NCBI GenBank assembly: GCA_965113315.1
Contig: OZ220363.1
Direction: 5' to 3' (one strand)
Length of the DNA stretch: 64,000 nucleotides
Origin: Podarcis vaucheri
Lineage: Eukaryota
Shown here: one piece after another, positions 1 to 64,000 of the stretch
Numbering within the stretch: the stretch's first letter is position 1
Layout of the letters: the number at the start of each line of letters is the position of its first letter
Translations under genes and position numbers: made by a program
The notes under the pieces: model-generated
The model's database searches: none
Told to the model about the DNA's origin: nothing
What the model saw: the letters and a program-made list of their open reading frames with translations, nothing else

Positions 1-895
1 CAAAAACAATCAGAATATTGATCGTACCATATAAGGTGCATATGTAAGAACATGAAAAATGAGATTTTGTGCAACAAACGTATTTGGCATGAATTAGGTT
101 TTAAGTCAATTTGTATAGCTTGGTTTGGGAAAGAACTGTATGAGGGAGACTTCTCAAAGGTTTTGTTCTTCTGGCTCTTAGGTGTTTTCTGTGTCTTTGT
201 GACTGGACGGAGTAGTGATGCAGTTAATCTTTCCTTTCTTTCTTTTTGGTGAAAAATAGGTTGAGGAAATGCTTTGTTTTCATGGGTAGTTGAGCAACTG
301 CACGGCAAAATCTGCGCCGCTGCTTCAGCTTGGAAGATCCCAGCAGAAATCACTGGCAAGACTGTCTTGCAGGCCAGATTGGCACTGGGTCACTCCGTGC
401 CACATCACCCCTAGTTTACAAGGCATTGAGTATCTCCTAACACCTCCTCCCACTTCCTGTTCTGCTTGGCGGAGGAGGAAGGGAAATGCAGACACAGTCT
501 GAGCAAAGTCACAGAAAAGCAAACCCATTTAAAACATTCTTGCGGCTTTTCTTCTTTTTACATGCTGGCAACACAAAGGAAAAGAAAGGTTGCTACTGGA
601 ATAGCTGAGAGAATGTGTAAAATGTACCAAGTACACTAAGGAATAAAGACAGCATTCTGTAAAGGACACTGTAAACACTTTGCAATTCTTCCCATTTTTA
701 TGGGGAGCTAATCTTGGCAGGTAACACTCTAACTTCTTTGTTTACAAAGTTAATCTGCCAGATTTGTTTACTTTGTCTCATTTACTTAAGACAAATACAC
801 TGAGAGACTAAATGTCTTATCCAACTCTGGGAAAGGAAAGCCAAATGGAGGGTTGGCTTTATTAGCAGATAAAGTGCAAACATCCATAATCTTAC

Positions 896-929
896 CAAAT
901 GAACGGTGAAGACCTTTGCCCACCATTTA
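896..929 (-). other. Candidate 34-nt microexon of an unidentified host gene
   Basis: Minus strand: gctaattttgttttttag|TAAATGGTGGGCAAAGGTCTTCACCGTTCATTTG|gtaaga. Confidence 0.3.
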
Positions 930-2035
930 CTAAAAAACAAAATTAGCCTTGAGTGGCAAATGCTTATCAGATCTGACAACATTAATCACAGCTGGTACTT
1001 AGCTGGCCATAGGGTTAGCCCTTTCCCAAGCACAGAGCTCTACACTTCGGAGATCTGAATTCTTATTAAATACAACATGGTCCACTTTGCATATGCTGTT
1101 TGCAAACCATCTACTTTTAAAAGAGGACTAACAAACTTAAAATGCCATCAGATTCACACCAAGATTTTGCAACATACTCGTTTAGATAAGGTCCTTGCGG
1201 CCTGTAAAAAGTGACAATAGAATGATGTACTGTTTGTCAACTGTTATGCAACATCCTCAGTTATACTCCTAGCACATACAAATAGGAAAATAAACACTTT
1301 GCTTTATAGAGAACAAACTACATTTACACCTAAATGAGTATGGATCTTTTACATGGAAATAAAATACCTGACAAAAAAATTGAGGAAGAAACTTCAACCA
1401 TAACTCTACTAAAAGTTAAAAAACAGAACAAAAGGGACTAGAATGTAAACACAAATAAGAACAGTTAAAGCTTCAGGCTTTCTTGCAGTTCACCAAAGGC
1501 AAAGCATAATTTGCTGCCCAAATCAATTTCCTCTGAATTAGGTAAGAGAATTCCCTCAGATATTCCTAAATCCCCTTCATCCTGATGTCAAAAGACAAAT
1601 GTTTAGAACTAGGACTACAATATACAAAACTAAATGTTCTTTTCAGCAGAACAGTTATGATTTTGTAAAGAGAGCCAGGGCTCAGCACACTTCAGCAATA
1701 ACCTGCTCTGAATGGGAAAGTGTAGCCTTGGAACATATTAATATTTTTCCACATATCTAACCATACAAATCTATGAAGTTTCAAACAATTCAGTCCTTAT
1801 TAATTATCACACTACCAACAAATAATAAAGGAATACAATTCCTTTCTGAATATAAATGTGATACAGTGTTCCCTATTTTATATTTAATCTAGCAATTTTA
1901 AATTTGGCTGCATCATACCACCTTAAGGATCTTGGTCAACAAAAGTCTGGGCTAGATGTTCTTTTAATAATATAGCAAAATATTTCCCATGTCATAATAT
2001 TAACAATGTTGAGATCAAAATAGTTTGCATTTAAC

Positions 2036-2164
2036 TCTCCTTCACTGGAGGAATTTTAAACAGAAGTTGGCCATATGTCATGAATGCTATAGCTGACATT
2101 GCTGCATTGCAGGGGGTTGGACTAAATGACCCTTGGGATCCCTTTCAATGCTATGATTCTATGA
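2036..2164 (+). mobile_element. CR1 LINE 3' end fragment
   Basis: tctccttcactggagg...gcagggggttggactaaatgacccttggg... ending in the CR1-type (ATTCTATG)n tail. Confidence 0.8.
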
Positions 2165-2482
2165 ACTCCTTGAAGAAAAGTTCCGTAGATTAATATATGT
2201 CAACATTTTCTTCAATGTTTTCATAATGATACCACAAGACAATTTTTGTCAGTACAATTTCACATTTTTACATGAAATATTTATAATAAATAACAAGGCA
2301 CTTATTATCCCTTAGTCTCTCTTAATAACTGAAAGCCTGCTTGACAAATAGCAGTGATGCACCAGTTGTGTAGATGACACCAGATGAACTATTTCAAATA
2401 GAGATGTAAAACATCTGGAAATTTAGAGGGGGGAAATATTAAAAAAAATTATGCAACATTTTTAGGGTCTTTTATAGATCAA

Positions 2483-2800
2483 AAGAAGATCAAACCTATC
2501 CATTCTTAAGGAAATAAGCCCTGAGTGCTCACTGGAAGGCCAGATCTTGAAGCTAAGGCTCCAATACTTTGGCCACCTCATGAGAAGAGAAGACTCCCTG
2601 GAAAAGACCCTGATGCTGGGAAAGATGGAGGGCACAAGGAGAAGGGGATGACAGAGGACGAGATGGTTGGACAGTGTTCTCGAAGCCACAAACATGAGTC
2701 TGACCAAACTGCGGGAAACAGTGGAAGACAGGAGTGCCTGGCGTTCTCTGGTCCATGGGGTCATGAAGAGTCGGACACAACTAAACGACTAAACAACAAA
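2483..2800 (+). mobile_element. Bov-B (RTE) LINE, 5'-truncated
   Basis: Bov-B 3' sequence (ctccaatactttggccacctcatgagaagagaagactccctggaaaagaccctgatg...gagtcggacacaactaaacgactaaacaacaa). 12-bp TSD atagatcaaaag at 2474-2485 and 2802-2813. Confidence 0.93.
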
Positions 2801-3323
2801 AATAGATCAAAAGCCATTTTGCTACTTTAGAAACATAACTGTATTATGTTATGCCTTAAAATTATCATGTTTTGTATATTAAAAGTACAGTTTGTTCAGA
2901 CAATAAATACTAATTGAATTTACTTTTTATTTTGCTATTTTAAACAGAGCTGCAAGCTGATGAACGGTAAGGAACTTGGCATCTCTTTGGTTTTACCAGT
3001 TTATGAAGGCCCAGCAAAAAACAATAAAAACAGAAGAAACTGTCAACATTACATTCTGCAACCCTCCAGTGTCAAGCTGACATAAAGCAGTCATTTCCAT
3101 AAAAAAGGGTTGAGAAAAAGAGGAGGGGAAACTAAGACTCAAAGAATACTCATTTTCTAAGTTATCACTATCAGTTTCTGCTTCTTCATATCAGTCATCA
3201 AACAATCACAAATTTGAGACCTATCAAGAAAATAGGAAGGACAGATTCGACTACACCAACAAGAGGAAGCCCACAAGTAAAGAAGGCACTAAATCCATCT
3301 TCCTTCTCTTATTATGACAATGA

Positions 3324-3341
3324 CAGTGCCCCCTAGAGGCA
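3324..3341 (-). promoter_or_regulatory. CTCF-like motif
   Basis: cagtgccccctagaggca closely matches the reverse CTCF core. Motif only. Confidence 0.45.
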
Positions 3342-4555
3342 GAAATGCATTTTGCTCTTGCATTTGAGATACTGTACTGTATTCAACTGTACTGTGTATA
3401 ATTCAGGCCTTGCTTGTCCTTGGCGTACAGGAATTTTATGATATGATACTGTTCAATAGTCTAACATAAAAGTCTTCTTGTTACCTAATTTTTAGAAACC
3501 ATTCTGGGGGAATAAACATATAAGCACCTTTTAAGTTTTATTCATGATTCTGAAAGAAAATATTTCATAATCCACCCCACCCCCCATTTTGGGGGGAGAG
3601 GGAGACCTTGGAAAAAATGTGGGGAGGGGCCTTGAATTTCTTTTTTAGCTTTTCCCCACAGGTCTTCACATCTCTAATTCCAAGAAAAAACACAAATGAA
3701 CAGCAGATAAATTCATAATTTCAGCCGAGTCATATCACCTGAGAAAGCATCCCTGGAATTTTTAAAGAAGTACCTAAGAGGTTCAGGTAGTTTAGTCTCA
3801 CCCTAAGCATAATCATGTGCAGAGTCCAAACAAATGAATTATATTTGAGGTGGAAATAGTGACACATTCTACCACACACACAAAAATCAAGAACAGTGTA
3901 ACTGTTCATTAACTTTCATAGGGGTATATAGCAGTACTCCAATGTCATTCTACAAAACCGGAATAGGCATAGCTCCAGGATTGAAATGAACCCTGAAATA
4001 AATCAGCTTATTCCTGGAACTCAGTCCTTTTGATTAATTCCCCACCAAAATTATACCTTGATAATTAGAAAACTTAAAGCACAGAAAATTACTCTATTGT
4101 TCTACTCTGCATTAGGATATATTCTATAATTTTACAGATTTTTTTTTAAACCAGCATAACCTATCAGGTAGCAGAAAGTGCTGCAAAATAGCCACAATTC
4201 TGCTCTGAAACTGAAAATCATAGCTAGTTTCTAGTAATGTGTTAGCACATTTAGGAAGACTGTAATTAAACGATATGTTTATGATTCTTGGCAGGCAAGC
4301 ACCATCTTGTTAAATATCTTTAAATTCCAATATCTTGGTGGAGGCAGCATTTACTGTTTACTGCTGCTTTGGTTGTTAGGGGTTACCCACAAAGTTTTTG
4401 TTATTCCATGACATCAGCTGCATTCTGAGGGACGTGTGCCAGTGAATTTCACCACATTGAAAAAACAGCCAAGCTTGGCTGCACCTGCAGGCAGCTGAGC
4501 AGAGGAAAAACTGAAGTATACAGATTAAGTGGGATTTCTGATTTGGTTCCTAATG

Positions 4556-5075
4556 CAGTGTTTCCCAACCGGTGTTCCGCGGCACACTAGTGTGCCGTGA
4601 GACACCGGCTGGTGTGCCGTGGGAGGGAGGCGGGCGAGTCGGGCGGCGAGAGGCGGCGGCGGCGAGGATCCGCGTCGAGCCGGGGGCGGCTCCGCGGTGG
4701 TGGTGCCGAGCGGCGGGGCAGCGCGCGCAAAAGGGAGGAGCGCGAGACAGCGGAGGAGGAGGAGGCCGGCATGTCCGGGCAGCAGCAGCAACAGCAGCAG
4801 CAGCAACTCCCGGCGACGGCTCCTCCTCCGCCCGCTATCGCCGCCACCACCACAACAGCCACCGCCGCCTCAGCTGCCGCCGTCCCTCAGTCCCTCGCTC
4901 TGCTGCCTCCTCCCACCCCGGCAAGGGGAAGGGAAAAAACGTTCACTTTTGTGCGTCCCTCCCGGCGTGACGCTGCGCGCTGACGTCACGGGGCGGGGCT
5001 TTAATGGTGGTGTGCCGCGAGATTTTTTTCCGGTAAACAGGTGTGCCGTTGCCCAAAAACGTTTGGGAAACACTG
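4556..5075. mobile_element. Non-autonomous hAT element with GC/CpG-rich internal cargo
   Basis: 13-bp perfect TIR CAGTGTTTCCCAA, perfect 8-bp TSD tcctaatg (4548-4555, 5076-5083), subterminal gtgtgccg repeats. Confidence 0.92.
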
Positions 5076-5405
5076 TCCTAATGAATCAAAATTCCTCAGG
5101 TGGGAAGTGGAAGGAGCTTTTCTTCGGTTCTTTTCTTTCAATTCTCAAAACACAATTCTTGAATGCTCTGAAGTGATACACATCTGTCCAAAAGCAAAAT
5201 GCTTCCAGCATAACACTTTTTCTTTAAAGATTATTATTATTAAGACAAATCCCCAAATTTTAGTGTATTACACAAATCCGGGCATATTTTTTATGAAACC
5301 ATTTTCTAGCTGGGGTGGGTGGGAGAGACGACTCTTTGTGTAGTTCTTGCTTGCCTTGCTTTTATTATGTATTATTTTTGAAGATGAGCCAAGTCACACA
5401 TATTA

Positions 5406-5626
5406 CAGTGGTACCTCGGGTTACAGACGCTTCAGGTTACAGACTCTGCTAACCCAGAAATAGTACCTCGCTTTAAGAACTTTGCTTCAGGATGAGAACA
5501 GAAATCGCACAGCAGCGGCGCCAGCAGGAGGCCCCATTAGCTAAAGTGGTGCTTCAGGTTAAGAACAGTTTCAGGTTAAGAACGGACCTCCGGAACGAAT
5601 TGAGTACTTAACCCAAGGTACCACTG
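5406..5626. mobile_element. Tc1/mariner (Tigger/pogo-type) MITE
   Basis: TIR CAGTGGTACCT...AGGTACCACTG, TA TSD, internal ttcaggtta repeats. Confidence 0.9.
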
Positions 5627-5675
5627 TACTTATTAAGTATTGCCAATACCATCACATCAGCAATTGCAACAAAAC

Positions 5676-5680
<5 letters not shown>

Positions 5681-5724
<44 letters not shown>

Positions 5725-5785
5725 TTTATTTATATCCCGCCCTCCCCAGCCGAAGCCGGGCTCAGGGCGGCTAACAACAATCAAA
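5681..5785 (-). mobile_element. L2-type LINE 3' tail with (TAA)n microsatellite
   Basis: (TAA)n 5681-5722 followed by tttatttatatcccgccctccccagcc...gggcggctaacaac. Similar in layout to the 3' tail at 11870-11975, in reverse. Confidence 0.65.
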
Positions 5786-6299
5786 TAATCAGTCAAATGA
5801 TCACAAAATCTAAAAATATTTCATTATAAAAATTAATTAAATCAAATTGATGGCAACCAATTAAGCAAAATTCTGTGCAGGAAAGTGGGGAAAGTAAAAG
5901 TTATCACAAATGCGTCCAACAGAATGGAGGTATTAACTTGCCACGTGAAACCAATCAATGAAACTGTAAAATGAGCCCATCTAAGGAAAGAATTCCATAA
6001 TCCAGACAACACTACTGAGAGAACACTATCCTGTGCAGCTACCACACATCAGGCAACAGGGGAGGATGGAACAAAGCAAATAAAGTTCACTCGATTGCAC
6101 AGGTAAGTTCATATGAAAGAGGTTTCAATCCTGGAACCAGTGCTTTGAAACAAGCTCGTAAACCAACTACACATGCTGTTAACAGCTCTAGGTTGCAGGT
6201 CTCAACACAGCTTACTTTGGTTTATTCTAGCAGCTCTCACAGCCCTAAGAGAAGGAGTTGTCTTTGTTTTGAATAGGAGGGAGACCATGAATTCTGTTA

Positions 6300-6660
6300 T
6301 GCTTGCATGTCATGGCTTAGCATGAACACAAATGTCCTGGCTTATGAGATCACAGTTGCTTTGTTCCGTCTCAGTCTTGTCAGTGTGGTATGTCACCTGA
6401 GCTGATGTTTGCTTTAGTGTATTCTTGAAACATGGGATCATGGTTAAGGTTTCTCCTCCATAACCTTGATCCTTAACCAAGGTTTGTCCTATGGTTAGAG
6501 GTCATTGTTAAACACAAATCCAGGTTTGAACCGCATACTAAGGCAAACCTTGGCTTAGCTGCCATCCCACACTAACTTAAAATCCTGGGAAGTAGCAGAA
6601 TGAGTGTGAGTTCCTCTCCAGAAGCCAGCATGTTCACACTGTCATGGTAAAACAGGAGTT
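6300..6660. mobile_element. Old palindromic MITE (possibly PIF/Harbinger)
   Basis: Degenerate inverted symmetry (gcatgaaca/tgttcacactg; aaccaaggtttg/caaaccttggctt). Boundaries approximate. Confidence 0.4.
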
Positions 6661-6954
6661 GTACCAATGGGCACATTTTGATTTTTGATGGCATAACACA
6701 AAATTAGAAAGTACAGTCATTTCATGTTTACCATAGGACATCAGCTTTATAGCTTCTAATGAGTACTTGATCTCATATGAACCCACCACAGGGAGGATGG
6801 ATCCTGGTTCTTATGGGGAAAGGCAGGGGAAGCTACAGGGATTCCAGGGACTACTAAAAATAAGACAAAAACGGGAAAAGTGTGCTAAAGGGAGGAGGAA
6901 ACAGCAGCTTTTTAGGACCACAGGGTTTGCCTGGTTTCCAAACAACTCACTTAC

Positions 6955-6982
6955 CAGTGACAACTCTGACTTCACTCATTAG
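6955..6982 (-). other. Candidate 28-nt microexon of an unidentified host gene
   Basis: Minus strand: ttttgctgcttccccctgtctgtgtttag|CTAATGAGTGAAGTCAGAGTTGTCACTG|gtaagt. Confidence 0.35.
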
Positions 6983-7101
6983 CTAAACACAGACAGGGGG
7001 AAGCAGCAAAAGGCTGACTCATTTCACAGAAATTGCTTAGAAGGGTATCTGCACATTTTTCTTCATAACTTTCTAGAAGGGCTAAAGACTTACTTTAAAA
7101 T

Positions 7102-7160
<59 letters not shown>
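7102..7160 (+). repeat. (AAGA)n microsatellite
   Basis: Perfect tetranucleotide run. Confidence 0.95.
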
Positions 7161-8449
7161 CTCAAAGTCTGGGGCCACTGGCTGGGCAGCACCAAGGAAG
7201 ACCTTGCTGAGCACAATAGTACCAGCAGGCATTGTGTTGGTGACCCTTATGGTAAACCATACTCCAGTTTGTCATGTGAACCGGACCACTGTGACATGGA
7301 AATGGCTTAAGAGATGGTGTATGTGTTCTGAATGAAGTATTTTTAAAAGGAGTGCCCGACAGGAGGAGTGACTGGACAGGGGAAAAGAGAGAAAGGGGTG
7401 GCAAGTTGTTGAGAAGAGTGTGTCAGGAAGAGAACAATGCATATTTCTTACCGCAGGATAAATATTTCTCATTTAGCTACTAGTAACATTGTAGTATCTC
7501 ATTTAGTAGCTTGCTTGATATTTAGGATCCTTATATCCTTTTTATAGTTATCCTATGCACTTTTAGCAAATAAAAACCTTAATACATGTAGCAAAGTTTA
7601 TCAGCTACAATCATTCAAAATGAGTACTAAAATGAGTGGGGAGAGGGAGTTAATTATGTCTTCATTTATTAAGACAGAATGACGAACTATGGCAATAAGA
7701 GAGACAGACTTGACATGCTTTACAGAGCGTCCCCAAAGCTCTGACGGGGATTCATTTTGACTGTTCATAAAACAAATTTGTTTATTTATTTTATACCTAA
7801 CACACAATGTGACTGCTTCAATAAACTTTAAATTCCTCTACCATCTCTATTTTATTGCAATCAGCACTAAACAGAATATTTTAATAGAATAACCTCCTCT
7901 TTTGTTATTCTGAACCAATACGTGTATTTACATTAGGAAACAACTGTAATCTCAAAGTCACCATACAATGAAATAAAATCTTAAAACGGAACATTGTGGC
8001 ATGAGAATAAGAAACATGGCAGGCCAAAGAATACTGAAGTTCTGAACATTTAAGACACAAATTGACATATTCAGCTGAACAAACAGCTACTACAAAGCTC
8101 CCTGTAGAATCCCTCAACCTCTCCCCACCAACAAAAGCCCTCACTTCACCTCTCTAAGGAAAAGGTAATCACCAATGGGCTCAAATGGGGAACACGATTG
8201 GTTCAGCAGGTCGGTTTCCTTGCTAAGAATTGTAACTCTGTCATCTGCTTCAAGTCAGCAAACTGAAACAATCTGCGTGTGATCATTCAGCTTCCCTCCT
8301 TCTCTATGGTAATATTTGTACTGCATGTTAATATACTGCAACATTCCGGCACATCAGTCTGGTGAAGTAAAAGTATTTTCTTAGCTTGGGATATTATCTT
8401 AAAAATAACTTTGCTCATTAAAAAGCTTTTTCAGAAAAAAATGATATGT

Positions 8450-8529
8450 TAGAATCATAGAATCATAGAGTTGGAAGAGACCGCAAGGGCCATCGAGTCC
8501 AACCCCCTGCCAAGCAGGAAACACCATCA
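8450..8529 (-). mobile_element. CR1 LINE 3' end fragment
   Basis: tagaatcatagaatcatagagttggaagagacc...gagtccaaccccctg is the reverse complement of a CR1 3' tail. Confidence 0.82.
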
Positions 8530-9903
8530 TGTTTGCTTCAGATGTTCAAAAACAAGGTAATGCGGCTTCCTCTAGCTATTTAAGTTTTTATGTTTCTAAT
8601 GTAGTAGAAGAAACAAGATGTGCACCTAAGTGCTGACCTGTGTATTCAGCAAAATCACACAGCACAGGCTTCCTAGGATGCTACCATGTAAAACTGCAGA
8701 TGAGAAAGATAAATCACATTTGTAAGTGCTCTCCAATATCCAACAACTCAATTAATTTAAGGCCACCTGGTGCTTTTCCTGGTCTGCACTACTTCTGGCT
8801 ATAGTTGTGGGACTTGGATGTTTAAATGTCACCCCATGTGTAAAAGTCCCTGCATCTATAAATCTAGCACATCAAGCACAGAAGAACAAAACTGAGCCAA
8901 GCCTTCCCCCACATGCTACTTTTCTAAGTGAAGGTCATTCATTCTGAGAGCGGAATTCAGATGTAGAACTCCCTACTGGCAGCCTAAATGTTACAATCCA
9001 GGAAACTCTTTATCAGTTGATGCTGCTGAATGGAATGTACAAGCTGTCCCTTCAAAAATCCAAGCATCAGGGAAAGACCAACCTTAGAAACTCTTCCATG
9101 GTGTGCCAATTCTCGCTATAAATGAACTTTTAACAAATGTTCAAAAATGCAATCCCCCACCCTGTAATCTGAAATGATAGGAGTCATTTCTGAAACTGGT
9201 TGGAGTGAGAAAGTTATAATGCCAGTGAGAAACTAAAATTCATCTGTTTACTAGTAAATAAGTTTTTACTTTGGAGAGAAGTATTAGTGCATCTTAATTT
9301 CTTCGGGACATAACTTAATGAAGTATTAGTAGGCTAAACAGTTGAAAGTAACACTGGATATTCTCATGGCAATAAATCTGAGTGTTGAATAAGAAAGGCT
9401 TTTTACCAAGAATTTTTGGAGCTCAGGTCGTGTCTGTTGTATCAAGGAGAGAAATTGGCTGTTCTTCCTTTTGCATCCGCTGCTCTCGTAAATGTTCAAA
9501 GTTTAATAAAGTCAAACAAAACTTTTAAAAGACAACATCCCTGGCCTGTACATTTGTATAAAGACTCTACTGGGGGAAGCAGACATAATGAAAATCTAAC
9601 CCTATCTTACAACTTTTCTGCTTTTCCATTTGCAGTTCAATGCCCCCAGCTACAGCTTACACTTTTATTTGTAAGGCATTTTATGTTCCACTCATATGTC
9701 TTCTATTTAGAGAGATATCATCTAGAACTGTAATTCAGATTGGCACACGGTTTACAACTGAAAGGTCTGTAGCCTGATTCCGTTTTCATTTGGAAAGTCC
9801 CACTTTATTGGTTAGAATGTGGTGTTGATAATGGCAAGGTTACAGATTTGATTCCTGTATGGGACAGCTGCATATTCTTGCACTGCAGGGAGTTGGGCTA
9901 GAT

Positions 9904-10534
9904 CAGGGGTCAGCAAACTTTTTCAGCAGGGGGCCGGTCCATTGTCCCTCAGACCTTGTGGGGGGCCGGACTATATTTGGGGGTGGGAAATGAACGAATT
10001 GCTATGCCCCACAAATAACCCCACTCGGGACGCGGGTGGCGCTGTGGGTAAAAGCCTCAGCGCCTAGGGCTTGCCGATCGAAAGGTCGGCGGTTCGAATC
10101 CCCGCGGCGGGGTGCGCTCCCGCTGCTCGGTCCCAGCGCCTGCCAACCTAGCAGTTCGAAAGCACCCCCGGGTGCAAGTAGATAAATAGGTACCGCTTAC
10201 CAGCGGGAAGGTAAACGGCGTTCCGTGTGCTGCGCTGGCTCGCCAGATGCAGCTTTGTCACGCTGGCCACGTGACCCGGAAGTGTCTCCGGACAGCGCTG
10301 GCCCCCGGCCTCTTGAGTGAGATGGGCGCACAAACCCCAGAGTCTGTCAAGACTGGCCCGTTCGGGCAGGGGTACCTTTACCTTTACCTTTACCAATAAC
10401 CCAGAGATGCATTTTAAATAAAAGGACACATTCTACTCATGTAAAAACATGTTGAATCCCGGACTGTCCGTGGGCCAGATTGAGAAGGCGATTGGGCTGG
10501 ATTTGGCCCCCCGGCCTTAGGTTGCCTACCCATG
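9904..10534. mobile_element. Non-autonomous hAT (Charlie/OC1-like) element, interrupted by a Sauria SINE
   Basis: Ends caggggtcagcaaac / gttgcctacccatg; 8-bp TSD ggctagat / aactagat. Confidence 0.85.
10027..10392 (+). mobile_element. Sauria SINE (young, CpG-rich)
   Basis: tRNA-like head with A box and GGTTCGAATCC B box, Sauria body, (ACCTTT)n tail; TSD aataaccc at 10014-10021 and 10395-10402. Confidence 0.95.
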
Positions 10535-11654
10535 AACTAGATGATCCTCATGATCCCTTACAATTCTATGATTCTATGAACTTCCCAATACACGTGATTG
10601 AGATTACAGCATAACACATATCAAATAATGCAGAGTGGGTAGAAATATAGGTAAAATGAACTAATTGAAGGAAGGGAACATGTTTTAAGAGGGAATTGAT
10701 GGTTAAAACAGAAATTCATACATCTCAACAGGCAGTCAAATTACTCAAGCATAATATGACTCTTGCAGTAATACAGAAGAAGAAGACAAAATGGTTCCAC
10801 AGGAAGGAATATCAGAAGAAGTGACATATAAAACAGTACAAACCCAAACAGCAAAAAATGTGACCAGGGCACAATGGGTTGGATGTTTGGTAGCGGAATA
10901 ATTTTTTAACTTAGTGAAGGATTCCTGTGTGAGAAAACAGAACGGAAATAATATGTTTGCTTGAGCTGTGTTTTCCACTAGCTCTTGAGCACAATATGTT
11001 TGTGGAACAGTACCATAATTAGAATTTCATCTGCTCACACATCTCTGAATCTGATCTGTTCTTTGGAATCTAGCTGCATTTATATCTACTTTATATTAAG
11101 ATGTATTAAATATTTAAATTGCTTAATTACATTCCCACATTCCTTTTAACTATTTTATATGTGGGAATCTTTTGCATCAAAAACTTGTATCTGCATAGTC
11201 AGCAATCTTCTTTGCATATATGAGCACTCATTACAATTACAGTTTTATTAAGAAACAAAGCACCAAAGCCAAGATCTAAAGAGTTGCATTTCATGAGTCC
11301 TCAAGGGTTTGGGGGCATCATTTCCCTTCACAAGTCAATAAGCTGCTTTTGAAAGTTGCTTCAGTTACAAAGCAGTATCATTGTGACTATGGCATGAGGA
11401 AGGGAGCAGAGTTTGAGAAAAACAAACTCAAAGTCCTTTTGCATGTGCATGCCCCAGTATTTTTTTATGCTTTCAGTGATTCCATTTTGGTAAGATCTCA
11501 GTAAGATACATCTGATTAAATAATGCAGTTATCCAGGTGTGCTGGTTATTCATAAAATATCAAAATACTAAAAACTGGCTGCAAACATTTCTTAAAATGC
11601 ATGAACTTAATGAAGGAACTTTCATGTCCAACTACCAGCTGTATATTCTAGGCG

Positions 11655-11921
11655 GAAGTATCCAGCGCCGAGGGCCTTCTGGCGGTTCCCTCATTGCGAG
11701 AAGCAAAGCTACAGGGAACCAGGCAGAGGGCGCCCGCCCTGTGGAACGCTCTCCCATTAGATGTCAAAGCGATAAATAACTACCTGACATTCAGAAGACA
11801 TCTTAAGGCAGACCTGTTCAGGGAAGTTTTTAATGTGTGATATTTTAGTGTATTTTTGGTTTCTATGGAAGCCGCCCAGAGTGGCTGGGGAAACCCAGCC
11901 AGATGGTTGGGGTACAAATAA

Positions 11922-11975
<54 letters not shown>
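11655..11975 (+). mobile_element. L2-type LINE 3' fragment with (TTA)n tail
   Basis: gcccgccctgtggaacgctctccc (the 'LWNxLP' region), agacatcttaaggcagacctgttc, then 3'UTR and (TTA)n 11922-11975. Confidence 0.75.
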
Positions 11976-11978
<3 letters not shown>

Positions 11979-12246
11979 ACAAAGATAGTTGCAAATCATC
12001 TCAGAGACTAGCATTAATGCAACCAAGGTGGCACAGGTAAAACTCCAAAAATGTGATTACTTGAGGGTAGATTTTAAAAAAATAAATTACCGCACAGCTA
12101 AGATAGATCTCATTACTGATTAATTCTGAAGCCATTTTGTATGGCACTTCTAATGTAGGTACAACTTTTTGCCCGAGTTTAGTCACATGGGTCCAGGTTG
12201 AATAAATAATGCATGGGTATGTGTGTGTGTGTGTGTGTGTATTTGT

Positions 12247-12603
12247 GGGACACGGATGGCGCTGTGGGTTAAACCACAGAGCCTAGGGCTTGCTGATCAG
12301 AAGGTTGGCGCTTCGAATCCCTGTGACGGTGTGAGCTCCCGTTGCTCGGTCCCTGCTCCTGCCCACCTAGCAGTTCGAAAGCACGTCAAAGTGCAAGTAG
12401 ATAAATTGGTACCACTCCAGCGGGAAGGTAAACGGCGTTTCCGTGCGCTGCTCTGGTTCACTAGAAGCAGCTTGGTCATGCTGGCCACATGACCCGGAAG
12501 CTGTACACCGGCTCCCTCAGCCAACAAAGCGAGATGAGCGCCGCAACCCCAGAGTCGGTCACGACTAGACCTAATGGTCAGGGGTCCCTTTACCTTTACC
12601 TTA
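12247..12603 (+). mobile_element. Sauria SINE
   Basis: Full head, body and ACCTTT tail; TSD tatttgt; preceded by (TG)n. Confidence 0.93.
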
Positions 12604-15600
12604 TATATATTTGTACCAATACTGATGCACAGACTAGGTTTTCCATTGGTATGTCCCTCCTCCTGGGAACTGGACTTAGAGAATTCAGCACAACTATTTT
12701 GAAATAACTATTTCATATTCACCATTTAGGTTTGAAGACAGGAAATAGATAATGACTCTAGTCCAGTAATTTATATCCTAGCAGAACTCTTGCCTCGGCA
12801 ATATCACCCCCGAAAAACCATCAAGGCCATTATTACATAGGCACAGCTCCATATCCGCAACTCCACATCTTTGTTGCCTTTTATGGTGATTGGTAATAGG
12901 CCACAACTCTGAAGCTGCAGGCTACATCGTAGTAATTATTTGCGAAAATTGGCGGAAATGACCTTTGATGTGACCTGTAGTAGAGGAGTGCCAATTATTT
13001 ACATAAAGACTAACCATAAATTCTGAATACTACATTTATTTGCATGTGTTTGTGTGTTTAGCCTATTACTTTACATCCTTCAATCTATTTTATTGCACTC
13101 ACTTTTTCTTAGCTTAGATCTATGACTTCAAAGTAGTCTGGTAGATATTTCACAGCACTACCAAGATAAGGCAACAGCACTGAGCTAAACACGGATGAGA
13201 AAACTATGAAAACAAAACTGTTGTGTCTGCTCCTTCTCCAGCCTTGCTGTTAATATAACACAGCTGTCAGTTTATTCCTTTCTACTAAAAACAACAGCTA
13301 TACTTAATCAAGAAAATTAGCCCTGAATCATGGAACATTAAAAGCAATCAAAAATTAGACAAGAGGTAAAGATGACAAACATAAGCTGGAAGGGCTCTGG
13401 CTTGTTGACCATTTTATTTTTGAATGCATTTAAGAACAAAAATTGTGGCCTTCCAGCAATGAAAGTTACACAAGAATAATAACAACAACATAGAATTATT
13501 AATAGAGTAGTTGCATGTATTTCTGTACATTCGTAATCCACATAGTATAGAATGACTGACAGACTGATTTTTCAGCCTCAAAATATTTTGCTCTAATCTG
13601 AACACAAGGTTATTATTTTTAGCATCACAACCCTTGATATTTTTAGAGGATTTTTTTGATGAGTACATGTACCAGGGAGTATCATTAATTTTCAGAACAT
13701 CTATAGTGTGATGCCATCTACAGACCGAGAAACAACAGTGACAATATAAACAAAGAGGATGACAAAGGAAGAGTTGCTGTCATCATGAACAAACTGATCT
13801 CCTCTACATAAAGGAGGCTGATCAGCGAATCTACAACACCACATTCATTCATTCATTCATTCATTCATTCATTTCTCTTATTCTCAGTTGAGGAATACCA
13901 GAAGGAACTATGGAAGCTGATGAAGAAATTTCCTGCAGATGTGCAGGACCAAATCCATAAAGCCATGCCTCTGTGCCACACAATGCTGGAAGCAACTTGT
14001 TTGAATAAAGTACCTAGACTGTCTTGTTTATCATTCACATTTGAAAAAGCTGCTATTGGCACTTATTAAAGAATGTGATCTGGATACAGTAGCAATACTG
14101 CAGGGTTCCTCTCTTCTCCTGAGTGCATGGTCTTATCCACAGTCCACTTAAACATAGATAAACAATCCATTTGAGGTTCAAGTGGCATGCTGCACAATGC
14201 TTGGATCAACTGATTTGATGACAGGCTCCTCGAAAAGCCTGCTCTTTATCTAAGAGAGATGTTCTTTGAAGGAAAACAACAGGCCCACATAGGTAATGGA
14301 CCTGGGCATGCACTGCAAAATGAACAAGAAGAGGAAGAGATAAACTGCACTGTGAAATGACCTGCAACAGCGTAGTTTCTAGTTGCAGTTGAATATTTAT
14401 CTTCAGATAATCATATATCTCTAAGCTACACTTCCAACTGCAAAATAATTTAAAATGGCAGCTTTTAGGTTTACACAGCTGCTCAACTAACGCTGGAAAA
14501 TTCTGTTTTAAAAAGATACAGCCTTGAAATTTCCTCAACTTATTTATTCTAATTAAGCACATTTTTGTTTAGCTGCTTTAAGGAGCACTAAAATTTATTA
14601 CAGTTTTCCTTTAACAAATAGCCTCAAGAACCATTGCTTCCTGCTGAACAAGACCGAAGGCCGGACGTTCAACCCTATTACAAGCACCATATATAAACAC
14701 ATAAAACTCCTCATAAAGTGACTGATGTTTACAAAGCAAAAGAGAGAGAAGTGAATGAATGCGCCCTGCACTGAAGTCACCAAGCTGTTATTAAAGTTTA
14801 ATCAACCCCAATGCACTTTATCAAACCTTAAATCATTCACTATCCCCACCAAGATGTTTCAATGGGCTTCTGTGTCGCGGGCCTGCAAACCTTTAAAGTG
14901 GTATAAGCATCAGGTCCTCCTGCAGAAGCCTGCTGGCCATGCCATGAATAACAGAAAGCAGGAAAAACAGTTCCTAAATCAAATATGCGCTCTTGGGAAT
15001 AAACACAGTTCCAAATGATGTAATTATAACAGTATGTCACATGCTGTTTCAAAATTAATATACCATTAAAAATAAAGAATGTGTGGGTAGGAAATATAAA
15101 CACAAATGATATAATGTTAGTTTGATGCCAGCTGCTGTCTGTTTTCAATCAGCCCAGCTGTTGAAAAGCTATTTCAGAGGGAGGAAAAGTCTCACTAAAT
15201 CAGGGAGATTTTTGTTTAGATCGGATCCCAATGAACCAAGATCATATTTAACCATGTAATACAAATAAAGTCATCCAGAGTACATATATCGTCTAAGAAC
15301 AAGTCAAGTTTGGTCTTGAATTCAACTACTGCTGCAGAAAATTTATCGACTTGATAGCTAGGTTAGTCTAGGGGAAATACAAATAGCCATACAAATGCAC
15401 AAAAGCTGAAGGAACAGGAATCATCATGCTGATAAAGACAAAAAGGCCTTCACTTTTAGACTGTCTGACCCTCGTTTCGCCCACATAGACTACTTATTTA
15501 TTGTATGGATGTTATATCTTGCCAAATAATCCTAACCAGATCCTCAAGGTACCCCAGGAAGAAATATTAAAATCACAATATTAAATAGTATAATAATCTA

Positions 15601-16077
15601 ATAAAAGCATCACATATGTAATAGCTTCAAAAAGTAGGTACAATAAAATTATTCACAGCTCTATCATAAACCATTAACAGAAAATATATAAACATTTTGC
15701 CAGCCTACAAAATATATCTGCATACATATACAAAACAAATGTTGCTAGCAAAGATGTGCCAGAGAGGCCTCATACTAACAGATGAATGAAATCCAGTATC
15801 TCATCACTGAAGAACTGTTGAGAAGTCATTACTTGAAAGACATCAGGGGCATTTTCCCAAATAATTAGTTATGACACTGCTATCAGATGAAGTGTGCATG
15901 AAAGAAAGAAATCAAGGAGAGAGGTGAAACCTCAAACTAAAACTTGAAGAATGATTTTCTGATACATTTACAATTGTTTCACACATTTTGATAGATAAAC
16001 TATAAAGGACACAGTGCACTACTATAGAATCTTAGTAGATTAAAACCATGGAGAGCCTGGTCTGAATAGAGACATTG

Positions 16078-16328
16078 GATTCTTATCTCATTTTACATGA
16101 TAAAGCTATTTTTGGCCATCTCATCCCTTGCTTTTTCCTGTAAGACCAATTGCAGTCGTTAACAGTTGTCAACAGGTTTACCACACCAGCCAATCACCCA
16201 TTCCCACCACCCTTCTGAGTAATACCCCTCCCCACCTTCTCACTATATATAAAGGTCTGGTGACTTCTGTTTCAGTGTATCTGAAGAAGTGTGCATGCAC
16301 ACAAAAGCTCATACCAAGAACAAACTTC
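16078..16328 (+). mobile_element. Penelope-like element 3'/pLTR remnant with minimal hammerhead motif
   Basis: Lizard PLE-type terminal sequence; ctgaaga-gtgtgcatgcacac-aaaagctc at 16281-16310. Confidence 0.75.
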
Positions 16329-17034
16329 CAGGTACATTGCCAAGTCCTACAAATGACAGAGCAGCTGCAGTCAGTCATTTGAGACTTAATCATGTTCGAC
16401 ATTCTTATTTTCTTTACTTTTTGTCCACTAATACATGTGTCAGATTCTATAGACTGTATTAATCTCATCACATGTGAAAATATAGACATTTTTCAAAGTA
16501 TGTGGATAAACAGTCAAACGAGAATGTTTTTCTGTAGTTTCCAGCCAATAAATTCATCTGCAGAACTTATTTACGTTTCACTCTGTTAGAAGCTTGTCAA
16601 GTAAGCCGCCATATCCAGGTTGAATTAGTTCCCTCTCCTTCCCCCTCACCATTTAGTGCAAAAACCTGAAAACTTTTCCACTTGACTGAGTTCAGTCAAT
16701 AGTACAGCTAGAATTTCCAAGCATTTCCTCACAAAGCTTAATTCAAGTGGAACAATATCAGATTCTCACCCCACCCTAACAACGGCTTCAGTGTTATTGG
16801 ATGCAACTGTCAATTCACTTGTCAAATGCTTGCAAGGTAAAACAAATTTTAAGAATTTACACAGACTTCCTAAGAATGTTGTCTCCTCATTATATTTTGC
16901 ACTTATAAGGCTAACTCCCTCTTTGGATACTGAGTATCCCATAACTATATGTCTTGAGAGATAGAAAAAGATTACACATATGAAGTTCAAAACACAGAAA
17001 ATGTTATTATCCTACACAAAGTTCAATACCCAAG

Positions 17035-17122
17035 CATAGCTATCAGCGTTTCCTTTTTTAAAGGGAAATTCCCTTATTCGAATAGGATTTCCTTTAAAAA
17101 AAGAGAAAAGTTGACAGCTATG
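17035..17122. mobile_element. Tiny palindromic hAT-like MITE
   Basis: catagctatcagc ... gttgacagctatg with internal inverted symmetry; TSD poor. Confidence 0.6.
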
Positions 17123-17291
17123 CCATTAAGAAGCAGTTGTGAAACATGAATCCCCAAATGCTGCCTTTATCGATTCTAATCATGAATATATGTTTGGAAC
17201 TTTGCCCAAATTGTCTCCATTTCAGCAGCTAAGATCACTCTCATGGCACAAACCCCTACAACGAATATAAGCTATTAGGACTAGCTACTGT

Positions 17292-17665
17292 GGGACACGA
17301 GTGGCGCTGTGGTCTAAACCACTGAGCCGCTTAAGCTTGCCAACTGGAAAGTTGGTGGTTCGAATTCACCTGACGGGGAGAGCTCCCGTTGCTCTGTCCC
17401 AGCTCCTGCCAACCTAGCAGTTTGAAAACATACAAGTAGATAAATAGATACCCCTGTGGCGGGAAGGTAAACAGCATTTCCATGCGCACTGGCACTCGTC
17501 ACAGTGTCCCATTGCACCAGAAACTGATTAGTCATGCTGGCCACATGACCCAGAAAACTGTCTGTGGACAAATGGCGGCTCCTTGGTCTGAAAAATGAGA
17601 TGAGAACCGCACCCCATAGTTACCTTTGACTGGACTTAACTGTCCAGGGGTGTTTTACCTTTACC
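17292..17665 (+). mobile_element. Sauria SINE (older)
   Basis: Aligns by eye with 10027 and 12247 copies; tttacctttacc tail. Confidence 0.9.
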
Positions 17666-18207
17666 ATCAAACTTACCCCCCCCCCCAAAAAAAACATACC
17701 TGTGCAAATTCTAGTTGTCTCTTCACCTATTTTAGTTTAGCTTCCCCAGAATGTCAAATGGGGATTAAATGCCAATACAGATATGGCCTCAAGTTCATCT
17801 TTTTTACTATTAAGGGGATGATAAGATAACTGTAAAATTTAAAGTACTTACTTAACTAACATGTAACATGAGATATAAACCAGCTTTATCTACTCTTCTG
17901 GAAAGTTGTCTTTGATCAACTAGAATTATCCCTATGCAGATGATATTGGGGAGCTGACTCTTCTTTCAGCATTCTTGAGTTAGTAATATTTCTGTTCCTA
18001 CTTGTGAGTCAGCTTATATTTCATAATGTGACATGTAAAGTCTTTCCATTAAACTTTCCATTTTTGAGACTAGGTTCTTCACACGCAAAAAATATTCTTG
18101 TGGCTATCACTACAAGGTTAATTTTTAAAACAACAAATCAAAACAAAACAAGAAACCTTCCAGCTTTTCCAGGGGTATTAGTTTTGACATTTGCAGCTTC
18201 ATAAAGC

Positions 18208-19495
18208 TGTAGGCGTCAGAATACGCCACCCCAATCTCCAAGCTGTGTGAAATTCCAGAGTTTCCATGTTTTTACTCAGGGTCTGTGTTTCCTTTTGGAA
18301 ATGAAGCACAGTAGAGACTGTGATGTCTTTATGATATATAGTTTATTAACACATATATACAACCCAAGCCTGCGATGGAGGAGCTCCCAGCATTACACTC
18401 CAAGAGGGTCTGTCTTTTCTCATAGCTACAGCCTTGGATTCAAACAGAAATCAAACATGCTCTAAATTAAAATGTGGCTCTGGCCCTCTCGCCAGCTTGC
18501 TGTATTTTACAGCCTGCAACATCATTGCAAAAAAACACAAAACCACCCTAAGCTCTCCACTCTGCTTCAAAGAGTCTCTTTCTGTCTTCTGCCTGACTCA
18601 GAGCTGGAGGAGGGGCCTCTCCCATTTTTCATCTGGCACAGTCCTTGCCTTCTTAATGGTCCTTCCCGTTGTCCTCTTTGAATGACCCATCTCTCCAAGC
18701 AAAGACTCTCCTCCCTGGAAGAGAGGGGAGTGGTTGTGGGCAGGAGACCAAGCTCCGCCCCTGGTAGGGGGCATTAGCCCCCTCCCCTCCTTACCTGGCT
18801 GGCGCCCACGCCCACCGGAGGTAGCCAACCAGGTGCCTCCGGGGGGCGTGTGTAGCAGCTTAATGCTGTGGTGCCAGCTCCGCCTCCTTCTCATTCGTCG
18901 TCGTCCCTCTAAAAGCATGCAATCTTTTCGCACCCAATGGCAGAACTAAAAATTGAGTTGTTGGTTTCCCTTGTTTATCTTTTGGGAAGGAAGGAAGGAT
19001 AATCTTTTGTCCTCCTTTACTACATTTTATGCTTTTAGCTTCTACCGGATCTTTTATACCCCGCTGATCCTTTAGCAAAGATTACTGCTAAATCTGTTTA
19101 GTTTTTCTTTTCTTATGTACAGTATTAGTACCGCACCTCCAGATAAGGAGCTGGTATCAGGCTACAGGAGATTTACCGTATTTTTCGCTCTATAAGACGC
19201 ACCAGACCACAAAACACACCTAGTTTTTGGAGGAGGAAAACAAGAAAAAAAATATTCTGAATCTCAGAAGCCAGAACAGCAAGAGGGATCGCTGCACAGT
19301 GAAAGCAGCAATCCCTCTTTGCTGTTCTGGCTTCTGTGATAGCTGTGCAGCCTGCATTCGCTTCATAAGACACACACACATTTCCCCTTACTTTTTAGGA
19401 GGGAAAAAGTGAGTCTTATAGAGCAAAAAATACGGTATACCTTCTCTAGCCAAATCTCTCTTTGCACGGTAATGATTTAAGCACTTGACACCACA
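18208..19495 (-). mobile_element. Possible solo LTR-like repeat
   Basis: TGT...ACA ends with weak inverted similarity (tgtaggcgtca / tgacaccaca), reverse AATAAA near 18343, GC-box-rich core 18720-18900. No TSD found. Confidence 0.3.
19176..19435. mobile_element. Tc1/mariner (Tc2-type) MITE
   Basis: TIR CCGTATTTTTCGCTCTATAAGAC, TA TSD. Confidence 0.9.
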
Positions 19496-20656
19496 TTTAA
19501 GTACAAATAAATAAATAAATACATGACTTCAACCATTATTTTGACAAAATGTGTGTGACTATACAGATTGCCCTCCCTGTCTTTAGCCATGTGGACCCAT
19601 TTCTGCAATTCTATGCATCATTACTCAGCAGTAAGTCTGACTTCCATTGAGTTCAATGGGACGTATACTTGAGAAATTGTGTACGGGATTGCTGCCGTAG
19701 AGAAATAAAATGGTACACATTATGTGAAATATATTCCAGCAAAGAGAAAGACTATTAAATATCCATTTAACATTTTAAAAAGACAATAAAAATAACCCAT
19801 ATTGAAAGATAATTTCAACATCTAACAAAAATAAAGTTCCCGATGCTGAGCAGCAGAAGGAAAACGATACTGATATTTCCCCTCACTATTTAATTAAGAA
19901 CAATAAAATCTCAATGTGTTTGAGATTTTAACTGCCCCCACAGCCCTCTACAGCCTCTACTATTACGTATACAGGGCAACCAAGGTTGAGTCTGAACACA
20001 GTTCAAGCTTTCCTTAAGCAGAAAAAGCTGTTCTATTAGACATAAACAAATCTGCTGGCATGGCAATAGTAGTCCTGCTATAATTAACAGAGGCAAATGT
20101 AAGAACATGAGAAAATCTTCAAGCAAGAGAGAAATATGAAAAATGCAGAAAGTGTTCTGGATGAGAAATCCACTTTCTGCCTCTTCGCGGTTCCAGCATC
20201 AGAGAATGTTTCTAAAATCAACACAATGGCCAAATCTGTTTTTAATGGTAGGGCTCTCTACCACCACACACACTCACACACAACATCAAGAGCACTCCTT
20301 CAAACTGGCTGACTGCAACTCTTGTTGCCTTGCTTTTCACTTAAGAATTCAGCACAAGGTAATGCTTTGCTTCATTACGCTCCTTTACTTTTCCCATGAA
20401 AAACTTGGTAAGGGTTTCTTAAGTACACAGATAACAGTGTAGTAAGGGAAGGCTGCACACTTCCCCAAAAAAGTTATCTTATTGTATGTAAACTATACAC
20501 ACTAATTAAAAAACACAATGAAAAGTGCTGACATGCACTTTGCAAGACAGATTTTCCCATATTACTAGTCATATTCTGAAAAGTGTGACATTATAGATCG
20601 AAGAATACAAGGATTAATTTCATTCAACTGCATGGGAAGTCTGAAATGCACGACAA

Positions 20657-20893
20657 GGGGTGGAATTCAATGTCACGCTATGGTGAATGTTCCATCAGCA
20701 CAAGAATTGCAGCCTGCCAGATGGAAGAATCCCCCTATTCCCCCTATGTATTGTTCTGGCGGTTCTCTTCACACACCCCAAAGCCAGTTTTGGAGGGTGT
20801 GGGTACGGGGGAAAGAGAGGGGGGAAGCTTCATTGCATAAGCAGAAGCCCTTGTGTAGGGCTTGCGCTGATAGAACGCATTAGGTAAATCCTG
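20657..20893. mobile_element. Old palindromic MITE; related sequences at ~51655-51860 and ~62285-62700
   Basis: Degenerate inverted arms (ttccatcagcacaag / cttgcgctgatagaa) with motifs shared across the copies. Confidence 0.45.
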
Positions 20894-21844
20894 CTCAAGG
20901 TAATTTGAACTGAAGCAATAGCAAATGATGTTAGATAATCTCTGGATTTTAGACACTGAAAGTCTTGCCATATAACTTACTCACTCTGCACTGCATAAAT
21001 CTAGATGGTGGGCATTAGAGAACAAAAAGGTCATCTGGAGGAATTCAGATACTTTTCTGCAAGCACAAGTTGATGAGACTGATGGGTGTTGGTAGCCTAA
21101 AATACCTGGAAGACTCCAAGTTAGGGAAGGCTGGTCCATATCATGTTGTCTGTGGCTGGTCCATGGGCATGGACCAGCAATATACAAGTTGGATCTAATG
21201 GCATTTAGACCAGTCATTGATCATTCCATACTGGCATACTTTCAAGCAAACCTAGTCATTTAGTAGAAAGCTCAAATGTCAAAAGCAACAAGTTCTTTAC
21301 AAACTTAGAAAAAGAATTCCGTATTTCCCTATTCATTATCCTTGAACTCGTCATCCAGTACTGATGCTTACTGAAGCCAAAACAGTACCATCCTTCGACA
21401 ACAGGCTTGGGGGGAAATATTGCAGAAGTACCAAGGGTAGGAGGAAACGCAGCAGGGGGTGATGCCAACCTAATGGAGACTGAGCATGATCAGGAGCCTT
21501 GGAATTTTAAGTGAGTTGGAAAAGAAAACCAGATGTGCAAGGGGAAAACCTGAAGTGACTGATGAAGGGCTTGGCACGATTGCCGCAATCCAGGAGGATT
21601 TAAAGCACCAAGGGCTGGCTGGCAGGGCGGAAAGAGGAGGTAAGTAGTGCAGAGGGGCTAAGAAGATGAATGGAAGATGGACAGCCTTTGTCCTTGACTC
21701 TCTTTCTCTCCTCTTTCCTTCTCTGAGAAAAACAAGAAAGAGAGCGCCAAGGAACACGTAAACAGAAGTGCACAGACACAGCTCATTATCCAGATTATCC
21801 TGGTTCACTGTGAAATGACTTTTTATATACAGTATTTTAATTTA

Positions 21845-22059
21845 CAGTGGTACCTCTGGTTACGAACTTAATTCGTTCCGGAGGTCCATTCTTAACCCGG
21901 AACCGTACTTAACCTGAGGCGTGCTTTCACTAATGGGGCCTCCCGCTGCCGCCACACCGCCGCCACGTGACTTCCACTCGCATCCCAGGGCAAAGTTTGC
22001 TACCGGGAGCTTCTGCTTCCGTTCATAAGGAGGATGGTAAGTAACCCAAGGTTCCACTG
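21845..22059. mobile_element. Tigger/pogo-type MITE
   Basis: cagtggtacct...aggttccactg, TA TSD. Confidence 0.87.
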
Positions 22060-22495
22060 TATTTAATGTTTATTAAATTTGTTCAGCACTTCATCTGAAG
22101 ACCACAGGGTGGTCCACAACAGCAATATCCAAAATCTTAATGTTGCTGTGACAGAACACCAGTGTGCGCAGCCCCCACAAAACCCAAACACAGCCCAATG
22201 AGGAAAGACCATGCTGAGGGGGCATAGCATGCTGACAGATTATTGGGGGGGGGGAGAGACAAAAAACCATGGTGGAGGGATGGAATGAAGTGTATGACAT
22301 TCTGAACAAAAGTACTCTACACAACAATGTATTTTATTTTTTCCAGCACCACATATGTCCTCTATCCTAATTCTTATGTAGCAGCATAGAAAAGCATTTT
22401 TGTTCATTATTATATATGAAGTTTCTATGCCAACCTTCATCCAAGGATCCCAGAGCAGTTTATAATATAAATCTTTATAACTTAGTTATTATTTA

Positions 22496-22667
22496 CAGGC
22501 AGCAACCATTTTGCACCGGGGTGGTATTCCCGCCCCCCGCCCCCCAGCATCAGCGGGAGTGCATAAGCCTGCCTCACTCTGTTATACCCCTGTTCTGCCC
22601 TCTTCCGTGTCCAAAAGGACCTGCGCATCGTGCGTCAATTGGACACACACAAAATGGTCACCGCCTG
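22496..22667. mobile_element. Tc1/mariner MITE
   Basis: caggcagcaaccattttg / caaaatggtcaccgcctg TIRs, TA TSD. Confidence 0.75.
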
Positions 22668-23838
22668 TATTCATAACATTTTTACCTTTCTCTTCAGTCT
22701 AAAAGTCTTCCAGAGCAGCTTCCAGATCAACAGAAAACAAGACATTTCATGCCCTCAGACTTACAATCTAAAAGGGTAGGGAAGAAGAAAAACAAGCAAA
22801 CCCCGTCGCCAGTTCTTAAACTTACAAATGCCCATTTCAAAGTAAACACAATTATCTGTCCCCATGTCACAGGTTGGAAGTAGCTATGTTGAGAGAGAGT
22901 AGACTATGGCCTACACTGAAGTCTACCCGTTGCCTTTACTGCAGGTGTGACAGATGCAAGTGTGGGTTTCAAACCAAATATCGCTCATCTCTCTCAGGTT
23001 GCAGCAACTGTCAACCTACTTATATAGTCATTAAATATATATATATAGATAGGCATTGATACAAAGTGCAACAAGCATTTAGAGAATGATTCCTGTCCTT
23101 GCAAAGGTATCTCCATTGGTAGCCCATCCTACATTCTCTCACTTAATTAATTTGACTACCGGTATACTGCCGCATACTGAAAAGCTAGCTTCCTCTTGGC
23201 AATAAAACCTAAAGTAAACGACTAGAGCAGTTAATCCATGGAAGGCTTGGTGGTAATATTACTCAGCAAGATTGATAAATATGGAAATAGTTAAAATGTT
23301 CTAACTTGTTAGACTTTTGCAGACTATTTAACACACTTCTTGGCCTCAGCACACACAAACAGCTAACTTGGCATGCCTGCAGCACAAAACATCACAAACT
23401 GAAAGTCAAAGCTTTCCACAAGAGAAATGAAGATGACATGTAGACCAAAACTAAAACTCAAGTGCAAGCTTCGCTGACCCCATCCATCCATAAAAATGAA
23501 CTTTCATTTATTTGGGTCAGCAGTCAGGCTTGCACGTTCACCCCTAACTCTGTGATTTTTAAGCTCATTTAATCAAAGTGCATCAGTGCACTACATAGTC
23601 ACATGAAGAAGATCAACAATTTGTACGAGGATTGGCTGCTACAAGCACAAAACTACTGAAAGGCCAACAGCAAACTACTATTAGCATGGTCAGGCACGAT
23701 GTGCTACATTCAAGTGAGTTCAGGTATAAAAAACAATAACACTCAAAACATAAAGGATTGTTATGCCCCAGATAAGAAGTATAGTTTTCATATTCCTCCC
23801 TGAACTCTGAAAACTAAGGAAATCACTGCATAAAGCAG

Positions 23839-23975
23839 CAGAGGTAGAGAACCTGCGGTCCTCCAGATGCTGCTGAACTACAACTCCCATAATCTCTGGC
23901 CATTGGTAATGTTGGCTGCAGTTGATGGGAGTTGGAGTCCAACACCATCTGAAGGGACACAGGCTTCTCAAGCCA
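23839..23975. mobile_element. Palindromic hAT-type MITE
   Basis: cagatg..aactacaactcccat / atgggagttggagtcc..catctg inverted arms. A partial relative lies at ~21070-21135. Confidence 0.7.
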
Positions 23976-24257
23976 GGAGGAAAGGAAAGGACATGCAGAG
24001 GCTCTAAATGACTGCATACTGGCGCCAGGCAAAAATGTTTGCCTTCACCCAGGCCTTTGTGAAGGGCTGAGGTAATTTGCCAGCTGTAAAGTAGTCACTG
24101 TCTGCTCCCTGAGTTACTGTATTGCACTATGAGGTTTAAAATTGCTGCTTTAATTGTCATGTGATTTTACTGTTTTGTTTAATTGTTATTGTTTGTTTTA
24201 TTCTGTGGTCTATTCTAGGATCAGTAATGGATGAAGGGCAGTACACAAATGGAAATA

Positions 24258-24530
24258 CAGTGGTACCTCAGTTTTCAAATGTCTCCATTGACGAACATTT
24301 TGGTTTATGAACGCCGTAAACCTGGAAGTAAATGCTTCGGTTTTTGAACATGCCTTGGAAGTTGAACATGCCACGTGGCTTCCACGTGCAATCAATCTGT
24401 GTTCAGCTAATCTCAGGAGCTCTCTTGCAACCAATTTGTTTTTGTGACTGTCTGCGCCTCAGTTTTCGAAAATTTCAGAACTCGAACGGTCTTCCGGAAT
24501 GCATTATGTTTGAAAACTGAGGTACCAGTG
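24258..24530. mobile_element. Tigger/pogo-type MITE
   Basis: cagtggtacctcagttttcaaa / tttgaaaactgaggtaccagtg, TA TSD. Confidence 0.88.
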
Positions 24531-25167
24531 TAATGGATCAATATTATTCATCTACAGAAAACTGAGGTTATAGTGCATAAAATGAATTTCAGTGCATTAA
24601 GCCTTTGAAGTAAATCTGTACACAACATGGAATGACACTGTAATGGAAACATATAGCAAGGTTACTCATTACTTCAAAATAATTGACTTTTTTTTCATTT
24701 TAATAGCCATGGTTATATCATAGCTGCAGTTTCCTTAAAAAGAAAAGAAAAAGCTACTTGCAGATTATATGCATGCCAAATCTTCATTCTAGGCTATGTA
24801 TCAATTGCCAAACTTTTATAGCATGTCTTTTATGCTTTGCCACCTCTTTTAGTGTGATTTATGAATGATTCAACAGTTACAGACAGAAGGAGTCATAAAG
24901 AGCAAATGGAAAAATGAATCCATTGAAAACACCATGTAACACCATGTAACACCACCTATGTCTATGATATAAGAACCTGTCTGCAGAAAAGCTCAACACA
25001 CCAAACTGTTTTTGCAACAAATGTCTATAAACTTTTCGTTATCCATGTTGCACATCAGCCTACAGCTTAAAAATGTAATGCTCTTTTTCACAGCAGTAGG
25101 TTATTTCTCCCCCACCCCCACTACTGAGCAAAGCCAAAGTCTATCAATAATGAAATAATTTTATCTA

Positions 25168-25546
25168 CCGTATTTTTCGCTCCATAAGATGCACCTGACC
25201 ATAAGATGCACCTAGTTTTTAGAGGGGGTATGCAAGAAAAAAGATATTCTTTAAAGGGAGCGCTGAGCATCCCAGGCTCTGCTCAGTGCTCCCTTTCACG
25301 AGCCGCGTGGAGCGTGTGTGCGGCGCTTGAAGGCTTTTCCCTGTGGAAGGGGAAGGACAGCGTGGGGGAAGGGGCAGAGCATGGCTAAGCCAGAAGCTAG
25401 AACAGCGAGAGGGAGCGCTGCGCAGCGATCCCTCTCGCTGTTCTGGCTTCGCCGCGCACAGCCTACATTCGCTCTATAAGACGCACACACATTTCCCCTT
25501 ACTTTTTAGGAGGGAAAACGTGCGTCTTATAGAGCGCAAAATACAG
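25168..25546. mobile_element. Tc2-type MITE (longer relative of 19176)
   Basis: Same TIRs and subterminal sequence as 19176, TA TSD, plus ~120 bp extra GC-rich interior. Confidence 0.88.
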
Positions 25547-25549
25547 TAA

Positions 25550-25660
25550 TTAGGAATGTAAGAAGCTGCCATATTCAGACAGACTATTTGTTTATACTTT
25601 CCAGTATCATCTACTCCGATTGGCAGTGGCTCTCCAGTCTCAGACAGATATTTCCCATCT
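25550..25660 (-). mobile_element. Old tRNA-SINE 3' part (ggcagcttc tail family)
   Basis: Reverse complement resembles 42238-42391. Confidence 0.55.
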
Positions 25661-25689
25661 TTAATACAGTTTAGATGACAGGACAACAG

Positions 25690-25915
25690 TAGGGTTGCCA
25701 TATGACCGGAATTTTCCGGACACATCTGGAATATCATATTCGTCAGCAGTGTCCGGGCAGAAATCGGCCAAATGTGCATGAAGATACAGCCGTATGGCAG
25801 CCCATGTCAGATTTGCCTTTAAAAGAGCTCAAAAACTGCATTTTTGTGATCTTACCAAAAAATGCTCAACAACTTTTCTGTCCGGATTTTCACTGTTTGA
25901 AATATGGCAACCCTA
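25690..25915. mobile_element. hAT-Blackjack-type MITE
   Basis: TIR TAGGGTTGCCATAT; 8-bp TSD gacaacag / ggcaacag. Confidence 0.85.
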
Positions 25916-26173
25916 GGCAACAGGAGATGTGGAAATGAGCTTCTGTTTAAGTTCACTTGAAAAAGTCATTCTCTAATTGACTGCAAACATTGACTGCCTA
26001 ATTTGTATGTTACGACGTTTTTGATATTATACTTACTGTAATGTTCTTTCATTTTTTATATTGTTATAACGTGAGCTGCTTTAAGCTCAACACTGTTGTT
26101 GGAACAGTGGGATAAAAATATCAAATCAAATCAATCTTGATTGGAAACGTGGAGAAGGGTAGAAAAATCTCTC

Positions 26174-26320
26174 AGCCTGGATAGCTCAGCTGGTTAGAGC
26201 ATGGTGCTCAAGACGCCAAGGTTGCAGGTTCAATCCCTGTATGGGACAGCTGAATATTCCTGCATTGCAGGAGAGTGGAATAGTTGATCCTCAGAGTCCC
26301 TTACAATTCTATGATTCTAT
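26174..26320 (+). mobile_element. tRNA(Ile)-derived SINE with CR1-type tail
   Basis: Head gatagctcagctggttagagcatggtgct...gccaaggttgcaggttcaatccctgtatggg; tail ttctatgattctat. Confidence 0.85.
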
Positions 26321-26420
26321 CTTATGTTGGTTATGGGGCAGGGCCAGAGAGGCTTATCCCTGGTAAATGTTCTTATATGTCTTTTTTATTAATAATTTTA
26401 TTGTGTTTTTCAGGTATGTA

Positions 26421-26762
26421 CATATCCTCCAAGTGTCCCTATTTTCCAGGGATGTCCCTGATTTAGAGAAGTCATCCCAGTTTCTGATTTGATCCTGGAA
26501 TGTCCTACCTTTCCTTGGGCTGCCCCTATTTTCACTGGAGAAATGCTGCAGGGTATGGAGTTATCCGACCCCCCCCAGCCATCTGAAGACAATTCTGTAT
26601 AGGGAAGTTTTTTATGTTTAATGTTTTATTATGTTTTAATATATATTGGAAGCTGCCCAGAGTAGCTGTGGCAACCCAGTAATATGTATAGTGTGTAAAG
26701 AGAAAATTATCATTATGGAATGGGACATCCCTATTTTAATCAGAGAAATGTTGGAGGGTATT
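26421..26762. mobile_element. Compound hAT-like MITE containing an L2 3' end
   Basis: Left end catatcctccaag; right end gttggagggtat; an internal duplicate right end at ~26524-26554; L2 tail at ~26580-26715. Confidence 0.65.
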
Positions 26763-27199
26763 ATGTATGCAGTTCTTGTATGCAATGTTTGATTGTTTTA
26801 GAATTATAAAAATGAGTTAATAAGCTTCTTATGAATTTCCAAACAAGTTTAATCCCTATCATTTCCATTCTAGATTTTGAAAAGGTACTGTTACACAATT
26901 TAAGCAACAGCAAATGGGATTTAACAATTATGAGTCATCCTAGACATGACTTAAATCAAAGTTATAATTGAATCCAGAGGAAGAGCTTAAAAGAATGACA
27001 TTACATAATAATGAGCTTAACTCTCCGGCTATAAACTTATAACTAGCTGAAGTCAACTATAACTTATCCCATAGAAGATTGGTGCATTACAGAGAAGATA
27101 CAGCCTCCCTAGAACACACAGACTATACAGTGTGATTTGGGCTGTAAAGCTATGCACACTTACCTGGAAGTAAGATCTAAAGGAGCTTGCTTCTGAGTA

Positions 27200-27452
27200 C
27201 AGTGGTACCTCTGGATGCAAACGGGATCCATTCCGGAGCCCCATTCGCATCCTGAGCAGAACGCAACCCGCGTCTGCGCTTCTGCACGTGCCGCGATTCG
27301 CCACTTCTGCGCATGTGTGTGATATCATTTTGAGCATCTGCACATGCGCAAGCGGCAAAACCTGGAAGTAACCCGTTCCATTACTTCCAGGTCGCGCAGA
27401 ACGCAACCCGAAAACACTCAATCTGAAGCTACTTTAACCCGAGGTATGACTG
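27200..27452. mobile_element. Tigger/pogo-type MITE
   Basis: cagtggtacctc / gaggtatgactg, TA TSD. Confidence 0.82.
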
Positions 27453-27492
27453 TAACAGGTATCTGATTACGCGTTTAGTCTACAGTATTGGA

Positions 27493-27876
27493 GGGACGTG
27501 GGTGGTGCTGTGGTCTAAACAACTGAGCCTCTTGGGCTTGCCGATCAGAATGTCGGCGGTTCGAATCCCTGCAATGGTGTAAGCTCCCATTGCTCAGTCC
27601 CAACTCCTGCCAACCTAGCAGTTTGAAAGAACGCCAAAAAGTGCAGGTAGATAACTAGGTACTGCTCCAGCGGGAAGGTAAATGGCATTTCCATGCGCTG
27701 CTCTGGTTTTGGTGTTCCGTTGTGCCAGAAGCGGCTTAGTCATGCTGGCCACATGACCCGGAAAAACTGCAGACAAATGCTGGCTCCCTCTGCCTGTAAA
27801 GCAAGATGAGTGTCGCAACCCCAGAGTTGTCTGTGACTGGACTTAACTGTCAGGGATCCTTTACCTTTACTTTTTT
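27493..27876 (+). mobile_element. Sauria SINE
   Basis: Full length; TSD tacagtatt at 27481-27489 and 27881-27889. Confidence 0.93.
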
Positions 27877-28614
27877 AAAATACAGTATTAATGCTATTAA
27901 TCAAGTATAATAATCCATCAGCATTCTGATGAAATTTGTAACTGCTGAAGATTGAGTTGCTCAGTATTTGATTGTTGAGAGGAGGGTCTGCTTTGTTTTT
28001 CTTGACCATTCTAATTCAACGTATTTTGATAATTGTTTCTGTTTAAATTATTAAAATTCCACAGAAACCAAGCAGAACAAAGAAGGGGGTTATTTCTGTA
28101 CACAAACACAAGCAGGATAGCATAATATGGTCTGCTTTTCTGAATTTTCAGTCTGTGGCTTACTCTTTTCAGTTCTTTAAAAAATATTTTTAGAAAGCAC
28201 AAATGACTTTTTTTCTTCATCCGCGCTGTGTTTTGGGTATGTGGGTATTGCTTTACCAGTGTGTCATATTATGGATGACTATTTTGGACAAGAAATAGTG
28301 CCACATATATGCATCTTGTAAAACCAAGCTATTTCGTATCTTGTTGAAAATTTTGTAGGAAAATTCCTGGCAATGATTGCTATAATGGACTACCATGGAA
28401 TATATTTGAAGAGTTACTTTATGAAGATGACTCAGAATCTAGAGCTTGAAGAAGAACTGACTGAATAATCAGGCTTCGAGCAAGTCCTGTCAGCAACAAA
28501 GGATGGGAAACAAAAAATAGTTTGCCCTTGAAAGTCAATGAGAAAACCAGAGCCTGCCAGGAGATGTTTGAATTGATTATAGAGCTAAGAACAGGACTTG
28601 TCTTTGACTGATTA

Positions 28615-28857
28615 CAGTGGTACCTCACGTTACATACGCTTCAGGTTACATATGCTTCAGGTTATATACTCCGCTAACCCAGAAATTTTGCTTCAAGGTT
28701 AAGAACTTTGCTTCAGGATGAGAACAGAAATCGTGCTCCGGTGATGCAGCGGCAGCCGGAGGCCCCATTAGCTAAAATGGTGCTTCAGGTTAAGAACAGT
28801 TTCAGGTTAAGTACGGACCTCCGGAACGAATTAAGTACTTAACCCAAGGTAGCGCTG
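28615..28857. mobile_element. Tigger/pogo-type MITE (same subfamily as 5406)
   Basis: TIRs, TA TSD, interior close to 5406. Confidence 0.9.
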
Positions 28858-29129
28858 TATTTCACTATTTGTTGATTTGAAATAATTTTAGAAATCAACA
28901 TTACTGTAACTCCTATGAACATGGTCAATTCCTCCATGTCAGCACTGCCTGTGCCAGAAACTGGAGAAATATCAGTATGGAAGCAAGAATGCTTCCTCCC
29001 AACATGGCTCAGGACTTATGATATTACTTAAATGGTGTGGGGGAAAGCAATAGGAAGTCCTACACCCCAAAGGTAACATGAGATGGAACTTGTTATGACC
29101 TGAAGAGGAAGATTCCAATAACCATATTA

Positions 29130-29753
29130 TCATATTGACCTGAATATAAGCCACACCCGCAAATAAGCCACACGTTAAAAATTGAAGGTGGGGGGAGAAA
29201 AAAACCACAATACTAGGGCTGCTTCCTCAGGGGGAGCCAAACCTTCCCCCCTTCCCCCTTCTTTCCGGCAGCTCAGGAGAGGCTTGGGAGTGGCGGCCGG
29301 GCTGCGCGCCGTTGCCCCGCGTTCTGGGCTGCTCTCTGGGGGCAGGGTGAGAGCTACGCAGCTTTGCCAGCGGCCTCCCCCCTTCCTTAGACGGCTCAGG
29401 GAAGGCTTGGGAGTATCGGGTGGGCTGCACAACTCCCCCCCGCAAGAGCAGCCCGGGAGCACGAGGCAATGGCGCTCAGCCCGCCCACCGCTCCAAAGCC
29501 TCCCTCGAGCCGTCGGAGGGAAGTGGGTGGCCACAGGCAGAGTGGTGTGACTCCCCCTCTTCCCCCCTTCGTTCTGACAACTCAGGGGAGGCTTTGGAGT
29601 GGTGGCCAGCCACACTCCTGGGCTGCTTCCTGGGTGGGGGGAAGCCGCACCGCTTTGCCAGCGACATAAGGTCCCGAATATGAGACGCACTTTAACTTTT
29701 CACGATCAGAATTGGGGGCGGGGGAGTGTGTGGCTTATATTCAGGTCAATACC
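29130..29753. mobile_element. Tc2-type element with GC-rich repetitive interior
   Basis: ~23-bp TIR core tattgacctgaatataagccacac / gtgtggcttatattcaggtcaata; termini decayed. Confidence 0.82.
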
Positions 29754-30370
29754 TTCTTTAGGACAACCAAAATATCAAAAACAGTGTGTAAGCTTTCAAG
29801 TTTCCAGAGGTCTTCATCAGAATGGATTGTAAATTGGGAGGGAGACTGCGTCTGGTAAGAGCCTTAAAGCAGGAAGTGGTAGGCATTCAAATGAGACTCT
29901 TTTAAATACTGTGCAGATATCAGGTTGTACTGAGGCCTACTCCAAAGAAGTATAATCATGGCTGGTTCCACATCTCTGGCAGTAGAAAAACAGACTGTTT
30001 CTCAAGTCTATCTCCATACTTAGGTAGCCACCTATGAACACACAGGTTCATTGATAGCAGGTGGAAAACAGTAATAAAGAGAACCTAGGCAGTTTTTATA
30101 TCAACAAAGGTAGAAATTAAATTTAGGTAGTGTGCTAAGTGGATTGAGACCAATTGCTTGAAATGTGTTTAGTGAAAATCATAAAGCCATAGTTGTTCCC
30201 TAAATGATAGGAGCAATTATTTATCTCTTTATAAGTAACTTGACTGCCCATTCCATTATTGATCTGACTATTGATCCCAGCTATCATTACTGGTTCACAG
30301 AGCAGTCAGTGTTCTCAAGATGATTAAAGTATTAAAAGCTAAGGTCTGCTCTAATGTTGTATTTCATTAT
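29754..30370 (-). mobile_element. Decayed Penelope-like remnant
   Basis: Reverse CTGATGA...GAAAGCT hammerhead-like core at 29791-29820 within a PLE-type terminus. The distal boundary is a guess. Confidence 0.5.
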
Positions 30371-31853
30371 TTAGAAGACCAGAGAGCACATAGTAGATTC
30401 ATCTCTTTTAAAATCAAAACTGTATAGCCATAAATAATTTCATTCTTCTCCCTTGAGACACTGAAGTCTGGCAATCATCAGGTAAGTTTGACATATGGTC
30501 AATTATTCTGCTAAGTGATTTCAACTTTAGATGAAGTTAAAGTTGCTCACTATTTACTGGTGAAAAAGTAAATCTACCTGCTCCTGGTAAATTTGTATGT
30601 TTGTATGTGTGAGTATGTACACATACACACATGTACATGGCTATGTAAAAGAAAATTCCCTATATTGTTGTTGATCACTTTGTTTACTAAAGTACAAATG
30701 TGGGGCCACTTAGATTGAAAGTTTACAAATTGAGAAAAGCAGCAGTTTTCAGAGCTTTAGCCACAGAGATGGGAACAAGCAATAAATGATTATTTCATTC
30801 TAAATTCAGCTCAGAGTCAAGGTAGAACAAAGGGTTGACCATTGGAATGCATTATTTTTTACACTGCAAATATGTCCCTTTCAAATAAGCATTATTTTGT
30901 ACATACATAACTGAAATCCTTATTATGAATCTGACACAAATTTCACTGTGCAATCCTGAGCTAGTCATATAAAGTTATACTTCAAAAACTCCACTCACAG
31001 TAAAGTTCCCTGCTGTTGTGAAATAAATCCTTAATAGATATATTAAGGTTAAAGGACTTTAACAAATTTTAATCTTTCAACCATCTTTACTGTTTTATAC
31101 TTACCTATTCAGGAGCTGTACTTAATTGCACAGTAAAAAAATAATATCCCATAATGTTCTGTAATTTCCATTATTATGTGGTGCCTCTCAATGGCTGGCA
31201 CAAACATAATTTTCTATGACCACAAGGGGTTCTGAATCACCGTCTGAACAGAATATGATCTTCCAGGATTAAGAGACTCTCCAGGTGTCTACATAGATAC
31301 GTCTATTTGTTTTTGGGATTCGCAACAACCTATGATGATTGATAAAACATTTACCATTTTCAAATTGCGGTGTCAGTGGTTTATTGGTTTTGGCAGGAAA
31401 CTATGGAAACTGGTATGAAATAGCCAGGATGCTTTCATATTTCAATGTACTGGAGTTTTTCAAGGAACAGTTCCTCTTGTAAATTTGTCTGCACTTCATT
31501 TAATCAACCAAATTTCCAGCTGTTAACAGTTTGTTCTTCTCTATCCCCACCACAATATAAATAAATTTTGCAAAACAGTACAGAAGCAGATCCAGAACTG
31601 GACAGTACAGAAAACATATAAGTGCAATTAAAACTAACCATCAATCAATTATGATAATGTAATGAGCATAGGGAAAGCTGTTTTTCTCTTAGTACATGTG
31701 TCTGTCTCCTGAACTAGATTAGCACAGCACAGTGCAACATTATTGAACATTTTAAAATACACTAAACGAAGTTATAATAAACAAACTTCATCTGAAAAAG
31801 ATAGAAGAGGCAGAAATAATCTGAAGAGAAAAATTCCCCCTATTTCACTCCTG

Positions 31854-32083
31854 TAGGGTTGCCATATTTCAAAAAGTGGCGAAGTTGCTGAGCTTTTAAT
31901 GGGGGGGAGGGGCAAAGTTGTTGAGCTCTTTTTGCATAATCTCAAAAAAAGAGAAGATTGTAACTATATTTTAGGAAAATTGCCCAAAAGCAACACTTCC
32001 GATATGGACATTTTTGCTGCTTCCACAAAATTCCACCTGGACGCCATTTTCGATGCTCAAATCCCTGACGTATGGCAGCCCTA
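31854..32083. mobile_element. hAT-Blackjack-type MITE
   Basis: tagggttgccata / tatggcagcccta; perfect 8-bp TSD cactcctg. Confidence 0.88.
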
Positions 32084-33321
32084 CACTCCTGCGAACATTC
32101 ACAGGTATCCCATTGTTCTTGCCTCTCACCAGTGACAGTGGCTAAGGAGTCTGCTCTCAGTGGCAATCATATGCACGTCGTGCAGAGGTGATCAAACCTG
32201 TCTTGAGGATTTATCTAAATTCTAGATGTATAAAAATGAATCTAATTTGGCCTCCACAATATGAAAACATCCAGGAAGAGGGAAAGTGCCAGTCAATACT
32301 ACATATGCATGTGCTTAAAGCAGCACTATTGTTAAGACTTAAAATGCTTTTTTTAAAAATTGCACTTTTAGAAATCTAAAGTTAGTTCTTAGTCATACCT
32401 TGTCATATGTGGATAGAGCTTAAAGGTCCTAGGTTAGGCTGCAACACTAAACCCCACTCCCACACTGGGAGTTTGGGGACCAATGGAGTCTCCGCTGCAC
32501 CCACAACCAAGCTGCTCACGGTAAAAGTAGCAGAAAGTGAGGGTGGGTTAGGACAATTGGGCCTGATCCTGGCTCTATTCAAAGTGTGGTGCAGCAATCA
32601 GATCCTGAAAAAGGCTGATGCAAGCCAGCGATGGCTGTGAAGCGTGTTTGCGATCCAGTGGATCCTGGGCCGCGTCAGTTCCACTCTTGGAACACCTTGG
32701 TTGGGAGTGTTCCACTGGCAGCAAAATTGCCTGTGTAGTCAAGCTTACAGAATGATGGACCCGTCAGCCGATTACACTTGTGTTGACCATCTTTTGGAAC
32801 TCTGCAGTGCCCCTTGGAAATCAAGACTAATGCTAGAGCAGTAGGAATTACTATTGTTAAGACCAGGAAGAGCTGCTAAGATTTGTGTCTTCTCCTCTGG
32901 TACTTATGCTTAGACCAAAAAATCAACAGGTTCTTTTTTTTTTTATAATAATTTTTATTACATTTTTTCCAATTACAGATAGAACAGAAAAAAGAAAGAA
33001 CATAGAAAATAGAAAAAAAGAAAAAGAAGAAAATCAAACCATTTCAGCAACTTATTTCAAATTTCTATCGAACTTCCCCACATCTCCCGCATAGTGCGTT
33101 CTTAACAATAAAATTATCAGCAAATTATACCCTTGTTTCATTTGTTTCTTTGTACTTTCAATTACAGTTTAAGTTTAAATCCCTTATTTTCCATTTACTC
33201 TAAAAATATAACATATTGTCGTTTTTACCCATTTAAACTTTGGTTCTTTCAAAAATATTATCCAATTTCATATATAATCCACTCTCGTTGCTGGGGCTAA
33301 CCTTCCAAGTCATGCGGCATC

Positions 33322-36300
33322 TTAAAGTTCATATAACTTATAATACTTTTGCAAATAGTCCTTAAATTTTTTCCAGTCCTCCTCCATTGCTTCTTCTCCC
33401 ATATCTCGGATCCTGGCAGTCATCTCGGCTAGTTCCATGTAGTTCATCAATTGCGTCTGCCAATCTTCCAGTGTGGGCAAATCTTGAGTCTTCCAATGCT
33501 TAGCGATGAGAATTCTTGCTGCTGTGGTAGCATACATGAAAAAAGTTCTATCCTTCTTTAACACCTTCTGGCCGACAATGCCCAGAAGGAAGGCCTCCGG
33601 TTTCTTAGGGAAGGTGTACTTAAACACCTTTTTTAACTCGTTATAAATCATTTCCCAGAAGGCCTTCACTCTTGGACAAGTCCACCAAAGGTGAAAGAAT
33701 GTCCCCTCAGCCTCCTTACATTTCCAACATTTATTATCGGACAAATGGTATATCTTAGCCAGCTTGACCGGGGTCATGTACCACCTGTACACCATTTTCA
33801 TAATGTTTTCTTTCAGGGCATTACATGCGGTAAACTTCATACCGGTGGTCCATAACCTCTCCCAGTCTTCAGACATGATATTATAACCAATGTCCTGAGC
33901 CCATTTTATCATGGCTGATTTAACTGTCTCATCCTGAGTATTCCATTTAAGCAGCAAGTTATACATTCTCGATAATAACTTGGTCTTTGGTTCTAACAAC
34001 TCTGTCTCAAGTTTCGATTTTTCCACCTGGAATCCTATTTTTTTGTCTAGCTTAAAGACCTCATTAATTTGGGCATAATGAAGCCAATCTTGCACCTTAC
34101 CCTTTAGTTTTTCAAAGCTCTGCAACCTCCAATTATCTCCAATGTTTTCTATTATTTCCCAATATTTCGGCCAGCCGGCCTCCATATTAGGTTTTTTCCG
34201 AGCCTTGGCCTCTATTGGTGATACCCACCTCGGAGTTTTGCTTTCCAATAAGTCTTTGTATTTTTTCCAGACCATAAATATTGCTTTTCTGACAATATGG
34301 TTTTTAAACATTCCGTGTGTTTTTGCCTTGTCATACCACAAGTACGCATGCCAACCTAGCGAATTATTAAAGCCTTCCAGATCTAGGACATCAGTGTTTT
34401 CTAACAAAATCCAATCTTTCATCCAGCAGAAGGCCGCAGCTTCATAGTATAACCTTAAGTCTGGCAGGGCAAACCCCCCTCTCTCCTTTGCATCAGTTAG
34501 TATTTTAAACTTTATTCGGGGCTTTTTGCCCTGCCAGACAAATTTAGAAATATCCTTCTGCCACTTTCCAAAACATTCCACTCTGTCCACAATCTGCAAG
34601 GCTTGAAACAAAAACAACATTTTTGGCAAAACGTTCATTTTTACAGCTGCAATTCGGCCTAACAAGGATAGTTTCAGTCTTGACCAAATTTCTAGATCTT
34701 TTTTAACTTCTGACCAACATTTCTCATAATTATCTTTAAATAAATTCAAATTCTTAGAAGACAGATTGACCCCCAGGTATTTCACTTTTTTAACAATGTT
34801 TAGTTCTGTTTCCTTCTGAAACCCCTCTGTTTCAGTAGCTGTCAAGTTTTTCCCTAACACCTTAGTTTTTTGTTTGTTCAGCTTAAAACCCGCCACCCGA
34901 CTAAATTTCTGAATCAATTCCAAAACTCTTTTTGTACTAGATTCTGGCTCCTGTAATGTTAAGACCAAGTCATCTGCAAATGCTTTCAGTTTATATTGTT
35001 TCGCTCCGACCCGTATTCCTTGTAACTGCCGATCCTTCCTTATCATGTTCAGCAACACCTCCAGGACCGAAATAAATAATAGAGGGGATAGGGGGCACCC
35101 CTGTCGTGTTCCTTTTTCAATATTAAACCCTTCTGTCACCACATTGTTCACTATCAACTTAGCCTTTTGTTCTGAATAGATTGCTTCTATTCCATTCTCA
35201 AACCCCGTCCCACTCCCATCCCTTCCAAGTTTTTCTTCATAAACTTCCAAGAAATGTTATCAAAGGCATTCTCTGCATCAATAAATATTAGCACTGCTTT
35301 GGTATTGATATTTGTTTGCAACAGTTCCAAAATATCAATAATATTCCTGGTATTGTCAAACAAATGCCTGCCTGGGAGAAAGCCTGCTTGGTCCTTATGA
35401 ATTACTTCATTTAGTACTTTTTTAAATCTATTTGCCAAAATGTCTGCAAATATTTTGTAATCCACGTTTAGGAGTGAGATGGGGCGGTAGTTCTTAAGTT
35501 GAGTCTTTTCAGTTTCCACTTTAGGTATCAGTGTGATGAATGCTTCTTTCCACGTTTCTGGTGCCCTCCCTCCCCCCATGATCTGGTTGCAAACCTCCAT
35601 TAATGGTTGTATCAAGTAGTCTTTTAACGTCCTGTAGTACTTGGAGGTAAGTCCATCAGGGCCTGGAGATTTGCCTAACTGCATATTCTGAATGGCATCC
35701 TCAATTTCCTCTTGTGTTATTTTACAATTCAAGATTGATCTCTTCTCTTGAGATAGTTCTGGTAGGCCATTGTCTTTCAAGAATTGTTCTATCTCAGTCA
35801 CTTCCTCAGACCCTTGGGTGTACAGTTTTTTGAAGTATTTCTGGAAACACTTTCTAATTTCTCCCGGTTTCTGAATATTTTTCCCTTCAACTTCTAGGTT
35901 GGTAACATAATTTAATTTTTGTCTCTTTTTCAACTGCCAAGCTAGCAGTTTCCCACATTTATTCGCAGATTCAAAGGATCTTTGTTTCATTTGTTTAATT
36001 TTCCATTCCACTTCTTGGTTAATCAATTTCGTATATTGTGACTGGTGGAATTTAATTTCTCTTAAAGTCTCTTTTGATTTTGGATTCAATCTTAATTTTT
36101 TCTCTCCATCTCTTATCTTCTCTAATATCTTGTCCTTTTTCCCATTCCAAAGTTTTTTCTTAATCGTATTCTGTTGTATCAGAAACCCTCTCATAACAGC
36201 TTTACTTGCGTCCCAGATTATTCTTTTTTCCACCGAGGTGTTCAGGTTAATTTCAAAATAGTCCTTTAAAGCTTTTTGGGCCTTCTTTACAATCTCTTGA

Positions 36301-37061
36301 TCTCTTAACAGGTTGTCATTCATTTTCCATCTGAAGGAATCGGCAGTAGTAAATCTCATTTCCATTTTCAAAGCGTTGTGGTCGGAGCAGGTCTTTGGGC
36401 AGATTTCCACTCTTATAGTCTTAGGTGCCAGCCCTCTAGTTGTCCAAATTTGGTCGATTCTTATCCATGACAGGTGAGCCTCAGAGAAGAAAGTTCCTTC
36501 TTTAACTAAGGGGTTTCTCGTCCTCCATAAATCAATCAAATCCATATTGTCAGTTAGTTCGAAAAAAGTTTTTGGTAGTCTTCCATCTTTGGTCAAGTTC
36601 TGGTTCTGTGACTTATCCATATAGGTGGAGACCACCCCATTCATGTCTCCCATCATAATGATGTTGGAATAGTCCAGGTAGTCCAGTAATGTCTCATGTA
36701 GCTTCTTGTAGAATTCTGATTTCCCCTCATTTGGTGCGTAAATTCCTAGTATCAAAACATTTTCTCCTTGGGTTTGTATTTCAATTGCCAGGATTCTTCC
36801 TTGTTCGTCTTTAAACAAAAATTTTGGTAATAGATTCTCCTTTGCGTAGATCACCACGCCTCTCTTTTTAACTCTGTCTGATGAAATAAATTCTTGGCCT
36901 AATCTTTTGTTTATTAACACTTTCCTATGGAGCCTTGTCACATGAGTTTCTTGCAGACAGATTATATCCAAATGTTCTTTCTTCAAAATATGAAAAATCC
37001 TTTTGCGTTTTTCCGGGGAATTTGCGCCATTAATATTCCAACTGTATAGCTGCAGAGACAT
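33322..37061 (-). pseudogene. L1 ORF2p (APE endonuclease + reverse transcriptase + C-terminal Cys knuckle), split by one frameshift at ~35200-35206
   Basis: Endonuclease motifs SWNING, LQETH, IYAPN, GDMN, RIDQ, SDH. RT motifs KSPGPDG, YRPISLLNVDYK, DQAGF, DAENAFD, GTRQGCPLSPLLF, FADD, KYLG. C-terminal CWKC..HLWWTC. ORFs 35187-37061 and 33322-35250 join into 1246 aa if 1 nt is added. Confidence 0.95.
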
Positions 37062-37085
37062 CCTGTATCTGTCTGTTGTTGCTCT

Positions 37086-38132
37086 TTATGGGGCGTCTTC
37101 TTTTTTGTCCAAGTCCGAGGGTGCTGGTTCTTTTCCAGATTCTGGTGGAGGCCAAGGAACTGCTACTCCCTTCTGCAGGTCTTCTCCGTGGTCGTGTAGA
37201 AACTTCTGGCTGTCCTCTTTCGTTTTAATTTTAACCTTCTTTCCTTTGTAGTTGAATGATAGGCCTTGTGGAAACTCCCACCTGTAAGGTATCCCGTTAC
37301 TTCTCAAAAGTCCAGCTAGATCAGTGTAGTTAGATCTGAGATCCAGTAATTGTTTAGGGATATCCTTGTAAATTTCCGCTCTTCTGTCCTGGATCTCGAG
37401 TGCTTTATTGAAGTGTAGGTCAAGTAGTTTGTCTCTCTCCTGCTTGGTCCTTAAGATGATCAAACAGTCTCTGGGCCTGTCTTTCCTGGCGACTCTTCCC
37501 AATCTAAATGCGGTTGTTATTTTAAAGTCTGTATCTTCCTTTATGCCCCAGAATTTGGAGAATTCTGTTGTCAAAAAGCCGGTCAGATCCTCTTTCTCAA
37601 TCTCTGGGATGGAGCGTAATCTTAAATTATTTTCCCTGTTTTTCAGCTCCACCATAGACAGATAGGCCTGCTGGTCGCTGATATGTTTATGTAGTGGCCT
37701 TACCTCTCCTTTCAATTCGTCCACTTTCTGGATTGCTTGATCAGCTTTTTCGTTTGCAGCCTCGGCCAGTTTCCGATTCTCAGATGTAGCGTCCTTTAAA
37801 TTCCCAATTTCTTGTGAATGCTTAGCCACTTGTTCAGATAGTTTGGTGATTGAGGATGTGGCTAAGTCAATTTTTGCTGTTTGGTCATCAACCTTCTTAT
37901 TTAAAATTGCAAATTGTTGTAGCATTTCATCTAGAAGGGTGCCAGATCCCCCTGCTGCCATATCCTCAGTTGTTGGCTGTTCAGCTTCCTTGGATGGAGC
38001 TGTTGTTGAGGGTACAGCTCCCTGTAACACAGCAGGGACTGAAGATCTGCGAGACTGGGAAGTCAAAGTTGTTTGTACAAGTTGGCCTTTCCCTGCTTTC
38101 GACGCAGCTCTTGTTTTTGGAGGGCCACTCAT
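37086..38132 (-). CDS. L1 ORF1p (coiled coil + RRM/CTD nucleic-acid chaperone), 348 aa, intact
   Basis: ATG start, heptad-rich N-half, 'NRENNLRLRSIPE' (L1 RRxNLR-type motif), 'IYKDIP', 'YRWEFPQGL'; lies immediately upstream of ORF2. Confidence 0.92.
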   Translation of the reverse strand: MSGPPKTRAASKAGKGQLVQTTLTSQSRRSSVPAVLQGAVPSTTAPSKEAEQPTTEDMAAGGSGTLLDEMLQQFAILNKKVDDQTAKIDLATSSITKLSEQVAKHSQEIGNLKDATSENRKLAEAANEKADQAIQKVDELKGEVRPLHKHISDQQAYLSMVELKNRENNLRLRSIPEIEKEDLTGFLTTEFSKFWGIKEDTDFKITTAFRLGRVARKDRPRDCLIILRTKQERDKLLDLHFNKALEIQDRRAEIYKDIPKQLLDLRSNYTDLAGLLRSNGIPYRWEFPQGLSFNYKGKKVKIKTKEDSQKFLHDHGEDLQKGVAVPWPPPESGKEPAPSDLDKKEDAP

Positions 38133-40689
38133 TCCACACCTGTCTTTGGATTCAAGGTCAAACTGTCAAATGTTCCATGGGAAAGACCGGCCTCAAAGTA
38201 GATAACCAAACCGCAGAGAGTCAAAACAAAGTTAGTTCTCAGGAATTTGTAAATCCCAAACTCCACTAGAGGGAGTATTGTTACAGTTCAGGAAAGAAGG
38301 AATAAAGTTTTGGTCGCCATTAAAGTTCCTGCAGCTGAATAAGTTAACAATAATCCTTAAAAACTTTTTTCCACTTGCAGAGCCCTTTCAATGTTACCAC
38401 GATAGTCCCATCTGAAGGTGCAAGATACAGTTGCTTAATTGTATCTTCCAATAATGCCTCTATGTATCCATTTCAACTTTATAAATGTATCCGCAAAGCA
38501 ACCCTTTTCCCCCTGCCGGTCCGGGACTGGGTTTTTTAAAGTTTTTAGAATCCACAAGAGGAGAAGGTCTCCAAGTTAAATCAACACAGTAACATAGTGA
38601 AAAAAGAAGGCTTGCCTTTCCTTTCAGTTGCTAGCTCCGCCAGACGCATGATACTTCCCGTTTTAAAATCCCTTTCAATTGCTCCCAGCTTGTCTGTTCC
38701 TTTGCCTTTGATCTCTAAGCGCTACCGGGAGACGGACTTCCTTTTTCTCGTCTCTCGCTTTCAGCCAAATTTCCAATTTGCAGTTCCAAATTAAAACCCT
38801 TCTTACTCACGAGTAGGTGGTTTAGAGTCCAATGCTTAAGGAAGAAAGGTCGGCGCTCATCAGCAACAGCCGCGCGGCTTCGCTCCCGCAGAAAGAGCGA
38901 TGTACTCTCAGCACCGCTTCCCCTCCGCGCTTCCGGAGCCCCTTACGGGGTCCCTTCTTCGTTTTGGGGGTCGCTCCAGGTGCCCGCCGAGTCCCACGGC
39001 CACGAGCTCACTCTGCTCGTGGTTTTTCTTGGTGGATCGTCGCTGTGCCGTAGCGAACGATCCTTTCCTGCGGAGCCCCTCTTCAGAGACTGAAGAGGAC
39101 CGCCATTGCCCGTTTCGCGCCGCCTCCGGAAACTTAGGGAGCCTAGCTGAAGCCCTGCTACCCAACTGCTAAGGCGTAGCAAGCCTGGGAAAGGTGAAGT
39201 ACTCATCCAGGGAGTACCTCAGCAGCCAGCTCCAGCTACCGGCTTGTTGCAGGCGATTGATAGTGACTCTCCTCTTTCCCTTCCTCAGAGAACCACTGAT
39301 CTGCTCTTCTTCAATGAATAATTGTAAAGTCATACTACTTCTTTACTGATGAACATGGGGTTGTTCCCTATGAGCATTTGGTAAGACCTTTCAAGACTGA
39401 AATCTGAGCACATCTCCCTTCCAAAATGAAATGTGATAAAAACAATCCAACTGTGACTAAAATAAGAACAAAATACAAGAAAAACTCAATCCTTCTACAT
39501 TTTAAAATATATTAGGTGAATCTTTTTTAAATCTCCCTGGGGCTTTAAATATTTGAGGATTTAATTGAGCGGATGCACAAAAATTTAAGGAAAACGGTTC
39601 TGTGGTGTTTCTCAAGCTCCCCTGGCACCAGATGGGGAACTCTTTTTACAGTTCATCTACCTTAAATAGGAAGCATTGGTTGCCTAACTACTTACCCACT
39701 TTATGTTTATATTTCAGTTTCACAGGATTCATTGTAGAAATAGGATACTTTAGTGACCAATTCATTTGAAATGTCTGCCAGAGCCATTTTTATAACATAA
39801 GGTTTACTTCCCCCCCAGGGTACTTGTTTGCCCAGAGATAATTCTCCTGTCTCAAAAAGATAATGTTACTTAACCCCACTTTTTAGCTAGAGTGGCTTCC
39901 CATGAAGCAGAAAGAAATTACAATGGTTCAAAATAATTTAAAGCGGAACAACACTGAAAAGTACTAAGAGTTCTTTTTCCCAACATGGAAATTTGCTGAA
40001 CTATGCACATACTGCCAATAGACATTCATGCTCGCATGCACATGTTGTCATGCACATGCATGCTTTCAAACAGAGATTAAATTTGGTACCCCAACCCCCC
40101 CCCCAATAGCAATGACTCTGAGTTATCCTCATCCAGATACCTGCCCTGTCATAACTGGAGGAGATGGGTACTGAGAATGCCATTTTCCAGTGATTCAGTT
40201 CCTATCTGGCTGACTAGTTTTAGAACATTTTACAAGGGGGCCACTTTTTTCCTCCTTGGCTTGTATACTACGGAGTTCTGCAAGCTTCCCTAATGTCCTC
40301 CATGCTATCTAACATGAAAATGGAAGAGTGTGTCCAGAGATTGAGGGTGAAATGTCACCACAGCTGTCTCTTTCAATTCCATCTACTTCAAGTGAGGCTG
40401 CTGAGGTCCTAAACAGTTGTCAGAAATCATTAATGGGAAGGGTGGAGGGGCAATAAACTGAAGCTCAATCCGGAGAAGAGAGGCACCATTAGATGGTGAT
40501 ATAGTTGACAAAGGAATTGGAGTTCAACCCATTCTAAATCAGGGTCACATTACCCATGAAATACTAGGTTTGAATCTATTTCTTTAGAGGGGTAGTAATA
40601 GTCAGCTTTGTGGATAACTGATCAGATATCTTTGGTGGTCCGTAGCAGTTATCAGCTGCTGCCGATTCTCCATATGTGGCTACTCTTGA

Positions 40690-41050
40690 AAAAGGTGAGC
40701 TGACTACACTAATTCATACCCTGGTAATACCTACTAGCCAGGACTACTATTATGGGGCTAATACTAGATTACTGCTACACAGGGCTGCCTTTGAATACTG
40801 TCAAGAAACTTAAAACTGGTACAAAATACAGCAGATAGGTTGCCAATTGGGTCAAGCATTTGGGAGCATACCTTGCTAGTTCTAAAAGAACTACACTGAT
40901 TGCCTGTCCGTTCCCAGGCTTTAAGGAACAGGTGTTGGTGTTCCTTTAAAACCCTAAACAGCCTTGAACCTGGATCCATGCAGAACTACCTATGGTAATC
41001 TGTTTCCACACAAAACTGTCCAACCGTTACACTTGTCTTCAGAGACCCTG
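40690..41050 (+). mobile_element. Old L2 ORF2 fragment
   Basis: Decayed coding signature (..GLPLNTVKKLKLVQNTA..LKELH*LPV..). Confidence 0.7.
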
Positions 41051-42237
41051 ATGTTTCAGCAACAAGCTATTCAGTAATTATATCAATTCAAATTAGAATG
41101 CATTTAGTAGGTGCATAATATTCAGAGTTGGTTTGAGAATTCTCAATGCTAAACTGAATCTGAATTTAGAATGACAATCCAAATGCAAACAAAACTGGCA
41201 GGGAGACAGAAAGGGGGACTTACATGCTGAGATTGAGCACATAGACACGCCAGAATTCTTAAAACATGGAGAAGGGCTTTAAAAGTGCCAATATAGGGGA
41301 AATGGTCTTATCTGGGAAGCAGATCATGATCAACAGACAAAATTCAAGGGTACAGCAACCCATGTTTCCTTACTGAGCAATTCAACACTAAAAATGGAAG
41401 TTTGACTACTAAGTGTAAAGTAAAAAACAACATGTAGACTTAAAAAAGAAAATCTCAAATTGTTTCAGGTTTCATACTATTCCATTACATAGTATGAACT
41501 TTTTTTCAGATACCTAGTCATAATTCCAACTTTTGAAAATAACTACTTCAGAATTAAGTTTTACCTGATCTGTGAACTTTAGCTGAAAAGTCTTCAATTA
41601 TTATTTTTTTAAAAAAGCTTTACAAATATGCTAACTAGCTGCAGCAATATTACGGCTATTACTTTGGGAACATCTGATAATGATATATTTCTGATGCAGT
41701 CTTACTGCTGACCAAGCTGCTCACTCAGTAGTATTTTGGCTAAGGTAACTAAAACATTTAAGAAATAGACATCATAGCAAGAAGAGTAACTAAAAACAGA
41801 GGGAAGAGGAATTGAGATTTCAGTAGATTCAAAACACTTGATGCCGCGGGGGGGGGGCTGGCTTTTCACCCCACTATTTCCCCCATAAACACTCTGGTGG
41901 CATTTCTCAAACTTCTCTTGTCCTTCCCTAAAACAAAAGTTAAGCTTAGAATGGTTAATATCAAAAAGCTTGTGACAAGTATCACCAAAGAGTTTTGAAT
42001 CAAAACACATATAAAAGAACAAAATTTGACAATGCTGACTGGGAAGATTAAACCAGTCAAAGTGAACTTGCAGCTGGGCAAGCAAATGCATGTGTGGTCA
42101 ACGCAGCAGACAGAAGGAAATTACCAGTTCCATAAAGCTTTCTCTCCAAATAAAATTTAAAAAATACTAATAAAGATGAATAACCATATAATATCTGCAG
42201 TTTTCTAGCACTGGATGCTGATGCTAATATGGCACCT

Positions 42238-42391
42238 AGGGTAGGGCCACAGTTCAGTGGCAGACCATGTGTTTTGCATGTGAAAGGTCCCAGGTAGGAC
42301 TGGAAAGGACTCCTGCCTAAAACCCTAGAGAGCCTTTGTTGACAAAACTATGCCAGACGGACCATTAGTCTAAGTATAAGGCAGCTTCCTG
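42238..42391 (+). mobile_element. Old tRNA-derived SINE
   Basis: gccacagttcagtggcagaccatgtgttttgcatgtgaaaggtcccagg...tataaggcagcttcct. Confidence 0.7.
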
Positions 42392-42697
42392 TTAAACAAG
42401 CAGAACTGGTAAAGACACCAGGTAATCCAAATACTTCAACCCACATACATTCTCACATTGAACACAGGGACAGGCACCAAGCTATAGGCTTCGTCTTGGC
42501 ATGCATTTATAGCCTCCAGTTACTCCAATGTCTGTCTTTGCTCAATAGAGCATTTCATCAATATGAACATTCATCAAAAGGTACTTTGACCCTTACTTAA
42601 TGAGGTATGGAGTTGGGTGTCAAGTATATGGATGACACCAAACTCAAAAACTCTGGATGATCTCTCCCAGCTGCTAATTAGAAGTACTACTATACAC

Positions 42698-42887
42698 CAG
42701 GGGTTCCCAAGTGGAGGTCTGCAATCTACATTTGGATGGGCCATGCTGTGTTTATAAAAATACAATTAAAAATCACACTGTATGTCACATGGTATGCTTG
42801 CTACTACCAGCAGAAAAAGTATTAAGTGATCTACCAAGACCCTCAACTATTTTCACATGGTGGGAGGGGAGAATTTGGGAACCACTG
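42698..42887. mobile_element. hAT MITE
   Basis: caggggttcccaa / ttgggaaccactg; perfect 8-bp TSD ctatacac. Confidence 0.88.
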
Positions 42888-42929
42888 CTATACACCAACT
42901 TACATGTGGAAACACCTTCTTATCAAAAT

Positions 42930-43020
42930 AATGATACCACTGGAGAGCAAACCTGCCCATCCCAAAACCAGGATTTAAGCCAGACTGAAAGGGATTGATG
43001 AAGTCATCCAAGAACACTAC
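42930..43020 (-). mobile_element. L2 RT fragment
   Basis: Minus-strand translation 'FLDDFINPFQSGLNPGFG' resembles the L2 'LDPFQSGFRPG' motif. Confidence 0.55.
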
Positions 43021-43079
43021 GAAATGATCTGCCACCAGTCACTCCAGAATGGAAGGCCTCTGACTAGATCCACCTTGTT

Positions 43080-43082
<3 letters not shown>

Positions 43083-43118
<36 letters not shown>
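43083..43118 (+). repeat. (TG)n microsatellite
   Basis: Perfect dinucleotide run. Confidence 0.95.
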
Positions 43119-43119
<1 letters not shown>

Positions 43120-43176
43120 CAGAAGGGGATGGATTGCTTACCTCATTTCAAACAGGATTTACAGTACAAGGATTTA

Positions 43177-43308
43177 CAGGGAGCTCCCCATTTATATGGG
43201 TGTTGCGCTCTGAGGCACCGTGTGCATCAGTGGAACACACGTAAGTCTAGCCCCGCCCAACCCCCTTGTGGTGCTGAGAACAGCTTGTGTGCAAATCGGG
43301 AGTGCCTG
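43177..43308. mobile_element. Small Tc1/mariner MITE
   Basis: cagggagctcccca / tcgggagtgcctg, TA on both sides; abuts the next MITE. Confidence 0.6.
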
Positions 43309-43310
43309 TA

Positions 43311-43520
43311 CAGTGGTACCTCGGGTTAAGAACTTAATTCGTTCTGGAGGTCCGTTCTTAACCTAAAACTGTTCTTAACCTGAGGTACCACTTCAGCTAA
43401 TGGGGCCTCCCGCTGCGCCACCGCCGTGCAATTTTTGTTCTTGTCTGAAGCAAAGTTCTTAACCCAAGGTACTATTTCGGAGTCTGTAACCTGAAGCGTC
43501 TGTAACCCAAGGTACCACTG
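43311..43520. mobile_element. Tigger/pogo-type MITE (opposite orientation to 5406)
   Basis: TIRs, TA TSD. Confidence 0.9.
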
Positions 43521-44486
43521 TATTCATAGTTCTAACCAGCGGTCAAGAAAAGATCCTCTTCAACTTCATCAATCACAGGATTTAAAAATACAAGTAAAAG
43601 AAGTCACAATAAACAGCACCTTGTCAACATCATCAAGGGGTAAAGGATAAACTCAGTATCAATAGCAGCATCCATCAGATTGAACAGAAGTGTGTGTGCT
43701 CCTAGACTCATAAAGTTATAGAAGATGGAAGAGCAGAGGAAGTAGTAAATAGCAAACATTCTTTTAAAATAAGAAATCTACAAACTTTTTAGTCTTAAAA
43801 ATTTGGCCTGTAGTCACATTTGTTGTGTTTTCCAAAAATGTGGTGTAAATGAGCCTATTAAATTCATGCTATTGATAAAGGCAAGACACAAAACCCGCAC
43901 CCGCCCCCCAAAATGAGAGGGGCTCACAAATGTTTCACCACATTTTTGCTGAGTTCATTGAACAAAATTCCAAACCCTGAAATATCTACAAATGCTTGTC
44001 ACATATCCAGTGCGTATCACTCAACGTTCTCAAACACTAACAAGAGTTCCTTTAAGATGGGGGGAAAAATCTTAAAAGGAAGCAAGAACTGATGAACCAT
44101 TTGTTCTAGTTAATTTTGTCATCAGTAAACATTTTCAGAGCTTAGCCCTATGGGCATGTTGAAATCAAACTAAAAAGATTAACTCGGAAGACAAAACGAA
44201 GAACCAGTGGCCACACCTACGCAAGAGCCTGGCAGGGGAAGAGTGTCTTCTCAAAGCAGCTCACTTTTTTTTATTCCTTTGTAGTTTTTAATCCCTGGCC
44301 AAATCAGTTTTATTTCTTCCTAATCTCTCTGATCATTATTAATTCCAGTGCTTTAACATTCACACCTTCCTCTTTCATTTCCCTTCTATGACGGCATCAA
44401 AAAGTTATGAGTTTTTTTAACGCTTGGCATTTAAGACTGAATGTGCTTTAGTATGCTCCTTCAAATATTACAGTAGTAAAGCTTTA

Positions 44487-44968
44487 CCGTATTTAAAGGT
44501 AAAGGTACCCCTGACCGTTAGGCCCAGTCACGGACGACTCTGGGGTTGCGGCGCTCATCTCACTCTATAGGCCGAGGAAGCCGACGTTTGTCCACAGACA
44601 GTTTTTCCAGGTCATGTGGCCAGCATGACTAAGCCGCTTCTCGCGAACCAGAGCAGCGCACGGAAATGCCATTTACCTTCCTGCCGGAGAGGTACCTATT
44701 TATCTACTTGTACTTTGACATGAATTCAAACTGCTAGGTGGGCAGGAGCTGGGACCGAACAACGGAAACTCACCCCATCGCGAGGATTCAAACTGCCAAC
44801 CTTCTGATCAGCAAGCCCTAGGCTCAGTGGTTTAGATCACAGCGCTACCCGCGTCCCCTACCCACCATATTTACTTGAGTCTAATGTGCACCTTTCTTGG
44901 CCAGATTACACTGCAAAAATTAAAGTGTGCATTAGATTCGATGGCGCATTATATTTGAGTAAATATGG
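44487..44968. mobile_element. Tc2-type MITE split at its left TIR
   Basis: ccgtattta (44487) resumes as ccatatttacttgag at 44865 and ends gagtaaatatgg-TA. Related to 57970. Confidence 0.75.
44494..44857 (-). mobile_element. Sauria SINE inserted in a MITE terminus
   Basis: taaaggtaaaggt tail ... cccgcgtccc head; TSD accgtattta / accatattta. Confidence 0.92.
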
Positions 44969-45734
44969 TAGTTTTGCAGACCAGGATTGAACATGCCTCA
45001 GTCCCGAATGACCTCTCCCTGAGACTTCTCCCCTCACATGCAAAAAAGAGAGTGCAAACCAAAACTTCACACTTGCTCATCTTCATCACAACACCCCTTT
45101 TGTGATATCTGAACCAAATTGATGGGGTGCAGTTCCTTTTCAGGCACCATAGTTTCCATCAGTTGCTTTACAGTGTTTTCTCCATATCAATAAATACCAT
45201 ATGAAATGGTAGCCTCTTCCTTCAAGTAAGCAGTCTAAATGCACCAGTATTTGTGTATTTTTACTCCTAAAACCATGCTAGTTTTCATTTATTGCTGCCT
45301 TAATCTTGGAGGGTCAATCCTCACAACTTTATTTGATGTCAGTTTTAGTCCTCAATATTTCATCTTTATAGTCCCTTCAGTTGTCTGTTAAATACTTTCC
45401 TCTTCCAACTAGCTTTCTAAGTGGAGACCCCCTGCATTTAATTTAAAGCTTCCCCCATCTTCTTTGCTTCCCATTATAATTTCTACCAGTAAACTTTGAT
45501 CCTCCAAAACTATCACTCTCAATAGCCTAAAGATTGCTTATGCTCTTTAAAATGACTCTGTCCAATCTCCAATGAATGGAATTCCCTCCCTGAACATCTT
45601 CATGGTGCTACTTGCCCCTCTTCAAATCCATTCTCATAACCCAGCTTCTTCACAGGAGCCTTTAGTTTAACCACTTAATATTTGCTCCATGAGCAATTTT
45701 GCTAGGCATGGCCTGAAGCTGCATGAGGCCACGA

Positions 45735-45850
45735 CCTAAGCAGGTCCCAGTCAGGTCCATGCCTTGATGGGAGACAACCTGGGACCCACAAATATGTTGC
45801 CTTGGGGATTACATGGTGGAAGAAAGGCAGGATATAAATTTAAGAAATAA
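45735..45850 (+). mobile_element. 5S rRNA-derived SINE remnant
   Basis: ctaagcaggt...ttgatgggagacaacctggga resembles the 5S A/C-box region; followed by gaaaggcaggatataaat, an L2-like tail. Confidence 0.55.
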
Positions 45851-47019
45851 GGAAACAAGTACTTAAAAGCCACAGGGCAGAGGTGCATGGCAGAAATACT
45901 TGATGCACATGTTAATTTATATGTGTAGATGCTTCTGAGCAAATTAAGATGGTGGGTTTCTGGGGTCTCAGCAGCACTGCACTGAGGCCCACCTAGTCCA
46001 TGTAAATATTCATGATGGATGAAATGGTTTTTTAAAAATCCCTTTCTTTCACAACTCTAAGGAGATCTGCTCAGAAGAACTGTGATTTACTGTTCCTATT
46101 GCCATAAGGTTGGGAACGTTTTTACTGGCCTTGCTCCTGTGGTTTTAACAGTTGCCTGACACACAGAGATTTAGTAGGTGAAGCTTTTCCTGGCACAGAG
46201 ATGGAGAGATGGTCTTTAAGGATTCAAGCTAATTAATAAACTGGGAATCAAAGGCAACCAAAGAAACAAATGCTATAAAATTGAGGGAAAATAGCAAAAT
46301 TGGAGAAATGCCAGAAAGAAAAGAGCTAAAAAAGAATGCTTCAACTGATAATAAGTTTATGAGACTGGTAAAGTGTGTTCATACTGGTACACTGTGAAAT
46401 AAAAGAAGGTCCCAAAATTTCTTGAAGAAAGTGGAGGCAAAAAAAACACAACCCACCTCTTTTATCAGGCCTAAGAAATGAGTGCAATTGAGCTATATAG
46501 AGTGACAGCATGGTGATTCAGAGCTCACATCATTAATTAAGATAAACCAGATCAAAGGAAGAAAATCTGTGCAGGGAGTACCAGTTCCTCTCTCTTAATT
46601 ATTCCATCTGAAATGGCATAGGACCCTAGGGCTCCCCTAAGAACTTTACTTTCACATTCCAGACTTGTTCAGCTATGGCTGAAATAAGCAGCTGTGGAAG
46701 GCTGTGTAGAAATAATAGTATGCACATACCGAGAAAGCCCCCTTGTGTACCCGATATGCACACATGTAGTCAGATGGCAGAATGAACCTACAAATTTACC
46801 TTATATCATTGGTCGATTCAGCACAGTACAGTCCACTCTGACTAAAAGCTGCTATCCCAGATCTCAGGCAGAAATATTTCCTAGCACTGCTTCCCCAAAT
46901 CCTACTAACACATGGATGGATGTGCTGGGCTCCAACTCCTATCTGCCCCAGACAACATGGTTAATAGTCAGAGATGATGGGAGACATAATACTCATTCCA
47001 TATTCGTAAGAACTCAACT

Positions 47020-47490
47020 GATTACTGTGGCAGATCCTACACTTTGGAACTCTCGGCCTATTGAGATCAAGCAGGCACCTTCACTGTACTCTTTTTGGTA
47101 CCTGCTAAAAACATTACTGTGTAGACAAGCCTACCCAGATGCTTAGAATATTGAGGTAATTCTAACTGGTTTTAGTACAGTGGTGCCTCGGGTTACAGAC
47201 GCTTCAGGTTACAGACTCCGCTAACCCAGAAATAGTAACTCGAGTTAAGAACTTTGCTTCAGGATGAGAACAGAAATCATGCTCCGGCGGCGGCAGCAGG
47301 AGGCCCCATTAGCTAAAGTGGTACCTCAGGTTAAGAACAGTTTCAGGTTAAGGATGGACCTCCAGAACAAATTAAGTTCTTAACCCGAGGTACCGCTGTA
47401 TTTTATTTTGTGTGTGTTTTACAGTAGAGTTGTGATGTTTTTCTTACAATCAAATGATGTATATACATTTTATGTAAACAAACAAACAAA
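47020..47490 (+). mobile_element. L2 3' fragment interrupted by a MITE
   Basis: Translation 'PTLWNSRPIEIKQAPSLYSFWYLLKTLL'; (AAAC)n tail at ~47477-47490. Confidence 0.65.
47178..47398. mobile_element. Tigger/pogo-type MITE
   Basis: TIRs, TA TSD; same subfamily as 5406. Confidence 0.9.
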
Positions 47491-47901
47491 GTAGCTCTAC
47501 AATATCTAGTCCTCCATCTCTATTTTAGTGGGAGATTTCAGGGGTTGATGCTGGACTTTCTTCAAGGAAAGCATGTGCTCCATTATTTGACCTCTGCCAT
47601 AAAGAGGTCCCCACACATGGTTGATATGGTAAATAAAACATTCTGGTTGCATTTTTTTAAGTGGAAATCCAGACAATGGAGGTTGCAAATTTGATTGGAG
47701 CAGTAGAAAAGCTGGGGGACATTTAAGTGTGTCTTCCCCCAGAGCTGCTTTTTTCTGATAAAAAAAAATCCCCTTGACCATCATTTGTCCCACAGTAAGC
47801 CTGTATCCCAGCACCTCAACGCAAGCAGTAGCCAGGAAAGGAAGAGCTGAGCAAAAAAACAGGTCAGGAAGAAAAGGGTTTAATACCATTAAAAAAACAA
47901 A

Positions 47902-47942
<41 letters not shown>

Positions 47943-47948
47943 AACACA
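47902..47948 (+). repeat. (CA)n microsatellite
   Basis: Interrupted dinucleotide run. Confidence 0.9.
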
Positions 47949-50253
47949 CCACACTGAGACAAATAAAACTTTGGCGGATCCAAAGTTTGGCTCAGAATCA
48001 AAGAACAGTCTTTTTAAGGTACAAAAGAAAGGTTTGAGACCAGTTCAGAACTTAAAGCCCCCATGTGGAGGCTGCCACAAATGCTTCCAAATGAGGACAA
48101 TGTTGATATAGGGGTTGCTACAAAAAGTAGATTAATCATGAGAAATTCCACACCAGCCTCAGTGTTCAAAGGGAGTGCTCAGTTCAATGCCAATGGAGTT
48201 GCTCTTCACACAATCAGGCCAGTCCACATGGTGGACAACTTACAAACATTGCAAACCCATGTAGAACAATAAGCACCGCACAGCCGTGGTTTTGGTGTTT
48301 TTATTCAGGGCCCACAATTGAATTGGATGTTATTAACTTCTGTACTAACTCCTTAACACATATAATGACCAGGATCCAAAGCAGAGTCCACCAATGCTTT
48401 TCAATCCATGCTTCCTGCTGCAGCTTTTCACACACTATGAAAAGCCATTATTGAGGATTTGGGAAATCGCTGGAACAACATCCAACGCACAGTGAGAAGC
48501 TGCAGTGGAAAGAGAAAACTGGCAGAACTGGCACCTCCAGGCACCTACACTGAAATGTTTTGGTCATGTATACAGAGATTCTTCTCCTGCTGTATGTTTT
48601 ATTTACAACCCTGAGTTAGAGAAAGAAATCTTTTTACCTTGTTTGGGAAACAACACAAAAGTTGGACATTCTTTGGCTTCTCAAGCTGGGCCTTGGGTAG
48701 ATGAAAAAGTAAAATGTTTATTGTAGCCTTGTGCATAAGCTCACAGAAGTTACTAGCATGCAGAAAAACAATAAATTATTAGGCTGCTAAGAGGTCAGTA
48801 TCCTGGGTTTCCATACTGATAGCTGAAGAGGGAAAGTCCTCTCCTTCTGTGGCCACCATGGAAACACAGGATTCCAGTTTCTTAGCAAATTGACTTTTAA
48901 AAATCCCTTTTATTAAGAGGATGGTGTTAGAGGGTCAGCTTTCCTACTTCCATGATCTGGACAGACCGTCAACTAGTGAAGGAGAAACAGAGAGATTCAT
49001 CCTTCCTCCAGGACCCCATTTACACACCTGGAGTATCTTGCTTCCTATGGCTACGAGGCAAGCTGTTAAATGCAGGGCTGTTTTATTCTATATTGCCCCA
49101 GTTAACCAAATAGACTCATACAATAACCTGGATAGTTGAGCAATCTTAATGATAACAGGGGGAAAGCATCCAGAAAAATAGTAAAAGCAAAGAAAATTCC
49201 TAAACTATTTACATTTGTTGACATTCATACAAAAGGTAGAAAGTAATACAGATCACATAACATAAGCAACATTATTATAAACTTTAAAAAGAATTAAGAC
49301 TGAATAGTCAAAAGAAGACTAAGAAATTCAGACCAGTCACCACAGCACGCCACTGCCGAGATGAACAACCCTTTACATTTGATAGCCACAGAAAAGCTTT
49401 GAAAAATGAAAAGGCACCACAATGAAAAACCTTTAGAATCTCTTTGTTCACACTTAGTTAACAGAAATACTTTCAAAGTAGGCAGAACCTAATATAAGAA
49501 AAGCTGGTGTATATTACAAAGGATTACAAATCAATCCATTCCACTTTGTTTTGCGATTTTGAGAAATTCATATTAGAGAAAGTGTGGCCACTGTTAAGCA
49601 AGTCAGAAAGACCAGGAAATGAAGCAAGAAAAAATAAATGAAAGAAACTGATTGAAAGAACAGATTACAATTGCAAGGCAAATATTTGGCAGGCTTTAAA
49701 AGGGAAATACACAGATAAATTGCACCAATATATTTATGGTTCCAACTGATCATGTATTACATTTTAAGAGACCAATGGAGCATAAAACCAAGGGCTGAGA
49801 ATAGAGGTTTGTTTTGGAGCGGGAAACATCTAGACTGCTTATCTTATCAAAAGCGTAAGCTTTCCAGTTTCTTTGCTGATGAAATATTGCCTACTCAAAA
49901 ATAGTATGCCTCAGCGCTTAACCAGCTTTAAATCTCTTTTCCATGTGCATAACCAAGAATAAAGCGCCACCTACAGTGTCTGTACTTCAGTTCAGTATCA
50001 GTGCTAAGAAGGAAGTGCAGCTAATCTGGGAACACGGAGCAGAAGTAATACGTAGTTTTATGACAATAACTCCCACCTCACTAAATATTTTATGTTTCAA
50101 GATTTCAGCCTTCACATTAAATTGAATAAATGGACCGCGCAGTTTCAGGCACCATTCGCCAAAAGCTATATATGGCCAAGTAACTTAACCTGTTAACTGA
50201 GGGCCTAGGCCACTTCACACATCACTTCCTAGGACTTATTTTCGCTTGCTGTA

Positions 50254-50478
50254 CAGTGGTACCTCTAGTTACGAACTTAATTCGTTCCGGAGATCTGTTC
50301 TTAACCTGAAACGGTTCTTAACTAGAGGCGTGCTTTCGCCAATGGGGCCTCTTGCTGTCGCTGTGCCGCCAGCACACGATTTCGGTTCTCATCCTTAGGA
50401 AAAGTTCTCAACTCAAGGTAACTCTTCCAGGTTAGCGGAGTTTGTAACCTGAAGCGTTTGTAACTCGAGGTACCACTG
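50254..50478. mobile_element. Tigger/pogo-type MITE
   Basis: TIRs, TA TSD. Confidence 0.9.
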
Positions 50479-52323
50479 TACAGTAGTGTGAGCAATGCAA
50501 CTTGAGAGAAGGGAAGTATATTTTCTCCAAAGGCACAAAGATACAATTAAAAGGTTTAGAACAGAGGGGAAGCTTGGAATTCATTTATTTTTGCAACATG
50601 CAGATCTAGTTGTAGCCTTTCCCAAACTTGCCTGAGACAAAAGTATGTGACCAAGCAGCCATGAGCAAGTCTTATATGTTGGAAGGGGCTCATATAAAAT
50701 ACATGCAGCTTCACACAATCTGCTATATAATATCATCTCATACATAGTTGATATACTCAATACGCTTCTCTTGTTTCATGCTCTTCCCAGTTAGTACTGC
50801 TGAATCATACAGCCCAGTATTTTGATATGCTGATGTTCTGATAATTTGTCATTTTGATAATTTTGCGCAGAGAGCTGTTTCAGTATATTGACACAGGCCA
50901 TCCCAATTTCGGCTGAGTGGTGCGAGATTCATGGGGCCTGGGCACAAAAAGACACGGCCACAGACACACCAGCATCATATGCTTCAAAGAGGCATTATCA
51001 GCACTACATTCATTTTTATTGGTTTAAGTCAATTCCATCCTGCCTCCTCATTCATACAAAAATCCATATTTAAATCTGCTTTATCATGTCATACATATTT
51101 AAACAGCATTTTCTCTCAATGTATGCTCCTGTCAATGTATTTTATCCTAAAATATGCATTTTGTGTTTGTTTTTTTTGAGCACAGAACTGTTTCACAAAT
51201 TTCAGGCAAGTGTAAAATCCAAAGGATAATTACACTCCAATCTGCATAGCAGTGTGGGAGTGCAAACTAGATCAGTCATCTTAAAAATGAGACACAAACA
51301 ATCATAGCCTGATGGCACTGAAAGCCACCAAGACATCCAGGAGAACTAGCACATCTCACTCCCCAGTTGGCCAGCAAAGATCATCCATCAGGGTGACCAA
51401 ACCTGTTTCTGTATCAAACCTCAACTAAATCAGAGTTGACATTAATCTAGATAATCAGTATCATTCAAGAGTGACTAGAATTGTGTAGCCATCATCTAGT
51501 CCCTGGGCTAGAAAAAATAATCTGACAAACCTCTGGATGCAGTTTGCTCTTCCTCTAGGGTGGATGCACAGACACAACTTTACAAAGAGAAGCAGGACCT
51601 AATCTGCCAGTATGTCCACCTCCACAAAACATTACAAGCCAGGATTAGCAACACTAAGAGAGGAATTCTGTGTTGCGCTATGACGATCCTTTCAGCGATG
51701 CAACCATTTCTCTAGCTTGCTAAAAGGATCACCCCTCTCCTCCCCCATGTGACGTTTTGGGGGTTCTTCTGACCCCCAGAGCGGAATGTGGGGGGGGGGG
51801 AGATCCCACTGCGCTAGCAGGACTTGTTGCACTAGTTTTCACTAGACACAACTTATCCTTGCGCTTCAATCATTGAAACTAATCCAACAAAACCATCAAT
51901 AGGCATTGCACGAATAAATACAAAGTTGCCACAGATACAATCAACTTTATCTTCAAAGTACTTATCAAGCAAGAGAGCTAATTGTTCTTTCGTAAAATTG
52001 TGATGGCCCTGTTGGGGAAGGCCTCAGAACAGCTCTGTTGGAAGAGGCTAAAAGTATGTGGTTGCATGCCAGAATTGCTTCTCTGCTGCCATTATTGTCA
52101 CAGGTTGCATACACTCCATACATTTAAAGCACACATGCACACGGCAAGGAAACTGTAGTTTAAGGATGCTAGGAACTGTAGCTCTATGAGGGATAAACTC
52201 CACTTCCCAGTATTCTCAGGAGTGGGGCAGAATGCATTTGAGTAGCTTCAAGATGATCTCTTACTTCTGCCCAGTTATTTTTGCTTCAACTTATATGAAG
52301 TGATTGAGCTTGCATTAGGATTC

Positions 52324-52440
52324 TACACGAAAGCTTATACCCAGAACAAACTTAGTTGGTCTCTACGGTGCTACTGGACAATTTTTTAATTTTTTAAAAT
52401 TTATTTTGACTGCGTCAACAACACAGCTACCTACCTGAAT
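52324..52440 (+). mobile_element. Penelope-like pLTR fragment
   Basis: acacgaaagcttatacccagaacaaactt overlaps the 3' end of the 16078 remnant and continues with agttggtctct...ggtgctactgga. Confidence 0.7.
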
Positions 52441-52655
52441 ATTAGATTCCTTTGAAATACTTTCTCAATGTGTCATTGCTTTGAAATAAGTGGATCATTA
52501 TGCTAGCTTTGCCTTAGGAAAAGGAGAATCTAAATTTACAGTTCCAATAATGGTCTGGTCACCCCTCCCCCCCCCACCGCGGCCAAATAGAAAGACTTAT
52601 GCATTCCTTTGGAGGCCTTTTCATTCATCAACTTGGAATTAGTTACATGATAAAC

Positions 52656-52673
52656 ATGCACCACCTAGTGGCT
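52656..52673 (-). promoter_or_regulatory. CTCF-like motif
   Basis: tgcaccacctagtggc closely matches the reverse CTCF core. Motif only. Confidence 0.45.
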
Positions 52674-52914
52674 CTTTCCTTCTGCTTCTTTTCAAGTTTT
52701 TTTCATCACAACTTGGGGACACTGCTTTTATGAAAACAAGATCTTCAGAAACGGAGACACGCTGGAGACACTGAATGCTTCAAGAGATGATGTACATATT
52801 GCTTTATAGCAGTAGTAACAACAAAACTGTAGCAATATTTAAGAAGAGTCGATGGATTTGCTCTATATTGCTGAACTGTCACCAGCATGCATTCTACATG
52901 CAAAACTGGTTATG

Positions 52915-53118
52915 TCACACTTAGATCCCACCTTTTCTCCAAGGAGCCCGGAGTTTCTCCTCCTCCCCATTTCATCCTGCCAACAACAATGGGAGGCAAG
53001 TTAGGCTGAGAGAGAGTGGCTGGCTCAGGGTGTCTCAGTGGGCTTCACGTCTTAAGTGAGGGTTTGAACCTTTCTCTCCCAGGTTGTACTCCAACACTCA
53101 AACTATGACACTGCACTG
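52915..53118 (-). mobile_element. MIR-like (CORE) SINE
   Basis: cccatttcatcct..caacaac..gaggcaagttaggctgagagagagtggctggctcagggt...gtttgaacc is a reverse CORE plus B box. Confidence 0.7.
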
Positions 53119-53377
53119 TTTAGGCTTGTCTAATTCCTACTATAAATCTATTCACATTCTTGTTTAACAAAAGCTATTCTCTACTTTGCCCCCCAGCAGC
53201 TCATCAGGCTTGGAGGCACAGGTAATCTTCCCCATGACCTGCTCCCTGATCTTTCCACTTGGAAATGTCAGGGTCTGAATCTGGAACCTTTTCCATGTAA
53301 TGTACATGCTGTAACACAGCACAGTAGAAAAGCATGCACTTTGCAAACATAAAAACTGCCAGATTTAATTCCTAGTA

Positions 53378-54016
53378 CAGTGGAACCTCTACTTACAACC
53401 ATAATCCATTGTGGAGTTCCAGTCATAACTAGAAACGTACATAAGTAGGGGCACACTTTTCCATAGAAAGTACTGGAAAAGTAAATTGATTGATGAAAAA
53501 CATGGATTTTACTGTCTAACGAGACCATAGATCCATAAAATGAAGGCAATAATAATGTACTGTACTATAAAATAAATAAGACAGTATTGTAGATGGAAAA
53601 AAATTAACTTTTTTTCCCTTACGTGCACTGAGGGTGAATGGGCTTACCTGGCTACAAGCTGGGGGTGGGAAAAGGGTCAGTAAAGAGCTGATTCACTTCG
53701 GTCACATTTTTTTCTTGCCAGGCCAGGTTCTTCTCTGGACTTCCTCAGGTTAGTTCATCGGCGGGGTTTGGGGCTTCAGTGTGCCCTGCTGTGCCTCTTG
53801 CAGGCAACACCTCTTCCACAGCTTCGGGGGTGGGATGGGGCTCTCTCCTCGGCAGCGGAGGCCCCAGTGCTGCCCCGCAGCCAGCCGGACGAGCTCCAGG
53901 CTGCTGGCAAGGCCTTTGTTCGTATCTAGAGGAAAGTTCATAAGTCGAAGCACCTACTGAAGGTCGTAACTGGAATCATACATAAGTAGAGCCGTACGCA
54001 AGTCGAGGTTCCACTA
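53378..54016. mobile_element. Long Tigger/pogo-type non-autonomous element with GC-rich interior
   Basis: cagtggaacctctactt / aagtcgaggttccacta, TA flanks. Confidence 0.82.
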
Positions 54017-54218
54017 TATCTCCAGATTAAGAGGATCTCTGCTGTCAGAGCAAAGCAAGACCCTGTTTGTGACAAAGTTTAGTAAAGGTAGGAGTGATCT
54101 GAAATGTGTACTGTGTAACCTAACTAGCAAAACTACAGGTTCTCAGCCAGGCTATAAACCTAATAAATAAGAAAAATGTAATGGGGAAAGTCAAAGGCAA
54201 TTAAAGTGTAATGTAGAT

Positions 54219-54993
54219 CAGGGGTTCCAAGAGGGTGTCCACAGATCACCAGTGGTCCAAACGTTCCATTCAGGTGATCTGCAGCATGTCTGGATTTGTG
54301 GTTTAAGATCATCAAAGCAAATATTCACATTGATTTTTAATTGCATTTAATTGCTTCTTTTATTATGGAAGTGAGAGCTGGACCATAAAGAAGGCTGATC
54401 ACCAAAGAATTGATGCTTTTGAATTATAGTGCTGGAGGAGACTCTTGTGAGTCCCATGGACTGCAAGAAGATCAAACCTATCCATTCTGAAGGAAATCAG
54501 CCCTGAGTGCTCACTGGAAGGACAGATCCTGAAGCTGAGGCTCCAATACTTTGGCTACCTCATGAGAAGAGAAGACTCCCTGGAAAAGACCCTGATGTTG
54601 GGAAAGATGGAGGGCACAAGGAGAAGGGGACGACAGAGGACGAGATGGTTGGATACTGTTCTCGAATCTACCAGCATGAGTTTGACCAAACTGCAGAAGG
54701 CAGTGGAAGACAGGAGTGCCTGGCGTGCTCTGGCCCATGGGGTCACGAAGAGTCGGACACGACTAAACGACTAAACAACAACAAATGTCTAATATTGCAT
54801 TATATTGTTCTATGAATTGGATTCTATGGAATTCTATGTAGGAAATCAAACTAGCAATAAAGAACTAAAAGCATACAACAACTAGCACAGCATACTGCAA
54901 TTGCTACAAGAGGCAGAAAAATCATTAAGTTGTCCTCCAAGATCCTTAGCGATTTTCAAATGGTCCACGGAGAGGAAAGCTGGGGAGTCACTG
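54219..54993. mobile_element. Old hAT MITE hosting a Bov-B insertion
   Basis: caggggttccaag ... ggggagtcactg; subterminal gtggtcca motifs; TSD 5/8 (atgtagat / ctggagaa). Confidence 0.55.
54364..54785 (+). mobile_element. Bov-B (RTE) LINE, 5'-truncated
   Basis: Encodes 'YGSESWTIKK..' and 'MRREDSLEKTLMLGKMEGTRRRGRQRTRWLD'; (AAC)n tail; highly similar to 2483-2800. Confidence 0.93.
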
Positions 54994-55027
54994 CTGGAGA
55001 AATGATTCTGCATTGTACAACAAAATA

Positions 55028-55269
55028 CAGTGGTACCTCGGTTTACGAACTTAATCCGTTCCAGAAGTCCATTCTTAAACTGAAACCATTCTTAAACCAA
55101 GGTGCGCTTTCCCTAATGAGGCCCTCCCGTCGCAGGTGTCCTTCCAACGTTCGGATTCCATTCTTAGACCGAGGTAAAGTTCGCAAACCGGGACACTACT
55201 TCTGGTTTTGCGGAGTTCGTAAACCAAATCGTTCATAAACAGGACTGTTCATAAACCGAGGTACCACTG
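55028..55269. mobile_element. Tigger/pogo-type MITE
   Basis: cagtggtacctcggttta / taaaccgaggtaccactg, TA TSD. Confidence 0.9.
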
Positions 55270-57969
55270 TAGTTTGCTTTTCCACTGAAGGTCAGTTAAC
55301 ATGTGATGAAAGTATACCTATTTAAAACACTGTGCTTACTCAAAGCTATATTTTTAATAAAAAAAAAATTCAAAACATCTTATTAATAGTAGTGTACCAA
55401 AAAGGGCACAGAGGTTTCAAGGAGACTCAGACATAATAAACATGTTTTGTAAATTCAGTGCTAAGAGAAATATGAAGTCTACTGAGAAATTGGTTGGAGT
55501 ACAGGAGTAAGAACACTGGCAAGCTTCTGCTTCAAGGTCCCAGCATCAGACTAAAAATATTATGATCTTTGAAATATGCTATTTTCTTCCACTGCAGTGC
55601 TACTATATAATATTTAGACTGCAGGATCGAAATCTGAGAATTGTCACGTAAGTGCACTAGAATTACTATTTAAGGTTTTTCCTTTAAGGTTTTTCCTGCA
55701 AACCTCATTGCTGCAGCAAAGATATCTGGATGCTACCATCTTGTTCAACAGCTGCTTTCAAAACATGTTAGATGGCTTAGCCATGGCCTGTTGGCAGATG
55801 AATATGGAACTGTTAATTTTAAAATCTGGTATTGAATACCAAAACTTGCTAACAAATAAATAAGCACAGATACATAACAACCCAAAGATACAGATAGAGA
55901 TACAGCATAACACTGAATTAAAAGACCATTGACATGCAAGGTCAAACAGCACAGGCAGCAATTTGACTATTTTTTAACCAAAAATGAAAGATACCCCTAC
56001 AACTTAAGTTCTCTATCAATTCTTGCAGAATTCCAAAGCAACAAAACTCAAACTTCACTACAAACTCACTAATGAACTGAGTTGGATTCACTTCTGAGTA
56101 AGCATGTCTAGAACTGAAATTTGAGTGACATTTAATCTCGTCAAATCAAGGGGAACATTGTATGGGTTTCTAACTTTGTAAGTCTTTTTTCCTCTAACTC
56201 AAATTAGATTAGAAAATGTAAGCAATAAAGGGGAAAGCTGCATTTGAAGCATGGAGCCTTCATAACATGGTGAGAGACACATATATTTTGTACTCTGATA
56301 ACTTCATTCAAGTATCAAATATAATGCAAAATAGCCTTGTTCCAGGATCAGAGGATGAGATCTTCTATATGTTCGCAATTATTCTAAAGAAGCTAAAGAT
56401 TACATTTTTAAACCATATTTGAGTTCTTGCATTACTGCTTTTTGCACAGACAAGATGCCTTTTCTCCACACCTGCTGTATACCTTTAAATAGCTTCCCAT
56501 ACCACAAAAGTTATGACTACAGGCTGGAGTGTAGTAAGTGCAACGACGTGAGAAAAGACATAAACACATTCATTACAAGAATGCAGCTGATGACTATCTG
56601 CCTGTGCCAGATATTTTCTGGCCCAAAATACTATCATTTACAGTTCACAACTAACAAAGGCAGAGTCAGCTTTGATTCATGGCATTCCATGATCAACCAG
56701 CCAATCACTTATAAAATAAAAACACTTGCATGCAGAAAAGTGCCCTGGCAAAGGTTTATACTTCCAGATTTTGGAAGCATGCTTCAAAGACAAAGTGATT
56801 TAGATTTATTGGGTTTTAGAGTGGAGGCCTCCCAACGCAGTTTAAATAAAATTATAAACTATTAATCCACAAACACACATTAAAAACAGAGCAATAAAAA
56901 GAAAAGAAAAACTAAAAATCAAGCAAAACACACAATAAAACAAATCTAGGGTATTGCTTATAGGTGATCACAATATAGAACAATGAAACAAGGAGATATA
57001 ATATAATGAATGTGATGAGAAATAAAAGAGAATTAAGTACAAATCAAGTAACTTAGAGCACACTAAAAGGCCTGGGCGAGTGAACAGTCTTTATTTGATT
57101 CTATAAAGGTATCAGACTTGGCACTAGGCAAGCGTCCCTGAAGAGAGAATTCCACTACCACAACACCATAACCAAGAAAGCCTCCACTTGGTTCCTTGCT
57201 CATTGACAAAAATATGTGGAAGAGTGTGCATGTCTGTGTGCACACATTCCTGGCTGCCTGCCTTCTTGAGAGTGTGTGTGCACACATGATGCGAGTGTGC
57301 ATTGGCCACTTTAGCCATGTCCACAACTGACATGTGGCCATAAGTGGCTTCAGTCAACTCTCAGTGAAGTCCTCAAGCCAGCCCTGCTTTGCATCCTTGG
57401 GCCCTAAACGTCATATGAGAAATTTGAGATGCAGGAAGGTGGGAGGCAAACATCACTAAAAAAAAAAAAAAGACATGGTGTAGCTCATTCATATATTTGA
57501 TGGACAGTGTAACTCAGCAAAATGGACACTTTCAAAAATATCAGCAAAATACCAGAAAATTGATCAAAGAAAATCTTTCCTGTTACTAAAAACTCAGATA
57601 TCAACATTTCAAACAAGAACTGTTGCATTTCTGAGCATTTTCATTTGGTCCTAATTAAATTGCAGACTGGCTGAGGTTTCCTTCAGCACAACCTCCCATC
57701 TGTCTTATTTTTCTACTACCCAAAATATTAACCAGAGTCTCAAGTGGGAGAAAGTTACACATAGCAATGAAAGAAAACCCACCAGCAGTTTATTAGAGTT
57801 AAAGCAAAACAGACTTTCTGGAGGTCTGTCTAAAATGCCAATTTTTGACCTCATTTTGGAATGTGGAACTTATTTTTACAGAATTTAAGATGCATCGCCA
57901 TCTATTTTCCACTCGGTGAAATCTTTTGAGGTGCTCGATAGAACAGAAAGTGACCGTTTCCCATTATTA

Positions 57970-58147
57970 CCGTATTTACTCAAATGTAATGCACACCATT
58001 TTTGGCCAAATTACATTGCAAAAATTAGGGTGCGCATTAGATTTGATGGCACATTTATATTCTCCAGCAAATACTTTTTTGGTTTCAAGGTTTTGAATAT
58101 TGAGGTGTGCATTAGATTTGATGGCGCATTAGATTTGTGTAAATACC
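57970..58147. mobile_element. Tc2-type MITE
   Basis: ccgtatttactc start; repeated gcattagatttg; right end decayed. Confidence 0.7.
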
Positions 58148-58194
58148 ATGGTCAGAATGTCTCCCCCTGCCAGAGTTTTATTGTACATTTATCT

Positions 58195-58960
58195 TATATG
58201 TGCCCATCTTGGCTTATTTAAGCTTGCTGAGATGACCAAGTGGATCAAGGATATGGTCAATGTATCCTTGAAGGAGAAAGTGTTCTTGGCCATCCTGAAC
58301 AAGGCAGTGATCCAGCCACTCCTGAAAAAGCCCAGCCTAGATCCATTGGTTTGTGGAAACTATTGCCCAGTCACAAATACATCCTTTTTAGGGAAACTGA
58401 TTGAGAGGTTTGCAGCAAAACAATTGCAGGTACTCTGGGATGAAGGAGGTTATCTTTACTCTTTTCAACCTGAGTTCAGGCCTGGTTATGAGACTGAGTT
58501 GGCCCTGGTCAATCACATGCCCAATGGCCCCTTAAACCAATTGCCCAAACAGAATGCCTAGTTGACATTTTGGGGGCGGACAGCTTGCAAGTCTCATTTT
58601 TCAATACAATTTTTTTGGTTCCTGAAATTCAATCTCACTGTGAAGATAAAATATAATGGACAGAAATCTACAGGATGTGTTGCTGTTGTGTGAAAACAGT
58701 CACGATCCAAGGATCCCCAGACATGCACCTCCAGATGGTGGAGACGTCAGGCGCCATCCTAGCACCCAGGCATCTTCACTTGGTCGCAAGTGGCCAATAG
58801 CCAGGTGCAAAATGCTCCTGGTGCCTGGCAGAGTGCAACCCTGTTGTGTTTACTTGATCTTTCAGGAGCTTCTGATCCCCTTGGCCATGGTATCCTTATG
58901 AAACGACTTAGTGGGATCGGTATGGGAGGCCCTGCTTTACAGTGGTTCCAATCCTATCCC
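58195..58960 (+). mobile_element. Old L2 RT fragment with a ~300-bp insertion (~58512-58830)
   Basis: 'AVIQPLLKKPSLDP..NYCPVTNTSFLGKLIE..FQPEFRPGYETELALV' resumes as 'LLDLSGASDPLGHGILMKRL..ALQWFQSY'. Confidence 0.82.
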
Positions 58961-59370
58961 AGAGAATTATATTTGGAAAGCTGCCAGAAGGAAATGAAGC
59001 CCCCAAGCTTAGAAAGGTTCCTCAGCCCTGCTTTACAGCCAAACAAGAAAATAACAGAGGTAGTATAAAATTAGAATGCAGCAGTAGCAAGTATGAGCTA
59101 GGAGTGATCAAGTAAATTTTCCAAATATTGTGATTTTTTAATGTTAAAAAGAACCTTTTGTTACCCGCTAGATGTTTATAATTTAAAAGGGAAACAATCC
59201 AGATCTTAAAACATGACTTGGAAAAAGTGGGAGCTGACTTATGCACACTTACCTGGGACTCCACTGAACTCAACATATAAGAGCGCACTGTTATTCCATC
59301 TTAAGGTGGCAATCCCAGGAAACAATCACACACACACACACAAACAAACAAACAAACATATTGTCTAGCA

Positions 59371-59490
59371 CAGTGGTGTCCAAACTTTTTTCAAAGAGAG
59401 CCAGATTTGATGAAGTGAAGGGCCATGGGGGCCGACCAAAGTTGTTGACCTTTTTTTTTAGGAGGATTGAAATTGTTCAGGCCCCCAGAT
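59371..59490. mobile_element. Partial hAT MITE (left end)
   Basis: cagtggtgtccaaactttttt...gccagattt. Confidence 0.5.
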
Positions 59491-60951
59491 TACTTACAAT
59501 AAGATTACAATAAAACTGCCAATATCATAAACAATCATTAGTGGTATAAGCAGATACAATTGTTTTAACGTGATGGCACTGACAACACCTGTCCAAAAGC
59601 TCTAAACCAGAGGGCAGTCAAACCATGTGTAAACATAAGTGCTTTGAAAGCCCCAACCTCTCCTTTAGAGACCACGGCCTGTCCTGCCACTGTATTACTT
59701 TAAATTGCAATCCAGTATTACTGTATTATCTCCCTTTCTACACTTTTCTGTGGCACTGAAACAGGAAATATTGCACCAGCTTTTTCATTTCTTTTTCTCA
59801 ACAGCATTATTTTTTTATGAGCATGACTCTTCCAAATGGAACATTGTGTCAAGACCATAAAACTGCAAAAATGCGCATTCTTGAAACACTCGGCTTGAAA
59901 GCAGACAGATGTCAGCAAAACTGAAACTAGTTATAAATTCATTTAAACCATAACAGTTTTCAAAGTAAATGTTGTGTTGCAAAATAATAATTTTAACCAC
60001 TATAAATAAAAGAGAATTTTTACACAATGAAATACTGTTATTTAGATAGGCTGGAGGACATTTCACCCTGCTACAAGGGTAAAGGGAAGGATAAAAGTCA
60101 CTTCCTGAATAAGAGGGCAGGAGTTAATCAAACTCTACATGGCAATTTACTACAATTTACCAGTGAACTTTTTTTTCTCTCATGGGGAGAGCAAAACCCT
60201 GTTTGTAAGTAGCAAGGCAAACAGACCTGAACCGATATGTTCTTTTTATTTTCTGAAGTCTGCTTTATTCCCATGGTCCTCTTCTTCCTTAGTTACTCTT
60301 AATCAACTTTATATAGTTTGGCTGTTGAGGTCTGAGGTTGTGTTGATGCTAGACTCTAAGGGTTAGTGTAATCTCCCACAGGCTTAGACCCTGGGCACAT
60401 ACTTCTTGTGTGAATAAGCGGAGTCTGACAGGAAAGCAAGCAAGCTGCTCTGATCTCTAGGGTGGGATAGCAGCTGGATACCAGCTCTGTTTCCCTGTGA
60501 AGAGGAGAGGGATTTGGCCAAGAAGCACAGAATGCACTGTCTCCAGGCCTCTTCATATGTAATTGCCTTGGGCTCCCAGAAACCACCCATGTCTTGAGTT
60601 GAGATGATGCCCTAAAAGGGAGGGTGGTGGAAGCATACTAGATAGCTATGAAGCAAGACTGGCCTACCTTAAAAGACAGTTGCACATGGAAGGGTGTAAA
60701 CAGATTTTCCTAGCTTTCACTTCTGTTAAATCCACTATGAATTTAAATTAATGATCCCAACTTAGTCATGTTCATTAGTTTCAGTAAGTCTACCTTGAGT
60801 AAAGCTTAGTTGAATAACACCTCATAAAGCAGCCAAAAAAAGCTAGAAAAGGTTTTTTAGATCGCCATTAAGACAAACATAAAAGCAATTCAGAAATAAA
60901 AAAAATATTTAAAAGCCCTCCACCAATTTTGTGGAAGTTTAAAAGTACCGG

Positions 60952-61150
60952 TAAGTTACGAACGCGGCAAACCCAGAAGTGTTTACTTCCGGGTTTGCCA
61001 CGCACACACACGCAGAAGTGATCTGCGCACATGCACAGAAGTGCTTTATTGCGCTTCACGCACACGCAGTAGTGGCACTCTACTTAAGGACTTTGGGGGG
61101 CCCAAACGGCACCTCAAAATGGATTGCGTTCGTAAATAGAGGTACCACTG
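60952..61150. mobile_element. Truncated Tigger/pogo-type MITE
   Basis: Right TIR gaggtaccactg-TA present; left TIR lost. Confidence 0.7.
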
Positions 61151-63177
61151 TAATTTAATTCTTTTTTTAAAAAATCTGACTACATTTTCGTTCAAGAGTT
61201 CAAGGCAACATATTTAATCAATCTAAATGGAGTACAGACACCAAACACAAAACTACTATACTTTTCCTCTGCTGTTTTATGAATTTAAACAGTGATTCAA
61301 ACCTTCTTTTAAACCGGCTGTTTGTAGTATATACAGGGTTAAAATATCAAAAGGATACATTAATAAAGTAAGCATCAATGCTTAACTTTTCCATTCATTC
61401 AGCATCTCTGGAAAACATTAAAAGCTTCAGTCTTCTTAGCATTCTGTCTCTATGTTCTTAAGGAAGGGCAAAGTGCAACATCTCTGGATTGCTTTCTATA
61501 GCTCAAATTTACAATGTTAATCAACTGAAATGAAATAACTAAAAGACAGAGGTATTAAGAACTTCCATACACATTATGTAACTTTCCACTTTGCCAAGAA
61601 TGCATCATATGTGCTCTAAATGCAAACAGAAATGTCGTTAAAGTCACTTTTTCAAAAACCATTTTCCTGGCTCCTTTTTAAACGTGTATCATTGAGTAAG
61701 ATGGTCTGGGCCATTACCTTTGCACACAATTTTAAAGGCATGGATTAATGTTTTAGTATTTCAAGACACCTGACAAGTTTTATAGCCGGTTTCAAAAAAT
61801 AAAATCAACCCCTACCATGTTTCACAGGAACTTTTCTTCCTAAATCTAATGTATGATTGACTGAGGCAAAAGCTACAAGAACCAGAGCAGTCAGAGGCAG
61901 AAGAGTTCACAGATGGATCACATCTCCCCAACACATTTTTTTCCTTAAATTACTCAATACAGTATGCTTCCTACACTTACAGAATGCTTAAAAATTCTAT
62001 CACACTAGGCTTCCTGGGGATTATTCTTCTCTAAAATTGTTCTTAAGGAAAAACTTGTCTAAAAGCAAAATATTGCTTTTGACACAGATTTAATTAACTC
62101 TGCTCAAAAGCTACCTAAGATTTTGTATTTTTATATTTGGCCCTGCTCTTCCTCTAAGGAGCTCAGGGCAACTTACAAATATTCCTAATGTGATCCCATT
62201 TCCAGACAGTTTACAGGGCCAAACTACTTTCAGTATTAGAATGTTGGACCATTTTTTGACCCTCTTATACGCACACATGGCGGTGGGGCAGAAGTGCTAC
62301 TCTTTATATGACAAAGTCTTCCAGTTCTCACCCACCCATCCGCCCAAATCTGTTCTGGATACTCCCTAAACGCCCCAGAACAGAGAGCAGGGGGCACTCA
62401 GGAAGAGGGGTGGAAGAAGTTCCACTGCACAAGCCCTTGTGTGAACAGGGCAACGTTGTTGGATATATCCCCAAGGGAGGAATCCAACATTGTGCTTTTC
62501 TGATAATTCTGTCAGTGCAAGCATTTTGGCTTGCCAGGCAGAACAATCCCAACTCTTCTCCCCACCACACACTATCCTGGGGATTCTTCCAATCCCCCAG
62601 AGTCAATATAGGGGGGCACACAGGGTGGAGGAGGCGGGGGGGAAGGCCACACTGCACAAGTGAAAGTCTTTGCACAGGGCTTCCACCGACAGGACACAGC
62701 TGAACCTCACTGCATATCACTTTAACTCAACAAATCAAACACAGTCAAGAATGCTAAGACTGCCAGGAGGTTCCCTACATCTCCCTCAAATATTCTGACA
62801 CGTGCCTGTCCCCCAGATCAATTTGTCAGATGGAGTGTTATCATTTTCAAGTTGAGTACATTCCAGTTTCTTCCTATGGTGGTGTTACATTTAAAGTTCA
62901 GTTTTCTTTTTCTTCACTGAATAGAATGTTTTGTTCCAAAAATTCACCTTCTGCCCAATTACATTAATTAAGATGATCTATAGAGGCCCCAAACCATGGA
63001 TAATTGGAACAAGAGAAGGAGAGCTTTTTCTCTTGCCACATAAGACTTTGTACATCTGATTTATGGAGATCCTTGTTTGCCTTCTGCTGCAGTGTCCAGG
63101 CCTTCCTGTACAGCCAGTGTTGGGTCTTTAATCAATTAATTGTATATATTTTTTAATTTTCTCCAAGTAGCCACCCC

Positions 63178-63542
63178 TAAAGGTAAAGTTACCCCTGCCC
63201 GTACGGGCCAGTCGTGACCGACTCTAGGGTTGCGCGCTCATCTCGCTCAAGAGGCCGGGAGCCGGCGCCATCCGAAGACACTTCCGGGTCACGTGGCCAG
63301 CGTGACAAAGCTGCAACTGGCAAGCCAGCACCAGTGCCGCACACAGAAACGCCGTTTACCTTCCCGCTATAAAGCGGTACCTATTTATTTATTTGCACTT
63401 AGGGGTGCTTTCGAACTGCTAGGTAGGCAGGAGCTGGGACCAAACGACGGGAGCTCACCCCGCCGCGGGGATTCGAACTGCCGACCTTACGATCAGCAAG
63501 TCCTAGGCACTGAGGTTTGACCCACAGCACCACCCGCGTCCC
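63178..63542 (-). mobile_element. Sauria SINE (young, CpG-rich)
   Basis: Reverse complement is close to the 10027 copy. Confidence 0.93.
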
Positions 63543-64000
63543 TGCCCAAAAAGGTAGCATATTTATTATGTATTAAAATAATTAGTAAATTTATAATTAG
63601 TAAAGTGCTAAGCATATCAGCTGAAGGACCAGAACCACTAAACATATGCCAAATGACTAAAGATGGACACACTATATTTCATTAAAAGCAATGTTCAAAT
63701 TTCCAACCCCAAAGTATCTAGTAACTCTAGATAAAATGTAAGTCTAATAAAGTGGTCATATTGTGAAACATTTTCCATTTTATTATGATGCAATACAACC
63801 TCAGTCCACATTTGCCAAGTTCAAAATATCTCACTGCTTAGTCAATGAAAATTCAACACACACAAATTTCAGTCCTTGAGGGAGACAACAGCAAATGCCT
63901 GATGATGCCTGATGATGCTCAGCCAAATGCCTGATGATGAAGCATGCTGCAATATCCTCATGATATAAATCCACGCAGAAGAGATGGGCAACCCATCTCT

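Follow-up and report, generated by a model that had tools for sequence, protein, structure and literature searches.

The window analysed here is a stretch of 64,000 nucleotides from Podarcis vaucheri. At positions 4556–5075 it holds a 520-bp element that is a young, non-autonomous hAT transposon of the Buster/Charlie type, and whose interior is pieced together from the 5' ends of host genes as follows.

4548–4555, plus strand: left target-site duplication (TSD) TCCTAATG (nnnTAnnn), unduplicated at the empty site of X2 and X8
4556–4621, plus strand: left end, with a 13-bp terminal inverted repeat (TIR; 4556–4568) and subterminal GTGTGCCG repeats; matches the left end of the autonomous copies L158–L161
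4622–4668, plus strand: GC-rich block in common with the leader of autonomous elements (element 1–113 versus autonomous 1–118, 85–88%)
4658–4746, minus strand: TCF20 5' CpG island in two pieces, CCAAT-side promoter and likely 5'UTR, 81 bp missing between them (element 103–155 at 98% and 155–207 at 92% versus the TIR-free locus L191, C29:42.800 Mb)
4746–4876, plus strand: RANBP9 exon 1 remnant with 25 bp of 5'UTR, the ATG at 4771, polyQ and polyP/A/T, internal deletions in frame (element 191–270 and 254–321, corresponding to L127:3353–3423 and 3515–3582)
4771–4983, plus strand: predicted chimeric 70-aa frame, in which RANBP9 gives 35 residues and non-coding modules the rest
4877–4892, no strand: junction filler (5 bp) and the final bases of a module that is complete in the 1.26-kb form (deletion-series comparison)
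4893–4994, minus strand: TFDP1 5' CpG island in two pieces, with a CRE-like TGACGTCA block (element 338–364 and 365–439 versus the TIR-free locus L428:993–1019 and 1203–1285, C18:81.751 Mb)
5002–5075, plus strand: right end, with subterminal repeats and TIR (5063–5075); element 447–520 versus autonomous 3909–3981, 89%
5076–5083, plus strand: right TSD TCCTAATG, identical to 4548–4555

The original prediction had described a young hAT element with perfect TIRs and a perfect 8-bp TSD around a GC- and CpG-rich interior in an AT-rich background. The TSD, TCCTAATG on both sides, and the youth of the element are borne out, as is the composition: the interior (4620–4995) has a GC content of 73% and a CpG observed/expected ratio of 1.0, versus 40.6% and 0.35 for the whole window. 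The TIRs are perfect over the 13-bp tip (CAGTGTTTCCCAA; 15 of the first 16 positions match) and imperfect further in. In DNA runs from two related species (X2 and X8), the orthologous site is empty and carries a single copy of the TSD, the skip of 528 nucleotides equaling 520 plus 8, and the flanks differ from the window at 7 (X2) and 18 (X8) letters in about 817; X1 contigs break at the element. Because the site is empty in both species, the insertion is younger than the splits from X2 and X8. The ATG at 4771 and the 70-aa frame read as claimed. A Pfam search with this chimeric frame gave no match, the three matches in an Rfam scan all fell far under gathering scores, and the sole match in a homolog search with the window's 95-aa frame was a Podarcis gene model. 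Elsewhere in the window lie a nearly full-length LINE on the minus strand (33322–38165; ORF1 of 359 aa, ORF2 in two frames), a TIR-bounded element with ends ATTGACCTGAATATAAGCCAC and a GC-rich interior, possibly Pack-type and of a different superfamily (29130–29750), and a 190-bp hAT MITE that belongs to another family and has the TSD CTATACAC (42698–42887).

The element belongs to a large family. The junction specific to the 520-bp form occurs 398 times in its own genome (reversed control, 0), and all 40 candidates scored, out of 1,731, were full-length copies. Each copy has its own perfect 8-bp TSD in 29 of the 30 best copies and in 30 of 30 taken by position, and the first 30 by position lie on average 0.54% from their majority sequence. 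A 25-mer around the RANBP9 start is found at 971 genomic positions, the host locus among them, and right ends of the family number at least 4,151. The members examined fall into 18 structural classes with common ends and unlike interiors. Short TIRs with subterminal repeats are a hAT feature, and both, the latter in the form of GTGTGCCG repeats, are present in the 520-bp element. Among 94 unique TSD-bounded elements, position 4 of the target is T in all and position 5 is A in 93; an 8-bp nnnTAnnn target is that of TcBuster and the signature of the Buster/Charlie group (PMC3499496). In 30 position-ordered family members, an island-like 200-bp stretch lies inside 27 of the 28 interiors that could be delimited, which stem from few captures. 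Outside the elements such a stretch occurs in 5 of 60 outer flanks versus 10 of 63 window tiles, so CpG-island enrichment at present insertion sites was not found in this comparison.

Three further observations concern the family at large. Its commonest class (L032-type, 11 of the 30 position-ordered members) is 1.4 kb long; the island in it includes a donor and a short exon with an ATG. The G variant that the window subfamily has at 4941 is frequent in X1 and in X2 and nearly absent from X8. In X23 RNA, 10 reads link an element right end to a left end over a target-like spacer, joins that resemble a head-to-tail dimer within a transcribed locus.

The coding cargo comes from RANBP9. Host exon 1 lies at G000:C27:33,787,353-582 with exon 2 in place about 5.4 kb on, the family TIR is absent from 40 kb around it, and RNA covers exons 1 and 2, mainly in one direction. 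As the original prediction had anticipated, the 5' end of a gene supplies a source without TIRs, alongside hundreds of TIR-flanked copies. Longer relatives, recovered by exclusion and anchor patterns, form with the window element a deletion series of 1.26, 0.73, 0.55 and 0.52 kb, in which the window form is the shortest and the 1.26-kb form holds the complete RANBP9 exon 1 plus donor. The 149-codon frame of the latter, running up to the GT donor, matches RANBP9 in the PDB (7nsc, E 4e-36) and agrees at 97% with Podarcis lilfordi RANBP9, whose N terminus is the originally predicted peptide with its deleted parts restored. The best protein matches come from Podarcis and Lacerta and mark the genome as that of a lacertid. 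In one such copy (L078), positions 277–903 correspond to host L127:3353–3953 at 92.6%, with the donor and 145 bp of intron retained. Since donor and intron 1 sequence are still present in the 1.26-kb forms, the capture took place at the DNA level and is not a retrocopy. Related forms also include RANBP9 promoter DNA, from L127:2793 onward; single-copy contigs end at 2793 in X2 and begin at 3952 in X8 (L127 numbering), and these stops and starts confirm both boundaries of the capture in other species. Cargo and host differ by 2.2–3.2% substitutions and the 1.26-kb copies differ pairwise by 2.3–2.6%, similar distances that place the capture shortly before the burst of the 1.26-kb form. Five of the six deletion junctions show microhomology of 1–6 bp, and one has a 5-bp filler. 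The element in the window did not make the capture, as had been proposed, but is a late deletion derivative of older composites.

The source of the module that follows RANBP9 intron 1 was found neither by search nor in 40 kb around RANBP9. A CTLH family search did not have RANBP9 among its matches, and exclusion patterns for the RANBP9 source returned nothing or element variants only; two candidates, L057 and L184, were rejected as host sources, both being TIR-flanked elements. A 3.6-kb stretch of the host RANBP9 upstream region (G000:C27:33,783,162-33,786,791) is missing from the cargo, either lost from the element by deletion or inserted afterwards in the host.

A host-gene 5' end has thus been captured, as predicted, although three genes contributed and not one. 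The TCF20 and TFDP1 pieces run antisense to the RANBP9 part, which accounts for the 5'UTR-like appearance of the minus strand noted in the original prediction. The island at C29:42.800 Mb is TIR-free and includes a donor as well as a CCAAT motif; TCF20's large exon is 7 kb away, with the island on its 5' side. From the island at C18:81.751 Mb, exons of DP-1 (TFDP1) lie 12–22 kb away on the minus strand, the nearest coding exon found being at 12 kb; on the minus strand, the TFDP1 part of the element resembles a short exon, with a donor that in the window subfamily is degenerate. Position, orientation and donor motif suggest that both islands are working promoters, and their motifs are ones we take to be CRE, CCAAT, NRF1 and ETS sites. 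Elements of the L184 type have their first 277 bp in common with the 1.26-kb form and then continue into TCF20 DNA, and this comparison shows the 1.26-kb form to be a recombinant, its first 277 bp coming from a TCF20-carrying element. The mosaic pieces of the window interior are 27–83 bp long and match the host at 86–98%; no host source matched about 47 bp (4622–4668) and 16 bp (4877–4892). Two other elements (L387 and L393) join the TCF20 island to 27 bp of RANBP9 upstream DNA and to a further first coding exon with a donor.

Other members of the family carry other cargos. Further TIR-free sources lie at C26:36.52 Mb, a first exon, and at C26:20.795 Mb, a promoter. Three more are a coding piece of a CDK5 activator (presumably the paralogue CDK5R2), L308, an exon-like stretch that includes intron, and L165, AT-rich DNA of 1.1 kb. 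Six of the eight traced sources are CpG-island genes, L165 and L308 not being promoter islands, in a set chosen by the look of the cargo and hence not an unbiased rate. A subfamily of about 120 copies (L046, L258–L287) carries in reverse the first exon of a SIX-domain gene, which has a weak Pfam match and which we take to be SIX5; its source was not reached among the 40 of 121 candidates scored, all 30 sequences fetched being TIR-flanked. Likewise, for the L034 cargo all 12 fetched were TIR-flanked, and no source turned up when 40 of the 86 candidates were scored. Within the RANBP9 cargo of L064 and L080 (element 600–1750) is nested a second hAT family with ends CAGTGGCGTAGCG and an 8-bp TSD, which carries a transglutaminase exon with donor and is possibly a second Pack-hAT family.

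Autonomous partners, reached through a pattern in their AT-rich 3' region, are 3.9–4.6 kb long and have both ends in common with the 520-bp element. A search with the 5' part of the transposase frame gave 14 full-length matches (L158–L161 and L444–L453; 40 of 80 candidates scored), eight of which hold an uninterrupted frame of 626–627 aa (for example G000:C19:96,953,756-96,957,736). The transposase is of the ZBED5/FAM200 type (ZBED5/FAM200/GTF2IRD2 clusters of the atlas, 0.97–0.98); local Pfam gave only zf-C2H2_12, under its cut-off, and a PDB search gave no match. In all 14 copies the leader is a host-derived composite, of two types. Ahead of the frame, each contains some 210 bp from the TFDP1 island, including an acceptor-like motif, and before that stand an inner left end and DNA of L165. 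In three copies the outer leader consists of more TFDP1 island and in 11 of other host DNA, including L308; eight copies have the CDK5-activator piece there. Older deletion derivatives and MITEs (L432–L441), whose TIR differs slightly (CAGTGTTTTTCAA), keep a different leader, which is probably the native one. About 130 bp of native leader remain ahead of the transposase ATG, and for this reason expression of the transposase from captured DNA is no more than a possibility.

These leaders bear on the counter-reading named in the original prediction, that the interior is simply the leader of an autonomous hAT, shortened by deletion. Positions 1–113 of the element and the 18-bp CRE-like block do match the autonomous leader, and the older relatives, whose TIR is CAGTGTTTTTCAA, arose by ordinary deletion. 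Yet in four autonomous copies only 1–113, 422–439 and 447–520 are held in common, and 114–421 is unmatched apart from L160, which also matches the TFDP1-derived part by way of a nested element. Moreover, the pieces match single TIR-free host loci, and the RANBP9 source by itself largely refutes the reading. What stands of it is confined to about 47 bp (4622–4668) and the CRE-like block, and the autonomous leader that these match is itself largely host DNA, the 18-bp block tracing to the TFDP1 island. We regard this explanation as extremely improbable.

How, then, was host DNA taken up? In our reading, a young Buster/Charlie hAT with a RANBP9/TCF20/TFDP1 mosaic interior was likely moved by the 626-aa transposase, and its cargo was likely caught by insertion beside promoters; as a whole we consider this probable. 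What is observed comprises its TIRs and TSDs, how many copies there are, the three sources free of TIRs, the series of deletions and the intact 4-kb partners with matching ends, and the steps that connect all this would run as follows. A family copy would insert at a TA-centred site near a promoter, which for RANBP9 would be the one 4.3 kb upstream of the ATG where the capture starts. A pair of ends spanning the flank, or repair that copies past the inner end, would then take in the adjoining host DNA, so that capture would amount to local re-insertion with use of an outer end or to repair synthesis through the inner end. Template switching at short homologies would have joined the TCF20-carrying left arm to the RANBP9/TFDP1 arm, microhomology deletions would have taken the composite down from 1.26 kb to 0.52 kb, and intact transposase would have amplified every shorter form in trans.

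The junctions give this reading its footing. In all, 110 elements open with a 118-bp unit that combines the left end with a right terminus of 23 bp. The 8-mer after this inner terminus falls into five independent classes, all TA-centred, a few copies having small deletions. Three of the five were traced, and in each the host source begins at that 8-mer, which is present there once; the two further classes are likewise TA-centred. Counting every traced case, host DNA meets an internal terminus at a TA-centred 8-mer that is unique in its TIR-free source in four of four:

ACTTAAGT: RANBP9 upstream at C27:33,783,054, 4.3 kb from the ATG; exact
CCCTAGGC: C26:20.795 Mb; exact
CTCTAATC: autonomous copies, where L165 DNA (C19:44,905,963-970 at the 8-mer) ends against the inner left end; exact
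CTCTAACA: C26:36.52 Mb; one mismatch, at the A

Two later captures placed new DNA between the inner terminus and the old cargo, rejoining within 2–3 bp of the old target. Alternatively, template switching during gap repair or replication (gap filling or FoSTeST) might account for the entry of every host piece, without any insertion beside a source, and transposition would have served only to amplify the products. Such a model has been put forward for multicopy animal Pack-TIRs in the available text of one survey (PMC8277862), and much here is compatible with it: microhomologies at most deletion and switch junctions, and TCF20 and TFDP1 junctions in the window element that have no target 8-mer and fit plain template switching. 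Nor do we find a family element beside any traced source today. The absence of a free-standing 118-bp mini-element with its own TSD among 30, the far junction of L381, which has templated filler and no clear host target, and the lack of island preference all count against insertion-led capture. Template switching alone nevertheless leaves unexplained why an intact terminus should meet a once-only TA-centred 8-mer in four of four traced cases, and why two later captures should rejoin within 2–3 bp of the inner cut site, and we think it rather unlikely as the whole account. Capture of flanks beside insertions, as proposed for plant Pack-TYPE elements, is what we infer for these junctions, and insertion-led capture and template switching were likely both at work.

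Whether the copies do anything for the host is a separate matter. Across copies, CpG transitions number 41 in 3,720 site-copies versus 12 in 6,990 at other C/G positions (6.5-fold, p 4e-10), with three recurrent changes, each in three copies, left out of the count. This decay points to probable germ-line methylation, and the youth of the copies explains why intact CpGs survive. The original prediction had allowed that the insertion was either very recent or unmethylated; the first stands, whereas the second is disfavoured because of the 6.5-fold enrichment. One RNA run, from a species without the window copy, has 644 reads on the element, on both strands; 78% continue into unlike flanks, and no pile-up of starts is listed.

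It is conceivable that copies are kept as a mobile promoter or mini-exon (RANBP9 ATG and polyQ, CRE-like block) and exapted in host transcripts. Both deletions within the RANBP9 coding part (87 and 21 bp) are in frame, and 27 of 30 copies keep the frame; in-frame deletions are, however, expected in triplet runs, and frameshifts and stops are present among the 1.26-kb copies (L066, L088). An automated Podarcis muralis model (P0001) holds a RANBP9-derived stretch between Kunitz domains. Reads do fall on both strands of the element, yet the run-on fraction and the lack of a listed start pile-up look like what read-through from numerous copies would give, the species that supplied the RNA has no insertion at the window site, and CpG decay indicates methylation. 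We judge exaptation very unlikely; most likely, on these counts and reads, the copies are methylated passengers and not working promoters. The Kunitz-domain model with its RANBP9-derived peptide may reflect exonisation or an annotation error.

A bolder possibility, which we advance only tentatively and consider doubtful, is that this hAT lineage exchanged its own leader for promoter DNA captured from the host (in 14 of 14 transposase copies, the TFDP1 island in divergent direction, plus host splice donors). It might now serve as a serial shuttle of promoters and first exons by way of its internal termini, spreading chimeric gene starts by the thousand, of which some could fire or splice into host genes. 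More immediately, the copies look like CpG islands and first exons, and in lacertids they can lead gene models astray, along with studies of promoters or methylation.

Gene capture by TIR transposons of animals is rare and nearly always single-copy, and its mechanism is still argued, according to the available text of the survey of animal Pack-TIRs, which counts 370 in 100 genomes, four of them multicopy and none in Anolis (PMC8277862). A search of its supplement found no Podarcis entry. One case that it describes is the frog Pack-hAT-N8_XT, with a CAPSL 5'UTR cargo in three copies. As in those elements, TIRs of a hAT enclose host DNA from a gene 5' end, copies have distinct TSDs, and TIR-free parents exist; unlike them, as far as that text goes, one cargo here is found at 971 places, the interior is a multi-gene mosaic, and partners with intact transposase are present. 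Both termini flank a non-TE interior with unique TIR-free parents (RANBP9, TCF20 and TFDP1), and the element is a genuine Pack-hAT. A mosaic does not pass the filter given in the survey (one parent at 90% or more, interior 80–120% of the parent length; PMC8277862), and because that is a filter for detection, mosaics would be missed by the survey without being excluded from the Pack-TIR concept. In the literature searched we found no report of this lizard family; Repbase or Dfam consensus entries may exist.

Helitrons move by a rolling-circle mechanism and have neither TIRs nor TSDs. In bats, HelibatN3 contains NUBPL's promoter, its 5'UTR, exon 1 and some of intron 1 in about 1,000 copies, and the published account consulted (PMC4224331) describes, as we do here, an amplified gene 5' end, a bias toward promoters and first exons, and serial capture. 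Amplified gene starts are therefore already known in animals, from another class of element; the lizard element, in contrast, is a cut-and-paste hAT with 8-bp TSDs and TIRs, and internal termini mark its captures.

Among plants, rice Pack-MULEs have a GC-rich 5' bias. Plant Pack-TYPE elements, including Pack-hAT and Pack-CACTA, likewise have many copies drawn from several source loci, and the route proposed for them in the available part of a preprint is the mobilisation of neighbouring insertions as one unit (bioRxiv 10.1101/2021.06.18.448592). The lizard system differs in its vertebrate host, its CpG-island cargo, and inner termini with 8-mers that can be read against empty sources. With TcBuster it has in common the nnnTAnnn 8-bp target and a ZBED5/FAM200-like transposase. 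TcBuster in human cells favours transcription starts and, weakly, CpG islands, and the available text mentions no gene capture by it (PMC3499496); the lizard family has captured genes and shows no island enrichment. It has amplified gene 5' ends to plant-like numbers, with 971 RANBP9 starts and at least 4,151 elements, and because transposases, intermediates and empty sources are all retained, the neighbouring-insertion and template-switch models can be tested against each other junction by junction and in culture.
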